From contig JAUSKX010000029.1 of the NCBI GenBank assembly GCA_030646675.1, positions 1-36,201 on the forward strand: DNA of 36,201 nucleotides, written 5' to 3'. Of the stretch, positions 1 to 36,201 are shown one piece after another. The stretch comes from Candidatus Azambacteria bacterium (GTDB lineage Bacteria; Patescibacteriota; Minisyncoccia; UBA10092). The notes below the pieces were generated by a model. It made no database searches. It was given only the letters and a program-made list of their open reading frames with translations, and was not told the origin of the DNA. The position numbers and the translations under genes are program-made. Positions within the stretch are counted from its first letter, which is position 1. Every line of letters begins with the position of its first letter.

Positions 1-105
1 CCCCACAAAAGCAATGCTACTATTTTCATTAATAGACATTTTCTTAAGATCAAATTTGCTTCCGTAGCTGACTTCAAATAATTGACTGAGTGGGACAAGA
101 TTCAT
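1..105 (-). CDS. Restriction-modification specificity (S/beta) subunit, BcgIB-like; N-terminal fragment that runs off the window edge
   Basis: ATG at 105, 3 nt after the stop of the RM gene; the frame stays open to the edge and reads MNLVPLSQLFEVSYGSKFDLKKMSINENSSIAFVG, resembling the start of an HsdS-type target recognition domain; alpha-beta gene order as in BcgI. Confidence 0.7.
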   Translation of the reverse strand, partial: MNLVPLSQLFEVSYGSKFDLKKMSINENSSIAFVG

Positions 106-108
106 AAT

Positions 109-1944
109 TTATTTATCATTAAGCAATTTAAACATAAAGTATTTTTTCACTTCCTCCTCAAAACCTTTTTCTGTAAGTGATTCATAGTCGGTTTCAAGAT
201 ATGCCTCTGCACACCATTCATCATCTACGTCAACTTTTTTCCAAATGCTTTTACCAGCAATCTCTTTACGATGAAACATATCAAGCCATTCCTTGTGAAT
301 ATTTTGCCATCTTTCTGTTGGTATTCTTCCCTCTACTCTGTCTTTTTTAAATCCATCGTCTTTCCAATAGCCAAACCAACTTTCGTGATGTGGGTCGCTA
401 TTATGCGGGACATGAGCGGTAAAAACCATAATACAAGCAACGACACCGATTGGATAAAACAAATCATTAGGCATGCTCATTACCGCTTCAAGTCGATGTT
501 CTTTTAAAAGTTGTTCTCGCAACGGATGCGGCGCGATTGCTAAGCCCATCGGCACAATCACAATGCCAGTAGCGTTTTTTTGAAGCGCATTAAGTAAAGT
601 TATTACAAAATTCCACTCGTGCAAATTCTCGCCTTCTTGTGAGTATGGCGGATTGATAAAACCAATACTGGCTTGATTTTTTATTTGGTTAAAAATTTCC
701 TCGTCAAAACACGAACCTTGATAAAGATTGGTTTTACCATCGCCTCGTAAAATCATATTGGAAACCGCAAGCGCAAACATTGACGGTTCTTGTTCAATGC
801 CAATGAGAGATTTTTCCAAAATCTTCTTCCTTTCTTCCTCGCTTACTCCCTCCGTCATCTTTTTCATCGCCGAAATAAGAAAACCGCCTGTCCCGCAACA
901 GGTATCTAAAACCTTATCGTTTTTATCCAATTTTGCTAATTCAACAAATAATTCTGTTATATGTTTTGGCGTTAAAACAATGCCCAGACCTTGCGCGTCT
1001 CCGCCAGTATATCGAATAAACTCTCCATAAAAATTACCGATTATATCAAAATCGAAACGGTCATGTGTAAAAGGTTTCATTTCCGAATCTATTTCGCGAA
1101 CGATATGTTCTAATGGCGACTCGTTTTTCTTTTTGTCAATTTTCTGTAATTCGGGGTGATATTCAATAAAACTAAAGGCATTTATAATCGCTCGTTTTTT
1201 CTCATCCTGATTTACTCCAAGCGTTGTTCGGCTAATTTCATCTTTAATCGCTTGAAACGTTTTTTGAGCAAGTTCCGAACCAATATATTTCGGATATGCG
1301 ACCTTAAACCCTTTTTCCATAAGCGCGATAAGAACCCCGCTCACAAGCAATGGCATTTGCGCCACGGTAATTTTTGCGTAATCTCGCAAATAGTTATGTA
1401 AATCTCGAGAGAAGCGACTTAAATCTTTTTTTCTGGTATTGGCAAGGTTTTCATCATAAGTGGCAAAACGAATATAATCTTGCCAAGAAATAATATCGGT
1501 TACCGGAACCTTTTTTGTATCAGCAAGGATTGAATGTGAGCCAGAACCTTTAGGAAAAAGAAATGTGCTAATTTTTAATTCCTCATTCGTTTGTCCACTT
1601 ACTGCAATCGCGATTATATTGTATTCTTGTGATAATTTTGAGGCGTATAAAAGAACACCATCAACAGCGAAACTGGCATATTGGTCTTGGTTTGGCGACT
1701 CGTGAAATTTAGCGTCCGCCTTGCATTCAATAATAAGTAAAAATTCTTTGTCTTCTTTTTTGGAAACCAGAAACTCCGGCTTGCCAATTCCATCACCAGA
1801 TTTACTCGCGCTTTTTAGTAATTTTTCAATAAGCGGATTTTCGCTTTTCTGTTCTTCAATCAAAAAACCATTTTCAGTTGTAATTCCAACTGACCCTAAC
1901 TTTTTGCGAACGATATTCTCAGTTATTCGTTCATTTTTTGACAT
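109..1944 (-). CDS. Type IIB (BcgI alpha-like) fused restriction endonuclease / N6-adenine methyltransferase
   Basis: N-terminal PE..ECK nuclease motif (GKPEFL...IIECKA), LTPKHI, SAM-binding motif I DTCCGTGGF, catalytic motif IV NPPY; 611 aa. Confidence 0.88.
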   Translation of the reverse strand: MSKNERITENIVRKKLGSVGITTENGFLIEEQKSENPLIEKLLKSASKSGDGIGKPEFLVSKKEDKEFLLIIECKADAKFHESPNQDQYASFAVDGVLLYASKLSQEYNIIAIAVSGQTNEELKISTFLFPKGSGSHSILADTKKVPVTDIISWQDYIRFATYDENLANTRKKDLSRFSRDLHNYLRDYAKITVAQMPLLVSGVLIALMEKGFKVAYPKYIGSELAQKTFQAIKDEISRTTLGVNQDEKKRAIINAFSFIEYHPELQKIDKKKNESPLEHIVREIDSEMKPFTHDRFDFDIIGNFYGEFIRYTGGDAQGLGIVLTPKHITELFVELAKLDKNDKVLDTCCGTGGFLISAMKKMTEGVSEEERKKILEKSLIGIEQEPSMFALAVSNMILRGDGKTNLYQGSCFDEEIFNQIKNQASIGFINPPYSQEGENLHEWNFVITLLNALQKNATGIVIVPMGLAIAPHPLREQLLKEHRLEAVMSMPNDLFYPIGVVACIMVFTAHVPHNSDPHHESWFGYWKDDGFKKDRVEGRIPTERWQNIHKEWLDMFHRKEIAGKSIWKKVDVDDEWCAEAYLETDYESLTEKGFEEEVKKYFMFKLLNDK

Positions 1945-2071
1945 AATGATATTATACCAACTATTTACTACTTTATGTAGTGCAAAACTCTTATTTCACT
2001 TTAGTTTAAGCTTGGTGTTATAGGCAGGATACTCGGGTTAATTACTCCAAATATACAGAAACTATAGGACT

Positions 2072-2725
2072 CTAAAGTCGTCCTTTACAAAAGGGTTCGC
2101 CAAAGGCTATAAATTTATAAAAACCGCTGAGCAACAACAAAATACCATACCATGTTGCTAATAAAAACATGAATATAAACAAGGAAACAAAAAACTCAGG
2201 TTTTAAATATAAATCGATAGATTTTTCTAAACTTACTCTTGCATTTTCAGAAATTTCCTCTTTCGTGTCTTCATAGTATCCCATGAAAGAATACTCAAAT
2301 TTATCTATTGAATTACTTGTTTCAAAATTATTTAAAATCTTTTTATTTTTACCTGAAGTTATTTCTTTATAGTTGCCATTTATATTTATTCTTATTGTTG
2401 TGTCTACATTTCTAGCATCCTCTGTTTTGGCCTTGATGTTATTTTTCAAGTATAAATTATATCTAAATAAATCTCCGGGTAGCTTTAATAATGAGCTTAG
2501 TTCTTTTTCTTTATCTTTTACGGCACTTATGCCGTCAGTAAATTTTTTCATATCATTATAAACTAGAAAGCAAGCATTTTGATCTTGTTTAGCCTTTACT
2601 AAATTAGTGATTTCTAAAGATGTGCGCGTAATATTTGGTATGAAATAAAAGGAAAAATAAAGAGTAAGTGCCAATGGTATTACTAATAAAATTAAGATTC
2701 TTAAAAAAAATTTGTTTATTAACAT
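2072..2725 (-). CDS. Hypothetical membrane protein (N- and C-terminal TM helices)
   Basis: Long AT-rich ORF with two hydrophobic segments; start moved to ATG 2725 because the longer 2818 version runs into the tRNA-linked structured element. Confidence 0.7.
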   Translation of the reverse strand: MLINKFFLRILILLVIPLALTLYFSFYFIPNITRTSLEITNLVKAKQDQNACFLVYNDMKKFTDGISAVKDKEKELSSLLKLPGDLFRYNLYLKNNIKAKTEDARNVDTTIRININGNYKEITSGKNKKILNNFETSNSIDKFEYSFMGYYEDTKEEISENARVSLEKSIDLYLKPEFFVSLFIFMFLLATWYGILLLLSGFYKFIAFGEPFCKGRL

Positions 2726-2744
2726 ATAGTACGAAGTTAAAACT

Positions 2745-2764
2745 TGGCGGAGAGGGCGGGAGTC
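2745..2764 (-). repeat. Duplicated tRNA-Ser 3' end (att-like direct repeat) including CCA
   Basis: Minus strand GACTCCCGCCCTCTCCGCCA versus GACTCCCGCCCACTCCGC at 2927-2944; 17/18 identical, 180 bp apart. Confidence 0.9.
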
Positions 2765-2926
2765 CTTTTCACCCGTCGCGAACCACCACTTCGTGGTTCC
2801 GGTTCGCTCCTCCTTCAAAGCCTGGGTTCCTCACCAAGCCACAACGTGGCTTGTTTCGGATACCCTTCGACTTCCGCCTTCAATATAACACAAAACATTG
2901 CCAAAAAGGCAATGTTTTGTGTTAAA
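2765..2926 (-). other. Highly structured non-coding element between the two tRNA 3'-end copies
   Basis: Perfect 17-bp inverted repeat 2886-2902/2908-2924, nested hairpins 2824-2865 and 2778-2807, inverted copy of the T-arm at 2866-2878. Confidence 0.7.
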
Positions 2927-2927
2927 G

Positions 2928-3012
2928 CGGAGTGGGCGGGAGTCGAACCCGCGATACCTTTCGGTATACCCGCTTTCCAAGCGAGCGCACTAGGCCACTA
3001 TGCGACCTCTCC
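2928..3012 (-). tRNA. tRNA-Ser(GGA)
   Basis: Minus strand GGAGAGGTCGCATAGTGGCCTAGTGCGCTCGCTTGGAAAGCGGGTATACCGAAAGGTATCGCGGGTTCGACTCCCGCCCACTCCG: anticodon loop TT-GGA-AA, long variable arm, GGTTCGA T-loop, G73 discriminator; A5:A68 mismatch and no adjacent encoded CCA. Confidence 0.95.
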
Positions 3013-3034
3013 ATATTATGGGCGAACCCTCCAA

Positions 3035-3601
3035 TTATAAATCCGATGCTTTGACGATTTTATTTTTGCCCGTTTGCTTGGCTTTGTAAAGCGCCTCGTC
3101 GGCTTTCTTAAATAAGCTGTCAAAATCCCCTCCTTCGGTAAAGCTGGCCACGCCTCCGCTAACTGTGACTTTTGTTTTTTCCTCTATTTTCTTTCTGATA
3201 TCGTCGAAAATTTCAAAAGCATGATTCTCGTCGGACCCAACCAATCCCACGATAATTTCTTCTCCTCCCCAGCGCGCCACTATATCGATTCCGCGCACTT
3301 TTTCTTTGATGATTTTACTGGCCTGTTTCAAAATTTCATCCCCCGCCTGATGGCCGTAAGTATCGTTAATTTTCTTAAAATTATCAATATCAAAAATTCC
3401 CAGGCTCAAACTTTTGATAAGAAAATTTTCCCGGCGCGACGGGTTTTCCAAATAACCTTTAACTTCGTCAATAAATTTCGCCGACTCCTCCTTAAAACCA
3501 TGGCGATTGTAAAGAGTTGTTAGTTCGTCCTGATAGGCCAGCCCTTTTAGCCGTGATACCTCTTCTTCCAGTTCTTTAATTCTTTTTTGTTCTTCGGTCA
3601 T
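3035..3601 (-). CDS. GGDEF-domain diguanylate cyclase with short N-terminal coiled coil
   Basis: DELTTLYNR, DIDNFKKINDTYGHQAGD, RWGGEEI, ADEALYKAKQTGKN; RxxD I-site (RGID) five residues before GGEEI. Confidence 0.93.
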   Translation of the reverse strand: MTEEQKRIKELEEEVSRLKGLAYQDELTTLYNRHGFKEESAKFIDEVKGYLENPSRRENFLIKSLSLGIFDIDNFKKINDTYGHQAGDEILKQASKIIKEKVRGIDIVARWGGEEIIVGLVGSDENHAFEIFDDIRKKIEEKTKVTVSGGVASFTEGGDFDSLFKKADEALYKAKQTGKNKIVKASDL

Positions 3602-3610
3602 ATAAATATA

Positions 3611-4519
3611 TTACACCGGCATTTCCCGCAAACGCTTAATTCTTTCTTCAATCGGCGGATGAGTCATAAAAAGTTTGCGCAGCCAAGAAGCTTTTTTCTG
3701 GCCTTTGAACGGGTCGTCCAACCATAAATGAGCCGTGGTATTATTGGCAACGCGCATAGGAGTTGCGTCTCCGGAAATTTTTTGCAAAGCCGAAGCCAGC
3801 CCTTCAGGATAACGTGTAAGTAAAGCGCCGGAAGCATCGGCCAAAAATTCTCTCTTGCGTGAAATCGCCAGTTGAATCAGCATAGCGCTGATTGGCGCTA
3901 AAATTGATAAAACTATGCCTGCAATCATTAAAATCGCTCCGGCCTGGCCATTTTCTCTGTCATCGCGCCTTCCCATGCCGCCCCAAAAAGCCGACCTTAA
4001 AAATATGTCCGAAACAATTGAAACAAAACCGACAAGAACGACTATAACCGTTGAAAGCAATATATCGCGGTTGCCGACATGCGACAATTCATGCGCCAAA
4101 ACCCCTTCAAGTTCGCTCCGGTCCAGTTTTTCAAGCAATCCTTCGGTTACGGCAACTACGGCGTGTTTTGGGTCCCTGCCAGTCGCAAAAGCATTCGGCT
4201 GCCGTTCTCGGATTAAATAAATTCTGGGCATCGGCAATCCTGCGGTAATGCTTAAATTTTCAACTATGTGATAAAGTTCGGGGGCGCTATTGTGTTCGAT
4301 TGGAACCGCGCGCGCCATTTTCAAAACTATTTTATCCGAATACCAATACGCCGCGACATTCATCAGCACGCTGAAAATAACCGCGAAATATAAAATCGAC
4401 GGGTCTCCGTAAATCCTTGAAAAGGCCCAACCGATACCGATAACGACAATAAGAAATGCCGTAAAAAGCAACCAGGTCCGCCTGATATTGGCCGACTGTT
4501 GGGTATAAAGCGTCGGCAT
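3611..4519 (-). CDS. htpX: Zinc metalloprotease HtpX (M48)
   Basis: PNAFATG, HELSH zinc motif, SRKREFLADA, THPP; follows lemA. Confidence 0.95.
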   Translation of the reverse strand: MPTLYTQQSANIRRTWLLFTAFLIVVIGIGWAFSRIYGDPSILYFAVIFSVLMNVAAYWYSDKIVLKMARAVPIEHNSAPELYHIVENLSITAGLPMPRIYLIRERQPNAFATGRDPKHAVVAVTEGLLEKLDRSELEGVLAHELSHVGNRDILLSTVIVVLVGFVSIVSDIFLRSAFWGGMGRRDDRENGQAGAILMIAGIVLSILAPISAMLIQLAISRKREFLADASGALLTRYPEGLASALQKISGDATPMRVANNTTAHLWLDDPFKGQKKASWLRKLFMTHPPIEERIKRLREMPV

Positions 4520-4524
4520 ATTAT

Positions 4525-5079
4525 TTAGAATTTAACCGCTACCGGGTCTCTTTCCGCCGCATCGTCCAGTCCAAAAAATTCTTCTTTTTTGAATCCAAAT
4601 GTTCCAGCGACTAAATTGGACGGAAAAGTGTCAATTTTAGTATTGTATTCCAAAACGTTGCCGTTATAAAACCTTCTTGCCGCCTGAATTTTGTTTTCCG
4701 TGTCCGCCAGTTCTCTTTGTAATTCCAAAAAATTAGCATTGGCTTTTAAGTCCGGATAATTTTCGGAAACCGCGAAAAGCGTTTTCAAAGTGCCGGACAA
4801 AGCGTTTTCTGCTTCAAGTTTTTCATCTTTGCTTTTGGCGCCCATCGCTTGGGTTCGCGCTTCCGTAACTTTTTCAAAAACATTTCTTTCATGCTCCATA
4901 TAGCCCTTTACAGTTTCAACCAAATTCGGAATCAGGTCGTACCTTCTTTTGAGTTGAACGTCGATATCCGACCATGCTTCTTTGACCCTCGTTCTCAATA
5001 CAATAAATCGATTGTAAGCGAAAATAAGCCACAAAACAACTGCGGCGATAACGCCTAATAATATATATAAAATATTCAT
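4525..5079 (-). CDS. lemA: LemA family protein
   Basis: N-terminal TM, WSDIDVQLKRRYDLIPNLVETVKGY, ENYPDLKAN, ARRFYN. Confidence 0.96.
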   Translation of the reverse strand: MNILYILLGVIAAVVLWLIFAYNRFIVLRTRVKEAWSDIDVQLKRRYDLIPNLVETVKGYMEHERNVFEKVTEARTQAMGAKSKDEKLEAENALSGTLKTLFAVSENYPDLKANANFLELQRELADTENKIQAARRFYNGNVLEYNTKIDTFPSNLVAGTFGFKKEEFFGLDDAAERDPVAVKF

Positions 5080-5106
5080 ATTTTTCTTATTATTTTAATT
5101 TTTCTA

Positions 5107-7254
5107 TTATACCACGGCGTCCTCCAATTTCAAGGAGAATAATTTGGAAACGCCATCGTCACCCATGGTAACGCCGTAGAGAACATTGGCAATTTCCATT
5201 GTTGAACGATTGTGAGTTATTAGGACAAATTGGGTTTTTTCCGCCAAATCTTTCAAAACTTTAGCAAACTGCGCCGCGTTGGCTTCGTCCAACGCGGCGT
5301 CAATTTCGTCCAAAACCAAAAACGGCGGACGGCTGACAGAAACGATGGCAAACAAAAGAGCGATGGAAATAAGCGCCCGTTCGCCGCCCGAAAGGGCGGC
5401 AAGGTCGCGGATGCGTTTGCGCGGCACATTAACGTTTATGGTTACACCCGATTCGTTTTCCAATTTCGCGGAACCGCCGCCGAACATCAGTTTGAAATAA
5501 TGCTCGAATTCATCATTTATTTTCGCCAATCCCATTTTGAAATCGCTATTGATTCTGCCCGTCAAATTTTCTATCAAACTTTTTAGCGAACCTACAGCGC
5601 TTGTTAAATCGGAAAATTCTGTTGTTAAAAATACGTGACGCTTATCGGTCTCTTCATACTCGCGCATTATTTCTTCATCAAATCCTCCAATTTCGGCAAT
5701 TTCTCTTCTTAATTTTATAATTTTATTTTCCAGCCCGGATAAATATTCGGTTTCCGGTAAAACAAATTTTGTGTCGGCAGTGGCAAAAGTAGCCGTTAAT
5801 TCTTCGTAATCTTTCCCCGAACCCCATAATTCCGATTTCAAGTCCGCTTCTTTCAATTTGATTTTTTCTTCTTCCAGATTAAATCTTTGCGCCGCCTCCT
5901 GCGCCAGCATATATTCGCGCCGCGCCATTTCCAAATCTTTTTGAAAAACCGAATATTTGCCCCTCCATTCCATTTCTTCCGAACGAATTTTTGAAAGCGC
6001 TTTTTTGTTCTGATTTATTTGCTCGTCTATTCTGGCAAATTTCAATTTAAAATTTTCTTTGTCTTTTTCATACGGGCTTTCGTTTTTTTCTTCAATGTCC
6101 GCCAAATCAACAAGCGAAAGTATTTTTGAAATATCGTTCTTCTCCAGGCAGTCGCTGACGGTTCCGATTTCGCCGGCAAGATTTTTAATGGTTTCTTTAA
6201 TAGCAACTGCGTCGGCCAGTTGCGAAACGGCATCAAGACGTTTCGCCCAATATTTTATTTTAATCGCCAAGACCGCTTCAAGCGTTTTTATGTTTTTGGC
6301 ATTATTTCTTTTTGCCGATTCAATAATGCCCTCAATGCGGCCAAGCTCTCTTGTAATGTCATGCCGTTCGGTATTTAGTTTTTCCAGACTGGTTTCAAAC
6401 TGGCCATTTTTTTCTCCGGCTTTGGAAAATTTTGTTATTTGTTCTTCAAAAAGTTTTTCGTTTGTTTCAAAATTTTCTTTCGCCGTTGTTATTCTAGCGT
6501 CGACTTCTTCCCGCGCTTTTTGATTGTCGTTTCTTTGAGAATATATTTCCCGGATTTTTATTTTGAAAAATTCATTTTCCAAATTATTCAAATCAGTGAC
6601 CAAAATTTCTCTTTTTTGAAATTTCTCAACTTGGCGTTTTAGCGAACGCAGGCGCGGAGATATTTCATTTATCAAATTGGCGGTTTGTTCTAAATTCGCT
6701 CCGGTTTCCGACAATTTGGATTCGGCTTCGGATTTTTTAAGCTGAAATTCGCGGAGGCCGAGAGCTTCTTCCAAAATCCCCTGCCTTTCCGCGGGATCGG
6801 CTTTTAAAATTTCATCGGCCGAACCTTGGTTTACAATTGAGTTCCCCCTAAGCCCCAATTTTGAACGCGCCAGAAGCTCGGTTATATCTTTGAGCCGCAC
6901 CTGGCTGTCATTTAAATAATATTCGTTGGCGCCATCGCGATAAACCTTGCGGCCTATAACAACCTCATCAAAATCAACGGGGAAAAAACCGTCACGATTA
7001 TCAAAATGCAAACTGACGCTGGCCTTGCCCTGGGACGGCTTTGCCGCCGAACCGGCCCAAATTAAATCGGCGCCCGATTTGGAACGTAAATTTTTAAATC
7101 CTTGTTCGCCCAAAACCCAGCGCACAGAATCGACAACATTGGATTTGCCGGAACCGTTAGGCCCGACAATGGCGCTTACGGCGGTCGGAAATTCCAGCGC
7201 CGTTTTGTGGGCGAATGATTTGAATCCCGATCTGTCTAATTTCTTAAGCCGCAT
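5107..7254 (-). CDS. smc: Short SMC-family chromosome segregation ATPase
   Basis: GFKSFA, Walker A GPNGSGKSN, Q-loop, coiled coil, LSGGE signature, LDEIDAALD, THN; lies downstream of rnc. Confidence 0.88.
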   Translation of the reverse strand: MRLKKLDRSGFKSFAHKTALEFPTAVSAIVGPNGSGKSNVVDSVRWVLGEQGFKNLRSKSGADLIWAGSAAKPSQGKASVSLHFDNRDGFFPVDFDEVVIGRKVYRDGANEYYLNDSQVRLKDITELLARSKLGLRGNSIVNQGSADEILKADPAERQGILEEALGLREFQLKKSEAESKLSETGANLEQTANLINEISPRLRSLKRQVEKFQKREILVTDLNNLENEFFKIKIREIYSQRNDNQKAREEVDARITTAKENFETNEKLFEEQITKFSKAGEKNGQFETSLEKLNTERHDITRELGRIEGIIESAKRNNAKNIKTLEAVLAIKIKYWAKRLDAVSQLADAVAIKETIKNLAGEIGTVSDCLEKNDISKILSLVDLADIEEKNESPYEKDKENFKLKFARIDEQINQNKKALSKIRSEEMEWRGKYSVFQKDLEMARREYMLAQEAAQRFNLEEEKIKLKEADLKSELWGSGKDYEELTATFATADTKFVLPETEYLSGLENKIIKLRREIAEIGGFDEEIMREYEETDKRHVFLTTEFSDLTSAVGSLKSLIENLTGRINSDFKMGLAKINDEFEHYFKLMFGGGSAKLENESGVTINVNVPRKRIRDLAALSGGERALISIALLFAIVSVSRPPFLVLDEIDAALDEANAAQFAKVLKDLAEKTQFVLITHNRSTMEIANVLYGVTMGDDGVSKLFSLKLEDAVV

Positions 7255-7257
7255 TCT

Positions 7258-7950
7258 TTACCAATTTTTTAATTTCAAACCGTTTTCGGCCGCTTGCTGC
7301 TGGGCTTCGTTTTTTGAAGCCCCCTCCCCTTGGGCAATTAATTCTTTGCCCAAATAAACCCCGACATTAAAATTTTTATCATGGTCTGGGCCGCTTTCGG
7401 ATAAAACTTCGTAATTCGGAGTGACGCCGACCCGTTCCTGCGCCGCCTCCTGAAACAGACTTTTATGGTCGCGCCATAGTTTTTTGTCTATGATATTTTT
7501 TAGTTCGGGAAGCAGATTTTTGGCAATGAATTCCGCGGCCGCCGGGTAATCCTGGTCAAGATAGTAGGCGCCGGTAAACGCTTCAAACGTGTTGGCTAAA
7601 ATATATTGGCGGCCGCGGCCCGTTTCTTTGGTTTCGCCTTTTGATAAATACAAGTAATCGTTAAATCCCAATTGAGCGGCAATCTGGGCAAGCATCTGGG
7701 AATTAACCAAGGCCGCGCGAAGGCTGGTCATTTCTCCTTCGGCCAAGTCAGGATAGTTTTTATAAAGATATTCGGTAACGACAAGTTCCAGTACCGCGTC
7801 GCCTAAAAATTCAAGACGCTCGTTATGATTTAATTCAAATGCCGGATTTTCATTAAGATATGAACGGTGAACAAAGGCCTGTTTGAGCAGGTTTTCATTT
7901 TTAAATTTTATGTTAAGTTGTTTTTTTAAACTGTTAAAATCTTTATCCAT
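7258..7950 (-). CDS. rnc: Ribonuclease III
   Basis: [16 protein letters not shown] signature, C-terminal dsRBD (GPDHDK..GEGASK). Confidence 0.97.
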
Positions 7951-8410
7951 TTTCTTTCCCCTTCCTTGGGCTTCCCTCTTCTTTTCCCGGTTCGCCTATC
8001 GCCCGATAAATTGTTCCCAAAACGCCATTGACGAATTTGCCGGATGTTTCCCCGCCAAAGCTTTTCGCCAGCTCGATAGCCTCGTTAATCGCCACCTTGG
8101 GTGGGACTTCTTCGCGGTTGCCAAGTAAAAGCTCGTAAATGCCAATGCGCAAAACATTGCGGTCAACCAAGTTGATTTGCTCAAGCGGCCATTCGGGAGC
8201 GGTTTTAACTATAATTTCGTCAATTTTATCTTTATTTTCCAAAACGCCTTTTATAAGAGCATGAACAAACTGGCTGTCTTCCAAGCCGGGGCCGAACTCT
8301 TCAAGATTCCTATCTAAAATCTCGTTTATTTTTAAATCGTTGCGATTATTAAAATCCCATTCGTAAAGGGTTTGCATCACTATTGAACGGGAAAGGTGCC
8401 TATTAGCCAT
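7943..8410 (-). CDS. nusB: Transcription antitermination factor NusB
   Basis: [38 protein letters not shown]. Confidence 0.96.
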
Positions 8411-8416
8411 GTATAA

Positions 8417-8445
8417 AAAATATCACAAATCCCCCCAAAAATCAA
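8417..8445 (-). promoter_or_regulatory. Putative sigma70 promoter of nusB-rnc-smc
   Basis: TTGATT-17 nt-TATTTT with TG extended -10, only a few nt upstream of the nusB ATG. Confidence 0.45.
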
Positions 8446-8448
8446 AAA

Positions 8449-9621
8449 TTAAATCTGATTGTTTTTGATTTTTTGGCGGAGGGATTCGACAAAAGTGTTG
8501 AAAAAATAAAGATTGTGGAAAGTTAAAAGACGCATCGCGGTTATTTCCTTTGCCTTCACAAGATGAGCGATATAATTGCGTTTGTAATTCTGGCAGACGG
8601 AACAGCCGCATTTTGAGTCCAGAGGTTTTTTGTCTTTTAGAAAAACCGATTTATTTAAATTCAACTCGCCAGAATTTGTAAAAGCAATCCCCCGCCTTCC
8701 GTAATGCGTTGGCACGGTGCAATCAAATAAATCAATTCCGCTTTTGATAATATTTTCCATATCATCAAGCCGGCCGATACCCAGCATGTGCCGCGGCTTT
8801 TTTTCGTCAAGATTCGGAGTAATCCACGACAAAATTTTCGCCATATCTTTTTTTGTTTCGCCCAAATCTCCGCCGATGCCGAAGCCGTCAAAATTAAGTG
8901 AATTGATAAATTTGGCGCTCTCACTTCTTAAATCCTCAAACTTCGAACCTTGAATTATCCCAAATAATGCTTGCCTCGCCCTTCGTAGCCTTGGCGAAGA
9001 AGGGTTTCCATGAACATCAACACAAATTTTTGCCCAGTCGTGGGTTCTTTTTACCGCTTTTTTTACATATTCATAAGTAGAAAATGGCGGCGTGCATTCG
9101 TCAAAAGCAAAAATAATATCGGCGCCGAGCGCTTCCTGGATTTTAATTGATTCTTTCGGCCCAATAAATAGTTCTTCCCCATTTATCGGAGATTTAAAAA
9201 ATACGCCTTGCGATGTAATTCGGACTTTTTTCGGCTGGGCATTTTTATCTATAACTGCGCCTTTATGGCCGGGGAAAAATCCCATAACTTTACCCACTCC
9301 CAAATCATGGCCAAATCCCAAACTGAAAACTTGAAAACCGCCCGAATCCGTCATTAACGGCCAGCTCCAATTCATAAATTCGTGAAGTCCGCCAGATGTT
9401 TTTACGATTTTTTCGCCCGGCTTCAAATGCAAATGAAAAGTGTTGGCTATAAGAATCTGGCATTTCGCCGCCTTTGCTTCTTCGCTGGTTAAAGTTTTGA
9501 CAACCGCCTGCGTCGCCACCGGAACCAGAGCCGGCGTTTCAACCAGCCCATTAGGCGTCTTCAAAAGCCCGAGCCGCGCTCCGCTCTTTTTTGATTTTTT
9601 TATAATTTCAAACTTAATCAC
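8449..9621 (-). CDS. tgt: tRNA-guanine transglycosylase
   Basis: ANTFHL, TDSGGFQVFSL, FDEC, GIIQG, DLFDC, zinc site CGCSVC...HN; GTG start. Confidence 0.96.
   Translation of the reverse strand: MIKFEIIKKSKKSGARLGLLKTPNGLVETPALVPVATQAVVKTLTSEEAKAAKCQILIANTFHLHLKPGEKIVKTSGGLHEFMNWSWPLMTDSGGFQVFSLGFGHDLGVGKVMGFFPGHKGAVIDKNAQPKKVRITSQGVFFKSPINGEELFIGPKESIKIQEALGADIIFAFDECTPPFSTYEYVKKAVKRTHDWAKICVDVHGNPSSPRLRRARQALFGIIQGSKFEDLRSESAKFINSLNFDGFGIGGDLGETKKDMAKILSWITPNLDEKKPRHMLGIGRLDDMENIIKSGIDLFDCTVPTHYGRRGIAFTNSGELNLNKSVFLKDKKPLDSKCGCSVCQNYKRNYIAHLVKAKEITAMRLLTFHNLYFFNTFVESLRQKIKNNQI
8979..9004. repeat. Short REP-like palindrome inside the tgt coding sequence
   Basis: CCCTTC-GTA-GCC-TT-GGC-GAA-GAAGGG, encoding part of the atypical peptide NPSSPRLRRAR just before QALFGIIQG. 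Confidence 0.55.
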
Positions 9622-9633
9622 TCAAAAAATATT

Positions 9634-10593
9634 CTAGTTTACCGGCGCCGGCATTGGTATCGATTTTCCTGACGGATATGTTTGTTTGTCAAAAGTTACG
9701 GTTTGAGTTTCGCATATTTGACCCTTATCATGTCTCTGCCATTTTCCATAATAGTCGGCGCTTGGAAATTCATTTACAGTTGACCGCGCAAATTCTCCGC
9801 AAAGTTCAAATTGATTATTTGAAACTACGCGATATTTGTATTCTTTCTGCGTCTCCGGGTCTGTTGTACTTGAGGCGCAATAAGTATATCTGACGCCGCT
9901 TTTCAATTCACCTAAGTCCACGGGCGGGCGGCCATTGTCATAAGCAAACGAATTGACGCAAGAGGATAGTTCCTGCAAATTATTCGTCCGTTGCGTATCT
10001 TGGTTTCTAAGCCGCGCTTCCAAAGGCGTCCCACCTACAATAAACCCAAAAATAATCGCAATAACTACGAATACAGCCGAAATAATTGCCGGTAAAATAA
10101 AATAATTTGAATAAATTTCTTTTTTATATTGAATTTTCTTTCTTTCAAAAAAGTAAAAACCGAAAACTAAGCCTGCAATAATTAAAATCGTCAGCGCTTT
10201 GAGCAGAAATCTCGCGCCATATTCACCCTGAAGAAAATTGAATACTACGGCAATAAGGTCGCCGATAATCAACCCGCTGGCAATTAATAAAACTATATAT
10301 GTGAGCCATTTTGACAGTCTTGATTCCGCTTTTTCCGGCAAATTTTCAAAACTTTTAAACCAGAAATACAACGCCCAAATATATATAGGGAAACCGATAA
10401 TCAAAGACGCAACCGCGTAATGAATGCCCGAGGCGTCAAAATAAACAAATTGATAATTCGTAAAATACTTATTGATTACCTGAAAATATAAAATACCCGT
10501 TGCGGTCGCGACAATCCCAAGCAAAATAAAAGACATAAAGTGGACGAATATTTCCGCCATGCCGCTTTTTTGTTGATTGTTTATTTCATTCAT
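9634..10593 (-). CDS. Multi-pass membrane protein, DUF5671-like, with C-terminal extracytoplasmic pilin-like segment
   Basis: About five TM helices, RLSKWLTYIVL motif, then GTPLEAR..D..R..L, DPET..Y.Y and FELCGEF with paired Cys. Confidence 0.65.
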   Translation of the reverse strand: MNEINNQQKSGMAEIFVHFMSFILLGIVATATGILYFQVINKYFTNYQFVYFDASGIHYAVASLIIGFPIYIWALYFWFKSFENLPEKAESRLSKWLTYIVLLIASGLIIGDLIAVVFNFLQGEYGARFLLKALTILIIAGLVFGFYFFERKKIQYKKEIYSNYFILPAIISAVFVVIAIIFGFIVGGTPLEARLRNQDTQRTNNLQELSSCVNSFAYDNGRPPVDLGELKSGVRYTYCASSTTDPETQKEYKYRVVSNNQFELCGEFARSTVNEFPSADYYGKWQRHDKGQICETQTVTFDKQTYPSGKSIPMPAPVN

Positions 10594-10610
10594 AATTTTA
10601 TTTTTAATTA

Positions 10611-11372
10611 TTATTGTGATAATCGGCCGCCATCAATATAAAGCGTGGCGCCCGTGATATAGCTCGCTTCTTCCGATGCTAAAAAAACCACTGCCGCGGA
10701 AACTTCTTCCGGCCTGCCGATTCTCTTAAGAGGAATGCTTGCCAGCATTTCCTTCATTTCTTCTTCGGGAACTTGAGAAGCTGAAATCATCGGCGTATCT
10801 ATCGCGCCCGGTCCGATGGCATTTACGTTAATCCCGAGCGGCGCCCACTCTACCGCTAGGGTCTCTGTCATGCCAATTATCCCTCCTTTTGAAGCTGTGT
10901 AGTGCGCTCCGCCAGCGTAACCTACTCCAACACCGCCTGAAGCAATCGAGGCGATATTGATAATCCGGCCCCAGTTATTTTTAGCCATTTCTTTTGCCGC
11001 TCTCTGGGCGCACAAAAACTCGCCTTTCAAATTTATATTAATGGTCTTGTCCCAATCTTCTTCAGACATTTCCAAGGCCGGTTTATCGGTATAAATTCCG
11101 GCATTATTAACTAAAATATCCAGCCGCCCGAATTGCTTTATAACTTCGTCAAAAACGGCGCCTACTTCTGCCTTGTTTGAAACATCCATCTTAAAAGCGA
11201 CCGCCTCTCCTCCGGCGGATTTTATTTCATCAACAACTGCTTGGCATTCTTCTTGGCTAATGTCCGTTACCGCCACTTTCGCGCCCTGCCGCGCTAAAGC
11301 TATTGCATGGCTTTTGCCCATCCCCCGCCTCGCGCCGGTTACTAAAGCAACTTTTTCCGTTAAATCAAACAT
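10611..11372 (-). CDS. Short-chain dehydrogenase/reductase (FabG-like)
   Basis: TGARRGMG, NNAG, YTASK catalytic motif, PG.IDT, ITG..L.IDGG. Confidence 0.95.
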   Translation of the reverse strand: MFDLTEKVALVTGARRGMGKSHAIALARQGAKVAVTDISQEECQAVVDEIKSAGGEAVAFKMDVSNKAEVGAVFDEVIKQFGRLDILVNNAGIYTDKPALEMSEEDWDKTININLKGEFLCAQRAAKEMAKNNWGRIINIASIASGGVGVGYAGGAHYTASKGGIIGMTETLAVEWAPLGINVNAIGPGAIDTPMISASQVPEEEMKEMLASIPLKRIGRPEEVSAAVVFLASEEASYITGATLYIDGGRLSQ

Positions 11373-11374
11373 TA

Positions 11375-11400
11375 AATCTATTAATTTATATTAATAGATT
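11375..11400. promoter_or_regulatory. Operator-like inverted repeat upstream of the SDR gene
   Basis: AATCTATTAAT-N4-ATTAATAGATT between a minus-strand TATAAT (11402-11407) and the ATG. Confidence 0.45.
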
Positions 11401-11446
11401 AATTATATCCTAAATCTCTTAAGACACAAAGATAAGTTGCAAACAC

Positions 11447-11471
11447 AAAAAAAACGGGAACGGTCCCGTTT
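11447..11471 (-). terminator. Intrinsic terminator
   Basis: Minus strand AAACGGGA-CCGT-TCCCGTTT running into an 8-T tract, about 10 nt after the stop at 11481. Confidence 0.8.
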
Positions 11472-11480
11472 AATTAAAAC

Positions 11481-12002
11481 TTAGTTAAATGCTTCCGAAA
11501 GATTTGTACCAGAAACCTTTCCAATAAATTCTGCTCTTTCATCCCAGTCTTTCAATAAAAATTCAATAAATAATTTTCCTTCATTGCTTAAAGCGGTAAG
11601 CACTCTAATGGCTTCATTTAATTCCGTGTCCGTTAATAGCCAGTTTATTTTTAACTCAAGTTGTCTAGTTATCACAACATGACCAGGAAAATAATCTTTG
11701 CCCAATATATATCTAAAATAAGGAACAAAACTCGAATCCGTCTCATTTGCTCGTTTTTGAAACTTGTCATCAAAAAACTTACCGATTTTGGGATTTCTTA
11801 CCATTTTAATAAAATTACTTTGTGCAATTTCAAGTAATCTTTTAACAGTTAATACTTTTTCCTGCCTTTCAATTTCTTTTTCATCTTCCTTAATTTTTGA
11901 CAACAACTCCGTTTGTAATCTTTCCTGATTTTTATTCACCCTTTCTCTTTCAACATCAGATTGCACATTGTCAAAAACAGCAGAAATATTGGCATCAGTC
12001 AT
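11481..12002 (-). CDS. Hypothetical protein (orphan, N-terminal coiled coil)
   Basis: 173-aa ORF with AAGGAG SD, its own promoter and terminator; no recognisable motif. Confidence 0.75.
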   Translation of the reverse strand: MTDANISAVFDNVQSDVERERVNKNQERLQTELLSKIKEDEKEIERQEKVLTVKRLLEIAQSNFIKMVRNPKIGKFFDDKFQKRANETDSSFVPYFRYILGKDYFPGHVVITRQLELKINWLLTDTELNEAIRVLTALSNEGKLFIEFLLKDWDERAEFIGKVSGTNLSEAFN

Positions 12003-12059
12003 TTTGCGATTTTCTCCTTCCTATTCAATTGTTATAGAACATTCCTTTTGACTTCATAT

Positions 12060-12088
12060 AGTCTACATACTTTAACCAAATAAGTCAA
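12060..12088 (-). promoter_or_regulatory. Putative sigma70 promoter
   Basis: TTGACT-17 nt-TAGACT. Confidence 0.6.
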
Positions 12089-12108
12089 CTAAAACTTCCC
12101 ATGCCAAC

Positions 12109-12142
12109 CCTTGTAGCGATGTATTGATACATAGGTACAAGG
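12109..12142. repeat. Palindrome downstream of the TrpR-like gene
   Basis: CCTTGTA-GCG-ATGTATTGATACAT-AGG-TACAAGG; 12112-12132 is 19/21 identical to 12592-12612. Confidence 0.8.
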
Positions 12143-12159
12143 TGAATAAAAGTTATTTT

Positions 12160-12582
12160 TTATTTCAACCATTTTGTTCTTCCTTTTATGTCATTCTTTT
12201 GGGGAGGAACAATACTGACTAATTTCCCGATAAACTTATCAAATTGTTTTTCAAGTTTTTTCAGTTCGCTTCGCTTTTCTAATTTCTTAATAAAAATCTC
12301 ATAATCCCCCTCTGTTTTGTCCATTACTTCTTTTATCCTACACACAGTTGAGGTGCTAACCTTTAAAGCATCGCTGATGTCGCGCTGGCTATAATTCTTG
12401 TTTAATAAAAAGGCGATGGCTAATCTTTTTGCCAACATTATCTTTTCCGTCTTAGTTAAAAGACTATTCAAAAAATTCCTAATATCAGAGTCGTTGTCCA
12501 ATCTTGCCAATAACCACCACAAAGTGGCTTGAATTTCATAGTTGCTTTCTTTGCTTAATGGATTGCGAGAAACCTGACTCAT
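12160..12582 (-). CDS. TrpR-like (YerC/YecD family) HTH protein
   Basis: FLNSLLTKTEKIMLAKRLAIAFLL followed by HTH YSQRDISDALKVSTSTVCRI. Confidence 0.85.
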   Translation of the reverse strand: MSQVSRNPLSKESNYEIQATLWWLLARLDNDSDIRNFLNSLLTKTEKIMLAKRLAIAFLLNKNYSQRDISDALKVSTSTVCRIKEVMDKTEGDYEIFIKKLEKRSELKKLEKQFDKFIGKLVSIVPPQKNDIKGRTKWLK

Positions 12583-12590
12583 AATTATCC

Positions 12591-12620
12591 CTGTATCGAT
12601 GTATTAATACATGATAACAG
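12591..12620. repeat. Palindrome upstream of the TrpR-like gene
   Basis: CTGT-ATCG-ATGTATTAATACAT-GATA-ACAG with a perfect 14-bp core, 8 nt upstream of the ATG. Confidence 0.8.
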
Positions 12621-12651
12621 AGATTGTGCAGAAATTAAAATGATTTTAATT

Positions 12652-14934
12652 TTACACTTTAAATCCCTTAAGACGCAAAGAATTGAGGACGACTGAAATT
12701 GAAGAAAATGCCATCGCGGCGCCGGCTAAAATAGGATTCAAAACAATGCCCCAAACGGGGTATAAAACGCCGGCCGCCACCGGAATGAGAATAATATTAT
12801 ACACATATGCCCAAAAAAGATTCTGTTTGATATTCCGTAAAGTTTGTCGGCTTAGCTTTATTGCTTCGTAAACTCCCATCGGGTCGCCGGAAATCAAAGT
12901 AATGTCACTGGATTCAATGGCGATATCGGTGCCGGTGCCGATAGCAATACCGACTTCGGCTTGAGTAAGCGCCGGCGCGTCATTGATGCCGTCGCCGACC
13001 ATGGCCACTTTTTTGCCTTCGGCTTGAAGCGCTTTAATTTTTTCCGATTTTTCATTGGGTAAAACTTTTGCCATTATATTTTTAATGCCGATTTGTCCGC
13101 CGATGGCTTCGGCTGTTCTTTCATTATCTCCCGTAATCATCCATACTTCCAATCCCAAATTTTGCAATAATTTAATAGTTTCAACGGCGCTTTCTTTTAA
13201 TGTATCCGCAACGGCAATAGCGCCAAGCGGTTTATCGGATGCCAAAATTATTACTGTTTTTCCTTCTTTCTCAAGCTTCTGAATTTTATTTTCCTGTTCT
13301 TGAGAAATTTTTATATTTTTTTCGACAAGCAAAGCCCTGTTGCCGAAAAAGAATTTATTTATTTTGCTATCAGCGGCAATGTCGCCTTCCAGTCCTTTAC
13401 CGGGAGTAACCAAAAAATTTTCAACTTTGAAAAGCTCTATTTTTCCGCTTTCGGCCGTTTCTCTTATAGCTTTATCAAGAGGATGAGAGGATGCTTTTCC
13501 TAGACTCGCGGCATAAGCGACGACAGCTTTGGCAATCGGATGTTCAGAAAATTTTTCAAGCGAAGCGGCAACATGCAAAATATCTTCGCCCATTTTCTCG
13601 CTGAAAGCCATAATATCGGTAACTGACGGTTCGCCTTTTGTTAGAGTTCCTGTTTTATCCAAAACAATGGCATTAATTTTTCCCGCCAATTCAAGCGCTT
13701 CGGCGTCTCTTATGATAATGCCGCGTTCCGCCGCTTTGCCCGTTCCAACCATAATTGAAGTCGGCGTGGCTAGCCCTAAAGCGCAAGGGCAAGCCACCAC
13801 TAAAACTGCCACCGCGTTAATCAACGCAAAACTTAAAGAAGATTGCGCGCCCCAAAAAAACCAAACAATAAATGAACCTATAGAAATTACTAAAACAACC
13901 GGCACAAAATATCCGGTTATAGTATCGGCTAATTTTTGAATCGGCGCTTTTGACCCTTGAGCTTCTTCAACCAATTTAACTATTTGAGCTAAAAAAGTTT
14001 CTTTGCCCACTTTGGTTGCCTTAAACTTAAAAGCGCCTGTTTTGTTGATAGTCGCGCCAATAACTCCATCGCCTGTTTTTTTATCAACCGGCATTGATTC
14101 GCCGGTAACCATCGACTCATCAATCGCCGACGCGCCTTCAATAATAATGCCGTCAACCGGAATTTTTTCTCCCGGCTTAACTAAAATAATATCGCCGACT
14201 TTCACATCTTCAATCGGCATTTCCATTTCCTCGCCATTTTCGTGAATGATATGGGCGGTTTTCGCTTGAAGTTTTAATAATTTTTTAATCGCTTCCGAAG
14301 CCGAACCTTTGGCTTTCGCTTCCAAATACTTGCCCAAAATAACCAATGTCACAACTACAGAGGCAACGTCAAAATAGACCTCTAACGGCAATTTGAAAAT
14401 CGTTATGATGGCGCTGTAAATAAACGCCGCGCCAGTACCCAGCGCCACTAGAGTATCCATATTGGCGGTAAAATTTTTCAAGCCGAACCAAGCGCCGCGC
14501 CAAAATTGCCAGCCAATCCAAAATTCAATCGGTGTTGTCAAAATCAAAAGCAACGCGTATCGCCACGGGCCGGGGATTATTTCTGTAAAACTGAAAATCA
14601 TAATTAAAACGGATAATATAGCGCCGATGGTAAATTTCTTTTTCAAGAGCGCGATTTCCGCTTCTTTCAGCATTTTATGATGGTCGTGCTCGCCCTCTGC
14701 AGATTTGGCGGCGGCGGGCTCGCCATTTTGAATAATTAAGTGATAGCCGGTTTTCGCCACAGCGATTTCCATCAATTCCGGCGTTGCCGGTTCTTCATAT
14801 TCTATAACCGCTTTTTCCGACATCATATTTACCGAGGCGCTTTTGACGCCCGGCACTTTTTTTAGCGCTTGTTCAATCGTAAGCGCGCAGGAAACGCAAT
14901 GCATCCCCTGAATCGCAAAAGTTTCTTTTTTCAT
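12652..14934 (-). CDS. copA: Copper-translocating P1B-type ATPase
   Basis: N-terminal HMA GMHCVSC, TGES, CPC, DKTGT, HP, GDGIND, YN and MAFSS Cu(I)-type TM motifs. Confidence 0.95.
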
Positions 14935-15188
14935 TAGGCTAAATCTTTCTTCATTCTTTCGAATTCTTCTCTGTTGATTTCGCCTTTAGCATATCGCTCT
15001 TTAAGAATTTCCAAGGGTATTTTACCGGAAATTCTGGATTTGGATTGATTAATCAACCAGCGGATTAAAACTGCTATTCCAACGATAATCAAAACCCAAA
15101 ACGCCAACATAAAAATCGGCCCAATAACACTAAAAATAGAAAACCCAACACCGCTTGTTCCCCAATCTCCCATCATATTTGAGTACAT
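14934..15188 (-). CDS. SHOCT-domain small membrane protein
   Basis: MMG-type N-terminus, TM helix, [26 protein letters not shown]; stop overlaps the copA start. Confidence 0.88.
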
Positions 15189-15234
15189 ATTTTTTATTCT
15201 AATTATAATGCTTATATCTATTATATCATGATTG

Positions 15235-15957
15235 TCAAGCTGCGCATCCTCCGCCTTCTTGGGGTTGGTCAGGAAACCAAAATGAGTTCATTTGGCGCCC
15301 TGCTTGATACATTTGGCTTTCACTCGCGCTCTGCGACGCCATAAGCTCCAAAAGCCCCAGCATGGCCATGCCGTGGTTGCAATCGGGAAAATACGCCGGA
15401 TTACTGCAGCATGGTCGATAGATATTTTTGCTTGTTTTTTCAACCAGCGCCTGCTGTTCCGGTGTTAGAACGACGAACAAATGCTTGCCATAATGATTCA
15501 TCGCGTTGCCATCGGCCAATGTCCATCCTCCGGTTGAGGCAAATCCGCCGGCGCCGCCGTAACGCGGGTCGTTCATCGGTCCTTTTTCAAGAATTTCATT
15601 TTTATTGCCAAGCCCCAACGCCCAAAATAAATTAAGCAGAAGGCCGGAATTTTCCTGATTTACCGTTAAATTGCCATTTTGCAAGCCGTCAAGAAGTTTT
15701 TTATCGGCGGCGCTTAATCCGCCCCGACTTTCATAAATCGCTTCAAACTGCGCGCGGTCGATTACGCCCGCGCTTATCATTTGTGCGCCAAGATTATTCC
15801 AAGCAACCGGCAATTCAACCGATTGAACGACACTTGGTGCGCGTTCGTTTTTATTTTCTTCATTCGAAACTATTTTTTGATTTACATTTGTCCAGCCGTA
15901 AACGACAACCAGTGTTGAAAGTATTATGCTTGCGGGTATTAGATAACTTTTTTCCAT
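15235..15957 (-). CDS. Membrane-anchored Cys/His-rich hypothetical protein
   Basis: N-terminal TM; RPCCSNPAYFPDCNHGMAM motif; C-terminal GGGC. Confidence 0.75.
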   Translation of the reverse strand: MEKSYLIPASIILSTLVVVYGWTNVNQKIVSNEENKNERAPSVVQSVELPVAWNNLGAQMISAGVIDRAQFEAIYESRGGLSAADKKLLDGLQNGNLTVNQENSGLLLNLFWALGLGNKNEILEKGPMNDPRYGGAGGFASTGGWTLADGNAMNHYGKHLFVVLTPEQQALVEKTSKNIYRPCCSNPAYFPDCNHGMAMLGLLELMASQSASESQMYQAGRQMNSFWFPDQPQEGGGCAA

Positions 15958-15961
15958 TTTT

Positions 15962-16741
15962 TTATACTAAATAAATTATAATTCCTAAAATAATCATGGC
16001 TATACCGCTCCAAAATCTCATGTTCCCCATTTCTTGCTTCTGCCACTCTTGAACTTTATCAAGCACGTTTCTGTCGCTGGCGATAAGAAGCATCACAATC
16101 AAAGGCAGAACAAAAATAAAGTTGTACAAAATCAGATAGCCCAGCCCTTGCCAATAAGTTACCTGGTCATGAAGCAGACCCAAAATCATAACATACGGAC
16201 CGCCGCTGCAGGGCAGGGCGCAAATGCCGACCAAAGCGCCCAAGAGAAATGCGGTGGCAAGCGAACCTTTTTCCATAAGTCCGCCCATTTTTTGATGAGC
16301 AATTTGCGGGATTCTAAGCTTGAGCGGAAATCCGGGAAAAAATACATTAATTAGGTTTAGACCGCCAAGCGCGATAAGTAGTGCCGCTCCGAACTTTGCC
16401 ATAAAGAATGGGACATCAAACAGATGGAACGCCTGAAGAACGCCAACGCCGATTAAAACATACGCCGAAAAAATCCCGAAAACATATATGCCTCCGATTT
16501 TCAATATATTGGCGCGCAACCGGCCGATGCTGAAAAGAAAAGCAATGGTCACAAGAAGAATGGAGAAGGCGCACGGATGAATGCTGTTTACAATAGACGC
16601 CGCCAAAATCAGCGGAAAAAGAAATTTTCCCCCGCCGGATATTTGCCAGAGGAGCGGCGCGCTTTTCATTGAACCCAAAAACCATGCCGAAACGGCAAAA
16701 ACAACGGCAATTAAAACCAGCCAAAATAATCTTTTTTTCAT
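15962..16741 (-). CDS. CcdA/DsbD-type transmembrane thiol-disulfide electron transporter
   Basis: 6-7 TM helices with the two conserved Pro-Cys sites HPCA and LPCSGGPY, and YN.IFVLPL. Confidence 0.85.
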   Translation of the reverse strand: MKKRLFWLVLIAVVFAVSAWFLGSMKSAPLLWQISGGGKFLFPLILAASIVNSIHPCAFSILLVTIAFLFSIGRLRANILKIGGIYVFGIFSAYVLIGVGVLQAFHLFDVPFFMAKFGAALLIALGGLNLINVFFPGFPLKLRIPQIAHQKMGGLMEKGSLATAFLLGALVGICALPCSGGPYVMILGLLHDQVTYWQGLGYLILYNFIFVLPLIVMLLIASDRNVLDKVQEWQKQEMGNMRFWSGIAMIILGIIIYLV

Positions 16742-17247
16742 GGCGTTACAACTGCTTTAAACTGCAACGATATCGGTTCTTGCTCAGCGCCTGTGGAAAC
16801 CACAATTTGTCTTTCAATCGGGCCGACGCCGGACGGGCCATGGGCCGCGGGGTCAAAGATCGCTTTCACTATTAACGTTTCACCCGGTTTTACGACCAAA
16901 TTGGCCTTGCGCCCGCCTCCATGGCCTTGCATGCCGAATGGACCGGCAAATTTATTGCCTACTTTTAATTCGGCTTCGGTGCACATACAGGAAGTAAACA
17001 CTTCGCCGATTTGAACATTTTTATCGCTTTTATTTTCCAGCAAAAATTCTTTGTTCACTTTTCCTTTTGCCATTGATACCGTCCCGAAATCATAACTGTT
17101 TTCAATAACGAAAAGTGTCCCACCCAATTCTCCGCCGATAACAGCAGGAACTTCTTGCCCAACACTATTGGTAAGCCACGCGAGACCGGCGACAATAACT
17201 GCTATAATTCCCAGTAAAATCAATACTTGTTTAATTTGTTCTTTCAT
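16738..17247 (-). CDS. DUF1573-like Ig-fold protein with CxC motif
   Basis: N-terminal TM, YDFGTV, TSCMCT, FGMQGHG, FDPAAHGPSGVG; ATG at 17247 preferred. Confidence 0.8.
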   Translation of the reverse strand: MKEQIKQVLILLGIIAVIVAGLAWLTNSVGQEVPAVIGGELGGTLFVIENSYDFGTVSMAKGKVNKEFLLENKSDKNVQIGEVFTSCMCTEAELKVGNKFAGPFGMQGHGGGRKANLVVKPGETLIVKAIFDPAAHGPSGVGPIERQIVVSTGAEQEPISLQFKAVVTP

Positions 17248-17266
17248 ATTTTTCTTAATTAATAAC

Positions 17267-17288
17267 AAAAAATCCCTGAATCAGGGAT
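17267..17288 (-). terminator. Terminator/attenuator hairpin between the leader ORF and the DUF1573 gene
   Basis: Minus strand ATCCCTG-ATT-CAGGGAT followed by TTTTTGTT. Confidence 0.6.
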
Positions 17289-17291
17289 ACA

Positions 17292-17340
17292 AAAACGCAG
17301 ACATAAAGCCGCCGACCAGCGAATTTTATATCTGCGTTTT
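17292..17340 (-). promoter_or_regulatory. Long RNA hairpin overlapping the stop codon of the leader ORF
   Basis: AAAACGCAGATATAAA pairs with TTTATGTCTGCGTTTT (16 bp, one G-U), plus apical TCGCT/GGCGG. Confidence 0.7.
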
Positions 17341-17710
17341 ATTCGGTATTCGGACTGTTTTCAAAAAGAGAAAGCCACGAAATTTGTTTGTGTTTTTTGA
17401 CGGTGGTATTTTCCAAAATTCCGCGCCCAAAAAAACGTTTATCTGTGTAAAAATCTCCGGCGGAAAAAACATAAGAAATAAAAACCGCCAAAATGGAAAC
17501 TGCCGCCAAAGCCGCCGTTAGAAGAGCTTCGGAAAAATTCCTGACAAAATTAACATGCATGCCTATGTAGGCCAGAACATTAAACAGAGGACAAGCCGTG
17601 CCCGCGGCGTAAGACGCGACGCAATCGCCATGTTCGCCCATGGTCAAAAGACCGATTACGACGCCGCCCGCAAGACCGGCAATTATTAGAATTGTTAGGA
17701 GAGATTTCAT
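17339..17710 (-). CDS. Small membrane protein, candidate metal-sensing leader peptide
   Basis: 123 aa, two hydrophobic segments flanking H-x2-C-x9-CP..MH, C-terminus WLSLFENSPNTE; ATG at 17710 preferred. Confidence 0.7.
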   Translation of the reverse strand: MKSLLTILIIAGLAGGVVIGLLTMGEHGDCVASYAAGTACPLFNVLAYIGMHVNFVRNFSEALLTAALAAVSILAVFISYVFSAGDFYTDKRFFGRGILENTTVKKHKQISWLSLFENSPNTE

Positions 17711-17730
17711 AGATATTTTGTATATTAGCA

Positions 17731-18852
17731 TTATTTGACCATTACTGCAACTTCAGCAGCGATTTGGGACATTTCGTCTGTCGTGATTACGGCGATTTTT
17801 ACCGGCGATTCGTCTTTACCGATAAAGCCATCTACACTAATAGTTTTGTTATTTTTTTCATTGTCCAAAACAATCCCCAGATTTTCGAGTTCCGAGCAAA
17901 TTCTTGCGCGCATAATCGCCGAACGCTCGCCGATTGTCGCCGAAAATACCAAAAGAACGGCGCCGTTTAACGCCGCAAAATAAGAACCGATATATTTTTT
18001 GATTTTATAAACCATAATTTCCAGCGCTAGTTTGGCATTTTCATCGCCATTCTTTTCCATTTCCAAAAGTTCTTTCACATCGTTGCTTTTCCCGGATAGC
18101 CCCAAAAGCCCGCATTGAGTATTCAAATAATTTTCCATTTCATCCGGTTCGTAGCCGAATTTTTTTGATAAATAAACAACCGCTCCGGCATCAATGTCGC
18201 CTACCCTGTTTGCCATAACAACGCCCTCAAGCGGAGTAAAACCCATCGAAGTGTCAATGCTTTGGCCTTCTTTAATTGCCACAATGCTTGAACCTCCCCC
18301 CAAATGACAAATTATTATTTTTTCCGGCAGATTGCCGCTGTAAATATTTTTCAATTTGCCGACAACGGATTCGAACGAAATGCCGTGATAGCCGAATCTA
18401 AAAATATCCAGTTCTTCGGCTGTATTTTTGGGAATGCCGTAAAGCCTCGCGCGGGCGGGCATCGAGCCGTGAAACGCGCTATCGGAAACTCCGACAACGG
18501 GAATGCCCGGCAATATTTGTTCAAGCGCTTTCAACTCGGCAAGCATCGGGTTTATATGAAGCGGAGCCTGTTCTTTCGCCGCCTCCAGTTTTGCCATATA
18601 CTCTCCGTCTATAATTTTATTTTGTAAAAAATAACTTCCGGGAGCGACAACGCGAAAACCGATTGCGAAAATTTCATTTGGAGCGCCGATTAATTTTTGT
18701 TCCAAAAGCTGGCCAATAACATATTCGGTGGAATTTTCAATAAGTTTGCCGTTTTCCTTTTCAAAATGCGCGGAAAATACGCATTCACCGTCTTGGTATA
18801 GCGCGTATTTTCTTGATTCGCTTCCGACATTAACTATAAAAATTTTATTCAT
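17731..18852 (-). CDS. ackA: Acetate kinase
   Basis: VNVGSES.K, APLH, DSAFH, RFGYHG, CHLGGGSS, DTSMGFTPLEG, TDE. Confidence 0.95.
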   Translation of the reverse strand: MNKIFIVNVGSESRKYALYQDGECVFSAHFEKENGKLIENSTEYVIGQLLEQKLIGAPNEIFAIGFRVVAPGSYFLQNKIIDGEYMAKLEAAKEQAPLHINPMLAELKALEQILPGIPVVGVSDSAFHGSMPARARLYGIPKNTAEELDIFRFGYHGISFESVVGKLKNIYSGNLPEKIIICHLGGGSSIVAIKEGQSIDTSMGFTPLEGVVMANRVGDIDAGAVVYLSKKFGYEPDEMENYLNTQCGLLGLSGKSNDVKELLEMEKNGDENAKLALEIMVYKIKKYIGSYFAALNGAVLLVFSATIGERSAIMRARICSELENLGIVLDNEKNNKTISVDGFIGKDESPVKIAVITTDEMSQIAAEVAVMVK

Positions 18853-21167
18853 TTAAATGACTTCCACTGCCAATTTTCTATTTCTTCGGGGTCAACGCCG
18901 TTAATTTTAATATATTCGCGGTGTTCGTTCAATTTTTGTCTGTATTTTTTAATCAAATTTTCCGCTTTGCCTGTTTCCAAAAAACCGCGCTTTGCCATTC
19001 GAGCAAACGCATCAATCGCCAAATGGTACCTGCTGGTTTCGTTTCTTACCTGCATGTCAAAAGGCGTGGTGGTTGAACCGTTTTCAATATAGCCGTGAAC
19101 ACAAAAATTCTCGTTTTTTTCGTAATCGAACAAAAATTGCTTAAGCGTCTGGGGATAGCCGTGAAAATTAAAAATAACCTGTTTATCGTCCGTAAAATAT
19201 TTTACGAAATCAACAGAATTGCCGAGAGCCGAAAGTTCCATGACATTAACAAACCTGACTTTTATTTCCGGCGCTTCGCTCTTTACTATGTCGATTGCCG
19301 CCAAGGATTCTTTGGTTAAATAATCCCCCGCCGCGGCGAAAATAATATGCGGATTTTCTTCGCTCGCGAAATCCCAAATCATCATGCCGCTGTTTAATTC
19401 TTTTTCGGCAAGTTCCGGCGTCAGCCATCGCGGTTCCAATGTTTTCCCGGCAACTATGATATTGATTTTATTTTTTGACGCCAAGCATTTTTTCAAAACA
19501 ACCAGCGCGCTATTGCCATCCGGCGGGAAAAAGACACGGACAAAACCGCCGGGTTTCTGGAGCATGTCGCTGATGAACCCCGGATTCTGGTGCGAAAAAC
19601 CGTTGTGTTCCTGCCGCCAGCCGGATGAAGTGAGAATATAATTAAAAGACGGGATATCACCGCGCCATGGAAATTCCTTCGCCGTTTTTAAAAATTTCGC
19701 GTACTGGTCAGCCATGCTCGCGACAATTTGGATAAATGCTTCATAGGAAGCGAAAACGGCGTGGCGGCCGGTCAAAGCGTACCCCTGCGCCATTCCTTGG
19801 AGCGAATGTTCGCTTAAAAGTTCCATTACTCGCCCATCGGGTGATAAATCTTTATCCCACTCTTTTTGGGGCATCGTGAAAGCGCGGGCGGTCGTCTCGA
19901 AAACCGCGTCTAGTTTATTGGAATAAGTTTCATCGGGAGAAAACAACCGCAGATTTTTGTTTTCTTTGTTTAATTTGAAAACTTCGTTCAAGTACGCTCC
20001 GATGCGGCGCATACTGCTGGAGCCGGCGGCGCCCGGCGCCGCCGCGTCTTCCGAAAATTGTTCCGCCGGCGGAAGAACAAGCGGTTTCATGTTACCGCCA
20101 AGCGCATGCCTACTTTCCCCCATTTTCAAACCGCTTTCCGGAACAAATTCTTTTATTTCATTTATAAATCCCCCTTCGGCAGAAAAAAGTTCATCAAATT
20201 TGTATGAACGAAACCATTTTTCAACCGCTTTCAATTCTATTTTATCCATTTTGGCATTCGGCGCCGGTACCTGGTGGGAAGGAAAATTTCCTTCCATTTT
20301 TATATCGCCAAGTTTTTTTATGCCTGTCCATCCCTTTGGGGTCTTTAAAATAATCATCGGAAATTTACCATCGCCGTTAAATAACTTATTGCTTCTGGCT
20401 AGTTCCCTAATTGATTTTATTGATTGATAACTTTTTTCAAGAGCGTCAATCATTTTTGGATAAACATTGGAGCCTTCAACAATAATCGGTTCGTAGCCAT
20501 AGCCCGTAAATAGCGCTTTCAATTCACGGTTTGTCATTCTGCCAAAAATTGTCGGCCCAGAAATTTTATAGCCATTCAAATGTAAAATAGGCAAAACGGC
20601 GCCGTTTCCAACCGGAGAAATAAGTTTATTCAAATGCCAAGAGGCCGCGAGCGGGCCGGTTTCAGCTTCGCCGTCGCCGATGACACAGGCGGCGATTAAA
20701 TCGGGATTGTCCAAAACTGCGCCGTAAGCGGTGGAAAGCGCGTAGCCGAGTTCCCCGCCTTCCAAAATAACTCCCGGCGCGCCAGGGTTGCTGTGGCTGG
20801 GAAATCCGTACGGCCAGCAGAAATTTTTCACGACATAACCAACGCCCTTTTCATCGCGCGCCGCCTCCGGATAATATTTTTCAAGCGTTCCTTCAAGAAA
20901 TAAATTTGCCTGAAGCGCCGCGAATCCATGCCCGGGACCCATTATAAAAAGAATATCGGCGCGGTGTTTTTTTATTAAATAATTTAAATTGGCGTAAATA
21001 AAATTTATGCCCGGGCAAGTGCCCCAATGGCCCAAAAGCCGCGGCTTGATATCGCCGAAAGAAAGTTTTCTTTTCAATAAAAAATTGTCTTTAAGATAAA
21101 CCTGCGTAGCGGCAAGATAATTTGTTGCCCTGACATATTTTTTTATTGATTCAACGGCGTCAAACAT
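18849..21167 (-). CDS. xfp: Xylulose-5-phosphate/fructose-6-phosphate phosphoketolase
   Basis: LGHWGTCPG, GPGHG, EGGELGY, GDGEAETG, LNGYKI, PDET.SN, LSEH, QEHNGFSHQ; ATG at 21167 preferred. Confidence 0.96.
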   Translation of the reverse strand: MFDAVESIKKYVRATNYLAATQVYLKDNFLLKRKLSFGDIKPRLLGHWGTCPGINFIYANLNYLIKKHRADILFIMGPGHGFAALQANLFLEGTLEKYYPEAARDEKGVGYVVKNFCWPYGFPSHSNPGAPGVILEGGELGYALSTAYGAVLDNPDLIAACVIGDGEAETGPLAASWHLNKLISPVGNGAVLPILHLNGYKISGPTIFGRMTNRELKALFTGYGYEPIIVEGSNVYPKMIDALEKSYQSIKSIRELARSNKLFNGDGKFPMIILKTPKGWTGIKKLGDIKMEGNFPSHQVPAPNAKMDKIELKAVEKWFRSYKFDELFSAEGGFINEIKEFVPESGLKMGESRHALGGNMKPLVLPPAEQFSEDAAAPGAAGSSSMRRIGAYLNEVFKLNKENKNLRLFSPDETYSNKLDAVFETTARAFTMPQKEWDKDLSPDGRVMELLSEHSLQGMAQGYALTGRHAVFASYEAFIQIVASMADQYAKFLKTAKEFPWRGDIPSFNYILTSSGWRQEHNGFSHQNPGFISDMLQKPGGFVRVFFPPDGNSALVVLKKCLASKNKINIIVAGKTLEPRWLTPELAEKELNSGMMIWDFASEENPHIIFAAAGDYLTKESLAAIDIVKSEAPEIKVRFVNVMELSALGNSVDFVKYFTDDKQVIFNFHGYPQTLKQFLFDYEKNENFCVHGYIENGSTTTPFDMQVRNETSRYHLAIDAFARMAKRGFLETGKAENLIKKYRQKLNEHREYIKINGVDPEEIENWQWKSFK

Positions 21168-21477
21168 TGCGTTTTGAATTATCAAATATAGTAATATCGC
21201 CCTTATCGTATCGTCCCATTTCAAATCCGTCGTAAATAAAATGGTCGCCGTCTTGGCCGAAATAAAGCGCTGTTTTTCTGTCCAGAACTACGATAAAGCC
21301 ACGTAGTCCCGAAGCCGAGGGCAAAATATCAATCCGTCTGACTTTGGAAAAAAGTTCCTGCGCCTCGTTAAACAGCGGGTCGCTGATGCCCATTTTTCTG
21401 GCCATTCTGAGCATCGCCCAACCCGGCCAAAGTTTGAAGATTAATTTTGTAAACCAAGTAATTTTTACTCCGCTCAT
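21160..21477 (-). CDS. Hypothetical protein
   Basis: 105-aa ORF filling the gap between typA and xfp, co-oriented, overlapping the xfp start by 8 nt. Confidence 0.65.
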   Translation of the reverse strand: MSGVKITWFTKLIFKLWPGWAMLRMARKMGISDPLFNEAQELFSKVRRIDILPSASGLRGFIVVLDRKTALYFGQDGDHFIYDGFEMGRYDKGDITIFDNSKRNV

Positions 21478-21484
21478 GTGTTTA

Positions 21485-23281
21485 TTATACTTCTTTTTGC
21501 CTTTTGGCGCGAGTACGCGCCAATTCCGTCAGAAATTGTTTTCTCAAGCGGATGCTTTTTGGCGTCACTTCCAAATATTCGTCGTCGTTTATAATCTCTA
21601 AACCGCGTTCAAGAGTAAGTTCCAGCGGCGGAGTTAATGTCAGCGCTTCGTCGGACGCTTTAGAACGCATATTGGTTAATTGCTTGCCTTTTGTCGGATT
21701 AACGGACATGTCGTTGCCCTTGGAGGCATTGCCGATAACCATTCCCGTGTAAACTTCCACGCCGGCGCCGATATATAAAACACCCCTGTCTTGCAAATTA
21801 TATAATGAAAAGCCCAGCGCTTTGCCGTCGGCCATTGAAACCATTGAACATAGCGTTTGCTTGCTAATTTCTCCGGCAAACGGCCGGAAACCGATAACAC
21901 GGCTATACATTATCCCCTCGCCCCTTGTGTCTATAACAAACTCCCCGCGATAGCCCAGCAAGCCCCGTGTCGGAATTTCAAAAATAATTCGCGAGTTGGT
22001 TTGGTCTTGGCTGACATCAATCATACTGCCTTTTCTTTTGGACATTTTTTCTATAACCGTCCCCATCATGTTAGCCGGCACCATAATTGTAACTTCTTCA
22101 AACGGTTCCAATTTTTTCCCTTCTTCTTCTTTATAAATAACCTGCGGCTTGGAAACCTGAAGTTCGTAACCTTCACGCCGCATATTTTCAAGCAAAATGG
22201 CAATGTGCAATTCGCCCCTGCCGTATACTTTAAAGTATTCCGAGGATGAAAAATCAATTTTCAATCCAACATTAACCTCCAATTCTTTTTCCAATCGTTC
22301 TCGTATTTGGCGGCTGGTTACAAGTTTGCCTTCCCGTCCCGCGAAAGGAGAATTATTTACCAAAAAATTAAGCGAAATTGTCGGCTCGTCTATACTAATC
22401 GCCGGCAATGCCTCCTGCGAGACATCGGCGCAAATTGTTTCGCCGATAAAAATGTCGGGCAATCCGGCAATCATAACAATATCTCCGGCAACCGCTTCCG
22501 AAACTTCTTTTCTTTTCAATCCTTCAAAAGTAAATATTTTGTTTATTTTGCCCGGGCGCGTTTCTCCAGTGCTATTTTTTATAAAAACATTTCCGCCGGT
22601 TTTGATAATACCGTCGTAAATTCTGCCTATGGCAAGACGGCCCATAAAATTGTCGTAAGCGAGATTAAACGGCTGAACTCTGAAAGGTTTTTTATTCAAT
22701 TCTTCCGATGATGCTTCGGGAACTTCTTTTAATATAATTTCCAAAAGCGGAGTGAGGTCTTTTGAATCGTCCGCCAAATTCAGTTTGGCAATTCCCTCCT
22801 TGGCGATTGCGTATATCACGGGAAAATCCAACTGGTCGTCATTCGCGCCGAGAGCCATGAAAAGTTCCAGAACTTTTTCATGCGCCCATTCCGGCCGGGC
22901 CGCCGGCTTGTCTATTTTGTTAATAACCACAATCGGTTTCAATCCGAGTTCCAATGATTTTTTCAAAACAAATTTTGTCTGAGGCATCGGCCCTTCCTGC
23001 GCGTCGACAACCAAAAGCACCGAATCAATGGAACGCAGAACGCGCTCGACTTCCGAACCGAAATCAGCGTGCCCTGGGGTGTCCACCAAATTTATTTTGG
23101 TATCCTTATAAAAAATAGAAGCGTTTTTTGAATAAATAGTAATCCCCCGCTCCTGTTCCAAAGCGTTTGAATCCATGCTTATGCCTTCTTCAATCATTCC
23201 TGTCTGGCGAAGTAAAGCATCTGTTAATTTTGTTTTCCCATGGTCAACATGGGCAATAATAGCGATGTTCCTGATTTTCAT
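21485..23281 (-). CDS. typA: Translational GTPase TypA/BipA
   Basis: [57 protein letters not shown]; ATG at 23281. Confidence 0.97.
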
Positions 23282-23337
23282 AAAAATAAAAAGCCGTTTA
23301 ATCAGCGGCTCTATTTTGCCATAAAAAATCCCAAAAG

Positions 23338-23368
23338 TCAAAAACAAAAGCCCCATAGTTACAGGGCT
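23338..23368 (-). terminator. Intrinsic terminator
   Basis: Minus strand AGCCCTGT-AACT-ATGGGGCT followed by TTTGTTTTT. Confidence 0.7.
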
Positions 23369-23382
23369 GTTTTTATATTTTC

Positions 23383-24069
23383 TTATTCGCCTTTAAGATA
23401 TCTCAAAACAATCATTCTTAATCCTTCAAGATTGATTCTTTCTTTGCTAATAGAAACGTATTCCATCAAATGCGCCAGATTTTCTTTATCTATATTTATC
23501 TTTTTCAATATGGGGATAAAGGTTCTATCTTTAACGGCCGCTATCACAAAAAGAATTCGCGATATCAGTTGAGCTTTTCTATCATCGGAACCAAAAACGC
23601 ACTGTTCGTGGAATTTTTCTATAATCTCCCTGAAAAGTTTTCGCGCGTTTTCGTTGTACAGATTTTTTTCATGTAGCAACTTACCGCACAAGATAACAAG
23701 CATGTCTTTTATATTGTTGTAGGCATAACTACTACCCATTCCGGATCTTATGGAATCAACCATCAAGTCCAATATTCTTTGTTTTTGCGACCCTTGATGC
23801 CGGCACAACTCTCTAAATAGCATGCAGACCGTTTCATAATCATCTATTTTGAGATATGCTTCAACCCTTTTAATAAGCCAATTCACATTGTCTTCCCAAT
23901 CCGGATTAATCTCACTCAAACATGCTTCTCTAACTTCCCTGATTGGCATGTTATCAAATGCTTCTCTATAATCTTTAAACCCCCATCTTACTTCTTCTGT
24001 TTGCATACCCGCTTTTCCTGTTCGTCTAACCGGAAAATCTACAACCCCCACAACTTTCTTCTCTTCCAT
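23383..24069 (-). CDS. Hypothetical alpha-helical protein (orphan)
   Basis: 228-aa ORF with AAGGAGG SD, its own promoter and terminator. Confidence 0.75.
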   Translation of the reverse strand: MEEKKVVGVVDFPVRRTGKAGMQTEEVRWGFKDYREAFDNMPIREVREACLSEINPDWEDNVNWLIKRVEAYLKIDDYETVCMLFRELCRHQGSQKQRILDLMVDSIRSGMGSSYAYNNIKDMLVILCGKLLHEKNLYNENARKLFREIIEKFHEQCVFGSDDRKAQLISRILFVIAAVKDRTFIPILKKINIDKENLAHLMEYVSISKERINLEGLRMIVLRYLKGE

Positions 24070-24121
24070 TTTTGCCTCCTTTACAAGGAACTGATTTTTT
24101 ATCGTCTGCGACGATATACAG

Positions 24122-24150
24122 AAAATACCATTAAAAGATTAGGCTGTCAA
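24122..24150 (-). promoter_or_regulatory. Putative sigma70 promoter
   Basis: TTGACA-17 nt-TATTTT with TG extended -10. Confidence 0.65.
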
Positions 24151-24161
24151 CACAACCGGAT

Positions 24162-24380
24162 TTATTTTATCTCAACGATTTTTTGGCGGGAGGTGTGGCC
24201 GATAATAATATTTACGGACGAAAGCGGAACGCCAAAACGATTAGCCAGCGCTTTGATAACCGCCACGTTCGCTTTTCCTTTACTCGGCGGTTCTTTTACG
24301 CAAATTTCAAAATTGGTTTCGCTTAGTTTTTTTATGCTCTCTTCCTTGGAATTCGGTTTTACTTTAACAAAAATTTTCAT
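24162..24380 (-). CDS. DUF167 (YggU/UPF0235) family protein
   Basis: VKVKPNSK, EPPSKGKAN, IIIGHTSRQK. Confidence 0.92.
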   Translation of the reverse strand: MKIFVKVKPNSKEESIKKLSETNFEICVKEPPSKGKANVAVIKALANRFGVPLSSVNIIIGHTSRQKIVEIK

Positions 24381-24382
24381 AT

Positions 24383-25215
24383 TTAGTATTTATTACTAAA
24401 ATCATTAAGAGCATTAATCAATACTTTGGTCATTTCGCCGACTTGGCCATTACCAATTTTTTTGTTATCTACTTCAACAACCGGAACGATGCCCTTATTG
24501 GTTGCCGTCAGAAATATCTCCGAAGCCGCAAAAAAATCTTTTTCTGGAATTTCTCGCTCTTCTATATCTATCCCTTCTGTTTTGCCAATTTAATAATAAA
24601 ATTTCTGGTTATACCTGAAAGTATGTTTTCTTTCGGAGTAATAATTTTATTATTTTTTACAATAAATAAATTACTGGTTGATGCTTCCAGAAAGTTTCCG
24701 TTTTGGAAGTAAACAATTTCAATCGCTTTATTTTTCTCTTTTATTTTCTGATGTTTTATAGCCGCCACATAATTGGTGGTTTTTGTTAAAGGAAATTGCC
24801 GGTTGTATTTTAGTGTCACTACTTTTGCTCCTTTTGAATAAATTTCCTTAGGAAGATCGATAAATTTTTCAATCAGAATTAAAAATGTTTCGTTTCCGCC
24901 AATATGACTAAAACCATTATCGCTCGGGCCGCCGGTCAAAATAGTTCTAATAACTGATTTTGAAAATTCATTAAGTTTGATGATTTTTTGCAGAATATTT
25001 TTGTACTCATTTTTGGCGATTGGAATTTTTAGATTTAATTCTTTGGCCGAGTTTTGAAGTCTTTCCCAATGCAAATCTAAAAGAAAAGGCTTTTTATTTT
25101 CAGTGCACATAACATCAAAAACACCATAGCCGCGAAGCAAGCCGATATCATACGGGTTAATGCCTACCTTATCCAGAGTGACAATTTTGCCATTAAAATA
25201 ACAATATTTTTTCAT
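24383..25215 (-). pseudogene. Class IV PLP aminotransferase (IlvE/D-amino-acid aminotransferase-like) with a one-base frameshift
   Basis: D.GLLRGYGVFD, KTTNY, EASTSNLF, ILSGITR, then TAG at 24568-24570; the missing C-terminus (IEEREI..SEIFLTATNKGIVPVVEVD.KKIGNGQVG) continues in the -1 frame to TAA at 24383. Confidence 0.85.
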
Positions 25216-26186
25216 ATGATCACTGTTTTTTGCTTGATGATTTCACGCAGAATTTCTTCAACGCGCTTGATGCTGTTTTTATCGTTTATGGAAATGGCCA
25301 AGACTTTTTTACCTGTTGCTTCAAGCGCTTTTATTTTTTTCTCAATTTCTTTTTCCTCCAATAAATCCGATTTGCTCAAAAAAATGTATTCGGTTTTTTC
25401 CAAAAGTTCTTTGTTGTATGCCCCAAGTTCGTTTCTGATGATTTGATAGTCCCTGGCCGGGTTAACCGATTCCACGGAAATAAAATGGAAGAGAGTTTTT
25501 ACGCGTTCAATATGGCGCAAGAATTTTATGCCAAGACCTTTTCCGCCTGATGCTCCTTCAATAAGCCCCGGGATATCGGCCAAAATTAATTCATAATAAG
25601 TACCAAGATTCGGGTCAAGCGTGGTAAAAGGATAATTGGCCACTTTGCTTTTGGCGCTGGTTAATTCATTAAGCAAGCTTGATTTCCCGACATTCGGCAA
25701 GCCGATAAACCCCACATCGGCTATTAATTTTAATTCGAGCCGCAGTTGATGTTCCTCTCCCTGTGTGCCTTCTTCAAATTCTTTCGGAGACGTATTTGTT
25801 GACGAACGAAATTTGAAATTTCCTTTTCCGCCGATGCCGCTTTTGGCAATCAATGATTGCTGGCCGATTGCCATAATTTCCAAATTTTCTCCAGAAGATA
25901 AATTGTGCACTACCGTGCCAACCGGCACTTTTAAAATAAGATTCTTGCCATCGGCGCCGTCATTAAATTGTTTTTTTCCGTTTTCGCCGTTTTCCGCTTT
26001 TAATTTTTTCTGATAACGAAATTGGTTAAGCGCGCCCAAATCCGACACGCCTTCAAAATAGACACTTCCCCCATTGCCGCCATCGGCGCCGGCCGGCCCG
26101 AGGTTCATTTTGGTATTATTAAAAGCCACGGCTCCGCGGCCGCCATTTCCGGCTTTCACTTCAATTGTAACGTCGTCTATAAGCAT
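25212..26186 (-). CDS. obgE: GTPase ObgE
   Basis: Gly-rich Obg fold (AGNGGRG, GADGGNGG), LELKLIADVG, GLPNVGKS, YPFTT, DIPG, FLRHIER. Confidence 0.97.
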   Translation of the reverse strand: MLIDDVTIEVKAGNGGRGAVAFNNTKMNLGPAGADGGNGGSVYFEGVSDLGALNQFRYQKKLKAENGENGKKQFNDGADGKNLILKVPVGTVVHNLSSGENLEIMAIGQQSLIAKSGIGGKGNFKFRSSTNTSPKEFEEGTQGEEHQLRLELKLIADVGFIGLPNVGKSSLLNELTSAKSKVANYPFTTLDPNLGTYYELILADIPGLIEGASGGKGLGIKFLRHIERVKTLFHFISVESVNPARDYQIIRNELGAYNKELLEKTEYIFLSKSDLLEEKEIEKKIKALEATGKKVLAISINDKNSIKRVEEILREIIKQKTVII

Positions 26187-26193
26187 TAAAAAT

Positions 26194-27096
26194 TTATTTT
26201 ATAAACTCATTTACCGTGTCCAAAAATTTTCTCGGGTTGACGCTGGCTCCGTTAATCTTAACAGTAAAATGAAGATGCGGGGCAAGAGAATAGCCGGTTG
26301 AACCGACAAGGCCGATAATTTCTCCTCTTTTTACTTTAGAATTTACAACGGTTTTAATTTCGGAAAGGTGAAGATATCCGGAAAATATTCCCAAACCGTG
26401 GTCAATTATCACGGTTTTCCCATAATCCGGGAGCTCTCCGATAAACTGCGCGACACCGTCGTTAATGCTGAAAACAGAATCGCCCAAATCCGCCTTTAAG
26501 TCAACTCCGAAGTGGCGCACGCTTCCGCCCGAAGATTGTCTCAAAGTTCCAAAATTCCCGACATCAGTCCATTTTTTGAGCGGATTTATAAAAGACTCGC
26601 TGAACCCGATTTTCGGAGTAAATATCTTGAATATCGAATCGAGAGTCGGTTTGTCGTTAGAAATAATATTATTGATAAGAGCCGCGGCGCCTATTCCTTG
26701 TTTAGTCATTTCTTTGGAAACAACAAGTTTTGTCTTTTTAACCGGACCAAGTAAAATAGTTAACTGGCTGGTTAATTCTTCTCCGGATGCAAGCTTAACA
26801 TAAAATGGTATTTTTTCCGGCTTTGATTTTGCGTCAATCCCGATAATCGCGAAATAACTTAACCCACGGCGAAAAAATGAAACCGGCTTTGAGCCAAGCC
26901 GGGCTTCTGCCGGAGCGCGCCAAACACCGTCAAGACGGACAACCAGCACATCCCCTTGTTCAATTTTTTCGCCGGAAAATACCAACTTTGGCCCTTCGAT
27001 AAATTTCCATGCAAAAAAAAGAGACGCCGCAATAATAATGCCAGCGACAAAGAACAAAATGGTTAAAAATTTTTTACGTTTGATTTTGAACTTCAT
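26194..27096 (-). CDS. M23 family peptidoglycan endopeptidase
   Basis: N-terminal TM, HFGVD (HxxxD), YLHL, GSTG, PHLHF (HxH). Confidence 0.92.
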   Translation of the reverse strand: MKFKIKRKKFLTILFFVAGIIIAASLFFAWKFIEGPKLVFSGEKIEQGDVLVVRLDGVWRAPAEARLGSKPVSFFRRGLSYFAIIGIDAKSKPEKIPFYVKLASGEELTSQLTILLGPVKKTKLVVSKEMTKQGIGAAALINNIISNDKPTLDSIFKIFTPKIGFSESFINPLKKWTDVGNFGTLRQSSGGSVRHFGVDLKADLGDSVFSINDGVAQFIGELPDYGKTVIIDHGLGIFSGYLHLSEIKTVVNSKVKRGEIIGLVGSTGYSLAPHLHFTVKINGASVNPRKFLDTVNEFIK

Positions 27097-28813
27097 AAAT
27101 ATTAACCTCCTCTTTTCTTCCTTTAACGCTAACTTTACCCAAAAATTTAAAATTGTAATTTTCTTTGGCTTTATTTTTAACGCTTTCGCCGACTATTAAT
27201 TGCGTCCTGTACTCTTTATTAAGGCTCTCCAACCGCGACGCGACATTAACGGTATCGCCCATGGCAGTGTAATCAAATCTTAATTCCGAGCCGACATTGC
27301 CAACAACGGCCGGACCGCTATAAAGACCGATGCCTATATTTATTTCCGACTTGCCCAAAGAGATTAATTCACGATTCAAATCTTTCAATTTTTCTATCAT
27401 GCCTAAAGACGCTTTTATCGCGTTATCGGCTTGATTTTCATCTTTAAGCGGAGCTCCCCAAAAAGCCATAATGGCATCGCCGATATATTTATCGAGCACT
27501 CCTTTATTTTTTAATATTTCGCCGGTCATTAACGTAAAATATTTGTTAAGAATAGCGACCAGTTCCGTGGGGGTTGTTTTTTCGGAAAGCGAAGTAAATC
27601 CCCGGATATCGGAAAAAAGTACCGTGATTTCTTTTTCTTCTCCCCCTAAAGTTACTTTGTCACTGCTAAGAATATTTTCTAAAACTTCCTTAGAAACGTA
27701 TTTTGAAAAAATATTTCTTATTTGGCGTTTTTCTTTTTCAATAAAAAAATATCTGCAGGAAAATAGAAGAGCTGTTGAAAAAATCCAGGAAAAATTAATG
27801 TGAATTATATTAGCCGTAATACCTTTATCGAAAAGCAAAATGACAGCGATTAAATGGCCAAAACCCACAAAGAGACTCAACATTACCGATACTAATGAGC
27901 GCTTTGTAATTATAAAAAATAAAGCCGGAATAAGCGCCGCCATAAAAATCCATAGGAAAAAAACCCAGCGGTTAAGGGAAGAATAACGATAGCCTGAAAC
28001 AAGCATGTTGGCTATATTTGCCTGTATTTCCACGCCTGGCATTTCCGTGCCTTGCGAAAAAGGGGTGGGTTTTTCATCGTGAAGGTCCGGCGCCGTCGCT
28101 CCGATAAGAACAATTTTGTTTTCCAGGAACTTCGCGGCGTCGCCTTCCAAAACCCGCCAAAAAGGAATTCTTTGCACTGAACCGGACTGAACCGAAAAAA
28201 CAATCCGCGGGAATGCCTCCGATAATTCCCCGCCGGAAATGGTTATACCTGATTTTTTAACAATTTCGTAAGAAAAAGATTTGTAAGGAGATATTTCAAA
28301 AGGAAATTTCCTTACAATTCCGTCTTTATCAATCATTAAATTAACATGGCCCAAAAAAACATTTTTTGAATACCTAAAATTATCTATCGGAAGTAAAAAT
28401 CCACCGGAAGCTAAAGGCCTATTTTCTGAAATAACTAAATTTTTTGCTTCAATCGCCAAAACAACCGGATAAGAAACTTTAGCTAAAGCCTTTGCCAAAA
28501 CAAAGTCATCTTCGGCGCCGATTCTTGACGGTTCCGAAAAAACAACATCAAGGCCAACCGCGGCAGGCGAATTTTCTTGCATTTTTAAAAGCGCTTTGGC
28601 GAAAATTTCCCTGGGCCATGGCCACTGGCCTAAGCGGGTTATGGACTCGTTATCTATCGCCACTATAACCAAACTCTTATCTATCGGTTTAGGTGAAACT
28701 AAAGAATCTTCCAAAAAATATTCCCACCCGGTAAAGAGCCCAAAATTAAAAGACGCGCTGACAATTAAACCAGCCAATAATGCGACGCTGATGTTAGCCT
28801 GCGGTATTTTCAT
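27074..28813 (-). CDS. CHASE2-domain class III adenylate cyclase
   Basis: VAID.ES...LGQWPWPR, DKDGIVRK, MPGVEIQAN, three TM helices, FSDIRGFT, DKYIGDAIMA, YTAMGDTVNVASRLE. Confidence 0.94.
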   Translation of the reverse strand: MKIPQANISVALLAGLIVSASFNFGLFTGWEYFLEDSLVSPKPIDKSLVIVAIDNESITRLGQWPWPREIFAKALLKMQENSPAAVGLDVVFSEPSRIGAEDDFVLAKALAKVSYPVVLAIEAKNLVISENRPLASGGFLLPIDNFRYSKNVFLGHVNLMIDKDGIVRKFPFEISPYKSFSYEIVKKSGITISGGELSEAFPRIVFSVQSGSVQRIPFWRVLEGDAAKFLENKIVLIGATAPDLHDEKPTPFSQGTEMPGVEIQANIANMLVSGYRYSSLNRWVFFLWIFMAALIPALFFIITKRSLVSVMLSLFVGFGHLIAVILLFDKGITANIIHINFSWIFSTALLFSCRYFFIEKEKRQIRNIFSKYVSKEVLENILSSDKVTLGGEEKEITVLFSDIRGFTSLSEKTTPTELVAILNKYFTLMTGEILKNKGVLDKYIGDAIMAFWGAPLKDENQADNAIKASLGMIEKLKDLNRELISLGKSEINIGIGLYSGPAVVGNVGSELRFDYTAMGDTVNVASRLESLNKEYRTQLIVGESVKNKAKENYNFKFLGKVSVKGRKEEVNIYEVQNQT

Positions 28814-30086
28814 CGGGAATAACTTTGGCTTTGACTTTAAAAATTGCTGATTTACCTAAAAGCACTTCGTTAGTTTTGGTATCTTTCCAAATAGCGGCAA
28901 CAGTTCCGGGGACTTCTCCGTATTCCGCGACATCGGGAGCAAGTTTCGCCGTAAAAACCCCCTGATTATTAATATCACCGATAAATCCCACGACTTTCCA
29001 TTCCACTTCCGTTGTGACATCGCGTTTTATTCCATTACTAATCATCATAGCTTTAAAATTTACCACCTCTTCCTCGGTAATTTCCCCAAGAGCGCGGTCC
29101 GGAACAATGGCGATAGAATTCACTCCCGAAGTGATTGGAGTGATTGCCTGTTTCTGGATTGGCTGTGGGGCGGGAAGTTTTGTGTCTATCTGTTTTTCGA
29201 CTTGTGTTTCTATTATATTTTTCTTTGGTTCCAAAATATTTATCCGCTCTTTAATTTTTTCTTTTATGGTTTCTCTGATTTCCTGTCTAAGTTCTTTCTT
29301 TATTTCTGGCATCTCTAGGCGGTTTTCTTTTAGTTGTTCAATTTTTTGGTTTATTTTTTCGTCCGCGGCCTTTGCTTTAACAATCCAATCTTCCTTTTTC
29401 ACTTCAACAGTAATAGCTATGGCCATTAATAATTTTTTTCCGGCTTTTATTTTTTCAACATCTTCTTTGGCAATACTTACCTGCTTATCCGGTTCAATCG
29501 TAACCATGGCATCTTTAATAGCCCTTTTCGTTTCCGGGTCCAAAACGGCAACTTCAACTTTGTTTTCCGAACCGATAACGCTGGACTGGCCGCTTACATA
29601 CTCCATTCCGAAAGCCGTTCCCCTAACCGTGGCAACCGCGTTGGAAGTTTCAACTTCCCACGAAGAATCCAGCGTGGCCAAAGAAAGAATTTTCGACCAA
29701 ACTTTTCCCAAAAGAAGGCTTATTTTTACGTTTAATTTTCCACTAGAGATGTCAAAATAACTGTTTTCAAGTACAAACTTTGTGTTTTCCGAAACGCGCA
29801 ATATTGAACCATCCGGAAAATAAAGATTGATAAAACCCTCTTTGGAAGTTTCTATCATGGCGCCGGCGGAAAGTTCATCGCCTGTTTGCAATTCTCTGAT
29901 TTGATTGCCGTTTTTAGCATCCAATTCAAAGGCCTTCGGAGTTAAGACCTCTACCCATACTTTCAGGGAATCAGCGGCAGGTAAAACAGTTAATTTTTCT
30001 TCATTGCGAGAAAATTTACCGGCAAGCGCAAAGCCAACAACGGCTAATATTATTAAAATTACGATGGCAATAATTATTTTTTTCAT
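28794..30086 (-). CDS. FecR-domain exported protein with C-terminal Ig-like domain
   Basis: Signal/TM, FPDGS.LRVSENT, ETSNAVATVRGTAF, C-terminal DVT..VEWKV...GVFTA; ATG at 30086 preferred. Confidence 0.85.
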   Translation of the reverse strand: MKKIIIAIVILIILAVVGFALAGKFSRNEEKLTVLPAADSLKVWVEVLTPKAFELDAKNGNQIRELQTGDELSAGAMIETSKEGFINLYFPDGSILRVSENTKFVLENSYFDISSGKLNVKISLLLGKVWSKILSLATLDSSWEVETSNAVATVRGTAFGMEYVSGQSSVIGSENKVEVAVLDPETKRAIKDAMVTIEPDKQVSIAKEDVEKIKAGKKLLMAIAITVEVKKEDWIVKAKAADEKINQKIEQLKENRLEMPEIKKELRQEIRETIKEKIKERINILEPKKNIIETQVEKQIDTKLPAPQPIQKQAITPITSGVNSIAIVPDRALGEITEEEVVNFKAMMISNGIKRDVTTEVEWKVVGFIGDINNQGVFTAKLAPDVAEYGEVPGTVAAIWKDTKTNEVLLGKSAIFKVKAKVIPDENTAG

Positions 30087-30090
30087 AAAC

Positions 30091-30567
30091 TTATTTAATC
30101 CCCAAAAGCTGGACTTCAAAAATCAGCGTCGCGTTTGGCGGAATTGCATTACCCGCGCCACCGGAACCATAGGCCAATTCCGAAGGGATAGTCAATTTTC
30201 TCGCTTCTCCAATTTTCATTCCCTCAACTCCGATATCCCAGCCCGGAATAACTTTGCCCGCCCCCAAGGGAAATTCAAACGGAGTCCCTCTGTCAACGCT
30301 GGAATCAAATTTCGTTCCATTTTCCAACATACCTATATAATGCACGGAAACCGTGTCGCCTTTTTTGGCAACTGCTCCCGCCCCTTCTTTTAAGATTTCT
30401 ATTTCCACGCCCTGTTTATTCATTTTTTGATTGTTTAATTTTAAGTCTATTATTTCATCCTGTTTTACTGTGCCGGTATCATTTTTATTTTTATCATAAA
30501 AAATAAAAAAACCGGAAACTATTAAAACTGTCGCTGTTGCAAAAGCTATAATTTGAGTTTTATTCAT
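30091..30567 (-). CDS. FKBP-type peptidyl-prolyl isomerase
   Basis: VHY.G.LENGTKFDSS.DRG.PF, VIPGWD, LAYG, IPPNATLIFEV; N-terminal anchor from ATG 30567. Confidence 0.95.
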   Translation of the reverse strand: MNKTQIIAFATATVLIVSGFFIFYDKNKNDTGTVKQDEIIDLKLNNQKMNKQGVEIEILKEGAGAVAKKGDTVSVHYIGMLENGTKFDSSVDRGTPFEFPLGAGKVIPGWDIGVEGMKIGEARKLTIPSELAYGSGGAGNAIPPNATLIFEVQLLGIK

Positions 30568-30620
30568 ATTGATTATAATAACAAAAACCGCTTGGTAAAC
30601 CAAGCGGTGAAAATAATTTT

Positions 30621-31256
30621 CTAACCTTTGAGCCGCCAGTGCCACGGCTCGAACATAATCCCATCCCTATTCCCTTCCGGATAAGATAAATAAAAACCAT
30701 ACTTGCTGGCATTTTGCGTCAGCCATTTGTACTCGATTGTCTTTTCAAAATTCGCCGGTCCAATATTCGACGAATCACCGCCCATGGCGCAGAAATCAAT
30801 CGCCTGATTTTTAGCGTCCCCGTGTTCGCTATAACCGGGAAAAGCAACTCCTTTTACCGTTCTTAAAAGGTCAAACTTGTTATCTTTCAAGTATCGCAAG
30901 AAAACAATTGATTGGTAAGCGGGCGACCTATAACCGGAAAAAATTGCTAATCTTTTTCCGATATCGTCTTCCAAAATTCTGTTCATTTCCCAAAATACCA
31001 AAAAGACCTGCTTAGGCAAGAAATGCCCGTTGATTCTTATCAGATTTTTGGGAATCGCCCCCACGCCTATAAACTTCCCATTGAATCCAAAATCTCTGGG
31101 ATTCAGTTTTATAAAGCTTTGGACGAGGCGGTTTTCGAATTCGTTTAAAAGCCTATATAATTCCGAAAAAGAAATAATTTTCAAATTTCTTTCCTCGCGC
31201 AGTTTTTCCAAAATGGCGCCAATTATCTTTTCATCTAAAAATGCCAATTTTTCCAT
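30621..31256 (-). CDS. D-Ala-D-Ala carboxypeptidase (M15B, VanY-like)
   Basis: SGYRS, PGYSEH, AID, WL..NA..YGF, EPWHWR; GGAGGTG SD before the ATG at 31256. Confidence 0.9.
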   Translation of the reverse strand: MEKLAFLDEKIIGAILEKLREERNLKIISFSELYRLLNEFENRLVQSFIKLNPRDFGFNGKFIGVGAIPKNLIRINGHFLPKQVFLVFWEMNRILEDDIGKRLAIFSGYRSPAYQSIVFLRYLKDNKFDLLRTVKGVAFPGYSEHGDAKNQAIDFCAMGGDSSNIGPANFEKTIEYKWLTQNASKYGFYLSYPEGNRDGIMFEPWHWRLKG

Positions 31257-31319
31257 TTCCATCACCTCCAAAAAATAGATATCACGAATCCCCCCACGGT
31301 GTCAATTATTTGGCTTTAA

Positions 31320-31718
31320 TTACTCCGTAGTAACACCGTCGAATTCCGGGCTGTCGGCTTCGGCTTCTTCTTTGGTGGTTCGGACAACGCCGCCTTTGTG
31401 GTGCGCCGGGGAATAAATGGTATATAGTTTCAAATCTTCCGCGCCGGACACGTTGATAATATTATGCCGGGCGCCGGCCGGCACGACAATAACCGAGCCA
31501 TTTTCAAGATTGTATTCATTGCCGTCAATTACGCATTTCCCCTGTCCTTTTTCAAAACGAAAAAATTGGTCATTGTCCGTGTGGACTTCCATCCCAATTT
31601 CTTCATTGGGTTTCAAACTCATCAATACCAACTGGCTGTGCCTTCCGGTATATAACACCTTGCGGAAATCAGTATTTTCTAAAGTCTCTTTTTCAATATT
31701 CGCGTTAAATCCTTTCAT
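31320..31718 (-). CDS. Cupin-domain protein
   Basis: SQLVLMSL, IGMEVH..DQFF, VPAGARHN, KLYTIYSP.HH. Confidence 0.92.
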   Translation of the reverse strand: MKGFNANIEKETLENTDFRKVLYTGRHSQLVLMSLKPNEEIGMEVHTDNDQFFRFEKGQGKCVIDGNEYNLENGSVIVVPAGARHNIINVSGAEDLKLYTIYSPAHHKGGVVRTTKEEAEADSPEFDGVTTE

Positions 31719-31776
31719 AAAATTTTTAATTTTTTATTAAATAATACTGTTTATATTAACAGAATTTTTAAAAATT

Positions 31777-31801
31777 AAAAACCCCCGCCTTGGCGGGGGT
31801 T
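31777..31801 (-). terminator. Intrinsic terminator
   Basis: Minus strand ACCCCCGC-CAAG-GCGGGGGT followed by TTTTAATTTTT. Confidence 0.85.
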
Positions 31802-31806
31802 ATGTA

Positions 31807-32907
31807 TTAATTCGATTTGGAAGCCTCAAAAACATTCACCAGGCCAGCCATTACCTTTGATACATCTCCGGCCGGAATGATAACTTTGGTCCCCGTCGCG
31901 AATGACTTGGCAACTTCTAGGCCAATTTGGAACTGGGCGTAGGCCTTGCCGTCTTCGGCTGTTGTCGGCTGGTCCTGTTTCTTTCCGACAAAAGCGGCTA
32001 TTTCGGCATTTTTGGCCAGCGCCTTATTTCTCGATTCTGTCAGTTCGGCCTCTGATTTATTAATCAAGGTTTTGGAATTAAATTCTTGGATTGCCAATCT
32101 CTTTTCGGCTTCAATTGTTTCCGATTCCTTCGCTAATCTTTGCTTCTTAACATTCTCCAAAGCGTCAAGCACATCCTGGGCATCTTTTTTAAACTTAATG
32201 TCCTCAATCCGCAAAATGAGAAGTTCCGCGCCCAGTCTTTCAAAATTGGGAATACAGATTATCTCGTTCCTGATTTTCTCGCCAATCGGTATGGCTATTC
32301 CATTTTCTTCCGTTGTACGGCTTAGAATAGCCGTGAGCTCCATTTTTGCCAGAACTCCTCTGGTGCCGCCCATAACAAGGTCATGAAACATTTCGGAAAG
32401 AAATGGCGAATCGCCGTTTGCATCAATGCCACCGCCAAGTTCAAATACTTTTCCCGGATTTACGATTTTATAGCTGAAAAAAATCTCGGGAAATATATTT
32501 ATACCTTCGGCGGTGGAAAACGATTCCGCCCTGTTCAAATACACGTCTTCGGTTTCGTCGATTTTCTTTGCGTTTATTTCTTCCTTATGTTGCCGCAAAG
32601 AAATCTCCACAATTCTTTCCAAAATCGGAAAAATAAATGTCCACCCTTCCTTTTTTACCAGATAATTATCGCCGACCATCACCCGGCTGCCAAACCGAAA
32701 CATCAATCCGGCGAAGGCCGGTTTTACGGTTCTGAACGCTAAAATGGCCCAGAACAGTCCGCCGATTAAAGCGGCTGAAGCCGGCAACCATCCATCCTCA
32801 AAGAAAAAGAGGCTACCACCGATAACCATAAACATCACAAAAATAGCTGGAACCAACAATCCGAACAAATCATCATCTTTCCCTTTATTCTCAGTCATAT
32901 TCTCCAC
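31807..32907 (-). CDS. SPFH/band 7 domain membrane protein (divergent)
   Basis: Two N-terminal TM helices, GLMFRFG, EGWTFIFP, SYKIVNP, LRIEDI, C-terminal Ala/Glu-rich coiled coil, TKVIIP; the start may be ATG 32898. Confidence 0.82.
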   Translation of the reverse strand: MENMTENKGKDDDLFGLLVPAIFVMFMVIGGSLFFFEDGWLPASAALIGGLFWAILAFRTVKPAFAGLMFRFGSRVMVGDNYLVKKEGWTFIFPILERIVEISLRQHKEEINAKKIDETEDVYLNRAESFSTAEGINIFPEIFFSYKIVNPGKVFELGGGIDANGDSPFLSEMFHDLVMGGTRGVLAKMELTAILSRTTEENGIAIPIGEKIRNEIICIPNFERLGAELLILRIEDIKFKKDAQDVLDALENVKKQRLAKESETIEAEKRLAIQEFNSKTLINKSEAELTESRNKALAKNAEIAAFVGKKQDQPTTAEDGKAYAQFQIGLEVAKSFATGTKVIIPAGDVSKVMAGLVNVFEASKSN

Positions 32908-32966
32908 CTAATCCCTTTCAATAAGATTGTTTATTTTTAATCAAAAGTTGTTAAAAAGCTAAAAAC

Positions 32967-32995
32967 AAAATAGCACTTTTGGTGCTATTTGTCAA
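32967..32995 (-). promoter_or_regulatory. Putative sigma70 promoter with an overlapping inverted repeat
   Basis: TTGACA-17 nt-TATTTT; AAATAGCAC-N5-GTGCTATTT at 32968-32990. Confidence 0.65.
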
Positions 32996-33022
32996 AAAAT
33001 AAAACCCGGGAATTCTCCCGGG
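32995..33022 (-). terminator. Intrinsic terminator
   Basis: Minus strand CCCGGGA-GAAT-TCCCGGG followed by TTTTATTTTT. Confidence 0.75.
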
Positions 33023-33028
33023 AATATT

Positions 33029-33508
33029 TTACATTTCGTCATTTTTCGGCCCCTTTTCGCCGATAATCCGGATAAGATTTTCAACGGTTTTGCCGGCGAA
33101 AATCCTTACCGACCTGACATCAATTAATTTACTCACTCTCTCACGATGGACTAATAAAGGCTCCTTCAAACTTTTATTCAAATCCAAGTATATAAAAATC
33201 ATTTTGTCATCCGGGTCCATGACCCTGTAGAACTCCAAAACAAACACTCTGTGCTGACCGGAGATTTTGTCGCGATTTTCTTTCATAAATCGCAGAAGTT
33301 CCTCGCTGAATACCACGAAAAAAGCTTTGTATGCCTGCGTTTCGGCGTAGCCATCATGAATGATATTGATATCTACCCGCAACTCCGACCCCAGTTCCCC
33401 TGCTTTTGTTTCCGGGATAAGCACAAAAATCAGCACCATAGCTACAAATACCGCAAAAACAATCAGTATAAAAATTGCGAAATAGCGTTTTGCTTCTTCT
33501 GCATTCAT
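33029..33508 (-). CDS. Hypothetical membrane-anchored protein (orphan)
   Basis: N-terminal TM helix, GGAGGTG SD 6 nt before ATG 33508, TTGACT-17-TACTCT upstream. Confidence 0.72.
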   Translation of the reverse strand: MNAEEAKRYFAIFILIVFAVFVAMVLIFVLIPETKAGELGSELRVDINIIHDGYAETQAYKAFFVVFSEELLRFMKENRDKISGQHRVFVLEFYRVMDPDDKMIFIYLDLNKSLKEPLLVHRERVSKLIDVRSVRIFAGKTVENLIRIIGEKGPKNDEM

Positions 33509-33631
33509 CTCAATCACCTCCCCCTCATTGTTAAAGGTCTTTTCCGCCCTCTATCCTGCCCCTAGAGTACAAATCTTGACCCAAAAAGTCAAATTTATTC
33601 CCCACCCATCATTCCGCTTAATAAACTGTCT

Positions 33632-34030
33632 TTATTTGTTTAGATAAGTAATAGTGAGCTGCAAAACGGTAGCAAATGAAACCCAAAGTAAATATGGGAT
33701 TTGAATATAAGCAATCCAGCGCGCGTGCGGATAAATGGCCGCCATTGCCCAAATAAGCGTGCCTAAAATTAATAAAATATCAATCGCCGCTAATAAATTA
33801 TTTTTGAGCCCGAATTGCAAATAAGTGAAAGAAAAATTGAAAATAAGATTTAAAATAAACGGCAAAGCGACCAAAAACGGAATTTGATTCCGCCAAGCCA
33901 TATAAAATACCTTACCGAAAGAAACTGCAATTAAAATATAAAGAAAAGTCCACACCGGACCGAAAAGCCACGATGGCGGCGCCCATGTGGGCTTTATTAA
34001 AGTCGAATACCAACCATACGCGCTGTTCAT
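33632..34030 (-). CDS. tspO: TspO/MBR family tryptophan-rich sensory protein
   Basis: WY..L.KP.W.PP.W.FGPVWT.LY and PYLLWVSFA motifs. Confidence 0.93.
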   Translation of the reverse strand: MNSAYGWYSTLIKPTWAPPSWLFGPVWTFLYILIAVSFGKVFYMAWRNQIPFLVALPFILNLIFNFSFTYLQFGLKNNLLAAIDILLILGTLIWAMAAIYPHARWIAYIQIPYLLWVSFATVLQLTITYLNK

Positions 34031-34058
34031 ATTTTTTATTTTTTATTTACTAATTTCT

Positions 34059-34096
34059 ACAACACTCTCACATTCTGCAGAATGTGAGAGTGTTGT
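34059..34096. repeat. Perfect 38-bp palindrome abutting the stop codon of the ArsR-like gene
   Basis: ACAACACTCTCACATTCTGCAGAATGTGAGAGTGTTGT equals its own reverse complement. Confidence 0.95.
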
Positions 34097-34374
34097 TAGT
34101 TGGGAAAGGTTTTAATAAACTTACAAAAGGTCTTGCCGTAAGGCGAAAGAGAATGAGCGACTTCCCTGCCCTGATATTTTTTATCAACCAAGCCGGCCTG
34201 AACTAATTTTCTGGTATGTTCGGAAATAGTTTTCATATTACAATCCAGCCTATCGGCAATCTTTTCTAAACAAATGCCGTCATTACCGGCAATTAAATTC
34301 AGTATATCAATACGGCGGTGATTGGCCACGCCTTTGAAATGTCTTTCCAATTGTTTGGCAGTTTTTATCTCCAT
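34096..34374 (-). CDS. ArsR-like winged-helix DNA-binding protein
   Basis: FKGVANHRRIDIL, HTH LEKIADRL....TISEHTRKLVQAGLV, wing KYQGREVAHSL. Confidence 0.9.
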   Translation of the reverse strand: MEIKTAKQLERHFKGVANHRRIDILNLIAGNDGICLEKIADRLDCNMKTISEHTRKLVQAGLVDKKYQGREVAHSLSPYGKTFCKFIKTFPN

Positions 34375-34399
34375 ATACCCATACTACAATATTATTACA

Positions 34400-34433
34400 A
34401 ACACTCCAACATTCTGCAGAATGTTGGAGTGTT
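34400..34433. repeat. Perfect 34-bp palindrome upstream of the ArsR-like gene
   Basis: AACACTCCAACATTCTGCAGAATGTTGGAGTGTT; related to 34059-34096. Confidence 0.95.
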
Positions 34434-34465
34434 GTGAATGGGAAAATGCAGGAGTGTTGTGAATG
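34426..34465 (+). repeat. 15-bp direct repeat of the palindrome outer arm
   Basis: GGAGTGTTGTGAATG at 34426-34440 and 34451-34465. Confidence 0.85.
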
Positions 34466-34526
34466 AAGATATTTGCCGCATCGCTTTTTTTCATAAAAAT
34501 TTTTCTAATTATAAAATTTATTTTTA

Positions 34527-35369
34527 TTACAAAAAATACATATCCTGTCCGCGATCTCCAACGCCAAGATATTCCGCCCCTCCTTTTAAAATGGCTTCAA
34601 ATGGTTTGCAAGCGAAACAACCTCTATCTCCGCGAGGACAATTAAAAGTTTTTTTCTCCCGAGCAACTTTCACTTGCAAAGCAATCGCCAACACTTTTTT
34701 TCTTGCCTCATCAATATCGGGTAAAATCATATCAACAGGTTTGTCATTTCTATCGAGATACCAATATGACGCGCCGGAAACTTTACGATTTTGTAAGGCG
34801 TTCAAAAGCAGAAGATATATTGGAAGCTGAAGAGAATCCCCGCCCTCATCATGTTTGCCTGTCTTAAAATCAAGAATGCGGATACTATCGTCTTGTTCAA
34901 CGTATTCCAACCAGTCAATTAATCCACATAAAATTATATTTTCTTCATCAGATAGAAAAAAATTCGGCGGCATGCCATTGTGGCTTTCTTTGAGGCGTAT
35001 TATTTTTTGAGCAATCGGTCCCGGATTTTTTATAACTCGTTCCACCATGACCCTGCCGCGAATCTTTGCTTCAGATTCTTCCATTTCATTTTTGAATCCT
35101 CCCATTTTGCCGGAAACTTTCGCCCAAGCTTGTTCAAAATCCGCTAAAAGATCACACTTGGTTCTTTTGTTGAAAGGAATATTTTTTAGTGATTCAAGAG
35201 TTGTGTGAACCGCCTGACCAAGCGAAAGCGCTGGATTTACAATATTTATTTTTCTGCCTGTTTTGGGGTCTTTATAAACATTGCGCAGATAATAAGCTCG
35301 CGGACATTTCAAAAAGTCCCCCATGGAAGAGTGCGACACCCATATTGCCGTATATTTATCTTGAGTCAT
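34527..35369 (-). CDS. PD-(D/E)XK RecB/AddB-like nuclease with four Cys (putative Fe-S)
   Basis: SHS....F..CPRAYY, GQAVH, GLIDW, ILDFKTG, LQL.IY, C-terminal CPRGDRGCFAC. Confidence 0.88.
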   Translation of the reverse strand: MTQDKYTAIWVSHSSMGDFLKCPRAYYLRNVYKDPKTGRKINIVNPALSLGQAVHTTLESLKNIPFNKRTKCDLLADFEQAWAKVSGKMGGFKNEMEESEAKIRGRVMVERVIKNPGPIAQKIIRLKESHNGMPPNFFLSDEENIILCGLIDWLEYVEQDDSIRILDFKTGKHDEGGDSLQLPIYLLLLNALQNRKVSGASYWYLDRNDKPVDMILPDIDEARKKVLAIALQVKVAREKKTFNCPRGDRGCFACKPFEAILKGGAEYLGVGDRGQDMYFL

Positions 35370-35392
35370 TATTATTTCTTCGTTCGTATATT

Positions 35393-36201
35393 TTACGCGC
35401 CCAATATCTCGCTCATTTTTTTTATGGCTTCTGAAAGCTCCTCTTCAGTATAATAATTTTTTCCCTTAGGAACTTGTTCCTTTTTTGAAACGCCACATTT
35501 AAATGTATTATTATTATCGCCACAATGATGTATCTGATGTCTTATACATTCCAACCCATTACATCCTTCCCGTTTTTTATTATCATTATCAATATATATC
35601 CTATCTTTCACGCCATCGATACTATCTATTTTTATTTCTTTAATTTTACCAATTTTTTCTAATTTAGAATATAAAAATATAAAAAGCAATTCATCTTCTA
35701 TACCAAAAATAATATTGTCTGAAAATGGTTTTGTGAGTCCATCTTCTCCTTTTTCAAAGGAAACAATTTTCTTTTTTTCTTCAAAATTTTGAAACACAAA
35801 ATATGGATCGTGAGTTGTTATTATGACTTGATGATTATCTTGTTCTGCAATCTTTTCCAATGTCGCATTAAGTGTCCTTTTTAATCTAGGATGTAAGTAA
35901 ATTTCAGGCTCTTCAAAAAGAATGAGTACTGGATTTTCGGTATGGATTTTACGTTCAACTAAAATATCCAAATACGCTTTTAAAATCGACGCAACGATTA
36001 TTCTTTGCGTCCCCTGACCCAACTCATTAAGTCCTCTTTTTACTCCATTTTCAATTCCTGAAATGTCTTTAATGAGAGCCTGAATTATTACGCTGGGGTC
36101 AAGTTCTTCCTCATTAAATGTTATTTCGAGTGCATGCTCATTTTTCCCATTGAAACTCTTGAGATTATCGCTCGCCTTTTTCATTAGATTTCCAATATCC
36201 C
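35393..36201 (-). CDS. ABC/AAA ATPase (OLD/RloC-like) with a C-terminal HEPN-like motif; 5' end lies beyond the window
   Basis: LGQGTQR signature, ILFEEPEIYLHP Walker B/D-loop, IITTH H-loop, IRHQIHH (R-x4-H); the frame is open upstream of ATG 36184 to the window end. Confidence 0.8.
   Translation of the reverse strand, partial: DIGNLMKKASDNLKSFNGKNEHALEITFNEEELDPSVIIQALIKDISGIENGVKRGLNELGQGTQRIIVASILKAYLDILVERKIHTENPVLILFEEPEIYLHPRLKRTLNATLEKIAEQDNHQVIITTHDPYFVFQNFEEKKKIVSFEKGEDGLTKPFSDNIIFGIEDELLFIFLYSKLEKIGKIKEIKIDSIDGVKDRIYIDNDNKKREGCNGLECIRHQIHHCGDNNNTFKCGVSKKEQVPKGKNYYTEEELSEAIKKMSEILGA

Follow-up and report, generated by a model that had tools for sequence, protein, structure and literature searches.

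A structured, protein-free insertion behind tRNA and tmRNA genes of Patescibacteriota, a putative RtT-like element targeting the T-loop

The tRNA-Ser(GGA) gene of a Candidatus Azambacteria bacterium (assembly GCA_030646675.1) is followed by an insertion of 162 bp and a second copy of its own 3' end. We found it in contig JAUSKX010000029.1, whose 36,201 nucleotides were analyzed as one stretch, here called the window. The arrangement is not due to chance, as it recurs in 87 distinct copies retrieved from other genomes and from metagenomes. These copies share the borders of the duplication, a short guide matching the host tRNA and a covarying fold, and have neither an encoded nor a linked protein. 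We explain them by a protein-free, non-autonomous, RtT-like insertion element that targets the T-loop and encodes a structured RNA, a reading to which we give somewhat better than an even chance. Its mobility (present or recent), its non-autonomy and its mode of insertion are the parts that we infer.

On the minus strand, 162 bp of structured, non-coding DNA separate the tRNA (3012..2927) from a second copy of its positions 57–74 plus CCA (2764..2745) (Table 1). A repeat search recovered an 18-nt direct repeat at 2747–2764 and 2927–2944, 17/18 identical and spaced by exactly 180, both copies of which represent tRNA positions 57–74. This agrees with a preliminary description of the same DNA, which had reported a tRNA 3' end duplicated 180 bp apart, with an acceptor mismatch and no CCA in the proximal copy. 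In that copy A68 (2933) stands opposite A5, a pair marked as non-standard in the Rfam alignment, and TTT follows instead of CA. With T68 (2753) and with C75 and A76 (2746 and 2745), the distal copy restores the pairing and encodes CCA, as had also been described. The proximal mismatch is therefore real in the window, but it is untypical: among 56 loci, acceptor pairing with the tRNA 5' half was better for the proximal copy in 15 and equal in 38, and the window was the sole clean case with better pairing of the distal copy.

Table 1 Features of the tRNA-Ser(GGA) locus in the window.
Feature	Position	Strand	Evidence
tRNA-Ser(GGA), functional proximal gene copy	2927..3012	-	ARAGORN, Rfam RF00005 (48 bits)
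Landmarks in tRNA-Ser(GGA): T-loop 54–60; G73; C74 (C75 A76 not encoded)	2947..2941; 2928; 2927	-	
Proximal copy of the 18-nt duplication (57–74)	2927..2944	-	Repeat search; same positions duplicated in 58 other loci
Inserted 162 bp	2765..2926	-	Missing in same-genus G002; BLAST of flanks, sequences side by side
Perfect 17-bp hairpin (arms 2886–2902 / 2908–2924)	2886..2924	-	Inverted repeat
Guide, complementary to host T-loop and 3' T-stem strand	2866..2878	-	Inverted repeat with tRNA
Hairpin P-A (GGGU...ACCC base, GAAA/GUGA internal loop)	2824..2865	-	RNAalifold, pair counts
Long-range helix P-C, 5' strand CUUU	2817..2820	-	Covaries with 2765–2768
Purine strand GAAGGAGGAG, 5' side of core internal loop, Shine-Dalgarno-like	2807..2816	-	Conserved in family
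Hairpin P-B (outer stem GCGAACC/GGUUCGC, inner ACCAC/GUGGU)	2778..2807	-	Closing pairs covary
Purine strand GACGGGUGA, 3' side of core internal loop	2769..2777	-	Conserved in family
Helix P-C, 3' strand AAAG; last 4 nt of insert	2765..2768	-	Final G conserved in family
Distal copy, displaced original tRNA 3' end (57–76, T68 = 2753, with CCA)	2745..2764	-	Identical to G002 tRNA 3' end and flank

The insert was rich in hairpins, and the perfect 17-bp stem and the two nested stems noted earlier (P-A and P-B) were all present. The 17-bp hairpin begins 2 nt past the tRNA end, with an A-rich 5' arm and a U-rich 3' arm. It is terminator-like, yet its T-tail falls short of the strict rule, and no strict terminator was called in the window. 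The spacer folded with -25.3 kcal/mol (z -6.7). For the window copy, the antisense and sense strands gave z -4.4 and -4.2, respectively, folding energy thus being uninformative about strand preference. Between the hairpin and the guide no promoter-like site was found in the window. The insert had been described as lacking a credible open reading frame, and the three frames overlapping it (2668–2925 +, 2744–3040 + and the N-terminal extension of 2072–2818 -) had no Pfam match. A search of window positions 2600–3150 for known RNA families (Rfam, E up to 10) returned only sub-threshold, miRNA-like hairpin matches. No inverted repeat joining the two ends of 2765–2926 was found, and the left ends of family members carried no conserved motif. 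A DNA transposon of the MITE type was considered and rejected: a duplication is present, but terminal inverted repeats are missing.

Relatives were checked for empty alleles. A genome of the same genus (G002) had a tRNA-Ser(GGA) without the insert, identical to that of the window at positions 1–67 and continuing with T68, CCA and the flank AAGTTTT, as in the distal copy of the window; this flank match rests on BLAST of the flanks and side-by-side reading, as MAFFT left the AT-rich downstream flank unresolved. Because the same-genus tRNA is uninterrupted and ends like the distal copy, we regard the distal copy as the original 3' end and the 180 bp as gained. The GGDEF gene upstream is orthologous between the two genomes (82% amino acid identity). 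The gene downstream of the tRNA differs between them, which means that more than one event may separate the filled from the empty allele, and exact loss through recombination between the 18-nt repeats could mimic a gain. In the tRNA-Ser(GGA) loci of relatives, the insert was absent in all six examined.

A covariance model (R1) was built and used to search genomes. It matched window positions 2753–2881 with 101.6 bits. Of 151 class genomes searched with it, 23 contained the element (up to six copies in one genome), as did 7 of the 151 genomes in a phylum sample; the source genome is counted in both. The source genome holds a second copy, behind a tRNA-Asp. A motif pattern had matches in 6 of 401 class genomes, versus 1 for the reversed control; it gave 13 true loci among 120 stretches from genome contigs, and 45 metagenome loci, every one of which was confirmed by the covariance model. 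Records carrying the family are titled Sungiibacteriota, Harrisonbacteria, Uhrbacteria, Saccharibacteria and “Patescibacteria group”.

Every copy was preceded by a tRNA or tmRNA gene on its own strand; among the pattern matches, a same-strand tRNA was called just upstream in 45/63. The hosts include tRNAs for Ser, Asp, Gly, Glu, Lys, Asn, Arg, Met, His, Thr, Tyr, Pro, Gln and Leu, and tmRNA in at least five loci. Tandem copies occur. A terminator-like hairpin directly follows the proximal tRNA end in 50 of 60 family spacers. Phage and plasmid collections gave no match to the element (blastn), and in viral contigs the motif pattern gave eight stretches, all chance matches in coding sequence. 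No description of the family was found by literature search, and it is apparently uncatalogued.

A locus such as that in the window could also be the decayed scar of a formerly larger genomic island, with no present function: island remnants leave direct repeats of tRNA 3' ends, and the rearranged tRNA flank, with its different downstream genes in the source genome and G002, would fit. This reading is contradicted by the 87 homologous copies with covarying stems. A shared core of 110 nt, showing compensatory changes, is spread across the phylum, and its borders are fixed and its guide matches the host, a state on which independent decay would not converge. We give a scar hardly any probability.

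The borders of the duplication are sharp, at 56|57 and 74|75. The two copies were identical at all 18 positions (57–74) in 34 of 58 distinct loci and at 17 in a further 8; 24 of the 58 fell below full identity. Over the 12 nt past the borders, mean identity dropped to about 4, equal to the control with non-own sequences (3.98). The modal exact run was 18 nt (17/62 loci). Four loci (L228, L193, L192 and L243) had duplications longer than 18 nt, which counts against a fixed length. The duplicated stretch includes gene-encoded bases that differ from CCA, indicating that it was copied from DNA or a precursor and not from mature tRNA. In many loci the distal acceptor strand is decayed or interrupted while the proximal copy is intact.

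The guide of the family, 10 nt long, is complementary to the T-loop of its own host at positions 54–63. It was complementary at 54–56 in 37/37 loci and perfect at 57–60 in 34/37, compared with 17% of 1306 non-own pairings. In the window, its 10-nt core (2875..2866) matches tRNA positions 63–54, with one C-A mismatch at 61. GGA instead of GAA was found in just two of 99 copies, at the only two hosts seen with C55. Within the element, the guide pairs with positions 57–61 of the distal copy, forming helix P1, which covaries.

The consensus fold was strongly supported by covariation. Paired cells made up 95.1%, versus 73.0% in shuffles (0 of 500 shuffles reached the observed value), and double changes were seen at 28 of 29 pairs, with slid controls at 52.8% or less. 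In P-A, both sides changed at 18/18 pairs. The pair types were CG 41 / UA 25 / GC 11 and UA 41 / CG 39 in P-C, and GC 71 / AU 10 and CG 50 / UA 21 for the closing pairs of P-B, whose outer stem is replaced by tandem G-A pairs in other copies. The GAAGGAGGAG strand has model-found variants G(A/G)AGGAG, and in one copy the two purine strands are swapped. An encoded peptide was rejected: in many copies an AUG follows the GGAGG-rich strand by 6–8 nt, but type-1 copies, among them that of the window, have no such AUG, and the reading frames continue into flanking sequence that is unrelated. We read this AUG as part of hairpin P-B. On the tRNA-sense strand, G-U pairs outnumbered A-C pairs (41 vs 17). 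Together with the strong covariation of the fold and the annotation of RtT as an sRNA gene, this makes a small RNA processed from the tRNA transcript, one of the readings offered in the preliminary description, plausible on sequence grounds.

That description had also offered an intervening sequence in the T-loop, whose removal would restore a perfect tRNA. Read-through transcripts would be spliced, by themselves or by an enzyme, from position 56 to the distal 57, the guide acting as an internal guide sequence that aligns the exons 54–56 and 57–63, and the terminal G of the insert resembling an omega-G. The guide is indeed complementary to the ligated junction 54–63, including 54–56, which are found only upstream, and covaries at 55; family inserts end in a conserved G; in the window, it takes the distal copy to obtain a perfect acceptor stem with CCA; and the T-loop of tmRNA genes is a known location of group I introns (PMC11915505). 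However, the decay of the distal acceptor strand in several loci, the tRNA being intact, means that the element is not an intron needed by the tRNA, and in the pairing counts given above it is mostly the proximal copy that pairs at least as well. The supposed intron would hold a full working 3' exon followed by a terminator-like hairpin, and when moving it would bring along positions 57–74 of its old host, which was not seen. The Intron_gpI and tmRNA-intron models had no match in the window (E up to 10), and in place of the U that group I introns require before the 5' splice site there is C56, paired with a guide G. Splicing is thus very improbable.

A reading closer to ours is a miniature integrase-dependent element (CIME-like, “attP only”), in which a tyrosine recombinase supplied in trans, by a helper island or phage or as a Xer-like host enzyme, would cross over in the T-loop. 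In this case attR would correspond to the distal copy, the proximal 57–74 would represent the identity block of the element's own attP, and the core would serve as attachment site, possibly as a folded single strand. Integrases classically use the stretch of tRNA and tmRNA genes between the T-loop and the 3' end, where the insertion also lies; direct repeats, tandem arrays and an element-borne replacement 3' end with a terminator fit as well. Compared with the sister tRNA, the distal copy shows no change and the proximal copy has a different base at position 68, as if the proximal 3' part were foreign, and the inverted repeat formed by the guide and the proximal copy could fold in ssDNA as a mimic of the target duplex. 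A tyrosine recombinase, mostly as one Xer-like copy, was found in 146 of the 151 class genomes.

Against an integrase speaks that the proximal copy perfectly matches its host in more than 14 tRNA species, so that the attP block would need rewriting at each change of host. Identity stops at 74 in most loci whatever the tRNA, and a measured duplication fits this better than attP blocks do. No integrase was present within about 1.2 kb in about 60 loci, and PF00589 was not found in the source genome (92% complete). A large insert splitting a copy was seen in 0 of about 100 copies, and the phage, plasmid and viral collections held none. The hairpins, whose pairing is conserved but whose sequence is free, and the tandem G-A motifs are also unlike the duplex arms that bind proteins. 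We consider an integrase-dependent element, with the crossing over in the T-loop mentioned in the preliminary description, unlikely but a serious rival.

Other enzymes gave no lead. Within about 1.2 kb of about 60 loci there was no recurrent flanking protein family. Reverse transcriptase was found in 11 of 23 element-bearing genomes and in 48 of 128 others, IS110-type transposase (PF01548) in 8 of 151 class genomes (one of the 23 that bear the element), and Cas1 in 0 of 23. None of the four profiles (reverse transcriptase, IS110, Cas1 and tyrosine recombinase), searched in apparently the same 151 genomes, was enriched with the element. Contigs of four RNA runs (small-share, from relatives) covered 2927–3013, the tRNA part, alone.

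The conserved core implies a conserved partner. This would also suit a small RNA of the tRNA trailer that is kept by the host and is not mobile, spreading by duplication, by unequal crossing-over between tRNA 3' repeats and by homologous exchange. Such an RNA could bind a protein or the ribosome through its GGAGG-rich loop, or modulate tRNA processing by pairing with the T-loop. E. coli RtT (rttR) is annotated as an sRNA gene, and rtT RNA is described as being involved in the processing of the tyrT transcript and as a likely modulator of the stringent response (10.1101/2024.07.17.603846). Individual E. coli genomes carry between 1 and 10 RtT copies, a variation that unequal crossing-over would produce. 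Moreover, an orthologous tRNA-Asp copy in another genus of the same family was about 90% identical by eye (two sequences), and its guide had tracked a change in the T-loop (TTC/GAA vs TCC/GGA), which suggests long retention under selection. Retention by the host agrees poorly, however, with the patchy occurrence (23/151 class genomes, and none of six relatives at the tRNA-Ser locus). More than 14 tRNA species plus tmRNA require a route to new sites, and crossing-over cannot make both a matched guide and a matched duplication at a new tRNA. A purely host-kept RNA is, in our judgment, quite improbable.

The miniature, non-autonomous, tRNA-targeting element that the preliminary description had listed among its readings is supported by the uninterrupted allele in the same genus, the many tRNAs and the tmRNA used, the fixed borders, the tandem copies and the lack of a protein. 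In the window, the element went in between positions 56 and 57 of the tRNA or, equivalently, after position 74. The upstream copy of the 18-bp duplication (57–74) leaves the gene complete, and the original 3' end has been shifted 180 bp downstream together with its CCA and flank. Counted from the tRNA, the element consists of a terminator-like hairpin, a guide of 10–13 nt and a core of about 110 nt. The core is predicted to fold together with the displaced T-loop copy: P1, formed by the guide and the distal positions 57–61/63, stacks on P-C, P-A branches off, and the conserved purine-rich internal loop leads to P-B. The product would be a structured RNA from the tRNA-sense strand, lying in the tRNA trailer like rtT RNA in E. 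coli. For targeting, the guide may select the T-loop by pairing with bases on both sides of the 56|57 junction. A trans-acting enzyme that binds the conserved core would then cut 18 bp apart, and repair would yield the duplication.

Several observations count against this explanation. In most loci the terminator-like hairpin separates the tRNA from the core, and in the window no promoter-like site was found between hairpin and guide. No candidate for the enzyme co-occurs among the four profile families. The four loci with longer duplications, the different downstream gene in G002 and the equally good antisense fold of the window copy also weigh against it.

The family sets the long-unexplained tyrT repeats and rtT RNA of E. 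coli in a wider frame, as the same plan is seen at many tRNAs and at the tmRNA of bacteria with tiny genomes. Since the borders are sharp, a sister genome has the empty allele and the guide matches the host, mobility and its agent become testable questions. Should the guide truly direct targeting, the element would amount to an insertion module that is programmable and very small. Annotation is affected as well, since such inserts give metagenome-assembled genomes odd 3' ends of tRNA genes, additional tRNA fragments and spurious ORFs.

Several known systems share parts of this plan. Integrative elements that target tRNA and tmRNA genes insert between the T-loop and the 3' end, preserve the gene through direct repeats, displace the original 3' end and accrete in tandem. 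The new family resembles them and cis-mobilizable elements in its direct repeats of the tRNA 3' end, the gene being intact on one side and the original end displaced. It differs in its size of 162 bp, the absence of an integrase nearby, the fixed 18-nt repeat ending at 74 and the covarying, RNA-like fold. The tmRNA gene is used as a site by islands, and its T-loop by group I introns (883 sequences, about 293 bp on average; PMC11915505). With the latter the family shares the T-loop site, a guide that pairs with the exon on both sides of the insertion point, and the terminal G; in contrast to them, it has about 160 nt, a duplicated 3' exon and a dispensable distal exon. Bacterial tRNA genes, too, can contain group I introns.

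The bridge RNA of IS110 and the omega RNA of IS200/605 are likewise structured non-coding parts of about 110–180 nt with target-complementary segments; here, one antisense segment (the guide) and one sense segment (the distal copy) cover the same site. Unlike in those elements, no recombinase or nuclease gene is attached, and there was no Rfam match to their RNA families. To our knowledge, guide-RNA elements of the IS110 and IS200/605 types make no 18-bp duplication. The retroviral primer-binding site is 18 nt long, and elements of the R2/SINE type use target-primed reverse transcription. By analogy, the 18-nt block from T-loop to 3' end, the conserved 3' part and variable 5' end, the LINE-like length of the duplication and the non-autonomous state may recall retroelements. 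The block is, however, in sense orientation with gene-encoded non-CCA bases, and element-bearing genomes show no enrichment of reverse transcriptase.

The tyrT 178-bp repeats and the rtT RNA of E. coli, first described decades ago, come closest, and the parallel with tyrT drawn in the preliminary description holds in architecture. Both are trailers on the tRNA strand, in units ending with a copy of the tRNA 3' end from the T-loop onwards (tRNA-Tyr positions 58–76 in each E. coli unit, 57–74 here). The outer helix of the RtT model (RF00391) joins a 5' segment to the duplicated tRNA-Tyr 3' fragment, like P1 of the new family. Internal hairpins, possible tandem units and the lack of a conserved protein are also shared, and the ...UGAGAA junction of RtT is found in a subset of the family. 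On the other hand, no copy tested reached the RF00391 gathering threshold of 45 bits, the best being L240 (34.3 bits, E 0.0024), with L172 at 21.7 bits. RF00391 had no match in window positions 2600–3150 (E up to 10) or in the source genome (E up to 1), nor had R1 on the E. coli RtT locus (L216; E up to 10). The loop of GAAGGAGGAG and GACGGGUGA and helix P-C are not RtT motifs. RtT was seen at the tRNA-Tyr of E. coli alone (1 of 14 control genomes), whereas tmRNA and over 14 tRNA species host the new family, in which a terminator-like hairpin mostly precedes the core. Homology to RtT is thus not established, lying below detection at model thresholds, while the architecture is shared. Tentatively, and with considerable doubt, we suggest that both may belong to one class of mobile elements: RNA-structured and protein-free, homing to any tRNA or tmRNA T-loop through a 10-nt guide that mutation can reset, keeping the essential gene alive by a measured 18-bp duplication, and relying on a host or helper enzyme, with the E. 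coli RtT/tyrT repeats as a distant branch.

The 3′ end of a tRNA-Ser(GGA) gene is present twice in the window. The two 18-nt copies, covering tRNA positions 57–74, are identical at 17 of 18 positions, and their starts lie exactly 180 bp apart. In the proximal copy, which belongs to the functional gene, A68 (2933) stands opposite A5, a pair marked as non-standard in the Rfam alignment; the distal copy reads T68 and encodes CCA. The DNA in between is rich in hairpins, with two more found between the perfect 17-bp hairpin and the distal copy, and the ORFs overlapping it had no Pfam match. The preliminary description, which had reported the duplication, the acceptor mismatch, the CCA-bearing distal copy and hairpins with no credible ORF, was correct in all details of this locus. 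The neighboring genes (GGDEF, M48 peptidase and N6 DNA methylase) are ordinary.

Positions of the tRNA, its duplicated end and the hairpin in the window, and of the second element copy in the same genome
Feature	Position	Strand	Remarks
tRNA-Ser(GGA)	3012..2927	minus	ARAGORN; Rfam 48 bits
tRNA-Ser(GGA) T-loop	2947..2941	minus	
tRNA-Ser(GGA) acceptor 3′ strand	2935..2929	minus	
tRNA-Ser(GGA) G73; C74	2928; 2927	minus	
Perfect 17-bp hairpin, downstream of tRNA-Ser(GGA)	2924..2886	minus	
Second copy of tRNA positions 57–76	2764..2745	minus	T68 and encoded CCA
Second copy in G000 (L218)	contig C15:2651-2907		behind tRNA-Asp(GTC); R1

The window is contig C8 of its genome, G000 (447,858 bp, 30 contigs, 92% complete). 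We searched 61 relatives by BLAST with window 2700-3060. A genome of the same genus, G002, matched the tRNA side at 96% identity, and its match to the far side (window 2702-2764) overlapped the tRNA match by the repeat's 18 nt. The G002 tRNA equals that of the window through position 67, and then continues with T68, CCA and the flank AAGTTTT as in the distal copy, with the 162 bp missing. The insert was absent from all six tRNA-Ser(GGA) loci read in relatives. Because the tRNA end and flank of G002 match the distal copy, and relatives lack the insert, the distal copy is the original 3′ end; loci without the insert, which the preliminary description had proposed to look for, were found in relatives. 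Between the window and G002, the upstream GGDEF proteins share 82% identity. The downstream ORFs are unrelated (window 2072-2745 vs. 1082-1456 of locus L004) and same-genus synteny ends just past the tRNA, indicating at least one further event in that flank.

Two weak BLAST matches in other families of the class were like inserts, behind tRNA-Glu and tRNA-Asp. A motif pattern derived from them recognized the element in 6 of 401 class genomes, vs. one match with the reversed-pattern control. In genome_contigs it matched at least 120 stretches; among those listed, 13 were true copies and the remaining ones chance matches in coding DNA. A stricter pattern gave 45 metagenome loci, all confirmed by the covariance model R1, and another gave eight viral stretches, none a true copy. 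R1, built from 49 distinct copies and free of the motif pattern's bias, had matches in 23 of 151 genomes of the class, where one genome carried as many as six copies, and in 7 of 151 sampled across the phylum (G000 counted in both). The R1 alignment held 99 matches, 87 of them distinct. Titled element-bearing records were from Candidatus Sungiibacteriota, Harrisonbacteria, Uhrbacteria, Saccharibacteria, a “Patescibacteria group” bacterium and unclassified MAGs. The distribution is patchy. The second G000 copy has a shorter core variant, with a GGAGGAG / CGGGGGA loop.

Tandem units were found at L172, L101/L207, L059 and L183. At L252 (G112:C11:42300-46700), two near-identical copies lie 1.8 kb apart after a tRNA-Asp, with the same tRNA-Asp 3′ fragment after both. 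Between them are a pyrophosphatase-like fragment and the gene for a DUF6159 membrane protein, an arrangement that resembles a segmental duplication, or cargo trapped between tandem units. A 5′-truncated copy in L198 (745-863) lacks the guide and hairpin P-A, yet a tRNA-like 3′ fragment comes after it; no tRNA was found in the 330 nt upstream.

All copies were downstream of a tRNA or tmRNA, on the same strand. Of the 63 pattern matches, 45 had a same-strand tRNA called directly upstream by ARAGORN; the others were contig ends, tandem second units, degenerate loci, an apparent group I intron-bearing tRNA, or tmRNA (confirmed for L186, L210, L225, L226 and L188). The hosts include tRNAs for Ser (GGA, CGA, GCT), Asp, Gly (TCC, CCC), Glu (CTC, TTC), Lys, Asn, Arg, Met, His, Thr, Tyr, Pro, Gln and Leu. 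In L075, a Candidatus Harrisonbacteria record, ARAGORN did not call the host tRNA, which is ~100–200 nt upstream of the element and contains AAGATATAGTCC, typical of a group I intron core; this host is probably an intron-bearing tRNA. The G000 genome, of 0.45 Mb, also has two tmRNA genes with differing tag peptides (C13:2301-2656 and C16:1812-2187), which could reflect a strain mixture, bin contamination or a true second copy.

Reading away from the tRNA, the parts are: (i) the tRNA up to position 74; (ii) a long perfect hairpin whose 5′ arm is A-rich, whose tip is GC and whose 3′ arm is T-rich, found in 50 of the 60 distinct spacers (≤ −8 kcal/mol); (iii) the guide, complementary to the host T-loop; (iv) hairpin P-A; (v) a purine strand conserved as GAAGGAGGAG or, in a shorter form, as G(A/G)AGGAG; (vi) hairpin P-B; (vii) the other conserved purine strand, reading GACGGGUGA or CGG(G/A)(U/G)GA; (viii) four bases, the last being G; and (ix) the distal copy, starting at position 57. 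The window copy is of a minority type, in which the outer P-B stem is Watson-Crick and P-A has a GAAR/RUGA loop. In one copy, L245, the purine strands are exchanged between the 5′ and 3′ sides, which suggests that the two form one pseudo-symmetric non-canonical motif. The element is not protein-coding, and no recurrent protein family was found within ~1.2 kb of the copies.

The borders of the duplication are fixed. Over positions 57–74, proximal and distal copies were identical at 18/18 positions in 34 of 58 distinct loci, at 17/18 in eight and at 16/18 in seven. Over the next 12 nt the mean identity was ~4, vs. 3.98 in non-own control pairs. The exact-match run had its mode at 18 nt (17 of 62 loci), with 19 nt in seven loci and 20 nt in three. 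Clearly longer duplications occurred only in L228, L193, L192 and L243, L192 and L193 being without the hairpin. The 74|75 border did not depend on whether position 74 is a C. In genes encoding CCA, the distal copy has mostly kept C75 A76, indicating that the duplicated block was copied from the gene or precursor and not from mature tRNA. By standard tRNA biology, the proximal tRNA must receive its CCA by enzymatic completion. A constant length across many unrelated tRNAs looks like a target-site duplication; attachment-site identity blocks, evolved independently, are a harder source of such a fixed length. At three independent loci (L046, L083 and L203/L213), the distal copy is broken after ~position 61 by a palindromic CCTGCC...GGCAGG hairpin of 20–40 nt, which may be a second, yet smaller, inserted thing.

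The guide consists of 10 nt ending in GAA, immediately 5′ of P-A, and is the reverse complement of host positions 54–63, with complementarity weakening past position 63. Anchored by position, it was Watson-Crick with its own host at 54–56 in all 37 loci and perfect at the variable loop positions 57–60 in 34; in two of the three exceptions the guide was mis-anchored. Only 17% of the non-own guide/tRNA pairings were perfect at 57–60 (n = 1306). Seven T-loop variants among the 37 hosts were tracked by the guides. GAA was found in 93 of 99 aligned copies, and GGA in two; only in these two does the host T-loop start with TCC rather than TTC (hosts tRNA-Asp of G000 and tRNA-His of G112). In the former, L218, the tRNA-Asp(GTC) has C55, at a normally invariant T-loop position, and the guide carries the matching GGA. 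The ortholog of L218 in G006, from another genus of the same family and ~90% identical by eye, has TTC and GAA. A minority of copies have the complement of 54–58 replaced by GAGAA or GAGGA, like the E. coli RtT RNA. Positions 54–56 are present only in the intact tRNA and not 5′ of the distal copy, and therefore the guide matches the uninterrupted site across 56|57.

Four helices were supported by RNAalifold (n = 49) and pair counts (n = 87 distinct copies): P1, in which the guide pairs with distal positions 57–61; P-A; the closing pairs of P-B; and P-C, a long-range helix between CUYY before the first purine strand and RRAG, the last four bases of the insert. The conserved fold thus takes in the displaced T-loop copy. 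The P-C pair types were CG 41 / UA 25 / GC 11 and UA 41 / CG 39. In an alignment fitted to the model, and so favoring structure, 95.1% of the cells were paired, vs. 73.0% in column shuffles (0/500 reaching the observed value) and a maximum of 52.8% in slid controls; a first alignment, based on MAFFT, gave the same helices. Two-sided changes were found in 28 of 29 pairs. On the tRNA-sense strand there were 41 G-U vs. 17 A-C, indicating that this is the strand in which the fold is read, whether as RNA or as single-stranded DNA. For the window copy the folding energy is −62.7 kcal/mol (z −4.2), but its antisense strand folds equally well. The covariance search thus recovered homologs with covarying stems, and the family, shared anatomy, fixed borders, host-matched guide and conserved fold rule out a random scar, the outcome considered in the preliminary description had such homologs and a discrete transcript both been missing.

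Another option raised there was an intervening sequence whose removal restores the tRNA. The window is the only clean case, among 56 loci, of the distal copy pairing better with the tRNA 5′ half; the proximal copy pairs better in 15 and equally well in 38. Several distal copies have decayed past position 63–70 or are interrupted by the CCTGCC...GGCAGG hairpin, a terminator-like hairpin usually stands between tRNA and core, and no Rfam intron family matched the element. An intron needed by the tRNA was rejected on these grounds.

The element is a protein-free insertion with an 18-bp duplication at 56|57 and 74|75 and a host-matched guide over 56|57, and we infer that it is a non-autonomous mobile element. 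We hold this overall explanation, the best we have, with moderate confidence; our confidence is much lower for any specific insertion chemistry. The guide, as RNA or single-stranded DNA, could pick any tRNA-like gene with a matching T-loop, and since the T-loop is common to many tRNAs of a genome, one guide would have a range of hosts. A trans-acting enzyme bound to the purine-rich core would cut the strands 18 bp apart, and repair would duplicate 57–74. The intact target would then remain in the proximal gene and not in the distal copy, which agrees with tandem arrays growing from the tRNA side. No conserved sequence marks the left end of the element, which is located at the tRNA 3′ processing region, and the 3′ part is conserved. 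This would fit an RNA intermediate from the tRNA trailer, copied from its 3′ end; in a target-primed scheme, the distal 57–74 tail would anneal to the nicked target. Against such a step, reverse transcriptase was not enriched (11/23 element-bearing genomes vs. 48/128 others), and the six-copy genome had none. IS110 transposase and Cas1 were found in 1/23 and 0/23 element-bearing genomes, neither linked to the element. A single Xer-like tyrosine recombinase is near-universal (146/151 class genomes) and is a possible enzyme for the element. Its domain, PF00589, was not found in G000, where it may just be unassembled given the 92% completeness.

No family for the element was found in Rfam 15, and no description of it in our literature searches. 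E. coli already offers a known, though unexplained, case of a repeat in a tRNA trailer that carries a tRNA 3′ copy. What appears to be new is the host breadth, the constancy of the borders, the finding of an uninterrupted allele in a sister genome, the covariation of guide and host with position 55 included, helix P-C and the conserved purine loop. E. coli K-12 has four units of RF00391, the Rfam model of RtT RNA, behind tyrT and tyrV. All four terminate with tRNA-Tyr positions 58–76, bearing out the preliminary description, by which the tyrT repeats duplicate the tRNA 3′ end, and all contain an exact complement of positions 59–68; in the RF00391 consensus structure this segment and the tRNA-Tyr 3′ copy form the outer helix. 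RtT units were found in 4738 of 5426 complete E. coli genomes, at 1–10 places per genome, and the same query gave none in 688. Eighteen RtT places were on plasmids (ecoli_genomes collection). One of the repeat units is rttR (Bosl and Kersten 1991, as cited by PMC3318445), and for the tyrT-rttR region “mobilome” coverage was raised under stress, its mode of action being called unknown (10.1101/2024.07.17.603846). The logic is the same in both, a 5′ complement pairing with the duplicated tRNA 3′ end, but sequence models do not bridge them: RF00391 had no match in the window or G000, and R1 none in the E. coli locus. With RF00391, one GAGAA-subclass member scored 34.3 bits (E 0.0024), and the main basis of that alignment is the guide together with the UGAGAA junction and the 3′ end. 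We therefore consider the element family and RtT to be analogous, and possibly remotely related.

Follow-up and report, generated by a model that had tools for sequence, protein, structure and literature searches.

A Patescibacteria family of small membrane proteins and its downstream hairpins: a possible regulatory leader cassette of copper/thiol operons

The closest described counterparts of the locus analysed here are upstream ORFs of copper operons and membrane-inserted arrest peptides. In Rhodobacter capsulatus, the DUF2946 protein CutF is encoded by a small ORF directly before copper genes (PMC9973294 and bioRxiv 10.1101/2025.02.05.636593), and combines an export signal, in the form of a cleaved signal peptide, with outward paired cysteines (CxxxC) and a Pro-containing C-terminal motif (PPP), while the stem-loop immediately 3' of the ORF masks the cutO ribosome-binding site (PMC9973294). 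The CutF-like proteins listed in that paper are mostly from Pseudomonadota and Bacteroidota, and the name Patescibacteria is absent from its main text. CruR of Bordetella pertussis is likewise an upstream ORF heading a copper-related operon (PMC9426467), with CXXC and RAPP motifs and Rho-dependent termination, and copper turns this operon off. In Streptomyces lividans, multi-TM peptides with conserved Cys/His residues and a RAPP or RGPP motif precede copper and thioredoxin genes (PMC12992588). MifM of Bacillus subtilis and other insertion-monitoring arrest peptides have a TM segment, a fixed spacer and a conserved C-terminal arrest region, with a hairpin before the regulated gene (sec or yidC); a narrow spacer is a trait of such peptides (PMC10987492), and the critical residues of MifM include W73-I74 and M80-N81, after which comes S82 (PMC4423224). 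Finally, in the trp, his and pyrBI attenuators a short ORF ends at a hairpin, followed by a U-tract terminator hairpin before the operon.

The locus lies on a stretch of 36,201 nucleotides of a Candidatus Azambacteria bacterium (contig JAUSKX010000029.1; below, the window), and comprises a candidate leader ORF, whose protein family is here called FAM, and a tightly packed series of copper/thiol genes, of which those after the first occupy 12652..16741 (minus strand):

17339..17710, minus strand: putative leader/sensor ORF of the FAM family, 123 aa (ORF list, homologues, AF2)
16738..17247, minus strand: DUF1573 protein, first downstream gene, N-terminal TM helix plus Ig-like domain (domain search)
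15962-16741, minus strand: CcdA/DsbD-like membrane protein (weak NCBIfam ArsG/DsbD matches)
15235-15957, minus strand: Cys-rich protein, 240 aa (ORF list)
14934-15188, minus strand: SHOCT protein (domain search)
12652-14934, minus strand: CopA-type P-type ATPase with HMA domain (domain search)

The ORF list gives the leader ORF as 17339..17731 (minus strand, 130 aa); homologues begin at the internal MKSLL, so that the conserved form is that of 123 aa, with its start at 17710. Its translation contains H27-G-D-C30, C30-x9-C40-P41 and M51-H52, and has ISWLSLFENSPNTE as its C-terminus. The initial annotation had described a two-TM ORF of 123 residues with an H-x2-C-x9-CP...MH loop and the end WLSLFENSPNTE, and this was found as placed. 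AF2 predicts a two-helix fold with a helical tail (pLDDT 81), with helices at residues 2-26 (TM1), 31-36, 45-89 (a juxtamembrane helix plus TM2) and 91-117, the tail being a plain helix up to E117. The conserved residues H27, C30, C40, P41 and H52 are placed between the TM helices, in a loop that the charge distribution suggests to be outward, with both ends of the protein inside the cell. The product matches no Pfam or NCBIfam family, Foldseek against the PDB returned no match at E<=0.001, and a sequence profile search of the PDB gave two chance-level rows only. The initial annotation had also noted that no CsoR, CueR or CopY gene is visible in the window, and this extends to the whole 448-kb genome (92% complete), in which no CsoR, MerR_1, CopY/BlaI or DUF2946 was found.

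FAM is a large Patescibacteria family without a Pfam or NCBIfam name, with 23 close homologues and 652 representatives at E<=0.001; a Pfam search with 100 members at E<=10 gave scattered chance hits only, and longer or fused forms numbered zero among 8000 candidates, which is weak evidence. The paired cysteines are conserved across the family, C40 being invariant and C30 nearly so, and G20, F59 and S60 in the N-terminal two thirds are conserved as in an ordinary folded membrane protein. The best-conserved part is the C-terminal end, with the consensus W-L-[SA]-L-[HF]-E-N-S-P, represented in the window by the following stretch:

17351..17377, minus strand: codons of W112-L-S-L-F-E-N-S-P120, the most conserved stretch in FAM (alignment)

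In the window this is followed by a tail of three residues (NTE) and the stop (17339-17350). A W-x6-SP pattern near the C-terminus is present in 143 of 150 representatives, and in 92 of these 143 the motif is likewise followed by three residues. Within the motif the codons vary synonymously (Leu as CTT or TTA, Ser as TCT or AGT, Pro as all four codons), which points to selection at the peptide level. By a crude rule, a median of 41 residues (interquartile range 39-43) separates the end of TM2 from the proline. NSP itself is not universal in FAM, since in an HMM-based sample of 20 places an E/Q-N/H-S-P type motif occurred in only eight; three others had EKRDP, seven had no Pro, one lacked the W motif and one was broken. 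Universal, unlike NSP, are W-L-x-L and a hairpin at the end of the ORF.

Two successive hairpins, the first overlapping the ORF stop, had been proposed in the window, and folding located both where they had been drawn:

17292..17340, minus strand: hairpin H1, 21 pairs in the MFE fold, with GGUCGG in the apical loop
17266..17288, minus strand: hairpin H2 (AUCCCUG-AUU-CAGGGAU) plus U tract, intrinsic-terminator-like (folding)

The stop codon TAA (17339-17341) overlaps the base of H1, which has a stability of -23.8 kcal/mol; the H2 stem (17272-17288) has seven pairs, four of them GC, and is followed by TTTTTTG, with the conserved ATG of the DUF1573 gene (MKEQIK) at 17247, about 19 nt past the U tract. 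The fold of 17240-17390 (minus strand) reaches -43.4 kcal/mol (z = -4.55), and none of 200 shuffled sequences was as stable. H1 begins 14 nt past the first nucleotide of the Pro codon, presumably just outside the footprint of a ribosome with this Pro in its P or A site.

The motif, the hairpins and the gene linkage are found again, more than by chance, in 139 related loci. H1 starts 16.3 +/- 2.4 nt past the Pro codon in 89 of 121 unique loci, and as its distance to the stop is more variable in the same 89 loci (SD 6.1), the position of H1 follows the Pro codon and not the stop; this constancy could be inherited rather than selected. H2 with a U tract accompanies H1 in 80 of the 89 loci, and the tandem form follows 27 of 37 FAM ends, whereas of the 197 other gene ends at these loci only 7 have it. 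On a plain MAFFT alignment of 49 sequences RNAalifold recovered the basal helix only, and a subset together with a covariance model was required. In the alignment fitted to the model, 90.6% of cells pair in H1, compared with 38-56% with a slid partner, and compensatory changes occur in 20 of 21 pairs, both figures being subject to that fitting. The covariance model, R1, had one strong match in the window genome, namely H1 (63 bits; next independent site, 19 bits), six matches of at least 33 bits among 151 genomes of the class, all behind a FAM ORF, and 64 matches in 97 loci, all at FAM ends. Frequent G-U pairs and much lower antisense scores (28.9 bits on H1 itself) place the RNA on the sense strand, and the same pairs and strand asymmetry disfavour H1 as a DNA operator. 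H1 as a frameshift element was rejected for want of a slippery heptamer and because of the codon variation.

Compared with the systems described above, the analogy to CutF and CruR put forward in the initial annotation stands with respect to leader position, the conserved Cys pair and C-terminal motif, the hairpins and the copper/thiol linkage; membership in the CutF/CruR family is not supported. DUF2946 (PF11162) matched none of 100 FAM members even at E<=10, nor the window protein, and a Pro-rich motif (PP, PPP or RAPP) is absent from the last 15 residues of FAM, where a single Pro is found that fits no known arrest class; the nearest named ESM cluster, with a score of 0.82, is DUF2946, which is a weak lead. 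With 123 aa, the window ORF agrees with the size and location that characterize CutF/CruR-type ORFs (<150 aa, same strand, directly upstream of metal-homeostasis genes). As in CutF, a membrane signal, paired cysteines (here in a loop that may face outward), a Pro-containing C-terminal motif and a stem-loop immediately 3' of the ORF are combined, but FAM has two TM helices where CutF has a cleaved signal peptide, C-x9-C plus His in place of CxxxC, and the single Pro of W-L-x-L-H-E-N-S-P in place of PPP. The next start codon is masked by the hairpin right behind the Pro codon in one clade, the 205-aa clade, and at a few loci with short gaps, following the logic of CutF and MifM, whereas at most loci the hairpins, unlike that of CutF, are clear of this codon and a U-tract hairpin follows.

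The intrinsic-terminator-like barrier also differs from the Rho-dependent termination of CruR, and the operon behind FAM is one of detoxification, whereas the CruR operon is switched off by copper. The S. lividans peptides share multiple TM helices, conserved Cys/His and a place before metal or thiol-redox genes, but FAM carries neither RAPP nor RGPP. With MifM-type peptides FAM shares the overall layout, and it has all four features used for selection in PMC10987492, i.e. an upstream ORF of unknown function, an N-terminal signal or TM segment, a conserved C-terminus and a spacer of >30 aa. The residues W-L...N-S loosely resemble W73-I74/M80-N81-S82 of MifM (PMC4423224), a likeness for which no homology is claimed; the stall in MifM occurs 6-9 residues further on, at an acidic run that FAM lacks, and the genes behind FAM are copper/thiol genes and not sec or yidC. 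The attenuator-type layout, with a U-tract hairpin between leader ORF and operon, is present as well, but in place of a short peptide with regulatory codons and an alternative antiterminator there is a conserved membrane protein of 123 aa, with neither.

On this basis we propose, with a probability of about one half, that the FAM ORF, H1 and H2 form a regulatory leader/sensor cassette, comparable in kind to CutF, CruR and MifM, that heads a copper/thiol operon. The ORF would be translated from a short-leader mRNA and its product inserted into the membrane with the His/Cys loop outward. The 37-43 residues past TM2 correspond to approximately one ribosomal tunnel length; a ribosome at N-S-P would have just released the two-helix sensor, while the conserved 14-16 residues would fill the tunnel. 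The tail, together with H1 as a roadblock at the leading edge of the ribosome, may then cause a translational pause or arrest, the length of which would be set by the copper/thiol state of the loop through a pulling force on the chain, as described for CutF. The position of the ribosome at the end of the ORF would in turn determine how much expression passes H1-H2 into DUF1573-CcdA-Cys-rich-SHOCT-copA. In the window and at most loci the terminator-like H2 is the only barrier and no antiterminator is predicted; as no alternative structure removes H2, no mechanism is predicted for the step from ribosome position to termination. Also counting against the cassette are the single Pro of the motif, the departures from NSP in the HMM-based sample, the conserved N-terminal residues, the plain helix that AF2 gives the tail, the position of H1 outside the expected ribosome footprint and, in the window, the lack of a clear promoter before the FAM ORF. 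More tentatively, and with the odds somewhat against it, FAM may represent a new class of arrest sensors in Patescibacteria, in which a two-TM nascent chain reads extracytoplasmic copper or thiol, stalls at the non-polyproline W-L-x-L-H-E-N-S-P against a sequence-conserved roadblock hairpin and gates an intrinsic terminator, as the sole copper switch where CsoR, MerR_1 and CopY are absent.

The same gene could instead encode a stable two-TM copper or thiol binder that partners the CcdA/DsbD-type and Cys-rich proteins, with the tail as a cytoplasmic interaction motif and H1-H2 as an internal partial terminator or mRNA stabiliser favouring the first product. Such an ordinary membrane protein agrees with the conservation of ligand-like and TM residues, the confident AF2 fold with its helical tail, the DsbD-superfamily membrane gene found at nearly all FAM loci, the distant members that alter NSP but retain W-L-x-L, and the lack of a predicted antiterminator. 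Against it, among 401 genomes the Cys-rich gene occurs in 32 and FAM in 19 but both in only 9, so that the downstream genes occur without FAM in 23 of the 32, and in 16 of these FAM-less loci, with DUF1573 directly after CopA or CsoR, R1 had no match. Moreover, the tail motif is more conserved than the putative ligand residues even though the gene directly behind the ORF is variable, the spacer keeps to a narrow range of lengths, and a plain terminator needs neither the conserved sequence of H1 nor its fixed distance to the Pro codon. We regard such an ordinary protein as the main rival, though rather less likely than the cassette.

Control could also be centred on the RNA, with H1 and its GUCG loop as the target of a protein or some other factor controlling termination at H2 and with the peptide tail conserved for another reason. 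The loop GUCG and the stem sequence are indeed kept across subfamilies, the strand asymmetry and G-U pairs speak for an RNA, and the covariance models of Rfam 15 gave no match in 16900-17800 at E<=1; but R1 was never found apart from FAM (in the window genome, the 151 class genomes, the 97 loci or the 16 FAM-less loci), it keeps its place relative to the Pro codon, and H1 is small for a ligand sensor and without conserved internal loops, which makes this scenario quite improbable. The initial annotation had drawn a classical leader-peptide transcription attenuator, in which ribosome stalling would allow pairing of CAGAUAUAAAA with UUUUGUAU-CC-CUG and thereby block the terminator. In the window these segments show partial complementarity, and a terminator-like hairpin does follow the ORF, yet the 5' partner would be under or beside the stalled ribosome, H1 is much more stable, and the alternative pairing is not conserved in the alignments. 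Folding of 28 loci with footprints blocked to +15, +22, +30 or +38 predicted no mutually exclusive antiterminator/terminator structures and kept H2 intact in 26 of them, the window included, so that the terminator-invading pairing is unsupported and an attenuator of this type appears very improbable.

If the proposed leader/sensor cassette is real, the nascent-chain metal sensing of CutF and CruR would gain a third protein family, unrelated to either, and would reach the Candidate Phyla Radiation, in which gene regulation has hardly been explored. A motif that is neither RAPP nor polyproline would join the arrest sequences, and its coupling to an intrinsic terminator with a conserved hairpin of its own would be an output that the arrest-peptide papers cited here do not describe. 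The control of copA in a 448-kb genome without a recognisable copper regulator would also be accounted for. Even if arrest proves wrong, an unnamed protein family with 652 representatives, a conserved RNA motif that is new and accompanies this family, and the gene set that they precede (DUF1573, CcdA/DsbD, Cys-rich protein) are defined.

In relatives FAM occupies the leader position, with a promoter in front and linked to copper/thiol genes. The same-strand gene that follows FAM is DUF1573 in 34 of 59 loci, and in 54 of 70 loci of a second set; other next genes are DsbD-type, AhpC and YHS/DUF305. The upstream neighbour is variable, and on the opposite strand in 18 of 70 loci. Matches to sigma70-like promoters were present in 41 of 113 unique regions before FAM, but in only 5 of 106 ahead of the gene that follows it. 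In the window, where the FAM ORF follows ackA, no promoter matched at the scan threshold, whereas relatives have clear promoters at this place; a possible weak promoter can be read by eye in the end of ackA:

17722..17750, minus strand: possible weak FAM promoter, TTGCAG, 17 nt, TAATAT, 11 nt, ATG (reading by eye)

A CsoR-type operator pattern occurs in 19 of the 113 regions upstream of FAM. The CsoR-box pattern also matched the H2-like palindrome at six loci of the DsbD_TM clade, which were judged look-alikes and not operators, and gave a match at one further locus (L086).

In the window, the candidate leader ORF lies on the minus strand, in the following arrangement.

Upstream of the ORF: genes for phosphoketolase and acetate kinase
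17731 or 17710 to 17339, minus strand: FAM ORF, from the ORF listing
17292-17340, minus strand: H1, a long hairpin with its base overlapped by the FAM stop codon
17272-17288, minus strand: H2, a 7-bp hairpin 3 nt after H1, followed by a run of six U
ATG 19 nt beyond the U run, minus strand: DUF1573 gene, from the sequence
Downstream, minus strand, tightly packed: genes for a CcdA/DsbD-like protein, a Cys-rich protein of 240 aa, a SHOCT protein and a P-type ATPase with an HMA domain

ORF listing, folding and re-reading of the sequence agreed in every coordinate with the ORF, peptide features and hairpins of the initial annotation. The conserved product has 123 aa, since homologues start at an internal MKSLL. 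Its two hydrophobic helices span residues 2-26 and about 62-83, with EHGDCVASYAAGTACP...GMH between them, and the protein ends in ISWLSLFENSPNTE. The 151-nt region with H1 and H2 folds far better than its shuffles (z = -4.55, 0 of 200 as good).

The initial annotation had proposed a copper-sensing leader-peptide attenuator, for which the C-terminal motif, the hairpins and the linkage to metal genes should recur among homologues, as all three do. The ORF belongs to no family in Pfam or NCBIfam. Its family (FAM) comprises 23 close homologues and, in a profile search, 652 representatives at E<=0.001; named records are all from Patescibacteria except for one contig. This contig (L003), labelled Thermodesulfovibrionia, is nearly identical in arrangement and protein to a Vogelbacteria locus (L004), and is probably a misbinned Patescibacteria contig. 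A W-x6-SP motif lies at most 13 residues from the C-terminus in 143 of 150 representatives, within the consensus (R/Q)(K/Q)(L/F)(I/L)(R/S/H)-W-L-[SA]-L-H-E-N-S-P-[SATN]-[FLV]-x, and the tail behind it has three residues in 92 of the 143. The motif is conserved as a peptide, as its codons vary freely at synonymous sites. Elsewhere G20, C30, C40, H52, F59 and S60 are kept, while the stretch from the second TM helix to the motif is conserved in length but not in sequence (crude hydrophobicity rule: median 41, IQR 39-43; about 37 residues in the window, counted manually). FAM was found in 19 of 401 Patescibacteria genomes (unbiased sample). The 20 places in this sample carry motifs of the E/Q-N/H-S-P type (8) or EKRDP (3), keep W-L-x-L with no Pro in the corresponding place (7), lack the W motif (1) or are broken (1).

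The RNA module is positioned relative to this motif. Counted from the first nucleotide of the Pro codon, a stable hairpin starts after 10-25 nt in 89 of 121 unique downstream regions (mean 16.3, SD 2.4), and in 80 of these 89 it is followed, at most 9 nt further on, by a second, short hairpin bearing a U tract. The distance from H1 to the stop codon is much more variable (SD 6.1, range -25 to +12), and H1 keeps about the same place with tails of 2, 3, 4, 6, 7, 8 and 12 residues. Tandem hairpins follow 27 of 37 FAM ends; among 197 ends of other genes in these loci, which are related and not independent, 7 have them. H1 is conserved in sequence and shape, with a GC-rich base by the stop, a GAUAUAAAAC/GUUUUAUAUC stem and GUCG in its apical loop, a feature kept even in the window and the most AT-rich clade. 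GUCG(A/G/U) in this loop is shared across subfamilies, at 17310-17320 (minus strand) in the window and at the same place in relatives.

In an alignment of 64 H1 matches fitted to the model, 90.6% of cells pair, against 38-56% with the partner slid; compensatory changes occur at 20 of 21 pairs, and G-U pairs are frequent. The covariance model of H1 (R1) finds a single strong site of 63 bits in the genome of the window, the next independent site scoring 19 bits and an antisense match on the same hairpin 28.9 bits. Six hits of at least 33 bits occur among 151 genomes of the class, each directly after a FAM ORF, and 15 weaker hits inspected comprise six after FAM ORFs and nine ordinary terminators. 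In 97 loci (744 kb), 64 of 64 hits are at FAM ends. The module region has no match in Rfam.

FAM heads the transcription unit, as its upstream neighbour varies and promoters precede FAM but rarely the next gene. A clear sigma70-like promoter whose -10 box ends 4-20 nt ahead of the ATG was identified before FAM in 39 of the 113 unique regions upstream of it and before the next gene in only 3 of 106; expression of the genes behind FAM thus seems to rely on transcription passing the hairpins. Several loci (L087, L096, L101, L103, L106, L107, L111, L117, L121 and others) have clear -35/-10 promoters at a distance of 10-60 nt ahead of FAM. Among 70 loci with the commoner H-variant of the motif (W-L-[SA]-L-[HF]-E-N-S-P), upstream neighbours are unrelated, in 18 on the opposite strand, and DUF1573 comes next in 54. 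In 59 F-variant loci CopA is immediately upstream in 25, and the next gene encodes DUF1573 (34), a DsbD_TM-type protein (7), a YHS/DUF305 pair (13) or another product (5). GC-rich inverted repeats (TACCC-n-GGGTA), of what we take to be the CsoR operator type, lie at most 90 nt upstream of the FAM ATG in 19 of 113 unique regions, between the -35 and -10 boxes in the examples read, and csoR is the last gene of several FAM clusters. In the window itself, a weak promoter-like sequence was seen by eye inside the end of ackA; a promoter scan gave no match. The initial annotation saw no CsoR or CopY gene in the window, and a genome-wide search likewise found no CsoR, MerR_1, CopY or DUF2946. A TrpR/YerC-like helix-turn-helix gene after copA (12160-12582, minus strand), also present in the two closest relatives (L001, L002), may be a regulator of the copper cluster.

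We favour, at a probability of about 0.5, the reading that FAM and its hairpins form a sensor-leader cassette, since the ORF has the features of an arrest peptide and copper precedents exist. All four bioinformatic criteria by which PMC10987492 searched for arrest peptides (an uORF of unknown function, a TM segment, a conserved C-terminus and a spacer of >30 residues) apply to it, and its spacer is similar to the narrow one given there for MifM. In CutF, according to PMC9973294 and bioRxiv 2025.02.05.636593, copper on the exported nascent chain makes the ribosome stall for longer at a C-terminal PPP, and the stem-loop covering the cutO ribosome-binding site is melted by the ribosome. Two further papers describe RAPP arrest in CruR governing Rho-dependent termination behind the uORF (PMC9426467) and, in Streptomyces, multi-TM RAPP peptides ahead of copper and thioredoxin genes (PMC12992588). 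The proposed analogy to CutF and CruR does not extend to family membership: the Pfam profile of their family, DUF2946, matched none of 100 FAM members, and FAM differs by its two TM helices, by the spacing of its Cys residues and by the lack of polyproline. A weak ESM lead alone points to DUF2946. With roughly even chances the cassette works like CutF and CruR; by the tests applied it lies outside their family. A literature listing for Patescibacteria combined with arrest peptides or ribosome stalling showed no such system, and the main text of PMC9973294 does not mention Patescibacteria; new here are a protein family and an RNA motif attached to a known kind of system.

The main rival holds that the ORF encodes a stable membrane protein for copper or thiols and that the terminator behind it is internal and partial. 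An N-terminal domain resembling a normal conserved membrane protein would agree with this reading, which we regard as rather unlikely. Against the sensor-leader cassette, the motif has a single Pro and no known arrest signature, NSP is replaced in distant members, AF2 models the tail as a helix, and inheritance may account for the constant place of H1. The distribution among genomes is more in keeping with a regulatory add-on than with an obligatory subunit, as the ORF and hairpins are gained or lost together and the downstream genes are retained. Of the same 401 genomes, 32 carry the Cys-rich downstream gene and 19 carry FAM, with 9 having both; in 16 FAM-less loci examined, DUF1573 and DsbD-type genes stand directly behind CopA, CsoR or a promoter, and R1 had no hit. 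In one FAM-less genome (L209) the place that the cassette has in other genomes, directly before DUF1573, is taken by a palindrome resembling a CsoR box (CCCCCCAGGGGGG with AT on its flanks), which lies about 40 nt ahead of the start of that gene. The Cys-rich protein (15235-15957, minus strand, in the window) has no Pfam family and carries an invariant block R-P-C-C-x-N...F-P-D-C-N-H-G-x-A-M-L-G.

For the sensor-leader cassette we propose that the two-helix domain would be complete outside the ribosome by the time the conserved tail fills the tunnel, and that the tail, helped by H1 at the leading edge, would pause the ribosome for a time set by the state of the His/Cys loop. In the window and most loci H2 has the look of a weak intrinsic terminator. 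A folded H1 might strengthen it, and a ribosome reaching the stop might melt the base of H1. An alternative pairing invading the terminator, suggested initially, was not recovered: constrained folding under imposed ribosome footprints gave no antiterminator and left H2 intact in 26 of 28 loci. The next start codon is not masked in the window and most loci. In a clade with a 205-aa protein, a 10-bp helix joins the codons right after NSP to the start codon (AUG) of a YHS-like ORF of 66 aa, and the hairpin extends to the next start codon in a few loci with a short gap; both have the CutF/MifM geometry. In this clade (L016, L021, L022, L023, L033, L035, L037, L040-L042, L044, L048, L053, L054) the FAM frame stays open for 75 codons past NSP, overlapping the YHS-like ORF in another frame; the 205-aa protein appears in the gene list because the frame lacks a stop after NSP.

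Finally, Shine-Dalgarno-like sequences precede only 7 of 35 long ORFs of the window, and several ORFs (e.g. 109-1944) have a -10-like box 6-12 nt ahead of the start codon, which points to frequent use of mRNAs that are leaderless or have a very short leader.

Follow-up and report, generated by a model that had tools for sequence, protein, structure and literature searches.

A gene for a small ArsR-fold protein framed by two long palindromes in Patescibacteria: a probable self-regulating repressor unit

Described systems and the palindrome-framed locus

The sensor subgroups of the ArsR/SmtB repressor family sense metals or other ligands through a Cys pair in helix α3 or a His/Asp/Glu cluster in helix α5, and the operators of CzrA, SmtB and CadC are imperfect 12-2-12 inverted repeats. 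HrcA is a winged-helix repressor that recognizes a perfect inverted repeat, CIRCE, which is nearly unchanged across phyla and lies upstream of chaperone operons, forming a coherent regulon. The attC sites of integrons possess bulges and an unpaired spacer, preserve symmetry over sequence at some positions, and occur in arrays at gene 3′ ends. Patescibacteria have few regulators, and to our knowledge almost none of these have been characterised. REP/REPIN elements have been described as short, mostly extragenic palindromic repeats that are abundant and able to form hairpins, the associated RAYT protein being a tyrosine transposase (PMC3116915).

The locus considered here lies in the genome (G000) of an ultra-small bacterium from groundwater, assembled into 30 contigs of 447,858 bases in total, with about 41% G+C. 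The window, i.e., the whole stretch of DNA that was analysed, is the entire 36,201-base contig C8. It contains an ORF for a 92-aa winged-helix protein of the ArsR/SmtB fold (34096..34374, minus strand, with the stop codon included at 34096-34098) between two palindromes. P1 (34059-34096) is a perfect 38-bp palindrome with arms of 19+19, reading ACAACACTC-TC-ACATTCTG in one arm and CAGAATGT-GA-GAGTGTTGT in the other. P2 (34400-34433) is a perfect 34-bp palindrome composed of AACACTC-CA-ACATTCTG and CAGAATGT-TG-GAGTGTT. P1 overlaps the stop codon of the ArsR-like gene by 1 base and ends 28 nt from the ATG of tspO. P2 ends 25 nt from the ATG of the ArsR-like gene (34374), its centre being 42 nt ahead of that codon. 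A stretch of 15 nt of the P2 outer arm, GGAGTGTTGTGAATG, occupies positions 34426-34440 and is repeated 25 nt outward, at 34451; both exact copies in the G000 genome are at the P2 locus. The extra half-site (34445..34465; family D2, 90% over 21 nt) is a direct copy of the P2 outer right arm on the gene-distal side. The earlier note on this DNA had described two palindromes sharing ACATTCTGCAGAATGT and the outer AACACTC/GAGTGTT, arms that differ by one dinucleotide (TC in P1, CA in P2) mirrored in the opposite arm, the stop-codon overlap, the gap to the ATG, and the arm duplication. All of these are in the sequence, and the absence of terminator features that it had pointed out was confirmed too, as P1 and P2 have neither a G+C-rich stem nor a T-run.

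Each arm can be written as ACAYTC-NN-ACATTC-TG, that is, as paired ACAYTC hexamers 2 nt apart with an 8-bp period, and P1 and P2 differ solely at NN. The arms are inverted around a CTGCAG centre, giving four ACAYTC hexamers per site. A chance origin of P1 and P2 is excluded, since 20 shuffles of the contig yielded 0 perfect palindromes with an arm of at least 12. With one mismatch at most, the core is present three times in the G000 assembly (P1, P2, and C7:109), and a half-site scan of the genome revealed the three palindromes plus one chance-like match and nothing more. P2 overlaps a -35-like hexamer, TTGGAG (34409-34404, minus strand), followed after 17 nt by TAGTAT (34386-34381), as read by eye. 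A consensus promoter scan gives TTCACA-16-CAGAAT (34438-34411) instead, which overlaps P2 too. P2 is thus placed as a probable promoter operator.

Pfam searches with the 92-aa protein returned HTH_20 (PF12840, 31.3 bits, cut-off 27), HTH_5 (PF01022, 30.1 bits, cut-off 22) and HVO_A0114, all above cut-off, and the nearest PDB sequence turned out to be ArsR 6j0e (E=2.1e-5). An AlphaFold2 model based on 42 sequences (pLDDT 90.8) has the order α1-α2-α3-α4-β1-β2-α5, with helices at residues 6-16, 19-30, 36-42 and 47-59, strands at 63-68 and 71-76, and a last helix at 78-88; α4 is the recognition helix. Foldseek with this model gave CzrA (TM 0.86), with HlyU, CadC, SmtB and NolR also among the top matches, in a range of TM 0.75-0.87. 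Its modelled fold places the protein among DNA binders of the ArsR/SmtB type. The 42-sequence alignment reveals no conserved metal-site residues, no invariant or near-invariant Cys column, and no conserved His, Asp or Glu in helix α5 (78-88); His is invariant at H19, H53 and H74. Because there is neither a conserved Cys column nor an α5 His/Asp/Glu cluster, no canonical sensor site is visible in the protein. Such a site marks the sensor subgroups of ArsR/SmtB proteins, not the fold family. Pfam, the AlphaFold2 model and Foldseek disclosed no catalytic domain and no HUH motif. The protein family comprises at least 1,820 clusters at E<=1e-5, with generic source names only.

In fold and size, the protein is similar to HlyU and NolR, which are autoregulated and have no canonical metal site, as well as to CzrA, SmtB and CadC. 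It shares with ArsR/SmtB repressors the HTH_5 and HTH_20 domains and, judging from the position of P2, a dyad site over the promoter of its own gene. Unlike ArsR/SmtB operators, the site is a palindrome of 34-44 bp, usually perfect, with four hexamers; also unlike those systems, there is a second copy at the stop codon, with extra copies at gene 3′ ends and inside cysS, and the protein lacks a conserved sensor cluster, be it of Cys or of His/Asp/Glu. A winged-helix protein with a perfect inverted repeat conserved across phyla recalls HrcA-CIRCE, but the sites here frame the regulator's own gene and their other neighbours are unrelated housekeeping genes. The maintenance of symmetry over sequence at some positions and the location of sites at gene 3′ ends and in arrays are reminiscent of attC, from which the strongly conserved core and the perfect palindromes differ. 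A scan of 37 of the contig's 38 called ORFs detected no Phage_integrase or other recombinase family; the contig, 36 kb long, ends 1.7 kb past the site. As far as REP/RAYT systems are portrayed in the source cited (PMC3116915), the likeness consists in short, mostly extragenic palindromes able to form hairpins that lie close to one particular gene, with solo copies scattered in extragenic space. Measured against the same account, the differences are a 92-aa winged-helix partner with no catalytic domain in place of a Y1/HUH tyrosine transposase, 1-7 copies per genome (in seven genomes) against the abundance described there, perfect loopless palindromes, and no REP doublets.

Conservation of the gene and its two sites

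The 16-bp core was found, with at most one mismatch, in 7 of 61 genomes (G000 and 60 relatives of its class), with 1-7 matches in each of the seven; the reversed control gave 0. A homologue at least 64% identical is encoded in six of the seven core-bearing genomes and in 0 of the 54 others, where the best match has 62% identity. Core pairs 316-341 bp apart bracket the orthologue in G000, G002, G028, G034 and G051, and in G049 the contig starts at the ArsR-like gene. A scan of species-representative genomes returned at least 118 bare 16-mer matches, where about 140 are expected by chance in 596 Gb; many of the bare matches are chance. Of 113 sites, 90 passed a filter for outer hexamers on both arms, and removal of a duplicate left 89 (locus L054, which overlaps L053, was left out). 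The filtered sites, at least 89, are distributed over many Patescibacteria lineages and are also present in Verrucomicrobiota and Kiritimatiellia assemblies of 52-62% G+C. Among the matches listed, the orthologues in the latter assemblies are 61-67% identical and the sites near-identical. In a maximum-likelihood tree of 29 homologues, the three Verrucomicrobiota/Kiritimatiellia sequences form one clade (83/90) nested among Patescibacteria. These are binned assemblies and the cross-phylum matches could be mis-binned contigs, although three are on contigs of 74-127 kb.

An automatic palindrome scan (arm of at least 10, at most 2 mismatches) at the 29 homologues identified an upstream palindrome in 25, mostly centred at -40 to -50 from the ATG and most commonly at -42. 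A stop-codon palindrome is present in 24 (the scan gave 25, from which L052 was removed as an unrelated AT-rich repeat), 12 of these being centred at +10 from the stop; in the three most distant homologues the centre falls within the final codons. The cases missed by the scan include one contig start and asymmetric sites evident by eye. The stop-codon copy is kept down to 41% identity. The palindrome-gene-palindrome cassette that the earlier note had proposed is therefore a real, conserved unit. On these comparisons, the gene with its two sites makes up a conserved module of Patescibacteria, of which further site copies are dispersed in the genomes. Exact-motif and keyword searches in the main texts of a limited set of PMC articles retrieved no description of a palindrome-framed ArsR-like unit. 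It seems that this gene-plus-site unit, recurrent across many ultra-small bacteria, is so far undescribed.

The unit resides in differing gene neighbourhoods, even within a genus. The earlier note had named strict synteny of the locus together with a lack of binding by the protein, or a palindrome scattered genome-wide with no enrichment around this HTH family, as findings that would speak against its proposals; the cassette turned out not to be strictly syntenic, and the palindrome is paired with the HTH family and not just scattered. The DNA common to G000 and its congener G002 is limited to window positions 33621-34433, i.e., tspO-P1-gene-P2, at 87-88% identity, with unrelated flanks. The next gene downstream of the ArsR-like gene is tspO (33632..34030, minus strand, 132 aa; Pfam TspO_MBR, E=1.6e-29). 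Four genomes of three separate clades of the tree (G000, G002, G028 and a Harrisonbacteria assembly, L048) have tspO after the cassette and in the same strand, which makes it the sole recurrent cassette neighbour, at 4 of about 18 group-A cassettes. The tspO product is of a short form, its Pfam match beginning at profile position 21, as are those of G002 and the Harrisonbacteria assembly; that of G028 has 165 aa and matches from position 2. The short form may be one without the first transmembrane helix.

Upstream, outside the unit, is a gene for a PD-(D/E)XK/Cas4-like nuclease (34527..35369, minus strand), which ends 62 nt from the extra half-site. Ahead of it is a gene for an AAA_15/AAA_21 ATPase, which stops 17 nt short of the contig end (the two spanning 34527-36199). 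A crude caller puts 37 of the contig's 38 ORFs on the minus strand (109-36199). In 10 of 13 relatives with downstream DNA, a PIF1/RecD-like helicase gene follows the nuclease, at the place that the cassette takes in G000. Such loci occur in two of the three genomes of the genus (G002:C12 and G003) and account for 8 of 11 metagenome loci; G005, L215/L216 and L211 differ. The helicase of those relatives was not found in G000. Because the relatives put the helicase gene after the nuclease and G000 has none, the arrangement at the nuclease-cassette junction of G000 is derived, and a nuclease-helicase module may have been disrupted there. None of the relatives offers a clean empty site at the nuclease-tspO junction, other genes being located after the nuclease, and in no relative examined is the nuclease joined directly to the genes that follow tspO in G000.

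Homologues at 39-62% identity have the same layout with mostly other palindromes, for example ACATCCTTACAWACT..AGT, AACTATTCCAATATTCTTAAGAATATTGGAATAGTT and TATTCTAATATTCTTAAGAATATTAGAATA. The palindrome appears to vary together with the recognition-helix motif KT-x-S-E/Q-H: proteins with Ser go with ATTCT inner half-sites and proteins with Gly with ACAWWCT. An exception is L121, a group-B-like protein with Ser that has group-A palindromes of the ACATTC type; in group B, L037, L040 and L042 reveal a recurrent arm asymmetry, ACAAACT or ATAAACT versus AGAAT. Such co-variation is what a cognate protein-site pair predicts, as far as a small sample of related rows can indicate.

The spacer dinucleotide is mirrored in 79 of the 92 sites listed, whereas 5,000 permutations gave 32.8 on average and never more than 49, kinship among the sites inflating the counts. 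There are seven mirrored spacer states (CA, TA, TC, TG, TT, CG and CT), and the outer 9 nt of the same 92 sites adopt thirteen different mirrored states. Despite kinship, the seven spacer states would need several double changes. In many orthologues the stop codon is provided by the TA spacer of the 3′ copy (ACA TTC TAA CAT TCT G). The 5′ copies nearly always have the CA spacer, which makes TTGGAA/TTGGAG, a -35-like hexamer. A dimer reading hexamers, or protein binding as such, gives no reason for mirrored spacers. Template switching reportedly turns imperfect inverted repeats into perfect ones and helps hairpins to persist (PMC7202029, PMC8794818). In our opinion, the most likely source of the mirrored differences between P1 and P2 is such switching, in which the arms of a long palindrome would be copied onto each other at replication, with or without selection for a hairpin. 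Alternatively, selection for a hairpin or cruciform may account for the mirrored spacers.

Copies of the site outside the unit

In total, 54 solo sites without an adjacent family gene were listed. Judged by crude gene calls, 20 of the 54 have a gene 3′ end within 30 nt and 8 have a 5′ end that close; the 35 solo copies with two flanking called ORFs are situated in 13 convergent, 2 divergent and 20 tandem gaps. Pfam-confirmed genes border both sides of the convergent gaps GatB/MiaA, methyltransferase/DEAD helicase and RNase Y/LysR, and many solo copies begin 0-25 nt past a stop codon. From their positions, the solo copies do not look like operators and count against a simple regulon. A coherent regulon was also considered and rejected, as the neighbours of the 54 solo sites are unrelated housekeeping genes with no common function (transketolase, a MurC-like ligase, HisRS, RNase Y, GatB, MiaA, RpoD, DnaX, PGK, DEAD helicases, and NUDIX four times). 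A marker of the replication terminus or origin, similar to RTP/Ter or parS, was rejected as well: in G028, the one genome examined for this purpose (closed, 651,549 bases), the sites at 459.7 and 502.2/502.5 kb are not close to dnaA (74.5 kb) and do not face it across the chromosome.

Sites with no orthologue were observed in 6 of the 14 site-bearing genomes examined, all of the six being metagenome assemblies. In G005, G008 and G065 nothing of the family was recovered even by profile search, G033 and G063 gave weak generic ArsR matches only, and G064 gave a 28% match. The occurrence of sites with no detectable protein counts against strict dependence of the site on the protein. A second G005 site is located at C7:3949, and both sites of that genome have the private centre CTCGAG.

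The third copy of G000 (C7:100-133, one mismatch) is in frame in cysS, within the linker between the catalytic and the anticodon-binding domains. Orthologues of cysS from the same family have a related palindrome at the same linker position. That of G005, of the same genus, is perfect over 34 bp and differs in its mirrored spacer (TG) and its centre (CTCGAG), and G008 has perfect arms around CA; the versions in G011 and G009 are degenerate and resemble the palindromes around the paralogue of G011 itself. The ACATTC-type hairpins of G000, G005 and G008 reach z from -7 to -9. G004 contains an unrelated G+C-rich palindrome (z -5.6) and G007 another inverted repeat (z -3.8), while the linker forms no hairpin in 4 of the 11 loci compared (z above -1), which are L167, at C7:85-140 of G000, and the orthologues L170-L179. 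Because the linker has the same length with or without a palindrome, the cysS site cannot be a simple insertion. The cysS gene of G000 is split, its catalytic domain ending contig C3 and its C-terminal part opening contig C7. C3:23200-23279 and C7:1-100 encode the same stretch of protein in non-identical form (66% aa identity over 29 residues), with the break just ahead of the palindrome, a picture suggestive of variation between strains or of an assembly interrupted at a repeat.

G002 has four copies, one of them frameshifted, of a segment some 100 bp long whose predicted product is a hydrophobic peptide of 26 aa (MLSILI..NSGDK): L018 (G002:C1) 3583-3681 and 4553-4638, and L017 (G002:C7) 2771-2856 and 3962-4047. 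The stop codon runs into a palindrome in L018 4553-4638 and L017 2771-2856; the copy at L018 3583-3681 is directly after a palindrome, and that at L017 3962-4047 adjoins none. This segment was not found in G000.

Competing explanations and their weight

We consider it probable that the 92-aa protein is a self-regulating repressor, an ArsR-fold protein whose target, a dyad of four hexamers, is bound both at the promoter of its gene (P2) and at the stop codon (P1), the whole being inherited as one unit. P1 and P2 would then be two copies of the cognate site of the protein encoded between them, a site with two direct hexamers per arm and the arms inverted around CTGCAG. We infer that the protein, presumably as a dimer or two dimers, binds P2 and thereby represses its own gene. 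The stop-codon copy in the same inherited unit may be a second anchor (for a loop or a roadblock), and P1 could also act on tspO, 28 nt downstream. Since P2 lies over the likely promoter, the operator role would explain the upstream copy without recombination. The 8-bp hexamer period, which is not a helical repeat, was counted against the repressor reading, as was the lack of a conserved sensor site. Among the proposals of the earlier note was a protein that binds and spreads with its own repeat. The link between protein and repeat is favoured by the change of the palindrome with the protein in distant homologues, by the solo copies and by the varied neighbourhoods. The other proposal of that note, a mobile unit with hairpin/cruciform recombination sites, found no support: 37 of the 38 called ORFs match no recombinase, integrase or transposase family, no clean empty site was seen, and the phage and plasmid collections searched gave no relative. 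In its sharpest form, with P1 and P2 serving as attC-like hairpins or cruciforms for site-specific recombination, so that a circle of about 340 bp is excised or the gene inverted, this idea is in our view extremely improbable. It draws on the fact that P1 and P2 are both a direct and an inverted repeat of each other, and on the G002 array of short genes with palindromes between them. Yet the contig encodes neither a tyrosine nor a serine recombinase family in the 37 ORFs scanned, P1 and P2 are perfect, with none of the bulges or the unpaired spacer of attC, and the orientation of the gene relative to tspO is constant in G000, G002, G028 and L048.

Were the palindromes RNA or DNA hairpins acting as terminators, stabilisers of mRNA 3′ ends, or insulators, the wHTH gene would be incidental. 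RNA folding gave -27.6 kcal/mol for P1 (z -8.3) and -23.1 kcal/mol for P2 (z -7.0), the mirrored changes preserve pairing, and the frequent positions of solo copies shortly past stop codons or in convergent gaps, with a T-run of at least 5 on one side at 12 of the 54 listed, agree with this. We nevertheless regard it as improbable: the sequence of the stem is conserved across phyla beyond what pairing demands, and it would not explain why the palindromes go so strictly with one protein family and co-vary with it. Moreover, among the copies listed no T-run of 5 or more accompanies 42 of 54 solo, 14 of 16 5′ and 16 of 19 3′ copies, a terminator scan did not call P1 or P2, and canonical hairpins with an A-tract, a GC stem and a T-tract exist elsewhere in G000. 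Since T-runs are mostly absent and the genome has ordinary terminators elsewhere, the solo copies are not standard terminators. A known RNA family was excluded too, nothing reaching the Rfam gathering score. A self-propagating palindromic repeat, a nuclease-free analogue of REP/REPIN whose partner, the ArsR-like gene, has a copy on either side in the way that REPs frame RAYT genes, would spread as a module within and between genomes, the operator role being secondary. This is unlikely in our estimation, although it deserves more weight than the two preceding readings. It would fit the unrelated neighbourhoods even of two congeners, G000 and G002, which have only the cassette and tspO in common, the helicase gene of most relatives at the cassette's place, the preference of solo copies for 3′ ends and for convergent over divergent gaps (13 vs. 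2), the in-frame cysS copy, the Verrucomicrobiota/Kiritimatiellia clade with its near-identical sites, the private centre of the G005 sites, and the repeated segment of G002 beside palindromes. The objections are that the partner has no catalytic domain or HUH motif, that a genome has just 1-7 core matches, that the 37 scanned ORFs include no transposase or integrase family, that neither a target-site duplication nor a clean empty site was seen, that the constant cysS linker length excludes simple insertion, and that the cross-phylum matches could result from mis-binning. Carriage by phages was rejected, the single viral-contig match (18 nt, with neither outer hexamers nor an adjacent homologue) being chance; tblastn of the ArsR-like protein gave no match in phages, and plasmids gave generic ArsR matches only, at no more than 36% identity.

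It is also conceivable, if doubtful, that we are dealing with a selfish or domesticated nuclease-free module, in which the gene for a small ArsR-fold protein travels with the perfect palindrome, about 34-40 bp long, that this protein binds. Such a module would have moved among Patescibacteria and into Verrucomicrobiota/Kiritimatiellia, its palindrome seeding copies at gene ends and, in frame, in essential genes (cysS), with hairpin-templated copying keeping the symmetry. If this is true, it would be a counterpart of REP/RAYT whose partner protein only binds DNA. Returning to the self-regulating repressor, a family of at least 1,820 clusters with a probable binding site beside each gene, often in the last codons, would make specificity readable from sequence. 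Textbook autoregulation does not explain why a copy lies at the stop codon, why others occupy convergent gaps and cysS, or why the arms evolve in mirrored fashion. These features point to a second role of the bound palindromes in very small genomes (roadblock, insulation, or DNA structure) or to a new route by which short palindromes spread.

Two minor observations concern the rest of the G000 assembly. Nine short contigs (C2, C6, C9, C16, C17, C18, C20, C27 and C29) have 59-69% G+C, compared with about 40-44% elsewhere, and are probably foreign to the bin. Two more long perfect palindromes of unrelated sequence, with arms of 22 and 19 nt, are located about 600 bp apart at C13:22872-22915 and C13:23496-23535.
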